DNA of 64,000 bases. Origin: Microbacteriaceae bacterium (GTDB taxonomy: Bacteria > Actinomycetota > Actinomycetes > Actinomycetales > Microbacteriaceae). Location of the stretch: NCBI GenBank assembly GCA_965657575.1, contig CBFHOK010000001.1, forward strand, positions 68,559 to 132,558, read 5' to 3'. The notes under the pieces are model-generated. The model saw nothing but the letters and a program-made list of their open reading frames with translations, did not search any database and was not told the origin of the DNA. Made by a program: the position numbers and the translations under genes. This document shows, one piece after another, positions 1 to 64,000 of the stretch (its first letter is position 1; every line of letters starts with the position of its first letter).

Positions 1-2414
1 TTCTCTAAACCGTGGGCGAGCTTCGGTGAGGGAGCCTCGATTAAGGGTCCCATGTTTGCGCTTGGATTGGTTGGGAAATCAACCACTAAGCCTTCAACTG
101 CATCCAGTAGCTGCCTATTGAATCGCTCTGAGTCAGCAACTGTGCCAACCAAAATCGCGATAGAGGCCGCCGAGCACTTCTGACCGGCGTGACCAAAGGC
201 ACTGTAGGCAAGATCTTTTGCTGCCAGGTCCAAATCGGCACTAGGTGTGATCACAAGTGCGTTTTTCCCACTAGTTTCAGCAAGCAGTGGCAAATCTGGC
301 CTGAATGACCTAAACAGCTGAGCTGTTTCATAGCCACCGGTGAGAATCACTCTGGAGATTTCTTTGTGAGTAATCAGTTGCTTTCCTAAATCTCGCTCAG
401 AGATTTGAATTGGAACCATTACATCCTTGGGAACACCCGCATCGTGGAAAATACGAGCGAGTAGCGCGCCAGTTCTTTTCACCTGACCGGCAGGCTTGAA
501 AATCACTGCCGATCCCGCAGCAAGTGCTGCAAGCGAGGATCCAGCAGGGATAGCGCTGGGGAAATTCCAGGGGGGAGTGACCAAAACCAGTTGCTCAGGG
601 ATATGTTTTGCACCGTCAAGCTCAGCTAGTTCCTCGGCAAGCTTGGCGTAATAGTTTGCGAAGTCGATTGCCTCGCTGATTTCGGGGTCGCCCTGCTCGA
701 TGGTTTTTCCAGCCTCACTTGCCATTACCTCCAGCAATGCAGCCCTGTTTTTCTCCAATTCCAGTGCGACGTTTCTGAGGATAGAGACACGCTTTTGAAG
801 GTCTGTTTTCTGCCACTTAGCAAAACCCTTGACCGCTTTGGCGATGGTCTTTTCTAAATCTTTCTCCGTTTTCAAAAAGTCTTGGTCAGTTTCCTTGGTT
901 CCAAGGATGCTGACTTTTGCCCTTTCAAGTATTTCGCTTGCCCATTTGAGATTCTCTGGGACAGACGGATCGGTGTCTGGCACGTTATGAAAATCAGTTT
1001 GCGGTTCACCGGGGAGTTTTCTTGGGGTTCGGTTGGAACTCGGGTCAGGCTTGGATAGGTCCTGAATGGAGGCCATAAAGCGAATTTTCTCTCTTTCGAA
1101 GACCGCTTTGTCCTTCTCCAGTTCAAATAATCCACTCATGAAGTTATCCGTGCTGGCACCCTCTTCCAGCCTTCGGATTAGGTAGGCAATGGCAACGTCG
1201 AATTCACCTGGGTGAACAACCGGCGTATACAAAACCAATCCACCTATTGTTTTCTTAACCGCCTCGGCCTGAGCCTCCGCCATTCCCAAAAGCATCTCAA
1301 CGTCTATGCCCTCTTTGCAGCCACGTTTTTCGGCTAGTAAGTATCCAAAGGCTAGGTCGAATAGGTTGTGTCCGGCGATTCCAACTCTTAGGTTTTTCGT
1401 TCTCTCGGGAGTCAGTGCATAGTCCAGAACCCGTTTAAAGTTGGCATCTGCCGCCTGTTTTGATTCAACTGTTGCCAGTGGCCAATCGTGCATCTCTGCA
1501 TCAACAATCTCCATTGGCAGGTTGGCACCTTTTACAAGCCTCACCTTGATTGAACTTCCACCAGTTTCCACTCTTTTTGCGGCCCATTGCTGTAGCTGTC
1601 GCATTTCATCCAAGGCATCCGGCAGGTAGGCCTGCAAAACAATGCCAGCGTTTAGATTGAGAAATTGCTCCTCGGAGAGAATCTTTTTGAAAACCTCGAT
1701 TGTTAGACGAAGGTCTTTGTACTCCTCCATGTCCAGGTTTATGAATTTCTGAGGTGAGGAACCTGCGGCAAGTTCGTATAGAGGTCTCAGGGTTTCAACT
1801 ATTTTGTCCACTGACTCGTCAAACGCCCAGGCCGGATGGGGGGCGATAACTGATGAAACCTTTAGCGAGACATAACTTACGTCTTTGCGATTTAGAAGCG
1901 CTCTAAGTTTTTGATATCTGGATTTAGCCTCTGATTCACCAAGCACTGCCTCGCCCAGAAGGTTGATGTTCAACGTCACATCATCCGCAGAGATCTTTTT
2001 TAGTGATTTGGTGAGCTTGCTATCAGTTGCGTCAATAACCAGGTGCTGAACAAAGCCACGGAGCACTGTTTTGGCAATAGGAATCACAGGCCAGGGGAGC
2101 ATTGGAGCCACTAATCCCCCCAGCTTTACTAGACCCCTGAGGGGAAGGGGCAGAAACTTGGGAACTCTCTTGGCAACTCTTGCCAAGGCTCGAGCCGCCA
2201 CTTTGTTATCTTCGGGTCTGACAACTCCATCGATAAAGCCAACTGCGAAATACAGCCCGTCTGGATCAGCTAGCAATCCTGCCAAACGCTCGGCTGCCGG
2301 TGAGGATTTAGCTAGCGATGCCTCCGAAGACCAGGACTTTGCAAGCTCGTTGGCCTGGCCTGCAATCAGTTCTGTTTCACTTATGGTTTCGCTGTGGTTT
2401 TCGCTAATAGACAT
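1..2414 (-). CDS. putA: Bifunctional proline dehydrogenase / L-glutamate gamma-semialdehyde (P5C) dehydrogenase PutA. The N-terminal ~804 codons are present; the 3' end runs off the left edge.
   Basis: Not in the ORF track because there is no stop inside the window. My own reverse-strand translation from ATG 2414-2412 reads MSISENHSETISETELIAGQANELAKSW... It continues through a proline-dehydrogenase-like stretch (...SSIKVRLVKGANLPMEIVDAEMHDWPLAT...). In the same frame near 150-240 it gives an aldehyde-dehydrogenase catalytic-Cys stretch (...AYSAFGHAGQKCSAASIAILVG...). Only short ORFs exist in the other frames. Confidence 0.8.
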   Translation of the reverse strand, partial: MSISENHSETISETELIAGQANELAKSWSSEASLAKSSPAAERLAGLLADPDGLYFAVGFIDGVVRPEDNKVAARALARVAKRVPKFLPLPLRGLVKLGGLVAPMLPWPVIPIAKTVLRGFVQHLVIDATDSKLTKSLKKISADDVTLNINLLGEAVLGESEAKSRYQKLRALLNRKDVSYVSLKVSSVIAPHPAWAFDESVDKIVETLRPLYELAAGSSPQKFINLDMEEYKDLRLTIEVFKKILSEEQFLNLNAGIVLQAYLPDALDEMRQLQQWAAKRVETGGSSIKVRLVKGANLPMEIVDAEMHDWPLATVESKQAADANFKRVLDYALTPERTKNLRVGIAGHNLFDLAFGYLLAEKRGCKEGIDVEMLLGMAEAQAEAVKKTIGGLVLYTPVVHPGEFDVAIAYLIRRLEEGASTDNFMSGLFELEKDKAVFEREKIRFMASIQDLSKPDPSSNRTPRKLPGEPQTDFHNVPDTDPSVPENLKWASEILERAKVSILGTKETDQDFLKTEKDLEKTIAKAVKGFAKWQKTDLQKRVSILRNVALELEKNRAALLEVMASEAGKTIEQGDPEISEAIDFANYYAKLAEELAELDGAKHIPEQLVLVTPPWNFPSAIPAGSSLAALAAGSAVIFKPAGQVKRTGALLARIFHDAGVPKDVMVPIQISERDLGKQLITHKEISRVILTGGYETAQLFRSFRPDLPLLAETSGKNALVITPSADLDLAAKDLAYSAFGHAGQKCSAASIAILVGTVADSERFNRQLLDAVEGLVVDFPTNPSANMGPLIEAPSPKLAHGLE

Positions 2415-2456
2415 AGCCGAAAGTCTAGGGTTTATAAAGGTTATTTCAAACTTTGT

Positions 2457-2690
2457 TTAGCAGCAGTTTTTACTTGCAATGCTTAGGGTTTTGGGTGTGC
2501 TGTCGTCAATGACCTCAACAGTCACTGCGTCTGGGTAATAACCTTCTGGGTAAGTGGGGCAAACAGCTGTGAAGGTGCCATCTTCTCGTGCCAAAATCTG
2601 ACCCTTGAAGTCTTTTTCCAACATGAACTCTCTCGCCTCGGCTTGAGAGTGAAATGGCTTTGCGCACTTGGTGTAATTAAATTCGCTCAT
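2457..2690 (-). CDS. Hypothetical small protein (77 aa) with four Cys, including a C-terminal Cys-Cys
   Basis: Track ORF; I recognise no family. It is supported by a near-consensus promoter positioned for a leaderless transcript (2697-2726) and by clean intergenic flanks. Confidence 0.5.
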   Translation of the reverse strand: MSEFNYTKCAKPFHSQAEAREFMLEKDFKGQILAREDGTFTAVCPTYPEGYYPDAVTVEVIDDSTPKTLSIASKNCC

Positions 2691-2696
2691 GGCACT

Positions 2697-2726
2697 AATA
2701 TATAGATGCTTATCTATTTATTGCAA
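2697..2726 (-). promoter_or_regulatory. Putative promoter (-35 TTGCAA, 18-nt spacer, -10 TATATT) giving a leaderless mRNA for the 77-aa ORF
   Basis: The reverse strand reads TTGCAA-N18-TATATT-AGTGCC-ATG. The -10 element ends 6 nt before the A of the start codon and there is no Shine-Dalgarno sequence. Confidence 0.45.
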
Positions 2727-2808
2727 CAAAACTCGCTCAATGGAAAAGTTGTCTGGAAACCTCAAAACAAATTCAACGGACTAGGTTCCTGCTTCAACAA
2801 ACTTTGGA

Positions 2809-3039
2809 CTATTTTTTCTTCCTTCTGGCGGTGATTGAAGTAACGATTACTCCAAAAATTAGTGCCCCTAGAAGAACCCAAAAGGCAATTGCCTGTTGAT
2901 TTGCAATCTCCTCGCAGGACGTCCAGCCTTCTTGCTGAACATCGGGGGAGCAGGTTTCGGGGTCAAAAAACCCAACCCACCAGGCAAGTACGCCAACGCC
3001 GGCCACCGTGGCCAGCATGGCTAGTGAATTATTCTTCAC
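2809..3039 (-). CDS. Small two-TM membrane protein (76 aa) with a Cys pair in the inter-TM loop
   Basis: Track ORF. Two hydrophobic segments (LAMLATVAGVGVLAWWVGFF and AFWVLLGALIFGVIVTSI) flank ETCSPDVQQEGWTSCEE, and the C-terminus is RRKKK. The start overlaps the trxA stop by 11 nt. Confidence 0.55.
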   Translation of the reverse strand: MKNNSLAMLATVAGVGVLAWWVGFFDPETCSPDVQQEGWTSCEEIANQQAIAFWVLLGALIFGVIVTSITARRKKK

Positions 3040-3403
3040 CCTTGGCTTGCTCTTTGGCGATTTCCGCCCTTACCTCATCCATGTCAAGCTCTTGCACCTT
3101 GCCGATTAGCTCATCCAGTGCTGGACCTGGAAGGGCTCCTGGTTGGTTGAAAAGCAAAATTCCGTCGCGGAAGATCATCAATGTTGGAATTGATGAGATG
3201 CCTGCCATCTGGGCAAGCTGCTGCTCTGCCTCGGTGTCAACCTTGGCGAAGGTCATCTCTGGGTTGTCTTCACTGGCTTTTTCGAAAATGGGTGCGAATG
3301 ACTTGCATGGGCCGCACCAATCCGCCCAAAAATCCACAAAGGTGATTCCCTCAGACAGTACTGTCTTCTCGAAGTCCTCCAGTGTTAGGTCGACTGTTGA
3401 CAT
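3029..3403 (-). CDS. trxA: Thioredoxin
   Basis: WCGPC active site in VDFWADWCGPCKSFAPIF; the length (124 aa) is typical. Confidence 0.9.
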   Translation of the reverse strand: MSTVDLTLEDFEKTVLSEGITFVDFWADWCGPCKSFAPIFEKASEDNPEMTFAKVDTEAEQQLAQMAGISSIPTLMIFRDGILLFNQPGALPGPALDELIGKVQELDMDEVRAEIAKEQAKGEE

Positions 3404-4346
3404 TGATTTCTCCGTTTCTTTTTCCTAAACGCCTAACTCGTGAGGTTTGCGCAATCAATATTCCTGCGAGTACCACGATACCCCCCAAGGTTTGGATGAT
3501 GCCAATCGTCTCCCCAAGCCATAAAAAACCGAACAAAAATGCGAAAAGCACCTCGCTGGTGGAGATGACACCCATGACGGTTGAGGAGATGTGGCGAACA
3601 GCTAGGTAGGTGAAAAGCATTGGCAAAAACGCCCCCATAATTCCAAGCCAAATCATCAACCACCACTGTGGGACATTGATGCTCTCAAGGTTTCCCATTA
3701 GGTTGACCGTCTGTGTCAATCTGCCTGGCTCCAAGCTGCCCCAGTCGGCAAAGATGAAAAACAGGATGGCTGCGGTTCCAATGGCGTAAACCATGACTGC
3801 AGTTGTGCTAACTCGTCGCTGTATTCGCTCGGCACCGATGAAGTAGTAGGTCAGGCAAAGTGCTGCACCAAAGGCAAATATCACACCCGTCGGGTTTAGC
3901 CCACCTCCCCATATCTCACTCACCATAACCAGACCGATGATGACCATAAAGGCACCGATCCAGAGCTGCGGTTTTGCTTTTTCTTTGAAAAACAAAAAAG
4001 TTGCTATCGGAATCATGATCACAGCCGTGTATTCAATAAGCAGTGCAATTCCGACAGGAAGATTCGAGACTCCAATTGAATACGTCCACTGCAAACCGCC
4101 AACTCCGATTCCGCCAAGAATCATCAGTCGTGGAAGATCGCGGGGGTTTATTAGCAGCAGCCTGGGGTTTCTGGCAAGTGCCCAACCGAGGGCAAGCATC
4201 GCAGCAGTCAGAGTTCTAACAGAAACCACTTGCTCGGGAGTTAGACCGGTGGTGATTGCGACTTTCGAGGTTGCCCCGTTTATGCCGAATAAAAAGGCTG
4301 CCAGCACTGCATAAAAAGCCCCCAGCAGTGGATAGCGCTGGGTCAA
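3351..4346 (-). CDS. DMT (EamA-like) family transporter
   Basis: 331 aa with about 10 hydrophobic segments in two repeats, the EamA-type pattern. The 3' tail overlaps the trxA start by 53 nt in another frame. Confidence 0.75.
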   Translation of the reverse strand: MTQRYPLLGAFYAVLAAFLFGINGATSKVAITTGLTPEQVVSVRTLTAAMLALGWALARNPRLLLINPRDLPRLMILGGIGVGGLQWTYSIGVSNLPVGIALLIEYTAVIMIPIATFLFFKEKAKPQLWIGAFMVIIGLVMVSEIWGGGLNPTGVIFAFGAALCLTYYFIGAERIQRRVSTTAVMVYAIGTAAILFFIFADWGSLEPGRLTQTVNLMGNLESINVPQWWLMIWLGIMGAFLPMLFTYLAVRHISSTVMGVISTSEVLFAFLFGFLWLGETIGIIQTLGGIVVLAGILIAQTSRVRRLGKRNGEINVNSRPNTGGLREDSTV

Positions 4347-4397
4347 TTCATGACCATTGAATTTATAAATTGCACCAGAGAAGTTTAGAGTAGGAAC

Positions 4398-4919
4398 ATG
4401 GAAAAATTTGTACTCGGTGGTGGATGTTTTTGGTGTTTGGATGCGGTTTATCGAAATGTTAGGGGAGTGAGCTCTTCAATCGCAGGATATGCGGGAGGAC
4501 ATGTGAAAAATCCTACCTACGAACAGGTCTGTCACATGGACACCGGTCACGCTGAAGTACTAGAAGTCACCTTCGATCCTGAAGAGGTCTCAGCTGAGAA
4601 CATTCTGGATATTTTCTTTACTCTTCACGATCCAACTCAGCTCAATCGACAGGGGGCTGACGTTGGTAGTCAGTACCGGTCATCGATGATGTATGAAAAC
4701 GAATCCCAAAAAAAGCTTTTTGAAACATCAGTTGAGCGAGCCAAGGAAATCTGGGGCGAGGGCGTTGTCACCGAGGTGGTTCCACTTGAGACTTTTTATG
4801 AGGCAGAGTCTTACCACCAGGATTATTTTGCTAAAAACCCAAACCAGGGTTACTGCCTAGCGGTTGTATCACCCAAGGTAGCCAAGGTCAGGGCAAGTTT
4901 CTCTTCTTTGATGCGCTAA
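4398..4919 (+). CDS. msrA: Peptide-methionine (S)-S-oxide reductase
   Basis: N-terminal GGGCFWC motif, HAEVLEVTFDP, YHQDYF. Confidence 0.92.
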   Translation: MEKFVLGGGCFWCLDAVYRNVRGVSSSIAGYAGGHVKNPTYEQVCHMDTGHAEVLEVTFDPEEVSAENILDIFFTLHDPTQLNRQGADVGSQYRSSMMYENESQKKLFETSVERAKEIWGEGVVTEVVPLETFYEAESYHQDYFAKNPNQGYCLAVVSPKVAKVRASFSSLMR

Positions 4920-5016
4920 CAAGCTCAAATATGCCTGGTTATCAACAGATTATTTGAGAACCGGGTTTGAGTTTCTTATGTATCTCACAATCGATTTATA
5001 TCGAGAGGAGATAACA

Positions 5017-5415
5017 ATGCAGGAACTAATTTCACTACAGGGGTTGGTTGCAACAACACCCAGGACCGTCACCACTAAAGAGGGCATTCAGCTAACGTCG
5101 TTTCGTCTAGTGAGTGCTGCCAGAAGGTTCAATCGGGAGATAGCTCAGTGGGAGGACTCAAACACCAACTGGTATACCGTTGTAGGTTTTCGAAGGATAG
5201 CTGAGAATATGGCAGCTAGTTTGGAAAAGGGCCAAAGAGTTGTTCTGCAGGGGAGACTTCGGGTAAAGGACTGGGATAACGGCGAAAAGACCGGCACAAC
5301 CGTAGAGATAGAAGTTTTAGGAATCGGTCATGACCTCAGTTGGGGAACAAGTGTTTTTGAGCGAACGGTTTATCAGTCAAGCGAACCTGAGGAGCTCACT
5401 GCAGCAGCCAGCTAG
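5017..5415 (+). CDS. Single-stranded DNA-binding protein paralog (OB fold) lacking the canonical acidic C-terminal tip
   Basis: SSB-like OB-fold sequence (TSFRLVS...NWYTVVGFRRIAENMAASLEKGQRVVLQGRLRVKDWD). I moved the start to ATG 5017, which lies behind GAGAGGAG at 5003-5010. The C-terminus is ...EELTAAAS rather than D-D-D-I-P-F-like. Confidence 0.75.
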   Translation: MQELISLQGLVATTPRTVTTKEGIQLTSFRLVSAARRFNREIAQWEDSNTNWYTVVGFRRIAENMAASLEKGQRVVLQGRLRVKDWDNGEKTGTTVEIEVLGIGHDLSWGTSVFERTVYQSSEPEELTAAAS

Positions 5416-5465
5416 TTCTGTCGGCTACAATTTGGGAGCGTCGCACTCAAATTGGAAAGTTGCAA

Positions 5466-7148
5466 ATGGCTGAATTTATTTATCAAATGATTAGCGCCCG
5501 CAAAGCGCACGGAGACAAGGTAATCCTTGACGATGTGACATTGGCCTTCTATCCGGGAGCCAAGATTGGTGTCGTTGGGCCCAACGGTGCTGGTAAGTCA
5601 TCAGTTTTGAAAATTATGGCCGGACTAGATCAGCCAAGCAATGGCGAGGCTCGATTGGCCCCCGGTCACACAGTCGGAATTTTGCTCCAGGAACCACCTC
5701 TGAATGAGGAAAAAACAGTTCTTGGAAACGTGCAGGAGGCAGTCGCTGACACTATCGCCAAAGTCGATCGGTTCAACCAGATTTCGGAAGAGCTTGCCAA
5801 TCCAGATGCTGACTATGACAGCTTGTTGGAGGAAATGGGAAAGCTACAAGAGGAGATTGACCGACTAGATGCGTGGGATTTAGAAAACCAGCTGGAGCAA
5901 GCGATGGATGCCCTCCGCTGCCCACCAAGCGACTCTCCGGTCACGCACCTTTCTGGTGGAGAGCGTCGACGGGTTGCGTTGTGTAAGTTGCTTTTAGAGA
6001 AGCCCGATCTTCTATTGCTGGATGAGCCAACCAACCACCTTGATGCCGAGAGCGTTTTATGGCTGGAGCAACACTTGGCCAAGTACCCAGGTGCTGTTTT
6101 GGCAGTAACTCACGACCGTTATTTTCTAGACAATGTCGCTGAGTGGATTTTGGAGTTAGACCGAGGTCGCGCATACCCATATGAGGGTAATTACAGCACC
6201 TACCTCGAAAAGAAGCAGGAGAGACTTCAGGTTCAGGGCAAGAAGGACGCCAAGATGGCGAAGCGTCTGAAAGATGAGCTTGAGTGGGTTAGGTCATCAC
6301 CAAAGGCCAAGCAAACGAAGTCAAAGGCTCGTTTGGCAAGGTATGAGGAGATGGCTGCTGAGGCAGACAAGACCAGAAAGCTCGATTTCGAGGAAATCCA
6401 GATCCCACCGGGACCTCGATTGGGTGATGTTGTTATTGACGCCGACAAAATTGCCAAGGGCTTCGACGGAAGGTCATTATTTAGCGATTTGAGCTTCACT
6501 CTTCCAAGAAATGGCATCGTCGGAGTAATTGGTCCAAACGGTGTTGGTAAATCGACTTTGTTCAAGTGCATTGTTGGCATGGAAGAAATTGATAGTGGAA
6601 ACCTGAAAATCGGTGAAACAGTAAAAATCAGCTACGTGGACCAAGCGCGAGAGGGAATTGACCCAAAGAAGTCTCTTTGGGAGGTGGTCTCTGGTGGACT
6701 TGATTACATCCAGGTTGGAAACGTTGAGATGCCTTCTAGGGCTTATGTCGCTGCATTTGGCTTTAAGGGCCCAGACCAGCAAAAGCCTGCTGGAGTTTTG
6801 TCAGGTGGAGAGCGAAACAGATTGAACCTTGCTTTGACACTGAAGCAGGGTGGAAACCTATTGCTATTGGATGAGCCGACAAACGATCTAGATGTTGAAA
6901 CCCTTGGAAGCTTAGAAAATGCACTGGAAGAGTTTCCTGGTTGTGCTGTTGTGATTACTCACGACAGGTGGTTTCTAGACAGGGTTGCTACTCACATCCT
7001 TGCCTATGAGGGAACCGAGGACAACCCAGACAACTGGTACTGGTTTGAGGGTAACTTCCAGTCCTATGAAGAAAACAAGATTGAGCGACTCGGTGAAGAG
7101 GCAGCAAAGCCTCACAGAACCACTTACAGAAGACTCACCAGGGACTAA
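5466..7148 (+). CDS. ettA: Energy-dependent translational throttle protein EttA (ABC-F ATPase)
   Basis: MAEFIYQM... N-terminus as in EttA. Two Walker A motifs (GPNGAGKSS, GPNGVGKST) and two LSGGE signatures. ATG 5466 is preferred over the upstream TTG 5460. Confidence 0.92.
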   Translation: MAEFIYQMISARKAHGDKVILDDVTLAFYPGAKIGVVGPNGAGKSSVLKIMAGLDQPSNGEARLAPGHTVGILLQEPPLNEEKTVLGNVQEAVADTIAKVDRFNQISEELANPDADYDSLLEEMGKLQEEIDRLDAWDLENQLEQAMDALRCPPSDSPVTHLSGGERRRVALCKLLLEKPDLLLLDEPTNHLDAESVLWLEQHLAKYPGAVLAVTHDRYFLDNVAEWILELDRGRAYPYEGNYSTYLEKKQERLQVQGKKDAKMAKRLKDELEWVRSSPKAKQTKSKARLARYEEMAAEADKTRKLDFEEIQIPPGPRLGDVVIDADKIAKGFDGRSLFSDLSFTLPRNGIVGVIGPNGVGKSTLFKCIVGMEEIDSGNLKIGETVKISYVDQAREGIDPKKSLWEVVSGGLDYIQVGNVEMPSRAYVAAFGFKGPDQQKPAGVLSGGERNRLNLALTLKQGGNLLLLDEPTNDLDVETLGSLENALEEFPGCAVVITHDRWFLDRVATHILAYEGTEDNPDNWYWFEGNFQSYEENKIERLGEEAAKPHRTTYRRLTRD

Positions 7149-8002
7149 GAAAACTCTGGGACTCTCAGCATTCCTTCTTGGGCAACAGAGGCTACCAAGA
7201 CTCCGTCCTGGTAAATCTTTCCAAGGTTTAGGTTTCTGGAGCCTTGTGTCGAGGGTGATTGCTGTTCGTATAAAAGCCAGCGGTTGATATCAAATGGTCT
7301 GTGAAACCACATCGCATGATCAAGTGAAGCACTTGCCATTCCGGGATGAGCCCAGCTGATTCCATGCCTTCTCAGACCAGATTCCAAAATTGTGTAGTCA
7401 CTGGCAAAAGCCAAGGCCGCAGCGTGAAGCTGATCTGGAAGAACGATTTCCTCTTGGGTTTTTAGCCAAACTGTTTGGTTTGGTTGAGTTGATCTAACTT
7501 TGAGATATAAATCATCTGGGTGGTGTCTTATGTCAAAAGGCCTTGCATTTGCCCAATACTGAGCGCTCGGGTGGTCAATATCTCCAAGGATTGAGCTGGC
7601 GGTTGGCAAGTCTTCTGGGTCGCCGTTATTTCCAGTTGGTTCCGTTTGGTGGTCAAGGCCTGGCTCGTTGATTTGAAAACTGGCAATCATTGAAAAAATC
7701 ACCTTTTCGTTTTGAATTGCCTGGACCCGTCTTGCGCTAAAAGACCTTCCGTCTCGAAGAATTTCAACGTCAAAAACTATGTCTTTTTCAACATCTCCCG
7801 GTCTGAGGAAATAGCCGTGAAGTGAATGCACCGGCCTCGACTCATCGACGGTTTTTATTGAAGCGGCGAGTGCCTGAGCCATCACCTGTCCGCCGAAGAC
7901 TCTTCCGTGGGGCATCCACAGGCTTTGCCCTTGAAACCTGTTTTCATCCAGCTGGGTTAGGTCCAAGGTTTGCCTTAGCTGGCTAATCGGTGATTGGTTC
8001 AT
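7145..8002 (-). CDS. tesB: Acyl-CoA thioesterase II
   Basis: TesB-like double hot-dog sequence (RFQGQSLWMPHGRVFGGQVMAQAL...). The start is set at ATG 8002 behind AAGGAAAG; the track ORF extends to 8047. Confidence 0.85.
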   Translation of the reverse strand: MNQSPISQLRQTLDLTQLDENRFQGQSLWMPHGRVFGGQVMAQALAASIKTVDESRPVHSLHGYFLRPGDVEKDIVFDVEILRDGRSFSARRVQAIQNEKVIFSMIASFQINEPGLDHQTEPTGNNGDPEDLPTASSILGDIDHPSAQYWANARPFDIRHHPDDLYLKVRSTQPNQTVWLKTQEEIVLPDQLHAAALAFASDYTILESGLRRHGISWAHPGMASASLDHAMWFHRPFDINRWLLYEQQSPSTQGSRNLNLGKIYQDGVLVASVAQEGMLRVPEFS

Positions 8003-8038
8003 TGTTCCGCGCTTTCCTTGCATTAGTTTAGAGGTCTG

Positions 8039-8692
8039 ATGAATCAACCAATTTTTCTAAACTCTGCCCAACAGGCTAGTGATCTAATTAATTTCCTGTC
8101 CCGTGCCAAGAAAATGGACGATGACGGGGTGGTCAGGCTCAGGGCTTTTGGGGATGTTTTAGCTGTTTCTGTAGCACCTATCTTTACCTCAAGTCTTTTC
8201 GCCGATGGTCCAACTGCAATCGGTATGCGAACAATGAAACTTGCTAAGGCGACCGAGGTTGACTCTGTGGTGTTATTAGGTGAGGTTTTGCAAAGACTCC
8301 CAAAGGCCGAGGAAAGCCTTCAGCTCGAGGTTCCGCTTGATCACAAACCTGCCTCCTGGACAGGGATCTCGGCACCACGCAATGGTTGGGAGTTGACCAC
8401 TGAGTATTCAGAGGATCAGGTCAGCGAGTGGGCAAAAAAGGGCATCAAGGATGTCGCCGAGTCATTGCCGGACAGCGTTGGTGGTCCGGTGGCGGCCAGA
8501 ATCAGAGCCCAGATTTGGTCAAGGCCTGTTGATATTGGGCTGATGCTTCCAGGAGCTGCCGCCTTTGCTATGGCAGGGCTTGGGTTTTTGGTTAAAGGTG
8601 AGAATGTGAAGGCCTATCGAGTGAAAAACTGGCTGAGACTGTCAACCAGTTATGGTCACGTTATTACGAGAGAGTCGACCAGAATCTCCTAG
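8039..8692 (+). CDS. Hypothetical protein (217 aa)
   Basis: Track ORF with AGAGG 5 nt upstream of the ATG. I recognise no family. It sits in the slot between tesB and glbO. Confidence 0.55.
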   Translation: MNQPIFLNSAQQASDLINFLSRAKKMDDDGVVRLRAFGDVLAVSVAPIFTSSLFADGPTAIGMRTMKLAKATEVDSVVLLGEVLQRLPKAEESLQLEVPLDHKPASWTGISAPRNGWELTTEYSEDQVSEWAKKGIKDVAESLPDSVGGPVAARIRAQIWSRPVDIGLMLPGAAAFAMAGLGFLVKGENVKAYRVKNWLRLSTSYGHVITRESTRIS

Positions 8693-9069
8693 TCTTCGAA
8701 GGTGTTGACCATAGCAAGTGCTGCACGCTCAAAATAATCCCAAACAATTGCATCATCCGCTGGGCTCAGCTTGGCTGCATCGACCGCTTTTCGCATAGCT
8801 TCGAGCCAGTGCTTTTTTGCATTTGGGTTTATCTTGAAGGGTGAATGCCGCATTCTGAGTCTTGGGTGACCCCTTTGCTCCTGATAGTGATTTGGTCCTC
8901 CCCAGTATTGGATCAAAAATAGTCTGAGCCGCTCTTCGGCAGGACCAAGATCCTCTTCTGGATACATCTCATGCAACACCGGATCTGCACTTACCCCCTC
9001 ATAGAAAACACGAGCGATGGTGCTGAAGGTTTGCTCACCGCCGAGGCGATTGAATAGTTCGCTATCCAC
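8689..9069 (-). CDS. glbO: Group II truncated hemoglobin
   Basis: FYEGVSADPVLHEMYPEEDLGPAEERLRLFLIQYWGGPNHYQEQRGHPRLRMRH is the characteristic trHbO core. Confidence 0.85.
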   Translation of the reverse strand: MDSELFNRLGGEQTFSTIARVFYEGVSADPVLHEMYPEEDLGPAEERLRLFLIQYWGGPNHYQEQRGHPRLRMRHSPFKINPNAKKHWLEAMRKAVDAAKLSPADDAIVWDYFERAALAMVNTFED

Positions 9070-9927
9070 TTAGTTTGAGAGGTTGATTCTGGTGGCTTTT
9101 TGCAAAGAGATGCCTTCTCTATCAAAGGCAATTTTCAGTCTTGAGCGGAGTTCGCGAGTGACAGCCCACTGCTTTGATGGCTTTGTGGTTAGCGCTACTC
9201 GAATAACAAACTGCTCGCCGCTTACATAGTCCATACCCCAGATTTCAGGTTCACCAAGGATAGATGGGTCAAACTGCGGGTCTTTGGATAGTTCGAGTGA
9301 AACTTCGGTGATTAGCTTGTTGACCTTATCGATATCGTTTTCATAGCTGAAGGGTAGGTCTAATAGCGCTCTTGCCCAGTCCTGGGTGTAGTTTCCAACA
9401 CGGGTGATTTCACCGTTTCTAACAAACCACAGGGTTCCGTGGACATCTCTTAGTTCAGTAACCCTGAGTCCAACTTTTTCAACCTCACCGTTGGCCTCTC
9501 CAACATCTACCCAGTCACCAACACCGTATTGATCTTCGAAGACAATGAAGATTCCGCTGAGGATGTCCTTCACAAGTGATTGCGCACCAAAACCAATTGC
9601 TGCACCCAGAATTGATGTGACGGCAATTAGGGCACCAATGTTCACACCAAGTTCACCCAACACCATGACAACTGCCGTGATTGAGATTCCCCACAAAATG
9701 AAGTTGTCTAAAACACTTGCAATGGTCTTGGTTCTTTGCAGGATTCGCTGCTCTTCAACTACTTTGTCGGCAACCTCACGAGCGTGAGTGTTCACACCAC
9801 TAATAATCGCGTTAACAATTTTTCTGGAACTCAGTCGAAGAACAATCGCAAGCGTTATCGCACCGACAATGATGAAAACAATTCGAATTAGTGGTTCCCA
9901 ATCTTGAATGAATTGCTGGAAATCCAT
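9070..9927 (-). CDS. Mechanosensitive ion channel (MscS family)
   Basis: N-terminal TM helices followed by the MscS beta-domain pattern (DILSGIFIVFEDQYGVGDWVDVG...GEVEKVGLRVTELRD). Confidence 0.85.
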   Translation of the reverse strand: MDFQQFIQDWEPLIRIVFIIVGAITLAIVLRLSSRKIVNAIISGVNTHAREVADKVVEEQRILQRTKTIASVLDNFILWGISITAVVMVLGELGVNIGALIAVTSILGAAIGFGAQSLVKDILSGIFIVFEDQYGVGDWVDVGEANGEVEKVGLRVTELRDVHGTLWFVRNGEITRVGNYTQDWARALLDLPFSYENDIDKVNKLITEVSLELSKDPQFDPSILGEPEIWGMDYVSGEQFVIRVALTTKPSKQWAVTRELRSRLKIAFDREGISLQKATRINLSN

Positions 9928-12468
9928 TTATTTCTCCATTCGGTTTTGACAGGCAAGTGCTCGGTCTAAGTTTGCCAGATGCTCAACCAGAATTCTTCGA
10001 AGCGCGGCTTTGGATTGAATTTCCGGTTTTTCCAAAAGCTTTGCAGTCCTCTCACGGAGGTCTCGGTTTGCAATCTCGATTGGGTAGAGGTTCAGCAGCA
10101 AGTATTCGGCAATGCTGAAGCTCTTGGTATCCCAGATCTCAAGGGCGCTTTCTAGGTATTTATCGACATATGGATGGAGAACACTTGGGTCACTAACTCG
10201 AGTGAATCCGCGCGATGCACTTTCCAAAATGGCATTTGACATGGTGTCCTGATGCACCATCTCCTCCCACATCAAAGCTTTGTTCTTGGCAACCGGCAAG
10301 GCAGCTTTGGCCAAAGCGAAAGCCTTCTGACCGTTCGCGGTGTTGTCTTTAGACAGCTCACTCTCGAGCTCCTCTAGGGTTATTGCACCCAGGGTTGCCA
10401 GGGCGGCCATCAATTCCCAGCGCAAATCCTGGTCTATTGCAAGTCCGGCAATTGTTTTCTCTCCGCTCATAACATTTTTTAGCCATCCACCCTGCGCTGA
10501 GGTTGATAACAATGCCGCACCTTTCACCAGTTGAAACTGCAGGTCTGAACCTGATGAAACTTCTTCGCTCAGAGAAATGAATCTTTCAGCTGCTTCTGAG
10601 CTTGACTTTTCACGTTGGTTTTCGGGCAGATAAAGGGTGATTGAAGTCACCAGCTGTCTAATAAGTGTCAGCAGAGTTGTTGACTCAGTTTCGGCATAGA
10701 TGTTGTTCAGCACTAGCTCAATAAATTCAGTTATTGGAATCTCTGCATCTCTGGCGCTGTCCCAAACCGAGGTCCATATAACGCTTCTTGCTAGAGGGTC
10801 TTCGAAATTACTCAGGTTTCGAATTGCGAATTCTCTGGAATCCTTATCCAGCCTCACCTTCGCATAGGCCAGATCTTCATCATTTACCAGAATCAATCCA
10901 GGATGGTCGACCCCCGAAAGTTGATTGATGGTTGTTTTCGGTTCCATTACGTCAAGTTCGAAATACTTTGTCCGTGTCACTGTGTCGGTTCCTGAATAGA
11001 GACCGATTCCCAAACGGTGTGGTCTGAGGGTCGGATAGTCCTCAGTGGCTGTTTGGTTCAGCTCAAAGCTTTTGATGGCTCCGCTTTCATCCTTTTGAAT
11101 TTCGGCGGTAAGGGTGTTTACTCCGGCAGTTTCCAACCAAGCCTTAGACCACTCTGCAAGGTCCCTGCCGGAGGTTTTTTCTAACTCGACCAGCAGATCA
11201 CTCAATACAGTGTTTCCAAACTGATGCTTTTTGAAGTAGTTTGCGATTCCTTCAAAAAATTGGTCTTTTCCAACGTAGGCAACGAGTTGTTTCAAGACAC
11301 TTGCGCCCTTGGCATAGGTAATCCCGTCAAAGTTCACCTGGACATCCTCTAAATCGTTAATTTCAGCAACGATTGGATGAGTTGAGGGAAGTTGGTCTTG
11401 TCTGTAGGCCCAGTTTTTCTCGAGTGAGGAAAAAGTTGTCCAGCCTCCAGTCCACTCAGTTGCTTCAACGGTTGCCAGAGTGGAGGCATATTCCGCAAAA
11501 GACTCGTTGAGCCACAAGTCATTCCACCACTTCATGGTGACCAGGTCTCCAAACCACATATGTGCAAGCTCATGCAGGATTGTCACAACCCTGCGCTCGC
11601 GAGTTGCATCGGTGACTTTAGATCTAAAGACATAGCTTTCAACAAAGGTGACCGCTCCAGCGTTTTCCATAGCCCCTGCGTTGAACTCCGGAACAAACAA
11701 CTGATCGTATTTTTCAAATGGATACGGATAGTCAAAAAGTTTCTCGTAGAACTCAAAGCCCTGTTTGGTTTTCTCAAATATGTAATCGGCATCAAGGTAT
11801 TCAGCAAGAGATTTCCTGCAGAAAACCCCCAGTGGAATTTCTCTCCCGTCCGAGCTGATGAGGCTGCTTGTCTCAGACACGTAGGGGCCTGCAATGATGG
11901 CTGTTATATAGCTTGAGATTTTGGGTGTTGGTGAAAATACCCACTTGGAGAAACCGTGCCCGAGCTCCTCTGGTTCCGGAGTAGGGGAGTTGGAGGTTAC
12001 ACTCCAGTGATTCGGTGCCGAGATTGTGAATTGGAAAGTCGCCTTGAGGTCGGGCTGTTCGAATACCGCAAACACCCTGCGAGAATCGGGTACTTCGAAT
12101 TGGCTATACAAATAAGTTTCGCCATCAACGGGGTCAACGAATTTGTGTAGACCTTCGCCAGAGTTTGTGTATTCGAAGCTTCCTTCAATGACTAACTCGT
12201 TTTGCTGCTGCAGGTTGGGCAAGAAAATTCGGTGGTCTTCAAAATTGGAGGTAGGAAAGGTTTCGCCATTTAGTTCAATCAGGTGAATCTTGGCAGCCGA
12301 TGCGTCTATAAAGCTCTCAGAGCCTTCCTTGGCGGAAAACCTCACCTTGGTCTTACTTAGAAACGTGTCTGAATCCGAATCGAGTTTCAGTTCGATTTCA
12401 TATGATTCGACTGAAATCAATTCGGCCCGTAGTTGAGCCTCCTGACGAGTTAAATTCTGTCCTGGCAA
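9928..12468 (-). CDS. pepN: Aminopeptidase N (M1 family)
   Basis: GAMEN motif (NAGAMENAG) and HELAHMWFGD...NESFAEY zinc site; 846 aa. Confidence 0.93.
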   Translation of the reverse strand: MPGQNLTRQEAQLRAELISVESYEIELKLDSDSDTFLSKTKVRFSAKEGSESFIDASAAKIHLIELNGETFPTSNFEDHRIFLPNLQQQNELVIEGSFEYTNSGEGLHKFVDPVDGETYLYSQFEVPDSRRVFAVFEQPDLKATFQFTISAPNHWSVTSNSPTPEPEELGHGFSKWVFSPTPKISSYITAIIAGPYVSETSSLISSDGREIPLGVFCRKSLAEYLDADYIFEKTKQGFEFYEKLFDYPYPFEKYDQLFVPEFNAGAMENAGAVTFVESYVFRSKVTDATRERRVVTILHELAHMWFGDLVTMKWWNDLWLNESFAEYASTLATVEATEWTGGWTTFSSLEKNWAYRQDQLPSTHPIVAEINDLEDVQVNFDGITYAKGASVLKQLVAYVGKDQFFEGIANYFKKHQFGNTVLSDLLVELEKTSGRDLAEWSKAWLETAGVNTLTAEIQKDESGAIKSFELNQTATEDYPTLRPHRLGIGLYSGTDTVTRTKYFELDVMEPKTTINQLSGVDHPGLILVNDEDLAYAKVRLDKDSREFAIRNLSNFEDPLARSVIWTSVWDSARDAEIPITEFIELVLNNIYAETESTTLLTLIRQLVTSITLYLPENQREKSSSEAAERFISLSEEVSSGSDLQFQLVKGAALLSTSAQGGWLKNVMSGEKTIAGLAIDQDLRWELMAALATLGAITLEELESELSKDNTANGQKAFALAKAALPVAKNKALMWEEMVHQDTMSNAILESASRGFTRVSDPSVLHPYVDKYLESALEIWDTKSFSIAEYLLLNLYPIEIANRDLRERTAKLLEKPEIQSKAALRRILVEHLANLDRALACQNRMEK

Positions 12469-12544
12469 TGTCTTCCTTCCATCACCTTTAGCCTAATTTC
12501 CCATTCCTTGGCAATAGAAAGTTTCGCTACTGGGATAATGAAGT

Positions 12545-13720
12545 ATGTTTCCCTTAGCCGCTGCCGAAGCAGGAAGTGATACGCCTGCCATATTGGCCGA
12601 AATCGGAGCGATGCTGCTGGCTTTAGGGGTAATCGCTTTTTTGGCCGCCAGATTCAAGTTCTCAGTGGTCCCTGTTTATCTGATAGTGGGCCTAAGTTTG
12701 GGCGAGGGTGGACTGTTGCCTGTTTCGCTGAGCGAAGATTTTTTGAACACCGGTGCTCAAATTGGGGCAATCCTGTTGCTGTTATTGCTTGGCCTCGAAT
12801 ACTCCTCCTACGACCTAGCGAAAGCCTTCAAAGAGCGAAAAAGCGCCGGTCTTATTGACTTGGTCGTGAATGGCGCACCTGGACTGATTATTGGGTTATT
12901 ACTGGGCTGGGGTTGGATTGGAGCGATTGCACTTGCTGGTATTACATACGTAAGTTCCAGTGGTATTGCCGCTCAGTTGATCAAGGAAATGGGCTGGATG
13001 CGCTCTGAGGTTGCCAAAAGAGCCATCGGTGTCCTGGTTTTTGAAGACTTGGCCCTTGCTCCCTATCTACCGCTATTGACGTCGTTGGTGTTGGGAGTGA
13101 GTGCAGTTAGCGGACTGATTTCTGTTGGTGTGGCGCTGGCAATTACCGGGTTGGTAATCCTTTTGAGCTTCAAGGGTGGAAACAAAATCATGAAGATTTT
13201 GGACCCCACCGAGCCTGGTGCTCTGCTGTTGACGGTGTTTGGAGCTGCGTTATTAGCCGCAGGCTTAGCTGATCTGATTGGCTTTAGTGGAGTGGTTGCA
13301 GCGTTTTTGATTGGGTTGTTACTTACCGGTGAGGTTGCTCAAACAGCCAGAGCGCGTCTATCCCCAATTCGAGACATTTTCGCTGCCATTTTCTTTGTGT
13401 TTTTCGGTTTGGCCACAGACCCAAGAGACGTGCCGGCTGTTTTGCCTATTGCGGTGGTGCTATTGGTAATCGGCATAGTCGGAAAGATGTTCACCGGTTG
13501 GTGGGTTACCCGAGACCTAAGTGACCGGATGAGCTGGCGAAGGGCCGGAGCATTCTTGACTGCGCGTGGAGAGTTTTCAATGGTGATTGCTGCTTTGGCG
13601 GCACCAGTGGTTACGGCTGTGAATCTGCAGGCGCTGACTCTCACCTACGTAATTCTCACCAGCATCGCAGCCAGTGTTTTGTTGTGGGTGACAAGGTCGA
13701 AGCTTGAGAGGAAGCCCTAA
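12545..13720 (+). CDS. Cation:proton antiporter (CPA2/Kef-like membrane domain, no KTN domain)
   Basis: 391 aa, polytopic, with Na+/H+ exchanger-like repeats. Confidence 0.75.
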   Translation: MFPLAAAEAGSDTPAILAEIGAMLLALGVIAFLAARFKFSVVPVYLIVGLSLGEGGLLPVSLSEDFLNTGAQIGAILLLLLLGLEYSSYDLAKAFKERKSAGLIDLVVNGAPGLIIGLLLGWGWIGAIALAGITYVSSSGIAAQLIKEMGWMRSEVAKRAIGVLVFEDLALAPYLPLLTSLVLGVSAVSGLISVGVALAITGLVILLSFKGGNKIMKILDPTEPGALLLTVFGAALLAAGLADLIGFSGVVAAFLIGLLLTGEVAQTARARLSPIRDIFAAIFFVFFGLATDPRDVPAVLPIAVVLLVIGIVGKMFTGWWVTRDLSDRMSWRRAGAFLTARGEFSMVIAALAAPVVTAVNLQALTLTYVILTSIAASVLLWVTRSKLERKP

Positions 13721-14409
13721 TGCTTCGAAGATTTATTGCTTTGGTCCCCGTCCTCGCCGCATTGATTTTTGTTTTGAGTGCAATCGCGCTTAGGGACAGA
13801 TTGCCTGATCCACTGGCGATTCATTTTGGTATCAGCGGAACGGCTGATGGGTTTATGGGCTTTTGGCCTGCGGTTTTACTAAACGCATCCCTGATTCTGA
13901 TTCCTGCGATGATTGCCCTACTGTTTGGCAGAGGCCTTCGAGACAAGGGGCTAACCGGCATTTTTCTATGGCTACCGATTGGTTTTACGGCACTGTTTTT
14001 TATGATCAGCGCTTACCTCTTGATTATTCAGCTTGATTTGCAAGCTGGTGAAGTGGCATCGCTGAATGCAAACTTTTTCCTGTTGTTGTTTTTGCCCCTG
14101 ATTGTTCTGCTGCCCCTGCTTTTGACAAAACCCAAGATCGACATCGGTGAAGATGAACTCACTATTTCCTCACTGGGAATACCTCTGGCGAGAGTTCCTT
14201 TTATAGATATTGAGCGAGTTGGAGAAGAGAAACTCAAGGCTTCTGAGTTTGGCGGTTGGGGTCTGAGAATGAATCTAGCCGGAGATGTTGCTTTTTTGCC
14301 ATCCTCGGGTCCTGCGCTGGCGGTAACTAGGCGTCACGGAAACAAAATACTGATAAGAAGCGATGAGGCTGAAAAATTGAAGTCACAGATTGAAAGGAAA
14401 CTATCTTGA
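13720..14409 (+). CDS. Membrane protein with a DUF1648-like N-terminus and a soluble C-terminal domain
   Basis: RLPDPLAIHFGISGTADGF resembles the DUF1648 signature. It has four TM segments. The start overlaps the upstream stop (TAATG). Confidence 0.55.
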   Translation: MLRRFIALVPVLAALIFVLSAIALRDRLPDPLAIHFGISGTADGFMGFWPAVLLNASLILIPAMIALLFGRGLRDKGLTGIFLWLPIGFTALFFMISAYLLIIQLDLQAGEVASLNANFFLLLFLPLIVLLPLLLTKPKIDIGEDELTISSLGIPLARVPFIDIERVGEEKLKASEFGGWGLRMNLAGDVAFLPSSGPALAVTRRHGNKILIRSDEAEKLKSQIERKLS

Positions 14410-14879
14410 AACTTCACATTGCAACAGACCACGCTGGCATGGAGCTGAGCCAGTTTCTGATTTCAGAACTACGAAACTTAGGTCACGAGGTCAATGACCA
14501 CGGACCAAGTGATTATGACCCGCTGGATGACTACCCAGGTTTCTGCATTGCTGCGGCGATTGCTGTTGCTAATGACTGGGAATCGGGGGAGCAATCCTTG
14601 GGAATCGTTTTAGGTGGCAGCGGCAATGGTGAGCAGATGGCGGCCAATAAGGTCAAAGGCATCCGTGCGGCTTTGATTTGGAATGAATCAACGGCCAAGC
14701 TAGCTCGAGAGCACAACGATGCCAATGTTTGCGCTGTTGGTGCCAGACAACACAGCCAAGAGGAAGTTCTAGAGCTTATAAAACATTTCATCTCAGAACC
14801 GTTTAGTAATGATGAACGACATGTTCGAAGAATTGGCAAAATTGCGACTTACGAAAACACCGGCGAGGTGCTCTACTAA
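14406..14879 (+). CDS. rpiB: Ribose-5-phosphate isomerase B
   Basis: MKLHIATDHAG..., GIVLGGSGNGEQMAANK; TTG start overlapping the upstream stop. Confidence 0.9.
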   Translation: MKLHIATDHAGMELSQFLISELRNLGHEVNDHGPSDYDPLDDYPGFCIAAAIAVANDWESGEQSLGIVLGGSGNGEQMAANKVKGIRAALIWNESTAKLAREHNDANVCAVGARQHSQEEVLELIKHFISEPFSNDERHVRRIGKIATYENTGEVLY

Positions 14880-15677
14880 GTGCCCGAGGGTCATTCTGTT
14901 CATCGCCATGCAAAAAAGCTAAATGAGTTATTTGCTGGAAAATCTCTAAACGTCAGCTCCCCGCAGGGAAGATTTGCTGAGGGTGCAAAGCTGCTTGAGG
15001 GCCATAGCTTGGTGAAAGCCAAAGCCCATGGCAAACAGTTATTCGCGGAGTTTGATAATCGCCTGACACTCAGGGTTCACTTAGGGATTTATGGCAAATG
15101 GGGTTTTCGGACATTCGATGAAAACCCTCCAGAAGCAGTCGGTCAAGTTCGACTGCGGTTGATTTCAGAAAATAATATGGCAGATTTGCGGGGACCGACG
15201 GCTTGTGAGGTTTTGAACCCATCAGAGGTGAAGGCTATAACGAAAAGACTCGGCCCAGATCCTTTGCAGCTTGACCCCAAAGGCTATAAACAGCAGGAGT
15301 TTATTGACCGAGTGCAGAAATCAAAGGTGAGCATCGGTCAACTTTTGATGAATCAGGAGATAATCGCTGGCATTGGCAATGTTTATAGAGCGGAGTTGTT
15401 GTTCCGCGCCAAACAATCGCCTTTCACTCCAGGAGAGCAAGTGAGGCTAGAAGTTTTAGAAACAATCTGGTCTGATGCGCAGAGGCTTATGAAAATTGGT
15501 GTCAAAAAAGGCATCATGCTCACCAGGGAAGACAAACTAAGAGGTCGACCGAAGGTCAGTGACCGTTATTACGTTTATAAAAGACAGGGTCTTAGCTGCA
15601 GGGAGTGCGGCGGAATGGTTTCAATTTCATTGATGCAGGCCAGAAAGCTTTATTGGTGCGAGGCCTGTCAGGGCTGA
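14880..15677 (+). CDS. nei: Fpg/Nei family DNA glycosylase (endonuclease VIII-like)
   Basis: N-terminal (M)PEGH catalytic Pro-Glu, an H2TH region (GIGNVYRAELLFRA), and a C-terminal zinc finger (CRECGG...CEAC). Confidence 0.85.
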   Translation: MPEGHSVHRHAKKLNELFAGKSLNVSSPQGRFAEGAKLLEGHSLVKAKAHGKQLFAEFDNRLTLRVHLGIYGKWGFRTFDENPPEAVGQVRLRLISENNMADLRGPTACEVLNPSEVKAITKRLGPDPLQLDPKGYKQQEFIDRVQKSKVSIGQLLMNQEIIAGIGNVYRAELLFRAKQSPFTPGEQVRLEVLETIWSDAQRLMKIGVKKGIMLTREDKLRGRPKVSDRYYVYKRQGLSCRECGGMVSISLMQARKLYWCEACQG

Positions 15678-15679
15678 AT

Positions 15680-15753
15680 TGGAGCGGATGACGGGAATCG
15701 AACCCGCACAATCAGTTTGGAAGACTGAGACTCTACCATTGAGCTACATCCGC
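15680..15753 (-). tRNA. tRNA-Gly (anticodon UCC), CCA encoded
   Basis: The reverse strand reads GCGGATGTAGCTCAATGGTAGAGTCTCAGTCTTCCAAACTGATTGTGCGGGTTCGATTCCCGTCATCCGCTCCA. The cloverleaf was folded by hand; the anticodon loop is CTTCCAA. Confidence 0.9.
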
Positions 15754-15821
15754 ATGACAGAACTCCATAATAGTACGCTAGACTTCTGAAGGTTGAAATC
15801 AAGTAAGATTTCTTCTGGATC

Positions 15822-15894
15822 CGGGGTGTAGCGTAGTGGCTAGCGCACCTGCTTTGGGAGCAGGGGATCGCAGGTTCGAGTCCTGTCACCCCGA
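15822..15894 (+). tRNA. tRNA-Pro (anticodon UGG), CCA not encoded
   Basis: CGGGGTGTAGCGTAGTGGCTAGCGCACCTGCTTTGGGAGCAGGGGATCGCAGGTTCGAGTCCTGTCACCCCGA. The anticodon loop is TTTGGGA and the T-loop is TTCGAGT. Confidence 0.9.
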
Positions 15895-15922
15895 CTGAAA
15901 ATAAAACCCAATCAGGAGAATC

Positions 15923-17203
15923 TTGAAAACTACCGTTGACCGAATTAAGCCCACTCGCGCAAAAATCACCTTTGAAGTGACTCCCGAGGAATTCAAGCCA
16001 GCACTGGATAAGGCCTATGAGGAGATTGCTTCTCAGGTCAACATTCCTGGGTTTAGAAAAGGCAAGGTTCCTGCACCGATTTTGGATCAGCGAGTCGGCC
16101 GCGGAGCAATCATCGGTCAAGCAATCAACGACAGCTTGGACGACTACTACCGTCAGGCATTGGAAGAGACAGGACTCTCTCCGCTAGGCCAGCCATCTGC
16201 TGATGTCAAAAAGTCTCCAGATGAGACAACCCTTGAGGGAAACCTAGAGGTCGAGGTAGAGGTAGAAGTTCGTCCAGAAATTACCCTGAAGGACTATAAG
16301 GGTCTTGAGCTAGAGGTTGACGAGGCTAAGGTTTCTAAAAAGGACGTTGACGCTGAACTAGAGGCCTTGCAGGCTCGTTTCGGATCGCTTGTCACCGTTG
16401 AGCGTCCGGCCAAAACCGGTGACTTCACCTCAATCGACTTGAAGGCCAGCATTGATGGAGAGCTAATCGATGAAGCTGAGGGAATTAGCTATGAAATCGG
16501 ATCGGGAAATCTTCTTGATGGAATCGACGAGGCACTCCTGACTCTCACAGCTGGGGAGTCAACCACTTTCAAGTCAACCCTTGTTGGTGGAGAGCACGCT
16601 GGCAAAGAGGCAGAGGTGAACGTAACCCTGCAGAGCGTGAAAGAGCGCGAGCTTCCAAAGGCTGATGATGACTTTGCGCAGCTAGCAAGTGAATTTGACA
16701 CCCTCGAGGAACTTCGCAAGGACCTGGAGGCGAAGGCCTTGGAGGGAATGGCTCAGAAGCAAAGGGTTCAGGCTAGAGAAAAAGCACTTGAAAAACTAAT
16801 TGCCTCAGTTGATGTTCCCGTTAGTGAAGAGGTTATTGAGCGCGAGGTTCACAACCACCTTGAAGGTGAGGGAAGGCTTGAGGATGATAAGCACCGAGCC
16901 GAGGTCACCGAGGAGAGTGAAAAGTCTTTCAAGTCACAGATGATTCTGGATGAGGTTGCAAAGGCTGAGGAGATTCGCCCAGAGGATCAGGAGCTAATCA
17001 ACTATTTGGTTGAAAGTGCTGGTCAGTATGGGATGCAGCCAAATGACTTTATTCAAACCATCAGTCAGAACGGTCAGATTGGTATGTTCGCCTCTGAGCT
17101 TTCCAGGCGAAAGGCGCTTGATTTCTTGGTAGACAATGCAAAAGTTGTTGACACCAAAGGAAAAGCTGTGAAGTTTGCTAAGCCTGAAGAGGCAGAGAGC
17201 TAA
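15923..17203 (+). CDS. tig: Trigger factor
   Basis: MKTTVDRIKPTRAKITFEV..., with PGFRKGKVP (the GFRxGxxP ribosome-binding motif). TTG start behind AGGAG. Confidence 0.93.
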   Translation: MKTTVDRIKPTRAKITFEVTPEEFKPALDKAYEEIASQVNIPGFRKGKVPAPILDQRVGRGAIIGQAINDSLDDYYRQALEETGLSPLGQPSADVKKSPDETTLEGNLEVEVEVEVRPEITLKDYKGLELEVDEAKVSKKDVDAELEALQARFGSLVTVERPAKTGDFTSIDLKASIDGELIDEAEGISYEIGSGNLLDGIDEALLTLTAGESTTFKSTLVGGEHAGKEAEVNVTLQSVKERELPKADDDFAQLASEFDTLEELRKDLEAKALEGMAQKQRVQAREKALEKLIASVDVPVSEEVIEREVHNHLEGEGRLEDDKHRAEVTEESEKSFKSQMILDEVAKAEEIRPEDQELINYLVESAGQYGMQPNDFIQTISQNGQIGMFASELSRRKALDFLVDNAKVVDTKGKAVKFAKPEEAES

Positions 17204-17204
17204 A

Positions 17205-17218
17205 CGCCACAAGCGAAC
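17205..17218. promoter_or_regulatory. ClgR-like operator upstream of clpP1P2
   Basis: CGCCACAAGCGAAC reads GTTCGC-N5-GCG on the opposite strand. This matches the published Streptomyces/Corynebacterium ClgR motif as I recall it. It lies 64 nt upstream of the clpP1 ATG. No clgR gene is in the window. Confidence 0.4.
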
Positions 17219-17281
17219 AGGGGAGAATTCTTTCTCAATAGTTGGTTAGCTAAAGATAGTTATTTCCAGCGAGGAGAATTA

Positions 17282-17866
17282 ATGACCACCCAAATGACTC
17301 CACCGCAGTCAGTTTTTGACCGCTTGCTCAAAGACCGCATTATTTGGCTTGGCAGCGACGTGCGTGACGATAACGCAAACGAAATCGCTGCAAAAATGCT
17401 TTTGCTAGCAGCCGAAGACAGTGAACGCGATATTTACCTGTACATAAACTCGCCAGGCGGTTCGATCACTGCCGGCATGGCTATCTACGACACCATGCAG
17501 TACGTTCCGAATGACATCGTGACAGTGGGTATTGGTATGGCAGCCTCAATGGGACAATTCTTGCTCTCCAGTGGAACCAAGGGAAAACGTTACGCGACCC
17601 CGAACACCAGAATTTTGCTACACCAACCACTCGGTGGATTTGGTGGAACCGCCAGTGATATTCAAACCCAGGCGGAGTTGATTAACTCAATGAAGCGTCA
17701 ACTGGCCACAATCACCGCTGAGCAGACCGGTAAGACCGTTGAGCAGATTATGGCTGATGGTGACCGCGACCGCTGGTTTACAGCCGAAGAAGCCTTGGAG
17801 TATGGCTTTATCGATCACATTCAGACTTTTGCAACACCTATAACTGGAGTCGGAGGAGAAAAATGA
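17282..17866 (+). CDS. clpP1: ATP-dependent Clp protease proteolytic subunit 1
   Basis: RIIWLGSDV..., [11 protein letters not shown], catalytic Ser context GMAASMG. Confidence 0.93.
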
Positions 17867-18519
17867 GCTACGTAGAAAATTCATTGGGCGAGAAGGTGGC
17901 CCTTCCTCAGTCTCGCTACATCCTTCCAGAGTTTGAAGAGCGAACAAGCTACGGCTTCAAGCGTCACAACCCTTACACCAAGCTTTTTGAAGACCGCATC
18001 GTGTTCCTAGGGGTGCAGGTGGATGACGCTAGTGCGGATGATGTTATGGCACAGTTGCTGGTTTTGGAATCACAAGACCCAGACAGAGACATCACAATGT
18101 ATATCAACTCTCCGGGCGGATCTTTTACTGCGCTGACAGCGATTTATGACACCATGCAATACATCAAGCCAAACATCCAGACTGTGTGTTTGGGACAGGC
18201 TGCCAGTGCTGCTGCTGTGCTTCTGGCTGCGGGAGCACCAGGCAAGAGACTTGCCCTACCAAATGCCAGAGTTTTGATTCACCAGCCAGCAAGTGGCGGT
18301 GGCGGACAGGGTCAGGCCAGCGATATTGAAATTCAAGCCAAAGAAATCATGCGTATGCGCGAGTGGCTGGAAAAGACTCTTAGTGATCACACAGGCAGAA
18401 GCATTGAGCAGGTGAATAAGGATATTGACAGGGATAAGATCCTCACCGCTGAAGAAGCTTTGGAATACGGAATCATCGATCAGGTGCTATCCAGCAGGAA
18501 ACCTGTTTTAGGGCGCTAA
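17863..18519 (+). CDS. clpP2: ATP-dependent Clp protease proteolytic subunit 2
   Basis: Second ClpP paralog ([18 protein letters not shown]). It overlaps clpP1 by 4 nt, the usual actinobacterial clpP1P2 arrangement. Confidence 0.93.
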
Positions 18520-18575
18520 TTCAAAACTCCGAACGCTAGAGCAATAACGTCGGTGATGGCGGATAGTGTTTAACC

Positions 18576-19847
18576 ATGACCACTTTGGGAGAAAGCTCTG
18601 AGCTTTTAAAGTGTTCTTTCTGCGGAAAGAGCCAGAAACAGGTACGAAAGCTAATCGCTGGCGGCGGTGTTTACATATGCGATGAGTGCATTGAGCTTTG
18701 TAATGAAATCATTGAAGAGGAACTTGGCAAGGCCGAAAAACCTCAAGGACTAGAACAAGAGCTTCCGAAACCTAAGGAAATCAAAGAGTTCTTAGATGAG
18801 TACGTCATTGGTCAGGATCAAGCCAAGCGGGCCTTGGCGGTTGCGGTTTATAACCACTATAAGCGTGTCAGAGCTGGTGGAACACTTAGCAGAAGCGGCA
18901 AAAATCGAGACGATGTTGAGATTGCCAAATCGAATATCTTGATGATGGGTCCAACCGGTTGCGGAAAGACCTACCTAGCCCAAACTCTTGCAAAGATGCT
19001 GGATGTTCCCTTCGCGGTTGCCGATGCAACAGCATTGACCGAGGCCGGATATGTGGGTGAGGACGTTGAAAATATCCTTCTGAAGCTTTTGCAAGCAGCT
19101 GATTTTGATGTGAAAAAAGCAGAGATGGGCATTATTTACATCGACGAAATTGACAAGATTTCGAAAAAGAGTGAAAACCCATCGATCACTCGAGATGTTT
19201 CTGGCGAAGGTGTGCAGCAGGCACTGTTGAAAATTTTGGAAGGCAGTGTTGCCTCTGTGCCACCTCAAGGAGGCAGGAAGCACCCGCAGCAAGAATTCAT
19301 TTCGCTTGATACCAAAAACGTGCTGTTCATCGTTGCCGGAGCTTTTGCTGGACTTGACTCGATTGTCGGCGAGAGAGTTGGCAAAAAAGGCATCGGATTT
19401 AATTCGCCTCTAAAGGAAAAAACAGATGAGGCGGAGATTTTCAATCAGGTTCAGCCTGAAGATCTTCGAAAATTTGGTCTGATTCCTGAGTTTATTGGTC
19501 GGCTGCCGGTTGTGACCACAGTCAACCAGCTTGGTAAAGATGCACTGATTTCAATTCTTAGTGAACCGAAGAATGCGCTTACCAAGCAGTATCAAAAGAT
19601 GTTTGAGCTGGACGGATTTGAGCTTGAATTCACCGAGGACGCCTTAGAGCTGATTGCCGAGAAAGCAATCGAGCGTGAAACTGGCGCAAGGGGACTCAGG
19701 GCAATTTTGGAAGAGACGCTCTCTCCTTTGATGTTCGAACTTCCAAGCATGAATGAGCAGGGCAAGGTGATTGTCGATCAATCAGTGGTAAACGGCGAGC
19801 AGCCAAAGGTGATGCCATTTAGCGAGAAAAAGAAATCAGCTAGCTAA
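18576..19847 (+). CDS. clpX: ATP-dependent Clp protease ATP-binding subunit ClpX
   Basis: N-terminal zinc finger (CSFCGKSQ...CDECI), Walker A GPTGCGKT, and the IGF-type loop region. Confidence 0.95.
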
Positions 19848-22410
19848 AGACAACTGAACCGAGCCCGTATTCTCCCTCGGTTATCTTTAGCTCCTTGATT
19901 CTTCCAACCAGTTTTAGGTCACCAGCAAGATTTTCTGCAAGAGCCAAATCTTCTGCTGGAACACTTAGCTCTGCTGATTCAATCTCTGCTTTCATCGATA
20001 GTTTCTGGTCACTCTTTGTTCTTCTAATCACTGCAAGTGCCGCGGTGAGCACTTCCAAATACTTTTTGTCTCCGATTTCACCAAGCTCGTCAACGGTTGG
20101 CCACTGTGAAACATGCACCGATCCAGACTGCCACCAGCTCCACATCTCCTCGGCGGCAAACGGGATAAATGGAGCAAACAGGCGATTGAGTATTGATAGT
20201 GCAATTCGGAGAGTTATAACAGCCGATTCTCTGTCCTCGGTTGTTCCCGCATAAGCGCGGTCTTTCACGCTTTCCAGGTAATCGTCGGTAAAGGTCCAGA
20301 AAAAGCTCTCAGTAAGCTCGAGGGCTTTTGTGTGGTCGTATTTCTCCAGAGCCTCAGTAGATTTCTCCACTACCTCAGCAAGGGCAGCCAGAAGACCCTT
20401 ATCGAGCTCATGAGTTGGTTTGGCATCAACGCTTGGGAGTTCGAAGTTCAGTGCAAACTTTCCCGCGTTCAAAAGCTTTAGAGCAAGCCTCCGACCGATT
20501 TTCATTTGCCCCTCGTCGAAGGCGGTGTCAGTGCCTAGCCTCGCACTAGCTGCCCAATAGCGAACCCCGTCAGAGCCGTGGTCTTTCAAGAGTTGATCGG
20601 GAACAACAACGTTTCCTTTGCTCTTTGACATCTTTTTACGATCAGGGTCCAAAATCCATCCTGAAATAGCTGCATGTTTCCAGGGCAGGACTTGGTGTTC
20701 AAGCTCTGAGCGGACCAGGGTTGAGAACAGCCAGGTGCGGATGATGTCCTGACCCTGTGGCCGCAGGTCATAGGGGAAGATTTTTTCAAACAGCTCAGGG
20801 TTATCAATCCAACCGGCAGCCAACTGAGGAGTTAGCGAGGAGGTTGCCCAGGTGTCCATAATGTCCTTTTCGCCTTCAAACCCTCCGAGCTTTCCACGCT
20901 GATCTTCGGTGAAACCTTCCGGAACATCACTTGATGGGTCAACTGGAAGCTGGTTAGACGAAGGTGTGATGGGGTTTTCATAATCGGTCTCGCCGGCATC
21001 GTTTATTGGATACCAGACAGGGATGGGGACTCCAAAGAATCTTTGTCTTGAAATCAACCAGTCGCCGTTTAGACCGTTGATCCAATCAGCAAGCCGCACG
21101 CTCATAAAATCCGGGTGGAAATTCAGCTGCTTACCGAGGTCCAAAAGACGCTTCTTGATTTCCTCATCGCGTCCACCGTTTTTGATGTACCACTGCCTAG
21201 TGGAAACAATTTCAAGCGGTTTGTCACCTTTTTCAAAAAACTTGACCTGGTGTGTTATTGGTCGAATATCACCTTTCAGATCACCACTTTCTTGGAGCAT
21301 TTCAACAATTCTCTGCTTCGCGGAGAAGACTGTCTTGCCTGCAAGTTCGGCGAAAAGTTCTTGAGCTTTGGGTGAGTCGAGACCCGCCGGGGGAGTTGAT
21401 TGAACGCGTCCGTCAAAACCGAGTATTGCCCGGTTTGGAAGGTTCAGTTCTCTCCACCAGGTAACGTCATTGACATCTCCGAAAGTACAAATCATTGCAA
21501 TTCCGGTTCCCTTGTCCGGTTGAGCTAGCGGGTGAGCAACAATCGGCACCTCGACATCGAACAGTGGTGTTTTGCAGGTTGTCCCGAAAAGCCCCTGATA
21601 GCGCTCGTCATCGGGGTGGGCTACCAATGCAACACAGGCAGGTAGTAATTCAGGTCGTGTTGTGTCGATCAGAATATCGCCATCAGGTCCGTGGAAAGCG
21701 AGCTGGTGGTAAGCACTCGGTTGTTCTCTGTCCTCAAGCTCGGCTTGGGCAACAGCGGTTCTAAAGGTCACATCCCAAAGGGTTGGAGCCATTGAGATAT
21801 AGGCTTCGCCGCGCTCAAGGTTTTTCAAAAATGCAAGCTGCGAGGTTGCCTGGGCCTTATCCGAGATAGTTCGATAGCTTTCTTTCCAGTCAACACTCAG
21901 GCCCAAGTTGCGCCACAGATTTTCAAATGTCTGCTCATCTTCCTCGGTTAGCGCCTCACAGAGTTCGATGAAGTTTTTTCTGCTGATTGGAAGTTGATCT
22001 TGAGGCTTCGAGCTTTTGTTGCTTCCACCGGTAATGGGTGGAGTGAAATCGTTTTCATAAGGAAGAGTCGGTTCACACCTAACCCCGTAATAGTTCTGAA
22101 CTCTTCTCTCAGTTGGCAGCCCATTGTCATCCCAGCCCATTGGGTAGAACACCTTTTTGCCTATCATTCGGCGGTGTCTGGCGATTATGTCCGTGTGGGT
22201 GTAGCTAAACACGTGTCCCACGTGCAGACTGCCGCTGGCGGTGGGCGGAGGAGTGTCAATTGAGTAAATCTCTGCTCGTGAGGAGTTGTGGTCAAAACGA
22301 TAGACTTCTTCCTCATTCCAAAATTCGTTCCATTTTTGCTCGAGACCCTCCAGGGCAGCTTTTTCTGGAGTGCTGGCAGGATTTAGCGGATTAGGCTTGA
22401 CTGATGACAA
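19840..22410 (-). CDS. valS: Valine--tRNA ligase
   Basis: Class I HIGH (HVGH) and KMSKS (KMSKSKGN) motifs; 856 aa, ValS-like throughout. TTG start. Confidence 0.92.
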
Positions 22411-22469
22411 GAGATCTCCCTTTCAAAGGTTCTCTAAGATTAACAGTGTTATTTTGGCAGATTTAGAAA

Positions 22470-25400
22470 GTGCAAATGTACCCAAGGAACAATCAGCAGA
22501 AATCCGGCATTGATGCAAGCCCATCTTTTCCAAAGATTGAGAACCGAGTTTTGGAGTTTTGGAGCAAGGACGACACCTTCCAATACTCAATAGATCAGAG
22601 GATTGAAGAGGAAGCGGAAGAGTTTGTTTTCTATGACGGGCCTCCTTTTGCAAACGGCCTCCCTCACTACGGACACCTGCTAACCGGGTACGTAAAAGAT
22701 TTTGTCCCCAGGTTTCAAACCATGCGAGGACATCGTGTGGAGCGGAGGTTTGGTTGGGACACTCACGGATTGCCAGCAGAGGTTGAAGCCGAAAGACTTT
22801 TGGGAATCAGTGGTCGACCAGAGATTGAAAACTACGGTGTAAAAAAATTCAATGAGTTTTGTAAAACATCAGTTTTGAAATACACCGAGGACTGGCGCAG
22901 CTACGTTACCCGCCAGGCGCGCTGGGTGGATTTTGATAACGACTACAAAACCTTGGACAAAAACTACACCGAGAGTGTTTTGTGGGCGTTTAAGGAACTT
23001 CATAACAAGGGACTGGTTTATGAGGGCTTCAAGGTCCTGGCTTATTGCTGGAGGTGTGAGACACCGCTTAGCAACCATGAGCTCAGAATGGACGATGAGG
23101 TTTATCGCCCCCGTCAGGATCAGGCTGTCACGGTAACTTTCCCGATTACAACCGAGGGCGAATTCAAGGGTGTAAACCTTTTGGCATGGACAACAACTCC
23201 TTGGACACTTCCAACCAACTTCGCCGTGGCCGTGGGACCGGAAATTGAATACTCAGTAATTGAGGCAAACGGTAAACAGTTTTTGATTGCGAGTAGTCTC
23301 AAGGGTCAATATTTGAAGGAATTCGGTGTCGAGTCCGAGGATGAGTTGACCGTTGTCAAAACAGTTAGCGGGGCTGACTTGGCAGGTCTGAGATACCAGC
23401 CTGTTTTTGATTACTACACAACCGGCTTTGAAACAGAAAACGCCTGGCAGATTTTGGTGGGTGACTATGTAAGTGCTGATGAGGGAACTGGAATTGTTCA
23501 CCAGGCACCGGCTTATGGTGAGGATGACCAGGCGCTGTGTAATGAAGCTGGCATTCCAACCTATGTCAGCGTCAACGAGCGCGGTGAGTTCAATTCACTC
23601 ATTAGTGATTTCGAAGGCATGCACGTGTTCGATGCAAATAAACCGATCACTCAGAAATTGAAGGATTCGGGCAGGTTGTTCAGGCAGGCAAGCTATGACC
23701 ACCCATACCCTCACTGCTACCGATGCAAAAACCCTTTGATTTACAAGGCTGTTTCTTCTTGGTTTGTTGAGACCACCAAGATCAAAGATCGGATGCTTGA
23801 GCTAAATCAGGAAATCAACTGGGTTCCCAATCACACCAAGGATGGTTCGTTTGGCAAGTGGCTAGAAAACGTTCGTGACTGGGCTATTAGCCGAAATAGA
23901 TTCTGGGGAGCTCCCATTCCAGTTTGGAAATCTGACGACCCCAACTATCCACGAATCGACGTCTATGGCTCACTCGAGGAGCTAGAGCGAGACTTTGGAA
24001 AAGCGCCGAGTGATTTCCACAGACCTGAAATTGATGAGCTTGTCAGGCCAAATCCAGATGACCCAACCGGCAAGTCAATGATGAGACGTGTTCCAGAAGT
24101 TTTGGATTGCTGGTTTGAATCAGGTTCGATGCCGTTTGCTCAGGTTCACTACCCATTTGAAAACACCGAATGGTTCGAGACCCATTTCCCGGGTGATTTC
24201 ATCGTGGAATACGTTGGTCAAACTAGGGGCTGGTTCTATACTCTGCACGTCCTTGCCACGGCATTGTTTGACAAGCCGGCTTTCAAAAACGCCGTAAGCC
24301 ACGGAATTGTGCTTGGCGATGACGGGCAGAAGATGAGTAAGTCACTCAGGAACTATCCAGATGTGCAAGAGGTGTTTGAACGAGACGGTTCTGATGCAAT
24401 GCGTTGGTTTTTGATGAGCTCAACAATCCTTCGCGGTGGCAACCTGTCTGTCTCTGAAGCGGGTATTCGCGAAGCCGTTAGACAGTTCATGCTTCCGCTA
24501 TGGAATAGCTATTACTTCTTTACCCTCTATGCCAATGCCAACAACTATCAGGCAAGTTATTCGACCTCGTCCGAGCAGATTCTCGATCGATATCTGTTTG
24601 GAAAGTTGAATCAGTTAGTTTCTGAGTTGACTGACGCGATGGAGAATTTTGACAGCTATCGCGCGACCAACCTGCTACGAGATTTCGGTGAGGTTCTAAC
24701 CAACTGGTTCATCCGTCGCTCCAGAGATAGGTTCTGGGAGGGTGATGAGGATGCTCAGGACACCTTGTATACGGTAATGGAGACCCTTTCCAGGCTGACT
24801 GCACCTATGCTACCGATGCTCAGCGAGGATATCTGGCAGGGATTGACCGGCGGTCGTAGCGTTCACCTCACAAACTGGCCAAAGCCTGAAGAGTTTCCTT
24901 TTGACGCAAAGCTGGTTCAGTCAATGGATGAAATCCGAGACATTGCAAGTGTTGGCCTAGCTCTTCGCAAGCAGTCTGGGCTAAGGGTTAGGTTGCCTCT
25001 TAGATCAGCTGTGATTGCTAGCAATAACGTTGAGGGGATCAAGCCTTTTGTTGACCTAATTCAAGAGGAGCTCAATCTCAAAAACGTTGAACTAGTTCCG
25101 ATGAGTGAAGACACCGCAGTTCGATTTGGACTTGTGAAGCAATTGAACGTAAATGCCAGAGCACTGGGACCTCGAATTGGCTCTCAGGTGCAACAGGTTA
25201 TTGCAGCGAGCAAGAATGGCGATTGGTCAGATGAGTCGGGCACGGTTATTGCAGGCGGAATTGAGCTTCTGCCAGAGGAATATGAGATGAAACTCGCTGG
25301 CGGGGATGACAACTCAGCGATTGGGATTCTTCCGGAGGGATTTTTGATTTTAGACACCGAGCTGGATGAATCTTTGCAGGCAGAGGGAATGGCCAGAGAT

Positions 25401-25631
25401 GCCATTCGTCACATTCAGCAGGCGAGAAAAGACGCTGGGTTGGATGTCTCAGACCGCATCTCTTTAGATCTTCAGGCAACTTCCGGTGCTTTGAGTGCTT
25501 TGGAGCAATATCAGGAGTTGATTATGCATGAAACTCTGGCAAGGCAAATTTCAATAGACACCTCCAGCGATGGGGAACTGGCAGTTGGAGACGCGGAAAA
25601 AATTAAAGTGAAATTGGAAAAACTTGACTGA
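22470..25631 (+). CDS. ileS: Isoleucine--tRNA ligase (type 2)
   Basis: PPFANGLPHYGHLLTGYVKD and KMSKSLRN; 1053 aa. The start is either GTG 22470 or ATG 22476. Confidence 0.93.
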   Translation: MQMYPRNNQQKSGIDASPSFPKIENRVLEFWSKDDTFQYSIDQRIEEEAEEFVFYDGPPFANGLPHYGHLLTGYVKDFVPRFQTMRGHRVERRFGWDTHGLPAEVEAERLLGISGRPEIENYGVKKFNEFCKTSVLKYTEDWRSYVTRQARWVDFDNDYKTLDKNYTESVLWAFKELHNKGLVYEGFKVLAYCWRCETPLSNHELRMDDEVYRPRQDQAVTVTFPITTEGEFKGVNLLAWTTTPWTLPTNFAVAVGPEIEYSVIEANGKQFLIASSLKGQYLKEFGVESEDELTVVKTVSGADLAGLRYQPVFDYYTTGFETENAWQILVGDYVSADEGTGIVHQAPAYGEDDQALCNEAGIPTYVSVNERGEFNSLISDFEGMHVFDANKPITQKLKDSGRLFRQASYDHPYPHCYRCKNPLIYKAVSSWFVETTKIKDRMLELNQEINWVPNHTKDGSFGKWLENVRDWAISRNRFWGAPIPVWKSDDPNYPRIDVYGSLEELERDFGKAPSDFHRPEIDELVRPNPDDPTGKSMMRRVPEVLDCWFESGSMPFAQVHYPFENTEWFETHFPGDFIVEYVGQTRGWFYTLHVLATALFDKPAFKNAVSHGIVLGDDGQKMSKSLRNYPDVQEVFERDGSDAMRWFLMSSTILRGGNLSVSEAGIREAVRQFMLPLWNSYYFFTLYANANNYQASYSTSSEQILDRYLFGKLNQLVSELTDAMENFDSYRATNLLRDFGEVLTNWFIRRSRDRFWEGDEDAQDTLYTVMETLSRLTAPMLPMLSEDIWQGLTGGRSVHLTNWPKPEEFPFDAKLVQSMDEIRDIASVGLALRKQSGLRVRLPLRSAVIASNNVEGIKPFVDLIQEELNLKNVELVPMSEDTAVRFGLVKQLNVNARALGPRIGSQVQQVIAASKNGDWSDESGTVIAGGIELLPEEYEMKLAGGDDNSAIGILPEGFLILDTELDESLQAEGMARDAIRHIQQARKDAGLDVSDRISLDLQATSGALSALEQYQELIMHETLARQISIDTSSDGELAVGDAEKIKVKLEKLD

Positions 25632-26961
25632 CTCCGATTTTCAAAGAGCCCACCAGGAAATTCTTTCCAGAGTGGGGGAGGCGAAACCAACTCCTGATTT
25701 ATATCCAATGCAGCTTGCTGTTGAGCTATTGGGAGACCCGCATTTAGCTTTTCCTGTTATCCACATAACTGGAACAAATGGAAAAACATCAACAGCCAGG
25801 ATTATCGAGCGAATACTCAGGGAGCATGGGCTAAGAACAGGTCGTTACACATCACCGCACCTGGTTGATGTAAATGAGCGGATTGCGATTGATGGCGAAC
25901 CGTTGGAGAGTGAGCTATTTGCAGAATACTGGGATCAGATATCGCCGATTCTAGATTTAGCGGATTCCAAGCTTCAGGACATGGATAAGCCGAAGATTAC
26001 CTATTTTGAAGCGATGACACTCTTGGCCTTTCAGGCCTTTGCGGACTCTCCGGTGGATGTTGCAGTCATCGAAGTTGGGATGGGCGGTGAGTGGGATGCA
26101 ACCAATGTCGTGAACGCCCAGGTTGCGGTTTTTTCTCAAATTGCCCTCGATCACACAAAACAGCTTGGTAAAACAGTTAGCGAGGTAGCAAAGACCAAAT
26201 CTGGCATCATCAAACCTGAATCGATAGTTGTCACTCAGCAACAAAAGCCAGAGGCAGAGTTTCAGTTGAGAAATAAGCTTTTGGACGGTCAAAAAATGCT
26301 GGTTGAAAACACAGATTTTAGACTTGTCTCGCACAGACCTGAAAATGGCGGTTATCGCTTTTCGTTTGAGACCCAGTTGGTTGGCTATCAAAACCTTTTT
26401 CTGCCTTTAGCTGGCGAGTATCAGTTGAGAAATGCCATGTTGGCTGCAAGTGCTTGTGAGGCATTTCTTGGCGGTGGCCAGGTGGCTATTTCAGAGCCAA
26501 TTCTTCACAGCGCTTTGGCCGATGCCACCAGTCCCGGAAGGCTGCAGGTAATTAGCAAATCTCCAATGACAATTCTGGATGCCGCTCATAACCCGGCTGG
26601 AGCGCAATCGTTGGTTGACTCCCTAAAGCATTTCTTCGAAATCGAATCATGTGTCTTGGTTATGGGGACGATGGCCGATAAAGATTACGAACAAATGTTG
26701 GAAATCCTGAAACCAATCACCGCTCAACTTGTGATTACCCAGGCACAAACAGAACGCTCGGCAGAAACCTCGGCTCTCGCTGCAGCGGCTGAGAAGCTGG
26801 AAATTGAGTTTGAGGAGATTGAAAGCGTTGAATTGGCGCTTGAATACGCCACCGATATAGCCTTGGACAGAGATCTTCCGATTGTTGTTACTGGCAGTAT
26901 TTTGCTAATTGGTGAGATTATCAAACAAGAGCGGATGGAGGCTGAGATTGAAAAAGACTAG
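25624..26961 (+). CDS. folC: Bifunctional folylpolyglutamate synthase / dihydrofolate synthase
   Basis: Mur-ligase P-loop IHITGTNGKTST and overall FolC-like sequence. TTG start overlapping the ileS stop. Confidence 0.88.
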   Translation: MTDSDFQRAHQEILSRVGEAKPTPDLYPMQLAVELLGDPHLAFPVIHITGTNGKTSTARIIERILREHGLRTGRYTSPHLVDVNERIAIDGEPLESELFAEYWDQISPILDLADSKLQDMDKPKITYFEAMTLLAFQAFADSPVDVAVIEVGMGGEWDATNVVNAQVAVFSQIALDHTKQLGKTVSEVAKTKSGIIKPESIVVTQQQKPEAEFQLRNKLLDGQKMLVENTDFRLVSHRPENGGYRFSFETQLVGYQNLFLPLAGEYQLRNAMLAASACEAFLGGGQVAISEPILHSALADATSPGRLQVISKSPMTILDAAHNPAGAQSLVDSLKHFFEIESCVLVMGTMADKDYEQMLEILKPITAQLVITQAQTERSAETSALAAAAEKLEIEFEEIESVELALEYATDIALDRDLPIVVTGSILLIGEIIKQERMEAEIEKD

Positions 26962-27313
26962 ATCGACCCAGAGAACCCTCGGCAGTATTCTGCTTGTATT
27001 TGAGGCTTTTGTGGTCTTTTTCGCAACCCTTGTTGCCTTTGGTCTTGAATTGGCGCCAGCTGAGTGGGTGTGGGGGATTGGTATCACGATCTCGCTAATC
27101 ATGATGGTCACCCCAGCTATTTTGGGAAAGCCCGGTGGCTATATTTTCGGGTCACTTATGCAGGTGCTTTTGATCGTTAGCGGATTTTGGATTTGGGGCA
27201 TGTTCTTCGTTGGAGCGCTTTTCGCTGGACTTTGGATATGGATGATGATTGCTGGAAGAGCAGTCGATAAAGCCCGTGAGAATTACCTAAAGCAAATGGA
27301 AGAGGAGAGCTGA
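26948..27313 (+). CDS. DUF4233-like small membrane protein
   Basis: Hydrophobic protein in the conserved actinobacterial slot between folC and ndk. I moved the start to TTG 26948, 6 nt after GGAGG (26937-26941); the track ORF starts at 26909. Confidence 0.65.
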   Translation: MKKTRSTQRTLGSILLVFEAFVVFFATLVAFGLELAPAEWVWGIGITISLIMMVTPAILGKPGGYIFGSLMQVLLIVSGFWIWGMFFVGALFAGLWIWMMIAGRAVDKARENYLKQMEEES

Positions 27314-27314
27314 G

Positions 27315-27725
27315 ATGCAATCAACTTTGGTTCTAATAAAACCCGATGGAGTGAAAAGAAACCTAATTGGTGAAATCCTCAGAAGGTGTGAGGCTAAAGG
27401 CTATGTGATTGATGACCTCAAGCTTTTTCAACCCTCCAGGGAGTTATTGGAAGAGCATTACGCAGAGCACCAGGGAAAGCCATTTTTTGAGCCTCTTATT
27501 GATTTCATGCTGAGTGGTCCAACTCTGGCATGCAAGCTCTCAGGGGACAGGGTCATAGAAGGGTTCCGCTCAATTGCGGGGACTACTGATCCGACAACCG
27601 CTGCGGCGGGCACAATACGCGGAGACCTGGCAAGGGACTGGGGTTTAAAGGTTCAGCAGAATTTGGTTCATGGATCTGATTCTGAAGAGTCAGCGGAGCG
27701 TGAGCTGAAAATCTGGTTTGGTTAG
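27315..27725 (+). CDS. ndk: Nucleoside-diphosphate kinase
   Basis: TLVLIKPDGV..., NLVHGSDS active-site His context. Confidence 0.93.
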   Translation: MQSTLVLIKPDGVKRNLIGEILRRCEAKGYVIDDLKLFQPSRELLEEHYAEHQGKPFFEPLIDFMLSGPTLACKLSGDRVIEGFRSIAGTTDPTTAAAGTIRGDLARDWGLKVQQNLVHGSDSEESAERELKIWFG

Positions 27726-28333
27726 AAAAGACTCGGCCACAAATCCCAATAGACAACCAGAATTACCAGTGATATCGCCACGTAGGTCGCTACTGTTGCA
27801 ACCCAGTTCCACTCGTAAATGAGTTCACCGGTGCCGGTGAGCTTTTCTCCTAGGCCACCTTTTGCAAGAACTAGACCAGCATTCATCCACAACAGCGGAA
27901 TCATTGCAATCCAGGCAACCATGCAATAAGGGCAAAGAGCTCCAATAACAAAAACACTTTGACTAAACAGCCATAAAACAAAGACGAAACCTAAAACGTT
28001 TCCAATCAGGTATGCATTCCAGAACCAGTTTTTGAACTCGGCTCCGGCCAAGATTGCAAAACCAATCAGAATTGGCGCGAAAAAACTGGCAAGACCAATC
28101 AAGGGATTTGGAAAGCCAAACAGCGAAGCTTGCTCGGTGAGCATTACGGATTTACATGAGATAAAAGGAGAAACATCACAGCCCAGCGTTGCTTCAGGAT
28201 TTTCAGCCACTCTAATTCGTTCGATTGTCAATGCAAGTGATGCAATCCATCCGACAACCCCGAACAATATCGAGGTCAGAGCGTAGATAACCCCTGGCTT
28301 CACGGTGGTTTTCGTCTCAATTGTTTCACTCAC
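27722..28333 (-). CDS. Vitamin K epoxide reductase (VKOR) family protein
   Basis: Polytopic, with a loop Cys pair (CDVSPFISC) and a CPYC redox motif in a TM helix. Confidence 0.8.
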   Translation of the reverse strand: MSETIETKTTVKPGVIYALTSILFGVVGWIASLALTIERIRVAENPEATLGCDVSPFISCKSVMLTEQASLFGFPNPLIGLASFFAPILIGFAILAGAEFKNWFWNAYLIGNVLGFVFVLWLFSQSVFVIGALCPYCMVAWIAMIPLLWMNAGLVLAKGGLGEKLTGTGELIYEWNWVATVATYVAISLVILVVYWDLWPSLF

Positions 28334-28516
28334 TGGGCAAGTATCTCATTTCTGGGCTGTTTTTGATAAGCTAAGGATAGGTGTAACCACAGGTGCACCG
28401 AAGATTTTTGCGGAATTTTAAGCCAGATAAAGGGCCACCGTGATTAGCGCGAAGACGCGCAAGAGTTGAGATTTGACGCCGAGACAGGCTGTGGACGAAT
28501 CGGCACAGGAGCCAAA

Positions 28517-30361
28517 GTGCCAAGGAAAAAGACCGAGGCTGAACCAAAAGCTGTTCAGCCACCAGCAGCAACACTGTTGTTTCAAGCCCCAGATTTGCCA
28601 ACCCCTGAGGTTGACAGCAGAAGCGGAAAACTAAAGGGTGAAACCGCCCGACCACCGAAACAGGATGATTCCGAACCGCGCAAGCGCAAAAGAACCAGGA
28701 CCTCGGACAATAAGCCGGCCGAGCAGAAGACAGCAGAGGCAAAGGCGGATGATTCAACTCGCGTCGAGGCAAAACGTCAGCGCAGGCGAGAACCACGGAC
28801 AGAGAACCGTCGCAGAAACACAATCTCCGAGAGTGAGTTTTTGGCAAGGCGTGAGTCTGTAGATAGGAAGATGATTGTTCGCGAGGCGGATGATCGTGTT
28901 CAGATCGGTGTTTTAGAGGATGGAATTCTTGTTGAGCACTACGTTGCTCAGTCTCAATCAGCATCTCTGATTGGAAACATTTATCTGGGTAAGGTTCAGA
29001 ATGTTTTGCCCAGCATGGAGGCAGCCTTTGTTGATATCGGCAAGGGTAGAAACGCAGTTTTGTATTCAGGCGAAGTTGATTGGGATGCAGCTGAGACCGG
29101 CAACCAACCGAGAAAAATCGAGTTGGCTTTGAAAACGGGCGACAAGGTGTTGGTGCAGGTGACTAAGGACCCTGTCGGACAAAAAGGAGCGAGACTAACA
29201 AGTCAAATTTCTCTCCCGGGGCGCTATTTGGTTTATGTGCCAGGTGGGAACATGAATGGCATTTCAAGAAAGTTGCCGGACAAAGAGCGTCAGCGCTTGA
29301 AGGCCATCTTGAAAGAACTGCTTCCAGCTGACGCTGGAGTAATCGTTAGGACTGCTGCAGAGGGTGCAACCGAGGAACAGCTGGCACTTGATGTAAAGAG
29401 ACTCACCGAACAATGGCAGACAATCGGTAAAAAGAGCGAAAAGGGTAAAGCGCCCTCTCTTTTGCACACTGAATCAGATCAGTTGATAAAAATCATTCGA
29501 GACGTCTTCAATGAAGACTTTCAGTCGATGGTTGTTCAGGGCGAAGACACGGAGCGCTCGATTGTTGATTACCTGGACAGCGTTGCGCCAGAGCTCAAGG
29601 AAAGACTGGGTTCACACAAAGACAAGGAAGACATCTTTGATGCATTCAGAATTGGTGATCAAATCCACAAGGCACTTGAGCGCAAGGTATACCTCCCCAG
29701 TGGCGGTTCGCTGGTTATTGACCGAACAGAGGCGATGACGGTTGTTGATGTCAACACCGGAAAATTCATCGGAAGTGGCGGAAACCTGGAGCAGACCGTC
29801 ACAAAGAATAACCTCGAGGCTGCTGAAGAGCTTGTCCGTCAGTTGAGACTCAGAGACATCGGCGGAATCATTGTTGTCGACTTCATTGACATGACCTTGG
29901 AGTCAAATAGGGAACAGGTGCAGCGAAGGTTGATGGAGTGCTTGTCAAGAGACAGAACAAAGCACCAAGTTGCAGAGGTAACCTCTCTTGGTTTAGTGCA
30001 GATGACTCGAAAGAAACTCGGTGTCGGTCTGTTGGAGACCTTCGGTGAAGTGTGTGAGTGTTGCGGTGGTCGAGGTATGACGATCACCGAAGAGCAAAAA
30101 TATAAGGCAGAAACAAAAACGTCTAAGACCAAAACCGAGACAAAGAAAATTGTTGACCCCGAAAAGGCCAAGGAGCTTGGTTCGATGGTGAACAAGATTC
30201 ACGATGCGGCAGCAGGGGAAGAAGCAGAGAAGTCAGGCGATTCCTCGGAAATTTTGGACAAAGTATTGGATTCTCTGCCCGAGCCAGAGCCCACGAAGCC
30301 AAAGAAACCAAGGCGAAGAAGAGTCAGCACAAAACAAGCAACTCCAAACGTTGACCAATAG
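28517..30361 (+). CDS. rne: Ribonuclease E/G family endoribonuclease (short form with a basic, low-complexity N-terminus)
   Basis: S1 domain (IGNIYLGKVQNVLPSMEAAFVDIG) and catalytic region (VVDVNTGKF..., IIVVDFIDM). The start is set at GTG 28517, 5 nt after AGGAG; the track ORF begins at TTG 28466. Confidence 0.85.
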   Translation: MPRKKTEAEPKAVQPPAATLLFQAPDLPTPEVDSRSGKLKGETARPPKQDDSEPRKRKRTRTSDNKPAEQKTAEAKADDSTRVEAKRQRRREPRTENRRRNTISESEFLARRESVDRKMIVREADDRVQIGVLEDGILVEHYVAQSQSASLIGNIYLGKVQNVLPSMEAAFVDIGKGRNAVLYSGEVDWDAAETGNQPRKIELALKTGDKVLVQVTKDPVGQKGARLTSQISLPGRYLVYVPGGNMNGISRKLPDKERQRLKAILKELLPADAGVIVRTAAEGATEEQLALDVKRLTEQWQTIGKKSEKGKAPSLLHTESDQLIKIIRDVFNEDFQSMVVQGEDTERSIVDYLDSVAPELKERLGSHKDKEDIFDAFRIGDQIHKALERKVYLPSGGSLVIDRTEAMTVVDVNTGKFIGSGGNLEQTVTKNNLEAAEELVRQLRLRDIGGIIVVDFIDMTLESNREQVQRRLMECLSRDRTKHQVAEVTSLGLVQMTRKKLGVGLLETFGEVCECCGGRGMTITEEQKYKAETKTSKTKTETKKIVDPEKAKELGSMVNKIHDAAAGEEAEKSGDSSEILDKVLDSLPEPEPTKPKKPRRRRVSTKQATPNVDQ

Positions 30362-30429
30362 ATGATTTTCGGTGTAGAATTCAAGGCTGTTGCTTGCAAC
30401 ATCCCTAAGCAGACAAAAAGAGGTTAAGC

Positions 30430-30735
30430 GTGGTTTACGCAGTAGTTCGCGCCGGTGGGCGCCAGGAAAAAGTAGAGGTCGGGTCACTAGTGACCATGGA
30501 CCGTGTCAAATCTGCCAATGGCAAGGTTGAGCTACCTGCAGTATTGCTCGTAGATGGTGACAAAGTCACCACCGATGCAAAGGCGCTTGCAAAGGTAAAG
30601 GTAACCGCAGAGGTAGTCGAAGACCTGCGAGGACCAAAGATTGTTATTCAGAAATACAAGAACAAAACTGGCTATAAGAAGCGTCAGGGTCACCGTCAGG
30701 ATTTGACCCGCGTGAAAGTCACCGAGATAAAGTAG
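30430..30735 (+). CDS. rplU: 50S ribosomal protein L21
   Basis: (M)[14 protein letters not shown]... Confidence 0.93.
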
Positions 30736-30741
30736 GCGCAA

Positions 30742-30993
30742 ATGGCACATAAAAAGGGAGCTAGCTCTACCAAGAACGGTCGCGATTCAAACGCACAGCG
30801 TCTTGGTGTTAAAAGATTTGCAGGAGAGGTTGTAAACGCCGGTGAAATCATCGTTCGCCAGCGCGGAACCCACTTCCACCCGGGGTCAAACGTTGGTCGC
30901 GGCAAGGATGACACCCTATTCGCCCTAGCCGGAGGAGCCGTTGAATTCGGTAACAAGGGTGGTCGCAGGGTCGTAAACATCTTGGCTGAATAG
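30742..30993 (+). CDS. rpmA: 50S ribosomal protein L27
   Basis: [26 protein letters not shown]... Confidence 0.95.
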
Positions 30994-31010
30994 TCGAGAG
31001 TAAGATTTTT

Positions 31011-31042
31011 GGGCGGGCCTATGGGTCCGCCCATTTTTATTT
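31011..31042 (+). terminator. Intrinsic terminator-like hairpin between rpmA and obg
   Basis: GGGCGGGCC-tatg-GGTCCGCCC (9 bp including one G-U) followed by ATTTTTATTT. The obg RBS (GGAGG) and GTG start follow immediately. Confidence 0.6.
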
Positions 31043-31051
31043 GGAGGTGAA

Positions 31052-32551
31052 GTGGTTACTTTTGTTGATGAGGTAAAGCTTCACCTTGCCGCGGGAGATG
31101 GCGGCAACGGGTGTGTTTCTGTAAAGCGTGAGCGATATAAACCACTTGCAGGCCCTGATGGCGGAAACGGTGGGACGGGCGGCTCTATCTGGCTGGTAGC
31201 GGACACCAATACCGGAACACTTATTGATTATCACTACCGGCCTCACCGATCTGCAGGACGAGGAGACGCTGGAGCGGGAGACTTTCGCAACGGCGCAAAG
31301 GGTGAAGATTTGATCCTCGATGTTCCTGTTGGAACTGTTGTCAAAAACCCCCAGGGTGATGTTCTGGCAGATTTGAATCAGCCTGGCATGAAGCTTGAGG
31401 TGGCGCAGGGTGGTATGGGTGGTCTGGGTAACGCCGCACTTGCTAGCAAGCGCAGAAAGGCTCCTGGGTTTGCGTTGCTTGGAATACCTGGTTGGAGCGG
31501 GGAGATTGTTCTTGAGCTGAAGACAGTGGCCGACGTTGCCTTGGTGGGTTATCCCAGTGCAGGTAAATCTTCGTTGATTGCGGCCATGAGCGCAGCTAGG
31601 CCAAAGATAGCCGATTATCCTTTTACAACTCTGCATCCAAATCTCGGGGTTGTTAGAGCTGGCGAAAAAAGCTACACCATCGCGGACGTTCCAGGCTTGA
31701 TTGAGGGCGCCAGTGAAGGCAAGGGGCTGGGACTTCAGTTTCTAAGGCATATCGAAAGATGCAGTGTCATCTTGCACGTGATTGATTGCGCCAATCTTGA
31801 ATCAGATCGCGAGCCACTAAAAGATTACAAAGCGATAGTTCAAGAACTTGAGAACTATGAGGTTGAGAATGGTATGCCACTAAGCCAAAGGCCTCAACTG
31901 ATTGCGCTGAACAAGATTGATCTCGAAGATGGTGAAACCATTGCAAAGATGGTCCGGCCCGAGTTTGAAAAGATGGGGCTAGACGTTTTTGAAGTGTCTG
32001 CAATATCCAAACAGGGGCTCAAAGAGCTAAGTTTCGCCCTGAGTGTGCTCATTGATGAACATTCAGAAACACAGGCCGATGCCAGGGAAATTATTAGTCT
32101 CGTGAAGCAAGAACCCAGTGATGAATTTGAGGTAAAGGCGGAAAATAGTTCCGAGGGAGTTATTTTTAGAATCACTGGCGTAAAACCAGAGCGTTGGGTG
32201 GCACAGACTGATTTCAGCAACGATGAGGCAGTCGGATATCTGGCGGAGAGGCTTGCCAAACTCGGTGTTGAGGAGCGACTTATGAAAACTGGGGCCAAAG
32301 CTGGTTCAACAGTGATTATTGGTTCAGAGAATGGCGTTCTTTTTGAATGGCAGCCGATGATTAGCTCAATTGCAGAGGTGACAACCCCTAGGGGTAGTGA
32401 TTCACGAATAGACGGAAGCGATCGACGAACCACCAAAGAAAGACGTGAGCAGTATCACGAGATGATGGACAGCAGATCGCGCATGAGGGAAAAGATGCAG
32501 GCCGAGAGAGAGGCATCAAAACTCAGCGAGCAGTATTTGGACGAGGAGTAA
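31052..32551 (+). CDS. obg: GTPase Obg
   Basis: FVDEVKLHLAAGDGGNGCVS glycine-rich Obg fold, G1 motif GYPSAGKSS, and a C-terminal extension. Confidence 0.93.
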   Translation: MVTFVDEVKLHLAAGDGGNGCVSVKRERYKPLAGPDGGNGGTGGSIWLVADTNTGTLIDYHYRPHRSAGRGDAGAGDFRNGAKGEDLILDVPVGTVVKNPQGDVLADLNQPGMKLEVAQGGMGGLGNAALASKRRKAPGFALLGIPGWSGEIVLELKTVADVALVGYPSAGKSSLIAAMSAARPKIADYPFTTLHPNLGVVRAGEKSYTIADVPGLIEGASEGKGLGLQFLRHIERCSVILHVIDCANLESDREPLKDYKAIVQELENYEVENGMPLSQRPQLIALNKIDLEDGETIAKMVRPEFEKMGLDVFEVSAISKQGLKELSFALSVLIDEHSETQADAREIISLVKQEPSDEFEVKAENSSEGVIFRITGVKPERWVAQTDFSNDEAVGYLAERLAKLGVEERLMKTGAKAGSTVIIGSENGVLFEWQPMISSIAEVTTPRGSDSRIDGSDRRTTKERREQYHEMMDSRSRMREKMQAEREASKLSEQYLDEE

Positions 32552-32552
32552 G

Positions 32553-33335
32553 TTGCTAAGTAACGCAGGTGAGATCAGTCAAGCAGGACTTGTGGTTGTC
32601 AAAATCGGAAGTTCCTCAATAACGGGCGAAAACGCTCATCAGTTGCAACTTGTTTGTCAGTTAGTTTCTGAGCTGAGGGCGAGGGAAATTTCGGTGGTGG
32701 TCGTCAGCAGTGGTGCGATCGCATCCTCTGGACCAATCCTGGGACTCACTGCCAAGGCAACCGACCTCCCAACTTCCCAAGCGATGGCTGCTGTTGGACA
32801 GCTGAAGTTGATGGCTGATTACCAGAGGGAACTTTCAAAGCACGATTTGATTGCAGGACAAGTGTTATTGACAGTTGAGAACATGGACAACCCGCAAACT
32901 CGCTCGAATTCAATACAAGCTTTTTCTAGATTGATTGAAATGGGTGTTGTTCCGATTGTGAATGAAAACGACACTGTTGCCACTCAAGAGATTCGCTTTG
33001 GTGACAATGATGGCTTGGCGGCAAACGTTTCAACCCTGCTAAACGCGGACTTGTTGATTCTGCTGAGCGACGTTGATGCCATTTACACAGGTCCTCCGGA
33101 CGAAGAGGGCTCGACCCCGATAGCAAGGATAAGTTCAGAGAGAGATTTGGATGATGTAAAGATTTCTGGGACTTCAACCGGCTTTGGAACTGGAGGGGCG
33201 CTGACCAAGGTAAGTGCCGCGCTGAAAGTGTCAGAGGCAGGAATCCCCGTAATGCTGACCTCGGTTGTCAACAGTCAGAAAATAATGACTGAAGATTTCA
33301 CTCACACCTGGTTTGAAGCAAAGAATAAGCTTTAG
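32553..33335 (+). CDS. proB: Glutamate 5-kinase (short form without a PUA domain)
   Basis: VVKIGSSSITGE..., NENDTVATQEIRFGDND. At 260 aa it is too short to include a PUA domain. Confidence 0.88.
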   Translation: MLSNAGEISQAGLVVVKIGSSSITGENAHQLQLVCQLVSELRAREISVVVVSSGAIASSGPILGLTAKATDLPTSQAMAAVGQLKLMADYQRELSKHDLIAGQVLLTVENMDNPQTRSNSIQAFSRLIEMGVVPIVNENDTVATQEIRFGDNDGLAANVSTLLNADLLILLSDVDAIYTGPPDEEGSTPIARISSERDLDDVKISGTSTGFGTGGALTKVSAALKVSEAGIPVMLTSVVNSQKIMTEDFTHTWFEAKNKL

Positions 33336-33337
33336 AC

Positions 33338-34582
33338 ATGACAGTTTCACAAATTCTTGAGGCGACAAAGAGAGCTTCGCCAATACTTGCCCAGGCAAGC
33401 ACTGGTCAGAAGCACTTAGCACTCGTGAGCCTCAGAGACCTCTTGGGTTCGAATGAGCAACGAATACTCGATGCCAACAAAAAAGATTTAGACAGAGGTG
33501 AGCAAGAAGGCCTGGCCAAATCTCTGTTTGATCGCCTTCGACTAACCTCTGAGCGCATTGCCGGATTGCAAACCTCGATAGATGAAATCATTGCTTTCCC
33601 AGACCCGATCGGGGACGTGCTCAGAGGAAGCAAGCTAGAAAACGGTCTCAGAATCGAGCAGATAAGGGTTCCTTTTGGTGTTATCGGGGTCATTTATGAA
33701 GCGAGGCCGAATGTAACAATCGACATCGCTTCACTTGCCATAAAAAGTGGGAACGCTGCAGTTCTGCGAGGCGGCAGTGCTGCCGTTGAAACAAACAGGG
33801 TGCTGATAGACCTGATTCAAGATGCTCTCGAGCACGCAGGACTCTCCAGAGACCTTGTTCAAACAGTTGATGATTTTGGACGCCAGGGTGGAACGGAGAT
33901 GATGCAGGCTAGAGGCTTGATTGATGTTTTGATTCCAAGGGGCAGTGCGAGTTTGATCCAAACTGTGGTTTTGGAATCTAAGGTTCCGGTAATTGAAACC
34001 GGCGATGGGATAGTTCATTTGTTCATTGACAAAGATGCTGATGAACAGAAGGCGATTCAAATTGCTAACAATTCGAAGACTCACCGTGTCAGCGTTTGCA
34101 ATTCACTAGAAACACTTTTGATTCATGAAGCGGTATTGGGCTCAATCGGATTGAAAATAATCGAGAATCTGCACGCAAGTGGCGTAAAGATTAACGCCTG
34201 CGAGAAAACCAGAGCGGTTTTCCCTGCAGCAAATCAAGCGTCGGATGAGAACTGGGCAACTGAATATTTGGCAATGGAGATATCTGTAAAGACAGTTGAG
34301 AGCCTGGAGGAAGCACTTTCCCACATTGCGAAGTATTCAACCCACCACACTGAAAGCATTGTCACAGAGGACTACACCACCGCAGAAAGATTCCTTGCGG
34401 AGGTCGACAGCGCTGCTGTAATGGTGAACGCTTCCACGAGGTTCACTGATGGTGGCCAATTTGGCATGGGTGCTGAGGTGGGTATTTCAACACAAAAACT
34501 TCACGCCAGAGGGCCAATGGGATTGAATGAACTGACAAGCACCAAGTGGCTTGTTCGTGGCGATGGTCAGATTCGCAGCTAA
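33338..34582 (+). CDS. proA: Glutamate-5-semialdehyde dehydrogenase
   Basis: ProA-like throughout, with the catalytic Cys context (VCNSLETLLIH). Confidence 0.93.
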   Translation: MTVSQILEATKRASPILAQASTGQKHLALVSLRDLLGSNEQRILDANKKDLDRGEQEGLAKSLFDRLRLTSERIAGLQTSIDEIIAFPDPIGDVLRGSKLENGLRIEQIRVPFGVIGVIYEARPNVTIDIASLAIKSGNAAVLRGGSAAVETNRVLIDLIQDALEHAGLSRDLVQTVDDFGRQGGTEMMQARGLIDVLIPRGSASLIQTVVLESKVPVIETGDGIVHLFIDKDADEQKAIQIANNSKTHRVSVCNSLETLLIHEAVLGSIGLKIIENLHASGVKINACEKTRAVFPAANQASDENWATEYLAMEISVKTVESLEEALSHIAKYSTHHTESIVTEDYTTAERFLAEVDSAAVMVNASTRFTDGGQFGMGAEVGISTQKLHARGPMGLNELTSTKWLVRGDGQIRS

Positions 34583-34609
34583 ACTTATATAAAAGCCAGG
34601 AGGAACTAA

Positions 34610-34786
34610 ATGCTTGAACTATTAGCAGAGGGTGCTTACGTTGAATATCGCGAGCTGCCAATCCCAACTATCGTTTACGGAATTATTACCCTAGGTATTT
34701 TTACCGCTCTTGGAATTGTCACCATGAGTTTCATGAACGTTTCTAATAAGCACGCTCATGTTGATTCCTCTGAGGCTCACCACTAG
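34610..34786 (+). CDS. Small single-TM membrane protein (58 aa), absent from the ORF track
   Basis: My translation is MLELLAEGAYVEYRELPIPTIVYGIITLGIFTALGIVTMSFMNVSNKHAHVDSSEAHH*. AGGAGG (34598-34603) lies 6 nt upstream of the ATG. The ORF fills the otherwise empty proA-nadD gap. Confidence 0.55.
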   Translation: MLELLAEGAYVEYRELPIPTIVYGIITLGIFTALGIVTMSFMNVSNKHAHVDSSEAHH

Positions 34787-34792
34787 GGGAGA

Positions 34793-35377
34793 ATGTCGAC
34801 TAAACGACGCATAGGGGTCATGGGTGGAACCTTTGACCCCATTCACAACGGTCACCTTGTTGCCGCCAGCGAGGTGGCGAGTGCTATGGAATTAGACGAG
34901 GTGCTGTTTGTGCCCACTGGAAAACCCTGGCAAAAGCAAGAGGTCTCACCTGCAGAGCACAGATATCTAATGAGCGTCGTTGCAACAGCTTCCAATCCTC
35001 AATTCAAAGTCAGTCGGGTAGATGTCGATCGACCAGGGTTTACCTACACCGTGGACACCCTAAATGAACTAAATGAACAGTTTCCAGACGCTGATCTGTT
35101 TTTTATCTCGGGAGCTGACGCCATCGCCCAAATTATTGCTTGGAAAGATATCGATAGCGTCTGGGATCTCGCGCACTTTGTTGCAGTAAGTAGGCCCGGT
35201 CACAAACTAAAGCTACCAAAGGCTCCAAAAGGCGCAATTAGCGAACTCGAGGTGCCTGCTCTGTCGATTAGTTCAACTGATGTTCGTCAGCGAGTGGCTG
35301 ATGGAAAACCCATCTGGTATTTGGTTCCAGACGGGGTTGTTCAGTACATTAGCAAGCACCACCTGTACGGGAGCTAG
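34793..35377 (+). CDS. nadD: Nicotinate-nucleotide adenylyltransferase
   Basis: [14 protein letters not shown] motif. Confidence 0.9.
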
Positions 35378-36115
35378 ATGGAATACAGAACCAGACGAGA
35401 GCGCAGAGAAGCAGAGAAGGCGGGACTGTCTTCACCTGTCGTGAACTCAGAGGATGATTCAGAGACCACCGTTCGAGTTTCTGAATCAAGTGAGCCCGAG
35501 GTTTCCACAGCGGAGAAAAGTTTTCAAAGCAGGAGAGATCTGCGTGAGAGAAATAGGGAAACTCTAGAAAATCAATCTGAACAAAGCGTTGAGCAATATG
35601 AGAGCACACCCAATACCGAAACTCCCAACACAGATTCGCAACCTGAGACTGATTCGGAAACTATGGAAGAGCGCAGTTTCCAAGGAGAGAGTGACCCCGA
35701 AGACCAGCCACTAACCGCTAAGAGCTACATCTACCAGGAATCAAGCAATACGGTGACTTTAGATTCAATACCTGATTCATTAGGCCCTCAAACTGCCGAC
35801 TTTGTGGTCGCCAACTCCGAATCAATCGAAGTTGTGACTGGCAGCCACCCATCACTGTCGGCTGTCATGGATGATTTGAAATACGATTCTGAAGATCAAA
35901 AAGACACTGTCACCGGCAGAATCTCACTGGTTGATCCGGTGAGTGCGAAACTGGTTGCTGACTCTAGGGAACCAGAGGTCATAGTTCCCGGAAAAATAGT
36001 CGTGAAAAACAGGGCTGTTTCCATTACTTTTGCAGTGCTAGGTGGGGTCATGTTCGTCCTCGCTGGAATCGGCCTATGGTGGGCCTTGAGTGAGATGGGT
36101 CCTTTCAGTTCATGA
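35378..36115 (+). CDS. Hypothetical acidic, low-complexity protein with one C-terminal TM helix (245 aa)
   Basis: Track ORF. The start abuts the nadD stop and the end overlaps the rsfS start (ATGA). It has a basic N-terminus (RTRRERREAEK), a long E/S/T/D-rich region, and a C-terminal helix (VSITFAVLGGVMFVLAGIGLWWAL). Confidence 0.55.
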   Translation: MEYRTRRERREAEKAGLSSPVVNSEDDSETTVRVSESSEPEVSTAEKSFQSRRDLRERNRETLENQSEQSVEQYESTPNTETPNTDSQPETDSETMEERSFQGESDPEDQPLTAKSYIYQESSNTVTLDSIPDSLGPQTADFVVANSESIEVVTGSHPSLSAVMDDLKYDSEDQKDTVTGRISLVDPVSAKLVADSREPEVIVPGKIVVKNRAVSITFAVLGGVMFVLAGIGLWWALSEMGPFSS

Positions 36116-36465
36116 CAGCAACCGCTGAAGCAGTTTCACTAGCTCGCCTGGCAGCCAAAGCTGCAGAAGACAAATTGGCCGAAAACCCAATCGCACTGGA
36201 TGTCAGTGACCCGTTTGGCTTGGCGGAGATTTTCTTGATCGTCAGCGGTAGCAATGAACGCCAAATTGTTGCCATCTCTGAGGAGATAGAAGAGAGACTT
36301 CGTGAGTCGGGTCACAAAGCAAGAGTTTTAGAGGGCAAGCAGTCAGGTCGCTGGGTGTTGATGGACTTTGGAGATCTTGTGGTGCACGTGATGCACGAGC
36401 AAGAACGTGAGTTTTATTCACTGGAGAGACTTTGGAAAGACTGTCCAGTTGTTTCAGTCAGCTGA
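36112..36465 (+). CDS. rsfS: Ribosome silencing factor RsfS
   Basis: VLMDFGDLVVHVMHEQEREFYSLERLW is the typical RsfS C-terminal core. The position after nadD is conserved. Confidence 0.88.
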   Translation: MTATAEAVSLARLAAKAAEDKLAENPIALDVSDPFGLAEIFLIVSGSNERQIVAISEEIEERLRESGHKARVLEGKQSGRWVLMDFGDLVVHVMHEQEREFYSLERLWKDCPVVSVS

Positions 36466-36491
36466 ATTTTGCATTAGACTTTGAAGGCTTT

Positions 36492-36567
36492 GGGCCTGTG
36501 GCGCAGCTGGTAGCGCACCTGCATGGCATGCAGGGGGTCAGGGGTTCGAGTCCCCTCAGGTCCACCA
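36492..36567 (+). tRNA. tRNA-Ala (anticodon GGC), CCA encoded
   Basis: GGGCCTGTGGCGCAGCTGGTAGCGCACCTGCATGGCATGCAGGGGGTCAGGGGTTCGAGTCCCCTCAGGTCCACCA. The G3:U70 identity pair is present and the anticodon loop is ATGGCAT. Confidence 0.92.
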
Positions 36568-36749
36568 ACTTCTTTTTACTTTCCGCCAGCCAGACATCAG
36601 AGCACTTTGCAGTGCAAGCCTCTATATTTCTGAGAATGTAACATCCGGTGCGCCTAGCAATAACGCCTAAGCAGCTATTTGCGCGCTTCACTTTTGCCTA
36701 CACACAAAGCCTGAGCTACTTGCTTCTGCTTTTTGTTAGATTATCTACT

Positions 36750-37127
36750 ATGAACCAGCCACAATTTTTTGAAATACAGTCGGACAGTCCAAGCAAATTG
36801 ATTGATTTTTACAAGAGTGTTTTTGGTTGGAGATTTACAAAACAAGAGGGTCTGCCGGTTGAGATGTGGCGAATAGAAACAGAGGGAATTGACGGAGCGC
36901 TCCTAAAGCGACCGGTTAAGACACCACCTACTTCGCACGGTACAAACGCTTTTCTTGTTTCAATGCAAGTGGATAGCTTTGATGACATAGCGACGACAAT
37001 AAAAGATTTGGGTGGAACAATCGCAATGGAAAAGTTTGCGGTGCCTGGTAGATGCTGGCAAGGCTATTTTTGGGACCCTGACGATAATGCGTTTGGTGTG
37101 TTTGAAGTTGACGAATCTGCGAAGTAA
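36750..37127 (+). CDS. VOC (glyoxalase/bleomycin-resistance/dioxygenase) family protein
   Basis: About 125 aa with VOC-like beta-alpha-beta-beta-beta repeats (FYKSVFGWRF..., GYFWDPDDNAFGVFE). The start is set at ATG 36750; the longer track ORF has an implausible N-terminus. Confidence 0.7.
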   Translation: MNQPQFFEIQSDSPSKLIDFYKSVFGWRFTKQEGLPVEMWRIETEGIDGALLKRPVKTPPTSHGTNAFLVSMQVDSFDDIATTIKDLGGTIAMEKFAVPGRCWQGYFWDPDDNAFGVFEVDESAK

Positions 37128-37148
37128 CTGCGGTTTTTCTGAAAAATA

Positions 37149-38171
37149 GTGGCAACAGAAACAGGGAGAGCACCATTAAGTTTTGTTTCGCTAACGGAAT
37201 TTGAACCAACAGCATGTGTTGAATCAAGAGTGATTACAGACATAAACCCTCATGGATTGCACCATGTAACGGCAATTGCCTCAGACCCTCAGAAAAACGT
37301 TGATTTCTACACCAAAATCCTTGGTTTGAGACTTGTCAAACAAACCGTGAACTTCGACGCTCCCCATGTTTGGCACCTTTATTACGGCGACCAGAAAGGA
37401 TCACCGTCTTCGATTCTGACCTTTTTCCCTTGGCCCGGTGTGATTCAAGGAAAAGAGGGTTCTGGTCTCACAACCGCCACTTCATTCTCTGTCCCATTGG
37501 ATTCAATCGGATTTTGGGAAAAACGATTGAAATCCTTAGGTGTTGAGAGTAGTCGTGCAAAAAACGCCAGCGGATTGGACCTAATCAGACTTCGAGATCA
37601 GGACGGCATGAGTGTTGAGCTAGTCGGAACTGAGGGTGATGATCGTTCAGGTTGGGATGGTGAGTCGTCAATCCCTGCAGAGGATGCAATCAGAGGATTG
37701 CACTCAGTGACTCTGAGTCAGCAGCTTTTGGATCCAACAGCAATCATGTTGACAGAAATGCTGGGCATGAAAGCCTCAGCAGAAACCTCATCCGGTGCTC
37801 AGTTTGCAATGGGGGATGGTACAACTGGAGCACTTGTAGAAGTCCTTCCTGGGGTAACCGAGCGAGGACTGCAAGCAGGTGGAACGGTTCACCACGTTGC
37901 GTTTAGAGCACCGGATTTGAACACCATGGAAAACTGGAGGCAGCAGCTGGTGGAGCAGGGTGTTCCGGTTACTGAGGTTATGGACAGGCAATATTTCAAG
38001 AGCATTTACTTCCGTGAGCCGGGTGGTGTCTTGTTTGAAATTGCCACCGATGACCCTGGTTTTGATATTGATGAACCACTTTTAGAATTGGGCAAAAAGC
38101 TCAAGCTTCCGCCTTGGTTGGAGCCAAGTCGAGAACAGATTGCAGCCAGCTTGCCAAGGATTGAGGCCTAA
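37149..38171 (+). CDS. Ring-cleaving dioxygenase (two-domain VOC family, MhqA/E/O-like)
   Basis: GLHHVTAIASDPQKNVDFYTKILGLRLVKQTVNFDAPHVWHLYYGD... and HHVAFRAP are typical of the family. The start is uncertain (GTG 37149 or GTG 37230). Confidence 0.75.
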   Translation: MATETGRAPLSFVSLTEFEPTACVESRVITDINPHGLHHVTAIASDPQKNVDFYTKILGLRLVKQTVNFDAPHVWHLYYGDQKGSPSSILTFFPWPGVIQGKEGSGLTTATSFSVPLDSIGFWEKRLKSLGVESSRAKNASGLDLIRLRDQDGMSVELVGTEGDDRSGWDGESSIPAEDAIRGLHSVTLSQQLLDPTAIMLTEMLGMKASAETSSGAQFAMGDGTTGALVEVLPGVTERGLQAGGTVHHVAFRAPDLNTMENWRQQLVEQGVPVTEVMDRQYFKSIYFREPGGVLFEIATDDPGFDIDEPLLELGKKLKLPPWLEPSREQIAASLPRIEA

Positions 38172-38172
38172 G

Positions 38173-38772
38173 GTGATTTCGAGACCACATGTTTGGATTG
38201 ACAAACAATCCAACGATACGTTGCTGTTGTTGCATGGAACAGGGGCCGATGAGCGCGATTTGTTGCAACTTGGAGAGCTGATTGCCCCCGATTACAATCT
38301 TCTTTCCCCAAGGGGACTAGTGAATGAAAACGGCATGAATCGTTTCTTCGAGAGAACGCCAATGGGTGAATTCGTTCAAGAGTCAGTGAAGCAGGCGGTT
38401 TCAGACTTGGTGACGTTTATTGATCTAGCCCAAGAGGAGTATGGCTTTGATCCAGACAGCCTTTCCGCTTGCGGTTTTTCAAATGGAGCGAATACTGCCC
38501 TAGCAACTCTGGTCACTCGGCCGGAGGTGTTTACTACAGTGATGGCATTTGGTGCCACCAAGCCACTCAATGAACCGGTTGGAACCAACCTAAGAGACAA
38601 GAGGGTCTTCATTGCCAACGGTGAGCGAGACCCCTATGCGCCCCAGGGGATAACTGACGCTTTTGCTTCCGAATTGAAAGCTGCTGGGGCTGAGGTAATT
38701 GTTCTATCGCATCAAGGTGGTCATCAGATTTCTCCAGAACATATCCAGCAAATTAACAGAGAACTGACCTAA
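38173..38772 (+). CDS. Alpha/beta hydrolase, phospholipase/carboxylesterase family (MhqD-like)
   Basis: LLLLHGTGADERDLL, nucleophile elbow GFSNGAN, and a C-terminal GGHQI. GTG 38173 lies directly after the dioxygenase stop. Confidence 0.75.
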   Translation: MISRPHVWIDKQSNDTLLLLHGTGADERDLLQLGELIAPDYNLLSPRGLVNENGMNRFFERTPMGEFVQESVKQAVSDLVTFIDLAQEEYGFDPDSLSACGFSNGANTALATLVTRPEVFTTVMAFGATKPLNEPVGTNLRDKRVFIANGERDPYAPQGITDAFASELKAAGAEVIVLSHQGGHQISPEHIQQINRELT

Positions 38773-38804
38773 TATCTAACAAGAAAATTCTTTGAAGGAG
38801 AAAC

Positions 38805-39551
38805 GTGGCTATTTCACACAATCCGGTATTCAATCAATCAATGCGCAGTGGTGCGAAGGGGCTCCAGCAGGTTGAAGTTGACACAAGGTTTGAAGAGATA
38901 ACTTCGACCAGGCCAATGACTATGGAGGGAACCGCCTCCAAAGTTATTGGAATGCTCATGCTGGTGGTTTTGGGTGCTGCTGGAACCTGGGTTTTCAACC
39001 TAGAGTCACTGGCGTTCCCCGCCATGTTCGTGGGTCTTGGCTTGGGTCTATGGGCTGCTTTTTCAAAAGTAACTCGCCCATGGCTTTACTACCTATACGC
39101 AGCAGTTCAGGGCGTGTTCATAGGCGGTATTTCATCAATTTTTGAATCTATGTATCCGGGAATTGTTCAGAGTGCGGTTCTGGGAACTCTAACAACAGCC
39201 GGTGGAATGTTTGTCGCCTACCGCTTCGGCTGGATCAAGGTAAATGAAAGATTTACCAAGATAATGACCTTTGCACTCATTGGTTACTTTGGTTTTGCAA
39301 TGATCAACCTTGGGTTTGCTTTGTTCGGTGGCGGAGGAATTTACACCTCGCAGTTTGGCTGGATTGCTGCACTAATTGGTGTTGGCCTAGCTGCATTCAC
39401 TTTGAATCTCGATTTTGAGGCAATCAAACAGGGTGTTGCCCAAAGAGCTCCAGAGGAATTTGAGTGGAGGGCCGCATTTGGCATGACAGCCACTTTGGTC
39501 TGGCTCTACATTGAAATCCTCAGGATGCTTGCAATTTTTAATCAGGAATAA
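38805..39551 (+). CDS. Bax inhibitor-1/YccA family membrane protein
   Basis: N-terminal SHNPVF motif and seven hydrophobic segments. GTG start behind GAAGGAG. Confidence 0.8.
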   Translation: MAISHNPVFNQSMRSGAKGLQQVEVDTRFEEITSTRPMTMEGTASKVIGMLMLVVLGAAGTWVFNLESLAFPAMFVGLGLGLWAAFSKVTRPWLYYLYAAVQGVFIGGISSIFESMYPGIVQSAVLGTLTTAGGMFVAYRFGWIKVNERFTKIMTFALIGYFGFAMINLGFALFGGGGIYTSQFGWIAALIGVGLAAFTLNLDFEAIKQGVAQRAPEEFEWRAAFGMTATLVWLYIEILRMLAIFNQE

Positions 39552-39563
39552 TCTCGTACGGGT

Positions 39564-39598
39564 AAGGGGTGAGTTAGCCAGCCAGGCGCTCACCCCTT
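39564..39598. terminator. 10-bp perfect hairpin between the convergent BI-1 gene and dnaE2
   Basis: AAGGGGTGAG-N15-CTCACCCCTT. The 3' arm lies inside the last codons of dnaE2, and only a weak T-tract follows on the + strand. Confidence 0.4.
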
Positions 39599-42500
39599 TC
39601 CCATTTAATCCACAGTTGATTTAGATCCCAAGCATTCTCCGCCAAAACGGAAACACCGTTTTTACCGGTTCTTCTGAGTTTGCCCGATATTAAAAGCATC
39701 CTGTTGTTGAACAAAAGCTCCGAGCACCTAGCTTGAGCCTCGTCAAAAAAAGTTGCATCCGCACACCCCGAACCATCATCCAGGCTAATAAAAACAACCC
39801 GCTTGCCACTTCTCATTGGTGGGGTCTGCGTGGCCACTCTGACGCCAGCAACCAACACCTCTGTGTTTCCTCGTAGGGTTTTTAGTTCACTTGCCATTGA
39901 TGCCCCAAGATCATCGAGCATCGGTCGGTATTTATCTATTATGTGTGAGGAGATGTCCATGCCGGTGAGTTGAAGCTCCTGATCCAGCTGCTGTTCAATC
40001 GTGAATTGCGGATTGCCTGAAGTTATTTCTTGACCAACAGTGAAATCTAGTTCGGCTTGAGAGGGGTTTATATTCGGAGCCGGCTTAGTTGTCATTTCCC
40101 GAATTTTTTGAATTATGTCTCCGCGGGTAACTGACACATCGACCAGCGAATCCAGTGCACCTATTGCGGCCAAGCGAGCAATTGTTTTTCTTGAGGGTCG
40201 TGCTTTTGTATAGAAATCAGCAAGGTCCCTAAAAGGTGCGTTTTTGATGATTCTGCTTATTTCAGGGGTCGATATGCCAGCAATCTCAATAAGTGACATT
40301 CTCACCCCTTTTTTTCCAGAGAGTTTCTCCACCCAGTATTCATCCGTTGATTTATTCACATCAATCGGCCACAGTTCAACCCCAAGTCGTCTAGCTTCTG
40401 CAAGAAGCAACCTCTTTGGATACATCCCTGGATCATGGGTCAGAATGCCAGCTATGAACTCAGCTGGATAGTGAGTTTTTAGCCAGGCTGATTGATATGT
40501 GGGGAGTGCGAAGGCAGCTCCATGAGCCTTGCAGAAACCAAAGCTTCCAAACCCCTCCAGCACCTGCCAAACCCTATTTACGACAGCTGTTTTATAACCC
40601 CTGGCGAGTGAGCTTTGTTTGAAATAGGACTCAATTTCCTGCTTTCTGTCTGGATTTGACATCTTTCTGCGCATCTCGTCGGCCTTTGCCAGAGTGCAGC
40701 CGGTCATCACCTTCATGATTCTCATCAATTGTTCGTGAAAGACCACCACTCCGTAGCTTTCTTCCAGTATTGGTTTTAAATCTGGATGAAAATAATCCGG
40801 TTGAATAAAGCCGTGCCTACCGTCCAGGTAGGGGGAAATCATGTTTCCCTTCATCGGCCCCGGCCTAAAAAGTGAAATTTGCAATGTGAGGTCATTGAAT
40901 TCTGTTGGCTGATGCTTGCCGGTGAGCTCTCTTTGGCCTGGGCTTTCAATTTGGAAAATACCCAAAGTATTGGTGGTTCTAATTAGCTCGAACACCTTCT
41001 TGTCATCGGTTGCTACTGAATCCAGGTCAAGTTTTTTATTTTCAACTCTCTCAACCTCACTCACCGCATAAGCCATTGTGCTTTGCATCCTTACTCCCAA
41101 AACATCAAGCTTCAAAAATCCCAGCGGATCCATGTCGTCTTTATCAAACTGACTCATCGGAAGCCCTAAGCCGCTTGGTTCGGTGGGGGTTAGATCTAAA
41201 AGTCTTCTATCACCAAGAATCACTCCGCAGGGGTGCATTGAAATATGCCGGGGGAGTTTGTCTAACCTTTGGGTTAGGTCAACAAGCAGATTTAGTTTTC
41301 TATCTTTCCCAACCTGCTTGGCAAGTTTTGCCAACTCGGGCTTTACCTCCAAAGCCGCCCTAAAACTTCTTGCGCTAAACCGCCAAGAACTTTTTGCAAT
41401 CTGATCAATTTGATCCTCATCTAAGCCCAGTGCCAGTCCGCTGTCTCGAATCGCACCCCTGCCTCGATATGTTGACTGCATTGAAAGCAAAGTCACCCGG
41501 TCGCCACCGTAGCGACGAAAGATTGCTCGATATATCTCATGCCTTCTTGCAGATTCAACATCTATGTCGATATCCGGAAGAGTGGATCTTTCGGTGGATA
41601 GAAATCTTTCAAATAACAAACCTTGTTCAATTGGGTCAATGTGACTTATGCCAAGCAGGTAGTTCACTAAAGATCCGGCCCCCGAACCTCGGGCGGCGAT
41701 TCTGATTCGCATGTCTCTAATCATTTGAGCGACATCTGCAACGGTTAGAAAAAAAGTTGCAAAGCCAAGCTTGTTTATGGTGATCAACTCTTTTGAAAGC
41801 TGGTGTTGAACCTGTGTAATAAGGCTTGGTTTTGCATCTGGATAGCGATAATCGATTGCTGAGTGGGTTTTTTGCCAAAGCACTTCAAATGGATTCCCCT
41901 CTATTCCAAGCAGTTGCTTTTCAGGTGTCTTCGGTCTTCCCCAATCGCAGTCTTCAACTGGGTCTATTCGGCATCTATCTGTTAGTTGCTCGGTTGTCGC
42001 CAAGAGTTTTTTGGCAGATTTTGTATCTCCAGTAATTTCAAGAGCCAGCGATGCCATTTCTGCAGGGGGTTTTAGCCATGCCTGCGCATTTGGCTGAGGG
42101 AGAAAAATACCAAGTGGCTCCAAATGCCTCGCGGAGTCTAAAACATCTGCGGTGAGTGCATCATCGGGCTGCAGGTATCTTGCCGCATTCGTAAGCACCG
42201 CTGGAAGCTTTTTATAATCTGCAAGTGAGATAAGAGCCCTGGCGTGCTCATTTGAATAGCTTGTCCCAGGCTCTGTTAGGTGGCTAAAGACTTCAATCGC
42301 CAAGCTGCCACGAGTGTTGAAATGCTCCATCCACCGATCTAGCAACTTGGAGGCTTTTGTTGGTTCGAAAAGGGATGATCTACCAACATCGCTGTCTGGC
42401 CCAAGTAAAACAGTGCAGTTGGCTAAATCTTGTTGAGTTAGTTCAGCTAACTCTTTTCTATCAATGGAGGGTGCTTCGTTTTTCTTTTTCTGATGGGCTT

Positions 42501-42825
42501 TGCTGATTATTCGGCAAAGCGCACTCCACCCAGCCCCACGATTGTGCCCATGTGACAAGATAACAACTCTGCCAAGTGAGATCTGGTCTGTAACCTCGAG
42601 GCTTACGCCAATAATGGGGTCTATTTTGTTTTCAATGCAGGCAGCTATGTGCTTGGCTGCACCATAAAGACCATCTCTGTCCGTTATCGCCAGTGCGTCA
42701 AATCCAAGTTGCTTGGCTTGAAAAACTGCTTGTTCAGGTCGGTTTACTCCAAAATGAGCAGAATAGGCTGAAGAAAAATTGAGATGAGTAAAACCGGCCA
42801 CTAGATAATTCGCACCAACTTCCAC
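39574..42825 (-). CDS. dnaE2: Error-prone DNA polymerase III alpha-subunit paralog DnaE2 (ImuC)
   Basis: 1083 aa with a PHP domain followed by the Pol III alpha core (FLTVADVAQMIRD..., GSGAGSLVNYLLGISHIDP, PDIDIDVES). It is LexA-box controlled via the upstream ORF. The start is GTG 42825, or GTG 42801 sharing a G with the upstream TAG. Confidence 0.9.
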   Translation of the reverse strand: MEVGANYLVAGFTHLNFSSAYSAHFGVNRPEQAVFQAKQLGFDALAITDRDGLYGAAKHIAACIENKIDPIIGVSLEVTDQISLGRVVILSHGHNRGAGWSALCRIISKAHQKKKNEAPSIDRKELAELTQQDLANCTVLLGPDSDVGRSSLFEPTKASKLLDRWMEHFNTRGSLAIEVFSHLTEPGTSYSNEHARALISLADYKKLPAVLTNAARYLQPDDALTADVLDSARHLEPLGIFLPQPNAQAWLKPPAEMASLALEITGDTKSAKKLLATTEQLTDRCRIDPVEDCDWGRPKTPEKQLLGIEGNPFEVLWQKTHSAIDYRYPDAKPSLITQVQHQLSKELITINKLGFATFFLTVADVAQMIRDMRIRIAARGSGAGSLVNYLLGISHIDPIEQGLLFERFLSTERSTLPDIDIDVESARRHEIYRAIFRRYGGDRVTLLSMQSTYRGRGAIRDSGLALGLDEDQIDQIAKSSWRFSARSFRAALEVKPELAKLAKQVGKDRKLNLLVDLTQRLDKLPRHISMHPCGVILGDRRLLDLTPTEPSGLGLPMSQFDKDDMDPLGFLKLDVLGVRMQSTMAYAVSEVERVENKKLDLDSVATDDKKVFELIRTTNTLGIFQIESPGQRELTGKHQPTEFNDLTLQISLFRPGPMKGNMISPYLDGRHGFIQPDYFHPDLKPILEESYGVVVFHEQLMRIMKVMTGCTLAKADEMRRKMSNPDRKQEIESYFKQSSLARGYKTAVVNRVWQVLEGFGSFGFCKAHGAAFALPTYQSAWLKTHYPAEFIAGILTHDPGMYPKRLLLAEARRLGVELWPIDVNKSTDEYWVEKLSGKKGVRMSLIEIAGISTPEISRIIKNAPFRDLADFYTKARPSRKTIARLAAIGALDSLVDVSVTRGDIIQKIREMTTKPAPNINPSQAELDFTVGQEITSGNPQFTIEQQLDQELQLTGMDISSHIIDKYRPMLDDLGASMASELKTLRGNTEVLVAGVRVATQTPPMRSGKRVVFISLDDGSGCADATFFDEAQARCSELLFNNRMLLISGKLRRTGKNGVSVLAENAWDLNQLWIKWERGERLAG

Positions 42826-43085
42826 TCATCACGTGAGCTACTGTGCCTCAACTCAAAAAGACCACTATCTCCTTCAGATTGAGCTCTAACCCTCCACATT
42901 TCAACTTCTATAAATTCAGCGGAAAAGCCCTTTGGTGCCTGATCTATCTCTCTCCACCAGCTTTTTCTTACATACCAACGAACCGGAACGCCTGTTGCCA
43001 GATAGTGCGACCCTCGCCAATCAAAGCTGACTGGCTGACCGTCATGGTTTGTCATAACGGCAATAGGCTCATCTACTTGAATCAA
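42801..43085 (-). CDS. Uncharacterised 94-aa Trp/Arg-rich protein, first gene of the SOS-box-controlled dnaE2 operon
   Basis: Track ORF. TTG start with AAGGGGAA 7 nt upstream, and the 3' end overlaps dnaE2. The sequence includes PVSFDWRGSHYLATGVPVRWYVRKSWWREI. I recall, but cannot verify, that similar small proteins near actinobacterial imuB/dnaE2 are classed only as a domain of unknown function. Confidence 0.65.
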   Translation of the reverse strand: MIQVDEPIAVMTNHDGQPVSFDWRGSHYLATGVPVRWYVRKSWWREIDQAPKGFSAEFIEVEMWRVRAQSEGDSGLFELRHSSSRDEWKLVRII

Positions 43086-43100
43086 CTAAGTTCCCCTTAT

Positions 43101-43116
43101 TCGAACATTTGTTCGA
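43101..43116. promoter_or_regulatory. LexA operator (actinobacterial SOS box)
   Basis: TCGAACATTTGTTCGA is a perfect match to the mycobacterial/actinobacterial consensus TCGAAC-N4-GTTCGA. It lies 16-31 nt upstream of the ORF94 start. Confidence 0.8.
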
Positions 43117-43121
43117 ATAGA

Positions 43122-43150
43122 AGTCTAAGAGATTCCTAGGACATTGTGAA
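43122..43150 (-). promoter_or_regulatory. Putative promoter of the ORF94-dnaE2 operon
   Basis: The reverse strand reads TTCACA-N17-TAGACT, followed 5 nt later by the SOS box. LexA would therefore sit on or just after the transcription start. Confidence 0.45.
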
Positions 43151-43153
43151 GTG

Positions 43154-43822
43154 CTAATCGAATAGCTTTTGCTCCGATTCGGGCGCAATCAATCCCGGAT
43201 GGTTGTTTCTAACGGCACCAACAGCCTTATTCACCTCATAAAAATTCAGTGTTTTTGCAATTTCATCAGATTGAGTAGCAATATCTGCTAGAAGTTGACG
43301 GGAATCTGAGTCTGGATCGAGCCATGAATCAATGTCTTCAACCATTACTGGGTTTCTGTCGTGAATGTGTTTAATTTCATGAGCTGACTCTTTGGTGACT
43401 ACGCTCACGCTGTAATTGGAGCTCAATTTATTTGGTGGTTCGAAAATGGCCGCGAACATCAGAAGTTTTTTCGAATGGATAAAAAAGGGCGTCTTTTGAG
43501 CTCCATTCTGTGTCCATTCAAAATAACCACTGGCAGGGACAATTCCTCTACGGGCAGTTAGTGAATTTTTGAAGCTTGGCTTTTCAGCTACAGTCTCTAC
43601 TCGAGCATTTATAAGTGGCGAACTTGGCGGAGCAGCTGCCCAAGATGGGATAAGTCCCCAGCTCGCACCGATCAGTAGCTTCTCTGGGTGATTAATCACA
43701 AGCGGTATTGATTGGGTGGGGGCGAAGTTGAAGCTTGGAAGTTTTCCTTCAAAACAATCCTCTGCCAAAAGCTCGAGGCTTAATTCAGCACTGGATTTGG
43801 AGACCACAAATCGGCCACACAT
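43154..43822 (-). CDS. SOS response-associated peptidase (SRAP/YedK family, abasic-site processing protein)
   Basis: MCGRF N-terminus (catalytic Cys2), YFEW, and HDRNPV (HDRMP-like). Confidence 0.88.
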   Translation of the reverse strand: MCGRFVVSKSSAELSLELLAEDCFEGKLPSFNFAPTQSIPLVINHPEKLLIGASWGLIPSWAAAPPSSPLINARVETVAEKPSFKNSLTARRGIVPASGYFEWTQNGAQKTPFFIHSKKLLMFAAIFEPPNKLSSNYSVSVVTKESAHEIKHIHDRNPVMVEDIDSWLDPDSDSRQLLADIATQSDEIAKTLNFYEVNKAVGAVRNNHPGLIAPESEQKLFD

Positions 43823-43824
43823 GC

Positions 43825-44460
43825 CTAGTCGCTTATCCTGTCGCTGAATTTCTGCAAAAACTTTTTGGCCAAAGCAATTATCGCTAGGGCTGCAAGCAAG
43901 ATTCCAATTGCCACCAGTGAGCCAAACCTTAGGTTTTCACTGAGCAGTTCATAGCTTTCCCTAGCCAGGAAGCCAACACCAACATAAAGCGATGCCCAGA
44001 TGGTGCAGGCTGCAAAGGTCCAGGAGATGAAGACCTTGTAGGGCATCTTCGTTGCGCCTGCAACTGCCGGAACAACGCTGTGAAGGACGGGTAAGAATCG
44101 AGATATAAATACAGCGACCCCACCCCTTCGGGCGACAAACTTTTCGGCTTTATCCCAGCGATGCTGACCAATTGCCTTACCCAATCTGGTGTTTCGAAGT
44201 TTCGGTCCGAGCCAGAAGCCAATTGAGTAGCCGATTGTTTCGCCAATCAACGAGCCAACCAGCACCGCCATTAGAAGCCATCCAAAATCTCCCCAGTCCA
44301 GTACGCCGGTGGAGGCAACCAAGACAACGGTGTCACCGGGTATTACAAGACCAAGCAGGATTGTTGTTTCCAGCATGATCGCTAAACCTGCAAGCAAATT
44401 GCGAATCCCAGGATGCACTCCCTGCACAGCATCTATGAATGCATCCACGTATTCGTTCAT
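43825..44460 (-). CDS. DedA family membrane protein
   Basis: GLVIPGDTVVLVAS..., and RFLPVLHSVVPAVAG is typical of DedA/SNARE-associated proteins. Its stop lies 2 nt from the SRAP start. Confidence 0.85.
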   Translation of the reverse strand: MNEYVDAFIDAVQGVHPGIRNLLAGLAIMLETTILLGLVIPGDTVVLVASTGVLDWGDFGWLLMAVLVGSLIGETIGYSIGFWLGPKLRNTRLGKAIGQHRWDKAEKFVARRGGVAVFISRFLPVLHSVVPAVAGATKMPYKVFISWTFAACTIWASLYVGVGFLARESYELLSENLRFGSLVAIGILLAALAIIALAKKFLQKFSDRISD

Positions 44461-44549
44461 TTACTGATTTTCTCACCTACGGGACCAAGTTTCACTCGAT
44501 TTAGCAGATTGCTAGAAATCTCATTGTCTACCGACGTGACTTAATAGCG

Positions 44550-45332
44550 CTAAGAAATTTGCGACCTAAGGAGATGCATTCTGGTTCTGAACGACTTTAA
44601 TTTTTCTACTGGTCCTACGTCTACACCCTTCCAGCTCTGAACGCCCCTCACGCCTTGCAAGCTCGATGCACTCCAAATTTCTAAACCGTGTAAATCTGCT
44701 GGCCGGCATTTTTCGGTAACGGTTTCATACCCTGCTTGATTTGCCAAATCAAATAATTCCTGGCGAGTAATCGAGTCAAGCCAATTGGTTTCATCGTTTG
44801 GCCCGCATAACCTGTCCTCTCGCCACCAGAGAATGCTTGAAAGAGCACCGTCAGCGATGAAGCCCTCCGTGTCCAATAACACCGCTTCGTCCGCACCATG
44901 CAGGTTTGCCTTGCGTCTTAGCTGTTGGCACAGAGACAGGTCCGGCCCCTTTATGAGCGGGTTTTCTCTTGGGTCTGTTTCTGGGTATGTCCATAGGGAG
45001 GTAAATTCAGTTCTTTCGGGTGCTGGGCGGATTCGCAAAAACAATCGATCACCCAGGGTGCTGTGTTGTCTGAATTCAATCCGCGGAAACCATTCGCCTG
45101 TTTTTGGCAATGCCTGCCTCACCGTTTCAAAGAATTCATCAAACGTCTGGTTGTCTATTCGTTCATGCTGGACCACCCAGGTTTGGAATCTCTGAAAGTG
45201 TCTATCTAAGGACCTTGTTTTTCCATTTTCAACCAACCAAGAATCGGCAACGGTGAGTGCTGTTGTGTCAGTCTTATCAAAGTTGATAAGTTTTCCCGAG
45301 TCAAAGACTAGGAAATCACCTTCAACGCTCAC
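44550..45332 (-). CDS. Class IV aminotransferase-fold protein, probably aminodeoxychorismate lyase
   Basis: 260 aa with a fold-type IV-like C-terminal half (GADEAVLLDTEGFIADGALSSILW). It is divergent from pabB. Confidence 0.65.
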   Translation of the reverse strand: MSVEGDFLVFDSGKLINFDKTDTTALTVADSWLVENGKTRSLDRHFQRFQTWVVQHERIDNQTFDEFFETVRQALPKTGEWFPRIEFRQHSTLGDRLFLRIRPAPERTEFTSLWTYPETDPRENPLIKGPDLSLCQQLRRKANLHGADEAVLLDTEGFIADGALSSILWWREDRLCGPNDETNWLDSITRQELFDLANQAGYETVTEKCRPADLHGLEIWSASSLQGVRGVQSWKGVDVGPVEKLKSFRTRMHLLRSQIS

Positions 45333-45377
45333 AGCCGATTCCTCCGTTCCTGGTTCTAGACTACGAGGCTAGGGACA

Positions 45378-46673
45378 TTGAAAATGCTATTTACAGAGAA
45401 GTTAACAAACTGGTGGTACAACCCAGACGATGTTTATTTATCTCTTTACGCATCCCTCTCAAACAGTTTTTATTTCGATCGCTCAAATAACGCTGAAGCC
45501 TATTCAATTATCGGTTCTGGTGAGGTCTTCGAATTTTCTTCTTTCGACGAACTTCAATTCGAGCAATCTGACGATGGTGCAGACCTTCCGTTCAGCTTCC
45601 GACCAGGGGTGGTTGTCGCGCTGAACTATGAAATGGGCCTTGCCCACATGGGAATAGGTTCTGGAGGTGTTTCGAAGGGCATAAAGGTTGATCGTGCGAT
45701 GGTTTTTGGTCATCAAGAAAGAGCCTGCTGGTTGGTTGGAAGTTTTTCAACCCAGAATGATTTCGATAACTGGAAGCACTCGGTGTTTTTGCGAATTGCT
45801 CTAACTGGCGGAGAATCTCTCAACTTGACTGGGGAGGTAAGCGCCAAACTTCGATCTTTGAATTCCGAACAGAGCTACCTGAGGGCAGTTGAGGAGTGCA
45901 GGAACCAGATTGAAAAGGGGCAGAGTTATCAACTGTGCTTGACCACTTCGTTGACTGGAACAATTAATGCCGATCCGAAAGAAGTCTTTTATCACCTAAA
46001 GAAAAGGCACCCAGCACCCTTTGCATCCATAATCGATTTCGGTGACACTCAACTCGTTTCTATTTCTCCAGAGTTGTTCTGCTCAATAAATAAAGGAGTT
46101 ATCAGGTCTTCTCCAATAAAAGGCACCCGACCGCGAAGCGATAATGAAAAACGGGATAGAGAAATCAGCCAAGAGCTTTTATCGAATGAGAAAGAGCGTG
46201 CCGAAAACCTGATGATTGTTGATCTGGTTAGAAATGATTTGACGAAAGTCAGTGAGCTAGATTCGGTGGTTACCGAGAAGCTATTTGAACTTCAAAGTTT
46301 TAGCAGTGTGCATCAACTTGTTTCAACCGTTTCAGCCAAGCTGCACGAGGACTATTCAGTCACCCAAGCAATACAAAGTCTTTTCCCTGCAGGTTCGATG
46401 ACCGGAGCACCGAAGCACTCAGCGGTGAGTTTTTTGAAAGACCTGGAGGTAACCGAAAGAGGTTTTTACTCCGGCGCTTTTGGCTGGATAGGTGGCAACG
46501 GAGATAGCGAGCTGGCAATGACCATTCGCAGCATTATTGTCTCTGAAGATCGGTGCTCAATTGGAGTTGGTGGAGGTATCACCTGGGGGAGTGACCCAAA
46601 ATCGGAGTATTTGGAGATGCAATTGAAAGCAAAAGCTCTGGTTGAGACCATTCGAGGTGATGTAACTTGGTAA
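45378..46673 (+). CDS. pabB: Aminodeoxychorismate synthase component I (chorismate-binding enzyme)
   Basis: SPELF, PIKGTRPR, ENLMIVDLVRNDL and FPAGSMTGAPK motifs. The start is TTG 45378 or ATG 45384. Confidence 0.8.
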   Translation: MKMLFTEKLTNWWYNPDDVYLSLYASLSNSFYFDRSNNAEAYSIIGSGEVFEFSSFDELQFEQSDDGADLPFSFRPGVVVALNYEMGLAHMGIGSGGVSKGIKVDRAMVFGHQERACWLVGSFSTQNDFDNWKHSVFLRIALTGGESLNLTGEVSAKLRSLNSEQSYLRAVEECRNQIEKGQSYQLCLTTSLTGTINADPKEVFYHLKKRHPAPFASIIDFGDTQLVSISPELFCSINKGVIRSSPIKGTRPRSDNEKRDREISQELLSNEKERAENLMIVDLVRNDLTKVSELDSVVTEKLFELQSFSSVHQLVSTVSAKLHEDYSVTQAIQSLFPAGSMTGAPKHSAVSFLKDLEVTERGFYSGAFGWIGGNGDSELAMTIRSIIVSEDRCSIGVGGGITWGSDPKSEYLEMQLKAKALVETIRGDVTW

Positions 46674-46699
46674 TCTTGTGTTGAACGGCAGAGGTTAGA

Positions 46700-49165
46700 T
46701 TGACCGAATCAGAATACGATTTTCAGAATATACAGGCTAAGTGGTTGCCCTATTGGCAACAGACTCAACCCTTCGACAGCTCCAAAAGCGATGATGCGCG
46801 TCCAAAGAAGTATGTATTGGACATGTTTCCCTATCCCAGTGGTGATCTTCACATGGGTCACGCTGAGGCCTATGCGCTTGGTGATGTGGTCAGCAGATAC
46901 TGGGTTCAAAGAGGCTTCAATGTCTTGCACCCAATAGGTTGGGACGCTTTTGGTCTACCAGCTGAGAACGCTGCCATCAAAAGAGGTCTGGATCCACGTC
47001 AGTGGACTTATGACAACATCGATCAGCAGCGCAGTTCAATGGAAAACTATGCCTGCAGTTTTGATTGGAACAGAGTTCTAAGAACCTGTGACCCGATTTA
47101 TTACAGATGGAACCAGTGGCTGTTCTTGGAGTTTTATAAAAAGGGACTGGCGTACCGTAAGAATTCGAATGTGAACTGGTGCCCTTCCTGCCAGACCGTT
47201 TTGGCAAATGAGCAGGTGGTTGCTGGGCTGTGTGAGCGTTGCGATACAGAAGTCACCAAAAAGGCTCTCACCCAGTGGTATTTCAAGGTCACCGACTATG
47301 CGGATAGATTGCTCGATGACTTAGACACCCTTGAAGGCAATTGGCCATCGAAGGTTCTTACCATGCAGCGAAACTGGATTGGTCGAAGCTATGGTGCGAA
47401 TGTAAAGTTCGTTGTCGAAGACAGGGAAGAGCCGATCGAGGTCTTCACGACCAGACCTGACACTTTATACGGTGCAACGTTTATGGTCGTTGCCGCTGAT
47501 AGCGAGTTGGCAGCTGAGCTTGCTGAAAAAGCAGATGATGACACCAAAAAGCAATTTGCTGAATATGTTGAGACCGTAAAGAAAACCAGTGATATCGACA
47601 GACTCTCCACCGACAGGGAGAAGTCTGGTGTTTTCTTGGGTAGGCATGCAATAAACCCGCTGAACGGGGAACGTTTGCCGATGTGGGCAAGTGATTATGT
47701 GCTCGCAGACTACGGAACAGGTGCCATCATGGCTGTTCCTGCCCATGATGAGCGCGACATGGAATTTGCTGTCAAGTTTGATTTGCCAATCCGCACGGTT
47801 GTTGACACAGGTGATGAAAATCCAGAAGTTTCGAAGGTTGCAACCGCAGGGGATGGAACACTAATCAACTCTGGTCCGCTTGATGGGCTTAGCAAGGCAG
47901 ATGCAATTTCAAGGGCAATTGAAATTTTGCATCAGCGCGGAACAGGCGAGAAAACCAAAACCTTTAGGTTGCGCGATTGGTTGATTTCAAGACAACGTTA
48001 CTGGGGAACACCAATCCCAATCATTCACTGCGATAGTTGTGGTGAAGTTCCGGTTGAACAAGATCAGCTGCCAGTCGAACTTCCTGACAGCAATGGTCTA
48101 GATCTCGCCCCCAAGGGGACTTCCCCCCTGGGTGGAGCTGAAGACTGGGTTAATGTCAGTTGCCCTAAATGTCAGGGACCTGCAAAACGTGACACCGACA
48201 CAATGGACACCTTCGTTGATTCCTCATGGTATTTCCTAAGATTTTTCTCACCACAAAGCGAAGAGTTTGCCTTCGACCCAGAGGGCGTAAAGCAATGGGG
48301 TGCAGTTGATCAGTATGTGGGTGGCGTAACCCATGCGATTTTGCACCTGCTCTACGCACGCTTTTTCACAAAGGTGCTTTTCGATTTGGGAATGCTTGAT
48401 TTTGAAGAGCCGTTCAAGCGGTTATTGAACCAGGGCATGGTGCTGATGGATGGTTCGGCTATGAGTAAATCAAGGGGGAACCTCGTCAAGCTCGGGGATC
48501 AGCTGGACGAGCACGGCGTAGATGCAATCCGAATCACCATGAGTTTTGCTGGCCCCCCAGAAGATGACATCGACTGGAAAGACGTCTCCCCACAAGCCTC
48601 AGCCAAGTTTTTGGCCAGAGCTTGGAGGATTGCCAAGGATGTTTCCGAGGCGGAGCAGTCAGGTGAAGCCGATAGGCAGGTGAGGGTTGCCACTCACAGC
48701 TTCTTGAATGACTTCGGGGCAAACATTGAAAACTTTAAATTCAATGTCGCGGTTGCAAAAACCATGGAGTTGGTCAACGCACTCAGAAAAGCTATTGATT
48801 CTGGTTGTGGAGCTACAAACCCTGCCGTTCGTGAGGGTGCTGAAGAATTAGCAAAGGGACTTAGTCTGTTTGCTCCTTATGTTGCTGAGGATATGTGGCA
48901 TATCTTGGGTTATGACACCCCAGTTGCGCATGCAGGTTTTGGGGAAGTTGAAAAAGATCTACTTGTGCAAGACAGTGTTGTTGCTGTTGCCCAGGTAAAT
49001 GGCAAGCTAAGAGACAAGTTTGAGGTTTCCGTTGACATTAGTGACGCAGATTTAGAGCAACTAGCAATGGATAGCGAGAATGTGAAAAGGGCGATTGCTG
49101 ATGGAGAGATTGTGAAGGTGATTGTGAAAGCCCCGAAGCTTGTCAACATTGCCGTCAAAAGCTAA
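46700..49165 (+). CDS. leuS: Leucine--tRNA ligase
   Basis: [10 protein letters not shown] (HIGH motif) and AMSKSRGN (KMSKS motif); 821 aa. Confidence 0.93.
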
Positions 49166-49227
49166 CTCTTTCCACATTTCCAACGCCTAGCTAAATTTCG
49201 TAGGCAAAAGACTTTAGTTTTGCATGC

Positions 49228-49788
49228 ATGGAAATCCTTGATCGGATAAAGACGCTTGCGCAATCTGTCAACAAAGTGACCATTGTCAGTGTCGTTGCCG
49301 GAATAGCGCTCTTGGTTTGGCTTTTATGGCCACGGGTTGAACCTGAAGATATTTCCTTTGAGGAATCAGGGACTCGCGTGATGAGGCAGTCTGAAATAAG
49401 CATTCACGTTGTTGGAGAGGTTCTCAGTCCCGGGCTTTATCAACTTCCGATAGGCAGTCGAGTTAGCGATTTAGTAGAGATGGCTGGCGGGGTTAGTGAA
49501 AACGCAAGTATGTCCAGTGTGAACCTTGCGAGGATTCTGGTCGATGGAGAACAGGTGATTGTCAAAAGCTCGGTTGAATTTCAGCAAGAGCTGGATTCGA
49601 AAATTAGCATCAATGACGCGAGCGCGGATCAACTGGATGAAATACCCGGAGTCGGACCTTCTATTGCTTCGAAGATAATTGATCACCGTGAGAAAAATGG
49701 TCCGTTTAGCTCTTTGCGGCAACTTACGGAAGTCAGCGGTATCGGGCCCAAAATGTTTGAAAATATAAAAGATCTGATTCGACTTTGA
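49228..49788 (+). CDS. comEA: ComEA family DNA-binding protein
   Basis: N-terminal TM helix, an SLBB-like region, and a C-terminal double helix-hairpin-helix (LDEIPGVGPSIASKII...VSGIGPKMF). Confidence 0.8.
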   Translation: MEILDRIKTLAQSVNKVTIVSVVAGIALLVWLLWPRVEPEDISFEESGTRVMRQSEISIHVVGEVLSPGLYQLPIGSRVSDLVEMAGGVSENASMSSVNLARILVDGEQVIVKSSVEFQQELDSKISINDASADQLDEIPGVGPSIASKIIDHREKNGPFSSLRQLTEVSGIGPKMFENIKDLIRL

Positions 49789-52007
49789 TTGTTTTGGCAG
49801 GCGGACTCTGGCTAGCCAGATTGGTTGAAATTCTAATCGCCCCGCTGTTTGGGGTTCTGGCTTTGTTGATTGTTTTGCTAGCGGTCTGGATGCAGGAGAA
49901 TAGGCTTCTTCGCTTTGCTTTGGTTTCTGTGGTCGTGGCACTAGCAATCTCAGCTATCCAAATTTGGAGCGTTGAACAGAGCTCTGAAAGCAAAGCTATT
50001 CAGAATCAACTGTCACTCGAAGGCCAATTCACCGTTCAAAGCGATAGCGCGGCATTTGGATCCGGCTATAGAACCTGGATTGAATTCTCCGCCAATGATT
50101 TCAGCCCAACCATCGGTTCACTGATTGATGATGAGGGGGGTTATAAATGGGGCGAAAGTTACTCAGCAACTCTTTCCTTGGAACCAAACTGGATGAACGG
50201 ACGAGGGCATTTCATTGCCAACGCGAGCTCACCTCCAGTTTTGATTGACAATCCTGGCTTCATCGAATCAATTATTGGTCAGATACGAGCTAGTTTTCTA
50301 GCCTCACTTGATGGTGTGAGCGCTGATAGCAAGGGATTGGTTGCAGGTCTTGCAGTTGGTGAGCGAACTTTATTGTCTGAGGAGACCAGTGAGAACATGC
50401 GCAGGGTTGCTCTGACCCACCTAGTTGCGGTTTCAGGAGCTAATTGCGCAATTGTGTTGGCAAGCGTTTATTTCGGCCTTGGTCTTCTGAGGGCGCCAAG
50501 AAGGATGCGCTTTATTGCAGCCCTTGCTTCCCTGGTTATCTATGTTCTAGTTGTTGGCTTCGAGCCAAGTGTTTTGCGAGCGGGTTTTATGGCGGCAACG
50601 GTGATTTTGGCTATGTGGTTGGGTAGAGGAGTCGCGCCCTTGAGAGCGCTTGCTCTATCAATGCTGGTGCTTTTGACATTTGACCCCTGGTTGGCAACCG
50701 ATTTCGCCTTCGCGCTCAGTGTTTTTTCAACACTTGGCATATTGGTTTTGGCTCCTGCAATTTATGAGCGACTCTCGATGGTGCCAAAACCGCTGGCGGT
50801 TGGTTTGGCCGTGAGTTTCTCGGCGCAGCTCTATTGCATTCCGGTAATGCTTATGTTGCAACCCGAATTACCTCTTTTGGGTGTACTGGCAAACATCTTG
50901 GCTGAGCCAATGGTTGCACCAGTAACAGTGTTAGGTATAACAGCGGTGTTTTTATCACCGTTTTTGCCTGCGGTTAGTTCGCTTTTGAGCTTTATTGCAA
51001 GCTTGGGAACCTGGTGGATTGCTTTGGTGGCAAATCGCCTAGGTTCCCTTCCGCAGGCTACTCTTCCTTGGCCTAATGACTTTCTCGGGCTTTCTCTGGC
51101 GGTTTTGATGGCGCTGACTATCACCTTGAGTGTGCTGTCTCGGCGTCATCGAATGCTTGGGCTTTCAACAACCTCAATTATGGTTCTGGGTTCAGTATTT
51201 GGTTACGCCGAGAATCAGCTACGAATTCAGCAATTCGCCAGTCAGTCGCCGGAGATTGTGAACTGCGATGTTGGTCAGGGGGATGCATTGTTGATTCGCT
51301 CGCAAGGGCAAACGATGTTGATAGATGTTGGTCGCGATGCAGCCTTGATATCAAAGTGTCTTCAAGATAACGAGGTCTCCAGAATCGATTTGCTGGTGCT
51401 TAGTCATTACGACTATGACCATGTTGGCGGAATAGAGGGTTTAGAGAGTATTGAGATCGAAAAGGTATTGGTTTCAGGTTTCGATGACACTCGTGATGCG
51501 GTGAGGATGGTTGATGACTTTTTAGCACAGGGTTCCACCGTGGTGGCTGCTGGCTACCGGGGTATGACTGGTGATTTCGGATCTGGGTTTTGGGAGATTG
51601 TGTCACCAACAGCAAACGCTGCAGGGGCACTAAACGCCAACGACGCCTCGCTTGTTATGTTGCTAACGCTTCCAAACATGCAAGTGCTGGCACTTGGGGA
51701 CATCGGCGAGGACATTCAGGAAAGGATTCTGAATCAGGGTCTTATCGGGCGGATCGACGAGCGGAAACCGCTAATACTAAAGGTAAGTCATCATGGTTCC
51801 GCCGATCAAAGTCTCGCCCTTCATCAAAACCTAGCCCCTGAGGTTTCAATCATTTCAGTTGGCGAGAATAGCTATGGTCACCCAGATCCGCGACTAATCT
51901 CACAACTACGCTCGCTCGGATCGAAGGTTTTGAGGACGGATCAGAGTGGAATGATAGGCATTCAGAGCGAGCCTGAGCTGGAAGTTTTTGCCACGGGTAA
52001 ACTTTGA
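49785..52007 (+). CDS. comEC: ComEC/Rec2 family DNA internalisation protein with an MBL-fold domain
   Basis: Polytopic competence domain plus a metallo-beta-lactamase region (CDVGQGDALLI, SHYDYDHVGG, SHHGS). Confidence 0.85.
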   Translation: MIVLAGGLWLARLVEILIAPLFGVLALLIVLLAVWMQENRLLRFALVSVVVALAISAIQIWSVEQSSESKAIQNQLSLEGQFTVQSDSAAFGSGYRTWIEFSANDFSPTIGSLIDDEGGYKWGESYSATLSLEPNWMNGRGHFIANASSPPVLIDNPGFIESIIGQIRASFLASLDGVSADSKGLVAGLAVGERTLLSEETSENMRRVALTHLVAVSGANCAIVLASVYFGLGLLRAPRRMRFIAALASLVIYVLVVGFEPSVLRAGFMAATVILAMWLGRGVAPLRALALSMLVLLTFDPWLATDFAFALSVFSTLGILVLAPAIYERLSMVPKPLAVGLAVSFSAQLYCIPVMLMLQPELPLLGVLANILAEPMVAPVTVLGITAVFLSPFLPAVSSLLSFIASLGTWWIALVANRLGSLPQATLPWPNDFLGLSLAVLMALTITLSVLSRRHRMLGLSTTSIMVLGSVFGYAENQLRIQQFASQSPEIVNCDVGQGDALLIRSQGQTMLIDVGRDAALISKCLQDNEVSRIDLLVLSHYDYDHVGGIEGLESIEIEKVLVSGFDDTRDAVRMVDDFLAQGSTVVAAGYRGMTGDFGSGFWEIVSPTANAAGALNANDASLVMLLTLPNMQVLALGDIGEDIQERILNQGLIGRIDERKPLILKVSHHGSADQSLALHQNLAPEVSIISVGENSYGHPDPRLISQLRSLGSKVLRTDQSGMIGIQSEPELEVFATGKL

Positions 52008-52951
52008 TGGTGGCTAAGGTGAGTTTTAGAAATGCAAGCGTGCAGCCGTTGACGCTTCTTATTGGGGCCAACGACTATCTTGCTGCTCGTGGTTTCGGAG
52101 TTATCCGTTCTGCGGTGCATGAAAAGTTTCCAGAAACTGAGCAGCACACCATCGAGGAAAGCTACCAGGCTGGTCAACTCATGAGTCTTGCAAGTCCATC
52201 CCTGTTTAGCGAGCCAAGAATCATCTACATCCAATCACCTAACCAACAATTGCTGGATGACCTAAAAAGGTTTATTGATGATCCCGCGGATATGACCTTC
52301 GTCGCCATCAGAATTCAGGGACAGTCTTCTGTGAACAAAGAGCTGATGAAATTACAAGCACAACAAATTGATTGTGATGATCTCAAGAGAGAGCCAGACC
52401 GGCAAGCGTTCTTGCAAGCCGAGATAAGGCAACACGGGAAGTCAATGGCGGCTGATGCGCAGAGGTTACTTTTGCAAACATTTGGTGGCGACTTGGCTGA
52501 GCTGGCAGCGGCCTGCTCTCAGCTTGCGCAAACTGACAGGGATGAGATTGACTTTGAGCAAGTCGACTCACTTTTCGGTGGTCGTGAACAAACAACCGCC
52601 TTCAAAGTTGTTGATGCCGCCTTTGCAGGTGATCTTTCTTCGGCGCTTAGGTTACTCAGAAATGCAAGAGATACAGGCATCGATCCAGTGCCGTTAGTCG
52701 CCACGATCGCCATGAGGGCCAGACAGCTTGCAAAACTAATATCTTCACCATCTGCTCCAGCCTCGGATATTGGTGTCGCAGACTGGCAGCTTCGGAAGCT
52801 TAGAAATGAGTTGGCTGGATGGAGCGAGGGCGGATTGGAGTCTTTGATAAGACTTATCGCGCATACCGATGAAATGGTAAAGGGTGGCTCTCGCCACCCT
52901 GATTACGACCTTGAAAGACTGCTGATAGCAGTCAGTGAAAAAACTAGCTGA
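52004..52951 (+). CDS. holA: DNA polymerase III subunit delta
   Basis: The size and the conserved comEC-holA-rpsT-lepA context support the call. Sequence similarity is modest as judged by eye. Confidence 0.75.
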
Positions 52952-53207
52952 GCTTTGCAAGCTTTGTTGCGATTGCGCTTTTTTTGTTAGCAGCCTGGTT
53001 TTTGTGAATAACACCTTTGCTAACAGCTTTGTCTAGCTTCTTTGAAGCAAGCTTTACGGTTTCTTCGGCACGAGCCTTGTCACCTGCTGTGATGGCTTCT
53101 CTGGCCGCACGGATAGCTGTCTTCATTTCGCTACGCACTGCATTGTTGCGCTCCTGAGCCTTGCGGTTGGTTCCGATGCGCTTGATCTTTGACTTAATGT
53201 TTGCCAT
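52944..53207 (-). CDS. rpsT: 30S ribosomal protein S20
   Basis: [21 protein letters not shown]... Confidence 0.93.
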
Positions 53208-53342
53208 TAGTAACTTTCTAAATCTATGTCTGCTTTGGACAAAGCTAAAGACTACCAGCTAATGGAATGCAAACTCAAGAGATATGAGTTAACTATGCGA
53301 GAATATAGTTTCTAAACATTCACAGACAGGTTGATGATTTAA

Positions 53343-55163
53343 GTGGACTCTCCCGCACCCAACATGCGCAATTTCTGCATCATTGCCCACATCGACCACG
53401 GCAAATCAACCCTTGCGGACCGAATGCTGCAGCTAACCGGAATAGTAAATGACCGCCAAATGCGTGATCAATATTTGGATCGAATGGACCTTGAGCGTGA
53501 ACGAGGAATCACGATCAAAAGCCAAGCTGTCAGATTGCCTTGGAAAATAGGCGAGCAAGATTATGTGTTGAACATGATTGACACCCCGGGTCACGTTGAT
53601 TTTAGTTACGAGGTTTCTAGGTCTCTGGCAGCTTGTGAGGGGGCAGTCTTGCTAGTTGATGCAGCTCAGGGAATCGAAGCGCAAACCCTTGCAAACCTCT
53701 ATCTGGCAATGGAAAACGACTTGGAAATCATCCCTGTTTTGAACAAAATAGATCTCCCCGCTGCCCAACCAGAAAAATATGCCGAAGAGCTGGCAGGGCT
53801 AATTGGTTGCGGTGTTGACGATATTCTGCAGGTTTCAGGAAAAACCGGTCAGGGAGTTCCTGAACTACTGGACAGGTTGGTCAGAGACATACCTGCTCCC
53901 ACTGGAGTGTTAGACGCTGCCCCCAGAGCAATGATTTTTGACAGTGTTTACGATGCATACCGAGGCGTGATTACCTACGTTCGCATGGTAGACGGAAGCA
54001 TTTCATCGCGCGAAAAGATCAAGATGATGTCAACTGGCGCGGTTCACGAACTTTTGGAGATCGGTGTTAGCTCACCTGAGCCAACACCTTCCAAAACACT
54101 TTCTGCCGGTGAGGTTGGATATCTGATTACTGGGGTGAAGGACGTTCGTCAATCAAAAGTCGGCGACACTGTCACCAGCAAGGACAACACCGCAAGTGAA
54201 TCACTCAAGGGCTATGTTGAGCCAAAACCTATGGTTTTTAGCGGTATCTACCCTATCGATGGCGGGGATTACCCAGCCCTGAGGGAGGCTCTAGACAAGC
54301 TCAGGCTTAGTGACGCTGCACTGGTGTACGAACCAGAGACATCGGTAGCTTTGGGGTTTGGCTTTAGGTGTGGGTTTTTGGGGCTTTTGCACCTTGAAAT
54401 TATTACCGAGAGACTTGAGCGCGAGTTTGACCTGGGGTTGATTGCCACCAGCCCCTCGGTGGTTTATCGGGTAACCATGGAAGATGGCTCCGAACACACT
54501 GTGACCAACCCCAGCGAGTTCCCAACGGGCAAAATCAAAGAGGTTTTGGAGCCAGTGGTAAACGCAACAATTTTGACCCCTAGGGACTATGTCGGAACAA
54601 TCATGGAACTCTGTCAAACCAGACGGGGAAGCATGATTGATATGCAGTATCTAAGTGAAGATCGTGTGCAGCTTCGATACAAGCTTCCACTTGCTGAGAT
54701 TGTTTTTGACTTCTTCGACCAGCTAAAGAGCAAAACACAGGGCTATGCATCCCTGGATTACGAAGAGTCCGGCCTGCAGGCAAGCGATCTAGTAAAGGTC
54801 GATCTGCTATTGCAAGGCGATCAGGTCGATGCATTTAGTGCGATTGTGCATAAAGACAAGGCTTATGCTCACGGCGTTTCAATTACCGCCAAGCTCAGAG
54901 AGTTGATACCGAGACAGCAGTTTGAAGTTCCAATTCAGGCAGCCGTTGGCTCAAGAATCATTGCCAGGGAATCCATCAGGGCTATGCGCAAAGACGTTTT
55001 GGCAAAGTGCTACGGAGGAGACATCACCAGAAAGCGCAAGCTGCTGGAGAAGCAAAAAGAGGGTAAGCGCCGAATGAAGATGGTTGGAAAAGTCGAGGTT
55101 CCGCAAGAGGCTTTCATTGCTGCCCTCAGCTCAGATGGCAGTAAAGCCGAAAAGAAAAAGTAG
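53343..55163 (+). CDS. lepA: Elongation factor 4
   Basis: [25 protein letters not shown], and a C-terminal LepA domain. Confidence 0.95.
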
Positions 55164-55165
55164 TT

Positions 55166-56377
55166 ATGCCCGGGGCTTTGCCAGTGGGGCTTGCATGGAA
55201 TGGACAGTTTCCTAGCTTCAATGACTTTCAAGAATCTAAGTCATGGCATGCCTACGTTCACATTCCTTTTTGCGAAGTGAGATGCGGGTATTGCGATTTC
55301 AATACCTACACCTCCGATGAGGTTCAGGGCGTAAAGAGATCTGAGTTTGAGCACTCGCTGTCAACAGAAATAAACACCGCAAGCACTTATCTTCAACAGG
55401 CGAAGGTCGAATCAAAGCCATTTTCAACAGTGTTTTTCGGTGGTGGTACACCAAGCCTTTTTAGAGTGGATCAAATAGAACGTGTCATCAAGGAGCTCAG
55501 TAAGAGTTTCGGGATTGTGCCAAACGCCGAGATAACTATGGAGCTCAACCCTGACACAGTTGACCAACAGTATTTGAATTCAGTTGCCGACCTTGGAATT
55601 ACAAGAGTAAGCATTGGGGCGCAAAGCTTTGACCCAGAGGTGCTGGCGGTCTTAGATAGAACACATAATCCTGAGAACGTTGAAGCGGCTGTTAGCTTCG
55701 CAAGAAACGCAGGTTTGCAGGTCTCAATCGATTTGATTTATGGCGCACCCGGCGAATCGCTTGCAAGCTGGGAAGATTCGCTGGACAAGGCTCTATCGAT
55801 GAACCCGGATCATTTGAGCGCCTACGCTCTGATTGTTGAGGCAGGAACTAAGTTGGCAAGGCAAATTTCAAAGGGTGTCTATTCTGAACCGGATGATGAC
55901 CTGATGGCTGATAAGTATCAACTTTTGGATGAAATGACGTCCAAGAGGGGGCTCAATTGGTACGAGCTTTCCAATTTCAGCTCTGGCAAGAGCACTCAGT
56001 CCCAACACAACTTGGCCTACTGGAAATCCAACTATTGGTACGGGTTTGGTCCTGGAGCGCATTCATTTATAGGGGACATGAGGTTTTGGAACAGAAAGCA
56101 CCCCTCTGCCTACGCTGACTCTTTGAGTGAGAATCTGCCAATACAGGCCTATGAAAAGATTGAAAAGAATCAACACTTTCAAGAGCGACTGCTGTTAGAG
56201 ATAAGGCTGGCAGAGGGGGTGCACGTTGAGCTGCTAAACCAAATTGGCGTCAGTCGGGAACTTATTAGTGAACAGCTTGAATATGGGTATCTGCAAGTAA
56301 TTCATGACCGGTATGTGTTGACCCTGAAGGGTAGGCAGATGGCCGATCGAGTGGTGTTAAATCTTCTAAATGATTGA
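55166..56377 (+). CDS. hemW: Radical SAM heme chaperone HemW (HemN-like)
   Basis: CEVRCGYCDFNTY (CxxxCxxC motif), in the conserved position after lepA. Confidence 0.88.
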   Translation: MPGALPVGLAWNGQFPSFNDFQESKSWHAYVHIPFCEVRCGYCDFNTYTSDEVQGVKRSEFEHSLSTEINTASTYLQQAKVESKPFSTVFFGGGTPSLFRVDQIERVIKELSKSFGIVPNAEITMELNPDTVDQQYLNSVADLGITRVSIGAQSFDPEVLAVLDRTHNPENVEAAVSFARNAGLQVSIDLIYGAPGESLASWEDSLDKALSMNPDHLSAYALIVEAGTKLARQISKGVYSEPDDDLMADKYQLLDEMTSKRGLNWYELSNFSSGKSTQSQHNLAYWKSNYWYGFGPGAHSFIGDMRFWNRKHPSAYADSLSENLPIQAYEKIEKNQHFQERLLLEIRLAEGVHVELLNQIGVSRELISEQLEYGYLQVIHDRYVLTLKGRQMADRVVLNLLND

Positions 56378-56391
56378 AGAGTTGATTACAA

Positions 56392-56418
56392 TTGGCACTC
56401 AAGATTGGAGAGTGCTAG
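56392..56418. promoter_or_regulatory. CIRCE element (HrcA operator)
   Basis: TTGGCACTC-N9-GAGTGCTAG compared with the consensus TTAGCACTC-N9-GAGTGCTAA. It ends 3 nt before the hrcA ATG. Confidence 0.8.
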
Positions 56419-56421
56419 CGA

Positions 56422-57438
56422 ATGATTCCTGAGAGATCGCTTGAGGTTTTGCGGGCAATTGTCGAAGACTACGTCCAAACAAACCAGCCGGTTGGGTCAA
56501 AGTCTCTTCTTGACAGGCACCCGCTTGGTGTAAGTGCCGCGACGATTAGAAATGACATGGCTTTATTAGAGGAAGAGGAGCTAATTGTTGCCCCTCACAC
56601 CTCAAGTGGCAGGATTCCAACTGATAAGGGTTACAGATTGTTTGTTGAGCAAATCAGAAACCTGAGCTCAATCAGCAAACCTGAGAAAAAAGCCATCGAA
56701 TCATTCTTGGAAGAACAGCTCAGTATCGAAGACCTATTGCAGCAGAGCGCTCGAACCCTAAGCCAGCTAACAAATTCATTAGCGTTGATTTCCTATCCAT
56801 CTTTTGGAGGGAGTTACATTCGCCATATCGAACTGATTCCCATAAACGAAACCAGGGTTTTGGTGATGATGATCTCGAGCTCCGGACAAATCCAGCAAGA
56901 GGTCTCAGCTTTAGAGCAGGAAATTAGCGAAGAGCTTTTGCAGGATGTTCGTGGACGACTCAATGGACAACTATCTGGTCAACCGCTGAGCGAGGTCAGT
57001 GGTCGGGGAGAAGACATGCTTCAGGATTTGAGCGAGGCGGCAAAAAAGCAAACCAAGCCGATTATCCAGACTTTGCAATCTCTGGTTGACGAAAACCGCC
57101 AAGAAAAAGTTGCCGTTAGCGGTGCTGCAAATTTGGTTCGATCCGAGGCTGATTTTGAGGGCTTCGCTCCATTGCTGGAAATGATGGAGGAGCAGGTAGT
57201 GCTGATGAAGCTGCTGAGGGAAATAGAACTGGAACGTGATGGTTTAGGGGTGTCGATTGGGTCAGAAAACACCCAGCAGGGACTCACCGGAGCAAGTGTT
57301 TTGATAGGTGAGTATGGTGAGGGGCAGAACGCAGCAAGAGTTGGTATTCTCGGTCCAACTCGAATGAACTATCGAGGGAACATTGCTTCTCTGCGAGCTG
57401 TTGCAAGATATCTGAGTAAGTCAGTGAACGGAAATTAA
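56422..57438 (+). CDS. hrcA: Heat-inducible transcription repressor HrcA
   Basis: RSLEVLRAIVEDYVQTNQPVGSKSL N-terminal winged-helix region. Confidence 0.92.
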   Translation: MIPERSLEVLRAIVEDYVQTNQPVGSKSLLDRHPLGVSAATIRNDMALLEEEELIVAPHTSSGRIPTDKGYRLFVEQIRNLSSISKPEKKAIESFLEEQLSIEDLLQQSARTLSQLTNSLALISYPSFGGSYIRHIELIPINETRVLVMMISSSGQIQQEVSALEQEISEELLQDVRGRLNGQLSGQPLSEVSGRGEDMLQDLSEAAKKQTKPIIQTLQSLVDENRQEKVAVSGAANLVRSEADFEGFAPLLEMMEEQVVLMKLLREIELERDGLGVSIGSENTQQGLTGASVLIGEYGEGQNAARVGILGPTRMNYRGNIASLRAVARYLSKSVNGN

Positions 57439-58494
57439 TTGAGCGATTACTACGAGGTTTTGGGCGTTAGTCAAAGCGCCACCACGGAAGAAATCAAAAA
57501 GGCCTATCGCAAATTAGCGCGCGAATTGCATCCAGATATCAACCCTGACCCCGAGGCCCAGGAGAGATTTAAGGCTGTCACCCATGCATACGAGGTATTG
57601 AGTGATCCGCAGGAAAGAGACAAATACGATCGCGGGGGAGATCAGGGTGTTGGCCTCGGAGACATATTCGAGACATTTTTTGGCGGCGGCCAGCGAGGTC
57701 CAAAGTCTCGTGCTCAACGAGGGCAAGATGCCCTGCTGCGGGTTGATCTGGACCTAAAGGAGGCAATATTCGGCGTCAGCAAAACAATGACCATCACGAC
57801 TGCAGTGCTTTGTCCGACATGTGAGGGGAGTTGTGCACAGCCGGGAACCAGCGTCCAGGTATGCGATATATGTCGAGGGAGCGGAAGCATTTCAAGACAG
57901 GTCCAGTCTTTCATGGGCACTGTTGTCACCTCCCAGCCCTGTGGTTCATGCCGTGGGACTGGAGAGGTTATTCCGCACCCGTGCCAAAAATGCAGGGCTC
58001 AAGGGAGAGTGCGTGAAAATCGAGAGCTAAACCTAGATATCCCCGCAGGAGTGCAGGACGGTATGCGATTGCACCTTGCTGGCGAGGGCGAGGTGGGTTT
58101 TGCGGGAGGGCCTTCGGGAGATCTTTATCTTGAAGTAAGCGTCAACCCCGACCCAATTTTTGCCAGAGACGGCGATGATTTGGTTGCGAGGTTAGAGGTT
58201 CCCTACGTTGACGCCATTTTGGGATCAGATATAGAACTTGAGAGCTTTGATGGCATTGAAACGATTGAGGTAAAACCTGGCATTCAAACTGGTGAAAAAA
58301 TCGTTATCAAAGGTAAGGGTGCAACCAAGTTGAGAGGTTCTGGCAGAGGAAATCTGGTGCTTGAGGCTCATGTGTCCGTCCCACAAAAACTTTCTAAAAA
58401 GGAAAAGCAGTTGGTTCAAGAGCTCAGAGGACTTAGCAAGGAATTCGCCGGCCTTCGGGAGCGAAGACAAGGATTCGGTTTCGGTCGCAAATGA
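57439..58494 (+). CDS. dnaJ: Molecular chaperone DnaJ (hrcA-linked copy)
   Basis: J domain (DYYEVLGV...HPD) and four CxxCxGxG-type repeats. TTG start. Confidence 0.92.
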
Positions 58495-59177
58495 TGCATC
58501 AGTTCTTTGTTGATTCACTATCGGTTGAGATTCCTGAATTGGGCGCCGAAGAGTATCAGCACGCAACAAAATCTTTGAGGATCAGAGACGGTGAGCAAAT
58601 AAGGCTCACGGACGGCAAAGGGAAACTTGCCATTGCTGAGTTTGGTGAGCCGCTAAAAATTATTGAGCTCTGGAGCGCCGAACCGGTTCAGCCAGTCATT
58701 CATGTCGTCCAAGCCCTCGCTAAAGGCGATAGAGACGAACTTGCAGTTCAAACTTCAACGGAGTTGGGGGCGGCTAAGTTCACTCCTTGGCAATCAGAGC
58801 GATCAATTATCCGTTGGGATGAGAAAAAAGCAGCCAAGGGGGTGGGCCGGTGGCAGTCAATTGCAAACGAGGCGACAAAACAGTCTCATCAAGCATGGGT
58901 GCCGCTTGTTACTTCCCTAGCAAGAAATACCGATTTTGCGATAACCGGGCAGCTAATCGTGCTCGACCCCGACGCTGAGCAATCGCTGACCTCGATGGCC
59001 ATTGAAAATGAAGTAACACTCGTGGTCGGACCAGAGGGCGGGATATCCGATAACGAGCTTCAAAATCTCGTTGCGCGTGGAGCTCAATTGGCCTCTTTGG
59101 GGAATAGTGTTTTTAGAACCTCCACGGCGGCTCCTGCAGCAATAGCGACCATCAGAACACTGCATGGCTGGGGTTAG
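58491..59177 (+). CDS. rsmE: 16S rRNA (uracil1498-N3)-methyltransferase
   Basis: [13 protein letters not shown] and [11 protein letters not shown] motifs. Confidence 0.85.
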
Positions 59178-59196
59178 TATTGAATCAGGAGGCAAA

Positions 59197-59517
59197 TTGA
59201 CCGATTGTATTTTTTGCAAAATCGTAGAAGGTGAAATTCCTAGCGATCGCGTTGGTGAGAACGATGGAGCTATTGCCTTTAGGGATATTAACCCAGAGGC
59301 AAACGTTCACATTCTTGTTGTTCCTAAAGTGCATTCGAAAAACATCGCGGAGCTTTCCAGAGATGAGCAATCGATGGGTTTTGTTATGAGCTTGATGCGC
59401 GAGGTCAGCGAAAATGAGACCAATGGTCATTTCAAGTTTTTGTTCAATACTGGCGAGGAAGCCGGCCAAACTGTTTTTCATGCCCATGGTCACATCTTGA
59501 GTCAGGGAGCTAGTTGA
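59197..59517 (+). CDS. HIT family protein
   Basis: CIFCKI..., and the histidine triad HAHGHIL. The start is set at TTG 59197, 5 nt after AGGAGG; the track ORF starts at 59164. Confidence 0.8.
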   Translation: MTDCIFCKIVEGEIPSDRVGENDGAIAFRDINPEANVHILVVPKVHSKNIAELSRDEQSMGFVMSLMREVSENETNGHFKFLFNTGEEAGQTVFHAHGHILSQGAS

Positions 59518-60446
59518 GCGAAGTAGTTTTTGAAACTAATCCCGCCTATATCGGGCAACTTGTTGGACCGAACGACTCTCACTTGCGTGAGTTGGAGTCT
59601 CAGTTTTCCGATCTAAACATTTTGCTCCGAGGATCAAGCTGGAGTGTCGCTGGGGATGAAAAACGAATTGACTCGCTGAGAAGAGTACTTTCGCAACTTG
59701 AGGAGATTGCCAGCAAAAGTGACAGCGTTTCCCGCCGAGATGTCTCCGAGCTTTCTCGGTTTTCCGAAAAGTCAACTGAGGGTTTTGCGGGCAAATTCAT
59801 AACAGCTGGTGAAAAAAGGATCAGGGCGAAGACCCCGGGCCAGATGCAGTATTTGAAAAACATAGATGAGAACACAGTGATTTTTGGTTTGGGGCCGGCC
59901 GGCACCGGAAAAACATATTTGGCTATGGCCAAGGCTGTTGAAGCATTGCTAAATAAAAAATGCAGCCGAATAATACTCACCAGACCAGCTGTTGAGGCGG
60001 GTGAGCGCCTTGGCTATTTGCCAGGGACACTATCGGAGAAAATAGATCCGTATCTCAGACCGCTATTTGACGCCCTGCAAGAAATGTTGCCGGCAGAGTC
60101 GTTGAGCAAGTTTTTGGAAAGCGGAGTCGTGGAAGTTGCCCCACTTGCATATATGCGCGGCCGGACCTTGAACGACGCTTTCATTATTCTCGATGAAGCT
60201 CAGAACACCACTAGCGAGCAAATGAAGATGTTCTTAACAAGGCTTGGCTTTAATTCAAAGATGATCATCACTGGTGACACCACCCAAGTTGATTTGCCTG
60301 GAGGCAAGAGTGGGCTGGCAGCTGCCGTTGAGATTCTAAGTAACGTCGAGGACCTAAATGTCTCCAGACTGTCAAGCAAGGACGTCGTCAGGCACGAGCT
60401 GGTGACTAGAATCGTCAACGCTTACGAGGGCCACAGTGAGCGTTGA
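59514..60446 (+). CDS. phoH: PhoH family ATPase
   Basis: Walker A GPAGTGKTYLA, ILDEAQN, ITGDTTQVDLP. Confidence 0.9.
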   Translation: MSEVVFETNPAYIGQLVGPNDSHLRELESQFSDLNILLRGSSWSVAGDEKRIDSLRRVLSQLEEIASKSDSVSRRDVSELSRFSEKSTEGFAGKFITAGEKRIRAKTPGQMQYLKNIDENTVIFGLGPAGTGKTYLAMAKAVEALLNKKCSRIILTRPAVEAGERLGYLPGTLSEKIDPYLRPLFDALQEMLPAESLSKFLESGVVEVAPLAYMRGRTLNDAFIILDEAQNTTSEQMKMFLTRLGFNSKMIITGDTTQVDLPGGKSGLAAAVEILSNVEDLNVSRLSSKDVVRHELVTRIVNAYEGHSER

Positions 60447-60885
60447 AATTAATAACGAATCAGACATCGAGGTCGACTCAGAGAGGCTTCTGTCGATGAT
60501 GGTTCATCACTTCGGTCACCTTAGGCTCAGCCCAAGAGCAGATCTATCAATACTTTTAATCAACGAACAACCGATGGAAGATCTCCACATCAAGTGGATG
60601 GATGAGCCTGGTCCTACCGATGTCCTGAGTTTCCCAATGGATGAATTGCGCCCTGGAAATACCGATGCTGAGGGTGTTTTAGGTGACATAGTTATTTGCC
60701 CTCAGGTTGCAAGGTTGCAGTCTGACGCTGCTGGCCATACCGAGTTCGAAGAGATCATGCTGTTAGCAACCCATGGCCTTCTGCATCTGTTGGGTTTTGA
60801 CCACTCTGAGCCCGAGGAAGAGGCTGAAATGTTCGGATTACAGCGCCAGCTTTTGGAATCTTTTGAAGCAGAGGAGCTCAGTTGA
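60436..60885 (+). CDS. ybeY: rRNA maturation RNase YbeY
   Basis: HGLLHLLGFDH zinc motif. Confidence 0.9.
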   Translation: MSVEINNESDIEVDSERLLSMMVHHFGHLRLSPRADLSILLINEQPMEDLHIKWMDEPGPTDVLSFPMDELRPGNTDAEGVLGDIVICPQVARLQSDAAGHTEFEEIMLLATHGLLHLLGFDHSEPEEEAEMFGLQRQLLESFEAEELS

Positions 60886-61949
60886 TTGCAATCACTGCAT
60901 TATTGCCCTTGATCATCGCGTTTTTTATGACTCTTGCAGAAGCTCAGCAAAGGGTAAGTGAGAAGATTCATGAGGGTGGTATTTACCTTCGAATGATGCT
61001 TTTTGCGGTTGCCGGTGCTTTATTGGCAATGGGTTTGACGGAGTTTATTGACCTATGGTCTGTTTTGGCCTCACTGGTAATTGTCAGTAGCGCACTGCTG
61101 GTTTCGCATGTGGTTGCCAGAAAAGCAGCCGCCAGTGGTTTTGCGGCCGGAGTGAATAACGCATTACAGCGAATTTATCTCGCTTGGGAAGAGATATTTA
61201 GACTGTTCAAACTTCCGGATGCCCCAGACCCGGAGGAGTTTGAAAAGGAGTTTCTGCAATCAATCGAAGATTTCGGGGAAACCGTTGTCAGGGAAGTCAT
61301 GGTTCCAAGAATTGACATCCGCACTATCGATGCCGAAGATACCCTGGAGGTGGCACTGAGTGCATTTGTATCAAGTGGCCATTCAAGACTTCCGGTGACA
61401 GGCGATGGACCAGATGACATCAGGGGAGTGTTGTTCTTAAAAGACATCGCCAAAACTGTTCTGGAAAATCCAGCGAAACTCCAGACAGAAAAGGCTGAAC
61501 CGAATTCAAGACAGGCAGTTTTTGTGCCCGAAAGTAAACCAGTTGTTGATTTGTTAGAACAGATGCAATCAACCCAAACCCAGCTGGCTCTGATTATTGA
61601 TGAGTATGGCGGAATTGCCGGGATGGTCACAATGGAGGACCTGATCGAAGAGCTAGTCGGAGAGATAAGTGACGAATACGACCGGGAACTGGATGAGATA
61701 ACGGGAATTGGTGAAAACCTTTACAGGGTCCATCCAAGGATGAACCTGAGTGCTTTTGGTGAGCACTTCGAAATTGAAATCGACGATGAGGATGTTGACA
61801 CAGTCAGTGGTTTGATTATCAAGCTTTTGGACCGGCTTCCCAGCGGAGGAGAGCGAGTCAGTGGTCACGGATTTGAGTTCGTGGCAGAGAGAGTTGACGT
61901 TAGGCGTGGAAGGCTAACTTCGATTTTGGTGAAAAAAATCGATGAGTAG
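60882..61949 (+). CDS. CBS-pair / CorC_HlyC domain membrane protein (hemolysin family) with a shorter than usual DUF21 region
   Basis: N-terminal TM helices, VREVMVPRIDI, a CBS pair, and a C-terminal transporter-associated domain. Confidence 0.8.
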   Translation: MIAITALLPLIIAFFMTLAEAQQRVSEKIHEGGIYLRMMLFAVAGALLAMGLTEFIDLWSVLASLVIVSSALLVSHVVARKAAASGFAAGVNNALQRIYLAWEEIFRLFKLPDAPDPEEFEKEFLQSIEDFGETVVREVMVPRIDIRTIDAEDTLEVALSAFVSSGHSRLPVTGDGPDDIRGVLFLKDIAKTVLENPAKLQTEKAEPNSRQAVFVPESKPVVDLLEQMQSTQTQLALIIDEYGGIAGMVTMEDLIEELVGEISDEYDRELDEITGIGENLYRVHPRMNLSAFGEHFEIEIDDEDVDTVSGLIIKLLDRLPSGGERVSGHGFEFVAERVDVRRGRLTSILVKKIDE

Positions 61950-62808
61950 AGCAGGCTTCATTTCCTTTGTTGGAAGACCCAATGCTGGGAAATCATCTCT
62001 AACAAATGCACTGGTTGGACAGAAAATCGCCATCACATCGGATAGGCCGCAGACAACCAGAAAAGCAATACGCGGAATCAGAAATTCAGATGCGGGTCAG
62101 CTGATAATTGTCGACACTCCAGGTTTACACAAACCCAGGACCCTTTTGGGCCAGAGGCTGAATGACTTGGTTGAGTCAGAGCTATCGGATATGGATGTCA
62201 TCGGTTTTTGCTCGCCTGCCAATGAAGATCTAGGACCGGGAGATAAAAGGATCATAGAACAGCTGGCCGCATACAAAAAACCCAAAAAGATTGCAATTCT
62301 CACCAAAACTGATTTGGTCGGAGGGGAGAGAATTGCCCAGCGGCTGATGGAGCTTGCAGACTCATTCGAGTGGGATGAGATCATTCCGGTTAGCGCTAAA
62401 GCCAATAGTCAAATAGAGCTTTTAGCTGACTTGGCTGTAACAATGATGCCCGAATCGGAGATGTTATACCCGTCAGAGACGGTCACAGAGCTCAGTGATG
62501 CGGATAGAGCCTGCGAAGAGGTGAGGGAATCAGCCTTGGGGTTTCTGCAAAATGAATTGCCCCACTCACTCGCGGTGACAATGGATGAGTGGAATGGAGA
62601 TGAAATGCACATCTCAATCCACGTTGAAAGAGACAGTCAAAAGGGAATCATTATCGGCAATAAGGGTGAGCGATTGAGTCAAATCAGACAGCGCTCGCAA
62701 CGCAACATAAGAAAAATTACAGGTAAGCCAACAAAGCTTAGGTTGCATGTAAAAGTTTCAAAAGACTGGCAACAGGATCCGAAGCTACTTGGTCGACTTG
62801 GGTTTTAG
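61942..62808 (+). CDS. era: GTPase Era
   Basis: GRPNAGKSSL, DTPG, TKTD, and a C-terminal KH domain. Confidence 0.93.
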   Translation: MSRAGFISFVGRPNAGKSSLTNALVGQKIAITSDRPQTTRKAIRGIRNSDAGQLIIVDTPGLHKPRTLLGQRLNDLVESELSDMDVIGFCSPANEDLGPGDKRIIEQLAAYKKPKKIAILTKTDLVGGERIAQRLMELADSFEWDEIIPVSAKANSQIELLADLAVTMMPESEMLYPSETVTELSDADRACEEVRESALGFLQNELPHSLAVTMDEWNGDEMHISIHVERDSQKGIIIGNKGERLSQIRQRSQRNIRKITGKPTKLRLHVKVSKDWQQDPKLLGRLGF

Positions 62809-62817
62809 TGCTAGCGT
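62789..62817 (+). promoter_or_regulatory. Possible promoter (-35 TTGGTC, 17 nt, -10 TAGCGT) giving a leaderless leu leader transcript
   Basis: The -10 TAGCGT fits the actinobacterial TANNNT pattern and ends 6 nt before the A of ATG 62824. The element lies inside the 3' end of era. Confidence 0.3.
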
Positions 62818-62823
62818 TGACAT

Positions 62824-62865
62824 ATGCTTTTCCAGCTTCTGCTTAGCGGCCGCGACGAGGCCTAA
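62824..62865 (+). CDS. Candidate 13-codon Leu-rich leader peptide upstream of leuA
   Basis: ATG CTT TTC CAG CTT CTG CTT AGC GGC CGC GAC GAG GCC TAA translates to MLFQLLLSGRDEA*. Four of the first seven codons are Leu. There is no SD sequence, but the promoter geometry fits leaderless translation. Confidence 0.45.
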   Translation: MLFQLLLSGRDEA

Positions 62866-62903
62866 TTTCTGGCCCAGCTCGTCGCGGAGGTTTTGGCCGC
62901 TAA
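62843..62903 (+). promoter_or_regulatory. Attenuator-like compound hairpin in the leuA 5' region
   Basis: In the upper stem, CCGCGACGAG (62850-62859) pairs with CTCGTCGCGG (62878-62887), followed by AGGTTTT. In the lower stem, TTAGCGGCC (62843-62851) pairs with GGCCGCTAA (62895-62903). The two stems share 62850-62851, so the full 10-bp upper stem and the lower stem cannot both form there. The 5' arms lie inside the leader ORF. Confidence 0.45.
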
Positions 62904-62911
62904 ATTTCTGA

Positions 62912-64000
<1,089 letters not shown>

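Follow-up and report, generated by a model that had tools for sequence, protein, structure and literature searches.

The 94-aa ORF directly upstream of dnaE2 in the window (the whole 64-kb stretch of DNA analysed here) most probably encodes a stand-alone ImuB-C, a small all-beta homologue of the ImuB C-terminal domain, which would be the sole accessory subunit in a translesion module of the DnaE2B-ImuB-C type that has two genes and is repressed by LexA. Pairing of ImuB-C with DnaE2 without ImuA or ImuB is not novel; this class was in the literature in 2013 (PMC3765255) and in 2026 (PMC12926913, NAR 2026), where the DnaE2B group is described as "linked only to ImuB-C", and the window locus is a new example of this computationally described pairing. 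The arrangement that defines the module, an ImuB-C gene adjacent to and co-oriented with a B-group DnaE2, is found here, with the B group assigned by identity. A first-pass annotation of the sequence had suggested a novel DnaE2 accessory subunit; the accessory role is plausible, whereas the novelty is lost to the pairing described in 2026 (PMC12926913). The features of the locus are as follows.

39574..42801, minus strand: dnaE2, encoding an error-prone C-family polymerase of predicted DnaE2B type, 1075 aa with the GTG at 42801 as start
40042..40059, minus strand: QAELDF, beta-clamp-binding-like motif at residues 915-920 of DnaE2, flanked by the HhH and OB domains (translation confirmed)
42799..42803, minus strand: TAGTG junction, in which the stop codon of the putative ImuB-C gene shares a G with the dnaE2 GTG start
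42801..43085, minus strand: gene for the putative 94-aa stand-alone ImuB-C domain (Pfam DUF6504), TTG start
43098..43091, minus strand: RBS AAGGGGAA, 5 nt before the TTG, read from the sequence
43101..43116: predicted LexA (SOS) box TCGAACAAATGTTCGA, a perfect actinobacterial-type palindrome 15 nt before the ORF start codon
43122..43150, minus strand: sigma-70-like promoter match TTCACA-17-TAGACT (-35/-10), from a consensus scan only
43154..43822, minus strand: SRAP (YedK/HMCES-type) gene immediately upstream, Pfam SRAP E=3.3e-51, with an intact MCGR N-terminus

The small protein had been said to match no characterised family, a statement overturned by the Pfam search. Residues 4-93 align with positions 6-101 of the 103-position DUF6504 model (PF20114) at 36.9 bits (E=4.5e-9), above the gathering threshold of 24.2 bits, and a precomputed PF20114 label is carried by 11 of 11 close homologues; no enzyme family in Pfam or NCBIfam is matched by the protein. 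Of the 258 representative clusters in DUF6504, the best 150 consist almost entirely of stand-alone proteins of about 90-130 aa and include none of ImuB length. The sole long match among them (P0028, 772 aa) was considered as an ImuB fusion and rejected as a translated tandem repeat. NCBI names the members "DUF6504 family protein", and a literature search for "DUF6504" returned no papers, the published name being "ImuB-C". The ImuB-C superfamily was defined in 2013 by Aravind, Anand and Iyer, with solo versions beside DnaE2 and SRAP and further associations with DinB, UmuC, Ku/ligase and photolyase genes (PMC3765255). The traits of this superfamily are present in the 94-aa protein (all-beta structure, a C-terminal Trp and basic residues, without a catalytic signature), and DUF6504 appears from sequence comparison to correspond to it.

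Several intermediates connect the ORF to the C-terminus of ImuB. The DUF6504 HMM recognizes the published ImuB-C proteins ALV45565 from Arthrobacter alpinus (85 bits) and QBR94233 (46 bits), and the window protein matches ALV45565 by BLASTP with E=1e-12. For ACZ39476 and ADJ25744, the ImuB-C proteins of split iPolY + ImuB-C systems, the DUF6504 HMM gives 22 and 15 bits, and an HMM built on true ImuB C-termini gives 19 and 25 bits, respectively. The Pfam DUF6504 model also matches residues 428-482 of S. meliloti ImuB (E=0.0065), and hhalign gives an alignment of 39 columns with the ImuB C-terminus in the same register (P=7e-4, probability 26%). These matches favor the earlier suggestion that the ORF is a free-standing form of a domain that is elsewhere part of ImuB. 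A profile search had also been recommended to look for either a DUF or the ImuB C-terminus; it found the former, but the direct match to the latter is weak, at 6.6 bits with the ImuB C-terminus HMM, yet still the best of the 503 window ORFs. Of ten ImuB queries, two (from Azospirillum and Sphingomonas) likewise have the 94-aa ORF as their top match in the window. Because direct similarity is weak, the homology between the ORF and ImuB-C rests on the intermediates and on published assignments.

The AF2 model of the 94-aa protein is all-beta, with seven strands and no helix (pLDDT 85.6). Foldseek searches with this model gave nothing significant in the PDB (best E=0.63, TM below 0.5) or in BFVD (best E=0.033, TM 0.51, an uncharacterised 100-aa phage protein), and recognized no DNA-binding fold. 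The DUF6504 profile matched none of the PDB sequences even at E=10, and no ImuB structure was found in the PDB. A full-length ImuB model built by AF2 from Rhizobium-type ImuBs of at least 79% identity reached a pLDDT of 48, too poor for fold comparison. A seven-strand beta model with no PDB match agrees with the published description of ImuB-C as a beta structure lacking significant PDB matches, a "novel fold" (PMC12926913). Trp and Arg are abundant in the protein: the 56 sequences of one alignment all have R36 and R40, and W43, W44 and W88 are likewise invariant, W88 across 40 diverse members. Residues 44-57 form a conserved loop that is modelled with low confidence.

The translation reported for 42801..43085 was confirmed in the sequence, as was the placement of the ORF behind a perfect LexA box and an RBS. 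Its TTG start is supported by relatives having TTG, GTG or ATG at the same aligned position, and the GGGGA core of the RBS is kept in seven of seven close relatives. The LexA box TCGAACAAATGTTCGA is the sole match to TCGAAC-N4-GTTCGA with zero mismatches in the 64-kb window. It is unchanged in five close relatives (L001-L005), and reads TCGAACACTTGTTCGA in Rhodoluna; in 24 of 30 loci the homologous gene is preceded, within 300 nt, by a box with no more than one mismatch. The other LexA-like boxes of the window are four two-mismatch sites, no excess over chance expectation; the one examined, at 26687, falls within a 445-aa ORF. The SRAP gene and the 94-aa ORF are 68 nt apart, and the promoter-like site falls in this gap; its -10-like TAGACT ends 5 nt upstream of the LexA box, and both hexamers are near-identical in L001-L005. 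The locus thus has the TCGAAC-N4-GTTCGA operator at a predicted promoter, the sequence signature of the actinobacterial LexA regulon, and the ORF is predicted to be SOS-controlled via this operator.

Both geometries that had been noted for the junction with dnaE2 exist in the sequence, a one-base overlap (GTG at 42801) and a 25-nt overlap. The latter is the less likely, since TAGTG is kept in the five close relatives and a TAA-tc-ATG in Rhodoluna aligns with the GTG at 42801; dnaE2 is therefore likely to span 39574..42801. Gene callers on public contigs give a dnaE2 product of 1075 or 1083 aa, the spacing in annotated relatives ranges from a 4-nt overlap to a 6-nt gap, and locus L008 has a 12-nt gap from its earliest in-frame dnaE2 start. 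No strong SD stands directly before the dnaE2 GTG. With the overlap seen in the sequence, the ORF and dnaE2 are probably translationally coupled.

The polymerase has PHP, DNA_pol3_alpha, finger, HHH_6 and OB domains, and its best NCBIfam model is 'error-prone DNA polymerase'. Over its N-terminal 378 residues it shares 45% identity with ALV45564, the DnaE2B exemplar from A. alpinus; identity is 50-54% to the Arthrobacter and Agreia copies and 28-31% to ImuB-linked DnaE2 (DnaE2A), which places it, by identity and not by phylogeny, in what is probably the B group. The PHP motif of proofreading-competent DnaE1 is HLHxHS, from which the HLNFSS of the window DnaE2 differs. QAELDF deviates from the QL[SD]LF consensus; the aligned position is QLALPL or QLSLPL in Arthrobacter and QLALPI in Nesterenkonia DnaE2B, and three ImuB-linked DnaE2 have no clamp-like motif there. 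Both QAELDF and the Arthrobacter QLALPL stand at the canonical DnaE clamp-motif position, and DnaE2 may bind the clamp through QAELDF.

Checks of selection and neighbourhood, both proposed in the first-pass annotation, bore out a conserved gene. Pairwise dN/dS of the ORF is 0.05-0.14 in all non-saturated comparisons of the window and its five closest relatives, that is, the ORF is under strong purifying selection, and its length, start codon, RBS and LexA box are kept in relatives down to 50% identity. In 26 of 28 genome loci, from Microbacteriaceae, Arthrobacter and Nesterenkonia, dnaE2 is immediately preceded by a homologue of the ORF, and on two plasmids (Arthrobacter and Agreia) by a DUF6504 gene. 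The genes upstream of the pair are unrelated in two loci examined, one from Arthrobacter and one from Nesterenkonia, indicating that the conserved unit is the ImuB-C/dnaE2 pair itself. Small ORFs adjoining dnaE2 on Gluconobacter, Burkholderia and Sphingomonas plasmids were considered as relatives and found to be unrelated to DUF6504. Solitary DUF6504 genes occur without dnaE2 in Rothia and Citricoccus, and some solitary copies are LexA-controlled; the solitary copies in these two genera suggest that DUF6504 function is not strictly tied to DnaE2. The SRAP gene adjoins in L001-L005, is found 0.4-3.0 kb ahead of the ImuB-C gene in seven loci of the Arthrobacter group and borders the pair on both plasmids; as a neighbour it is recurrent, but it is not necessarily a member of the operon.

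As had been noted, neither ImuA/ImuA' nor ImuB is encoded in cis, and the 94-aa ORF occupies their slot. HMMs from ten ImuA and ten ImuB proteins found no ImuA, ImuB or Y-family polymerase ORF in the 64-kb window, and seven representative 14-20 kb loci of relatives contain no ImuA, ImuB or PolY. The window therefore does not hold the canonical ImuA/ImuA'-ImuB-DnaE2 set, in which ImuA/ImuA' is RecA-like and ImuB is an inactive Y-family protein of full length that carries a clamp motif. Rhodoluna lacicola, Ca. R. planktonica and Aquiluna borgnonia have only DnaE1, DnaE2B and PolA1, with zero Y-family polymerases (PMC12926913).

We propose the following route for the two gene products. In undamaged cells, LexA bound to the palindrome just downstream of the -10 would block transcription, as the promoter geometry suggests; upon DNA damage, RecA-stimulated cleavage of LexA would allow synthesis of one bicistronic mRNA, and ribosomes ending the ImuB-C cistron would reinitiate at the overlapping dnaE2 GTG, so that both proteins would be made together. 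ImuB-C would then dock on the degenerate, non-proofreading PHP domain of DnaE2, as expected from published models: AlphaFold puts the orthologues from Arthrobacter and Cryobacterium, and likewise the ImuB-C domain within M. tuberculosis ImuB, on the DnaE2 PHP, AlphaFold-Multimer gives ImuB-C/DnaE2 dimers of A. alpinus and C. arcticum with ipTM 0.87 and 0.94, and in the modelled complexes it is mainly through its C-terminal domain that ImuB contacts DnaE2, at the PHP (PMC12926913). In canonical systems the polymerase-like body of ImuB gives the clamp-binding motif and the contact to ImuA'; that body is missing here, and DnaE2 could reach the beta clamp without an adaptor because its own clamp-like motif is at the canonical DnaE position.

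In mycobacteria and many other bacteria, damage-induced mutation, and with it drug resistance, is driven by DnaE2 mutasomes, and this locus offers a clean minimal model for the mechanism by which ImuB and ImuA' enable DnaE2. Here nothing of ImuB is retained but its C-terminal domain, in the form of a separate 94-aa protein, which isolates the part of ImuB that is seemingly indispensable, and since this copy is probably carried by organisms without another translesion polymerase, deletion phenotypes should be unambiguous.

Among other explanations, the one to be taken most seriously, although we consider it rather unlikely, is that ImuB-C is mainly a sensor of DNA lesions or structures recruiting nearby repair enzymes instead of a fixed subunit on the DnaE2 PHP, as put forward by Aravind et al. 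in 2013 (PMC3765255). The Trp/Arg-rich composition with invariant W43, W44 and W88, the conserved low-confidence loop at residues 44-57, the solitary LexA-controlled copies without dnaE2 and the superfamily's ties to DinB, UmuC, Ku/ligase and photolyase genes would all suit such a role. However, no DNA-binding fold is recognized, the stop-start overlap or near-abutment with dnaE2 in close relatives and checked examples points to a stoichiometric partner, and the published multimer models (ipTM 0.87-0.94) put ImuB-C on the PHP (PMC12926913). The sensor and PHP-subunit roles are mutually compatible.

That the ORF is a regulatory upstream ORF, whose translation controls dnaE2 while its product is irrelevant, is very improbable: the overlapping stop and start codons, the missing strong SD before the dnaE2 GTG and the LexA box at the 5' end could be read this way, but strong amino-acid conservation, a confidently folded domain and a large family are unexpected for a uORF acting independently of its sequence, and coupling is compatible with the protein being functional too. 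We attach just as little probability to a UmuD'/YolD-like regulatory subunit that has an SH3-like barrel and is activated when cleaved through RecA. In being small, rich in beta structure and encoded immediately ahead of a translesion polymerase under LexA control, the 94-aa protein does recall umuD; however, it has no peptidase domain or cleavage motif, its Foldseek search returned no UmuD' or SH3-like structure, and the ImuB-C barrel is stated to be distinct from the UmuD'/YolD SH3 barrel (PMC12926913). The first-pass annotation had also raised the idea of an imuB remnant, a functionless ORF decaying after loss of the polymerase-like part, to which homology with the last roughly 90 residues of ImuB and the location in the imuB slot upstream of dnaE2 would lend some appeal. 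This idea is effectively refuted by the low dN/dS, the conservation of length, LexA box and the ORF's own start and RBS, and the stand-alone architecture retained in Arthrobacter, Nesterenkonia, the plasmids and nearly all of the best 150 of the 258 DUF6504 representatives; the 68 nt to the SRAP gene leave no room for imuB debris.

Building on the preferred reading of the ORF as the ImuB-C subunit of a DnaE2B module, we put forward a further hypothesis that is tentative and, on balance, doubtful. In Luna-cluster freshwater Microbacteriaceae, which are streamlined and have three DNA polymerases with no Y-family member, the LexA-controlled ImuB-C/DnaE2B pair might be the entire, self-sufficient machinery for translesion synthesis and induced mutagenesis. 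DnaE2B would be held on the clamp via QAELDF, the conserved and unstructured W-W...A-P-K-G loop of ImuB-C would act as the single competence switch, and the SRAP protein might take part as an abasic-site sensor. On this hypothesis the minimal bacterial mutasome would consist of two proteins, without a RecA-like or Y-family component.

Four known systems invite comparison with the window locus. The accessories UmuD'2 and YolD/YqjX of Pol V-type mutasomes are likewise small, beta-rich and co-transcribed with an error-prone polymerase under LexA, whereas their fold is unrelated to that of ImuB-C (Foldseek; PMC12926913); the partner of the window ImuB-C is a C-family polymerase, not a Y-family polymerase as for UmuD'2/YolD, and no self-cleavage module is present. 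The ImuB-C proteins of split systems (DnaE2X-iPolY-ImuB-C-RecA, such as ACZ39476 and ADJ25744, and the GSU0042-like type with DinB; PMC3765255) are free-standing, about 95 aa long, of the same superfamily and SOS/translesion-linked; these systems depend on RecA and include a Y-family polymerase, whether inactive or active, while the window locus has neither in cis. With the canonical ImuA/ImuA'-ImuB-DnaE2 mutasome of M. tuberculosis and Proteobacteria, the window locus has in common a probably homologous domain with the motifs P-VS-x-WRG, GPxR, WW and a C-terminal Trp, encoded upstream of dnaE2 under SOS control in both; unlike the domain in canonical ImuB, the window ImuB-C is a separate polypeptide, and direct sequence similarity is marginal. 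The closest counterpart is the DnaE2B-ImuB-C module itself (A. alpinus ALV45564/ALV45565 and Cryobacterium arcticum; PMC12926913), in which, likewise in Micrococcales, the gene for a small ImuB-C immediately precedes that for a DnaE2B-type polymerase and imuA/imuB are missing nearby. Compared with A. alpinus, the window copy belongs to a Rhodoluna-related lineage of Microbacteriaceae with low GC (about 48%) and streamlined genomes, in whose published relatives Y-family polymerases number none, as against three in A. alpinus. The window ImuB-C is 94 aa long and without a C-terminal tail versus 110 aa in the A. alpinus module, and the clamp-like motif is QAELDF in the window DnaE2 versus QLALPL in Arthrobacter DnaE2B.

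The 94-codon ORF upstream of dnaE2 is a real gene. Its coordinates and translation agree with those quoted in the first-pass annotation, and the LexA box, ribosome-binding site and dnaE2 overlap described there are confirmed:

42801..43085, minus strand: ORF of 94 codons (ImuB-C gene)
43098..43091, minus strand: putative ribosome-binding site AAGGGGAA, 5 nt upstream of the TTG start codon
43116..43101: LexA-box palindrome TCGAACAAATGTTCGA, fitting TCGAAC-N4-GTTCGA

The TTG start is fixed by alignment, since TTG, GTG or ATG stands at this position in the seven closest relatives. TCGAAC-N4-GTTCGA is the established actinobacterial LexA operator, and TCGAACAAATGTTCGA is its sole perfect match in a scan of the 64-kb window, which also holds four two-mismatch sites, a number within chance expectation. 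A consensus scan located a promoter-like match, TTCACA-17-TAGACT, whose 3' end lies 5 nt before the box, so that LexA, if bound, would lie over the probable start of transcription. The operator at this promoter is both perfect and conserved, and 24 of 30 loci have a similar box ahead of the homologous gene.

The G of the TAG stop doubles as the first base of a GTG in the reading frame of the 1083-codon ORF that follows. Two overlap geometries had been offered; because five close relatives keep TAGTG, and TAA-tc-ATG in Rhodoluna aligns with the same GTG, the dnaE2 start is taken as GTG 42801, and GTG 42825 is disfavoured. Read from GTG 42801, DnaE2 has 1075 aa and the N-terminus MAGFTHLNFSS. 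Public gene calls (compared loci L043-L046) are split over 42801..42825 (minus strand) between 1075 aa (stop-overlapping GTG) and 1083 aa (GTG 42825), and the comparative alignment favours the former. Spacing between the two genes ranges from a 4-nt overlap to a 12-nt gap in annotated or ORF-called examples.

The protein had been taken to match no recognised family; this is incorrect, as it scores 36.9 bits against Pfam DUF6504 (cut-off 24.2). Searched exhaustively with the profile, a set of 1.84 billion representatives yielded 258 DUF6504 clusters; of the 150 listed, almost every one is a stand-alone protein of 90-130 aa and none has the length of ImuB. The sole long match among them, P0028 (772 aa, ~13 tandem copies of a ~56-residue unit with repeated profile matches), was rejected as a fusion and looks like a translated DNA tandem repeat or assembly artefact. 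Some members (P0021, P0062, P0066) end in a conserved tail, ...LD(A/Q)(Q/R)LFA, that may bind the clamp or a partner, and others (P0043, P0053, P0094) have an N-terminal extension with G-V-(T/A/V)-R-L-V-P-(P/A); the window protein has neither.

A literature search under the name DUF6504 found no paper. The ImuB-C superfamily was defined by Aravind, Anand and Iyer as an all-beta domain in which a C-terminal Trp and basic residues are conserved (PMC3765255). On a DUF6504 HMM derived from 40 diverse members, the published ImuB-C proteins ALV45565 (Arthrobacter alpinus) and QBR94233 score 85 and 46 bits, and the window protein matches ALV45565 by BLASTP at E=1e-12. ImuB itself was represented by ten sequences from plasmid imuA-imuB-dnaE2 cassettes. 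Residues 428-482 of S. meliloti ImuB align with Pfam DUF6504 at E=0.0065, and hhalign pairs the DUF6504 and ImuB profiles in that same register across 39 columns, with P=7e-4. With an HMM of the ImuB C-terminus the window ORF ranks first of 503 window ORFs, at just 6.6 bits, and it is the top window match for two individual ImuB queries (Azospirillum and Sphingomonas). Two stand-alone ImuB-C proteins of split systems with a Y-family-type partner, ACZ39476 (22 bits on the DUF6504 HMM, 19 on the ImuB C-terminus HMM) and ADJ25744 (15 and 25 bits), by these scores bridge the two groups. The motifs P-VS-x-WRG, GP-x-R, WW, E/D-x-W/Y-R-V and a C-terminal W, aligned by eye, follow in that order in both. 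The evidence favours the suggestions of a stand-alone ImuB domain and of a DnaE2 accessory; sequence homology to ImuB is well supported transitively and weak by direct comparison.

An AF2 model from 56 homologues is confident overall (pLDDT 85.6), with seven beta strands and a low-confidence loop at residues 44-57, which starts at W44, the second of the invariant W43/W44 pair, and includes the conserved A-P-K-G. Foldseek searches with it gave nothing significant against PDB (best E=0.63) or BFVD (best E=0.033), in agreement with the published description of ImuB-C as a beta-barrel without close PDB relatives, unlike the UmuD'/YolD SH3 barrel (PMC12926913). The nearest, non-significant neighbour, A0A8S5PG70 (E=0.033, TM 0.51), is a 100-aa uncharacterised siphovirus protein that, judged from the model, might be a phage-borne ImuB-C-like protein. 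The AF2 model of full ImuB (pLDDT 48) is too poor for fold comparison.

With one genome scanned per species, relatives turned up at 28 loci (Microbacteriaceae MAGs, Rhodoluna, many Arthrobacter/Pseudarthrobacter, Nesterenkonia, Citricoccus and Rothia), and a dnaE2 homologue lies immediately downstream on the same strand in 26. By Nei-Gojobori, dN/dS is 0.05-0.14 in all non-saturated pairs drawn from the window and the five relatives closest to it, indicating purifying selection, and at most 0.29 against more distant Rhodoluna copies. Public metagenomes include 21 contigs that encode the identical 94-aa protein. The genes upstream of the pair are unrelated transporters in the two loci inspected (one Arthrobacter, one Nesterenkonia), so the conserved unit is the ImuB-C/dnaE2 pair. 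The pair is also present on an Arthrobacter conjugative plasmid and an Agreia plasmid, annotated as "DUF6504 family protein" and "DNA polymerase III subunit alpha".

The neighbouring genes are:

38805..39551, plus strand: Bax-inhibitor-like protein, convergent with dnaE2
43154..43822, minus strand: SRAP (YedK/HMCES-type abasic-site crosslinking) protein with intact MCGR N-terminus, directly upstream of the ImuB-C gene
43825..44460, minus strand: DedA/VTT membrane protein, directly upstream of SRAP
44550..45332, minus strand: class IV aminotransferase, divergent from the next gene, with which it forms a pabC/pabB-like pair
45378..46673, plus strand: chorismate-binding enzyme

The flanking genes are of housekeeping types, in an order syntenic in L001-L005 (the five closest relatives) and L043-L044. 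SRAP genes recur beside the pair (L029 8289..8990; L030 2928..3629; L001-L005, L009, L011, L018-L020, L022): directly upstream in the window and L001-L005, and at a distance of 0.4-3.0 kb on the upstream side of the ImuB-C gene in seven loci of the Arthrobacter group; of the two plasmid copies, the one in Agreia is divergent and the one in Arthrobacter convergent. This recurrence, plasmids included, suggests a horizontally mobile three-gene functional association. SRAP also adjoins imuA on S. meliloti and Paracoccus plasmids. Many SRAP proteins (window 43157..43177, minus strand; L001-L026) have a short final tail in which two hydrophobic residues stand together near the C-terminus (SEQKLFD, EEALF, GAVLF, DPLL, PDLLES), loosely resembling C-terminal clamp-binding peptides; none is a clean QxxLF consensus.

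The absence of an ImuA/ImuB partner in cis, noted earlier, holds: no ImuA, ImuB or PolY was found in the 64-kb window or in seven representative 14-20 kb loci. Small hypothetical ORFs (77-97 aa) also abut dnaE2 in canonical imuA-imuB-dnaE2 plasmid cassettes of Gluconobacter, Burkholderia and Sphingomonas (L039 2301..2534; L037 5745..6032; L038 5859..6152); they were rejected as relatives, being unrelated to DUF6504 and to one another. The window DnaE2 shows 45% identity to ALV45564, the A. alpinus DnaE2B, over the first 378 residues and 50-54% to Arthrobacter and Agreia copies, versus just 28-31% to DnaE2 of imuA-imuB cassettes. Proofreading-competent DnaE1 has HLHxHS at the PHP-motif position, where this DnaE2 has HLNFSS, which we read as degenerate. 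Between its HhH and OB domains lies a clamp-binding-like hexapeptide, QAELDF (QLALPL or QLSLPL in Arthrobacter, QLALPI in Nesterenkonia), absent from the three ImuB-linked DnaE2 compared; some actinobacterial DnaE2 carry a QLPLx motif that an earlier survey called non-typical. The window's GC content of ~48% and its closest named relatives, Rhodoluna, indicate that it probably derives from a streamlined lineage without Y-family polymerases, in which the pair would be the sole specialised polymerase. Rhodoluna lacicola, Ca. R. planktonica and Aquiluna borgnonia (1.36-1.43 Mb) have only DnaE1, DnaE2B and PolA1, with no Y-family enzyme, in the published table (PMC12926913).

Purifying selection and the conserved stand-alone architecture exclude a remnant of imuB, which the first-pass annotation also considered. 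A sequence-independent uORF is excluded by protein-level conservation and the predicted fold, and a UmuD-like subunit by its fold. Aravind's idea that ImuB-C is a DNA-damage sensor gains from the LexA-controlled copies that stand alone in Rothia and Citricoccus and show that the family is not strictly tied to DnaE2; sensing may coexist with PHP binding. These DUF6504 genes (L027 9938..10300, Rothia santali; L021 9866..10336, Citricoccus) have no adjoining dnaE2. In R. santali a perfect LexA box lies ~60 nt upstream and an FAA-hydrolase gene is next; a Y-family polymerase, or DnaE1, from another locus could be the partner of this copy.

For the DnaE2-linked protein, we propose that DNA damage would derepress a bicistronic mRNA from which both proteins are produced together via coupled translation. 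By analogy with published models, ImuB-C would bind the PHP domain, and DnaE2B would reach the clamp through its own motif, which could make the polymerase-like body of ImuB, and ImuA', dispensable. A 2026 NAR survey divides DnaE2 into A, B and X groups, finds DnaE2B in genomes without imuA/imuB and restricts the group linked to ImuB-C alone to Actinobacteria (PMC12926913); its supplement reports AlphaFold-Multimer ipTM values of 0.87 and 0.94 for the A. alpinus ALV45564/ALV45565 and Cryobacterium arcticum pairs. The class of stand-alone ImuB-C with DnaE2 has thus already been described computationally, and the window copy is a new member, which may, with its DnaE2, be the sole translesion system of a streamlined lineage.
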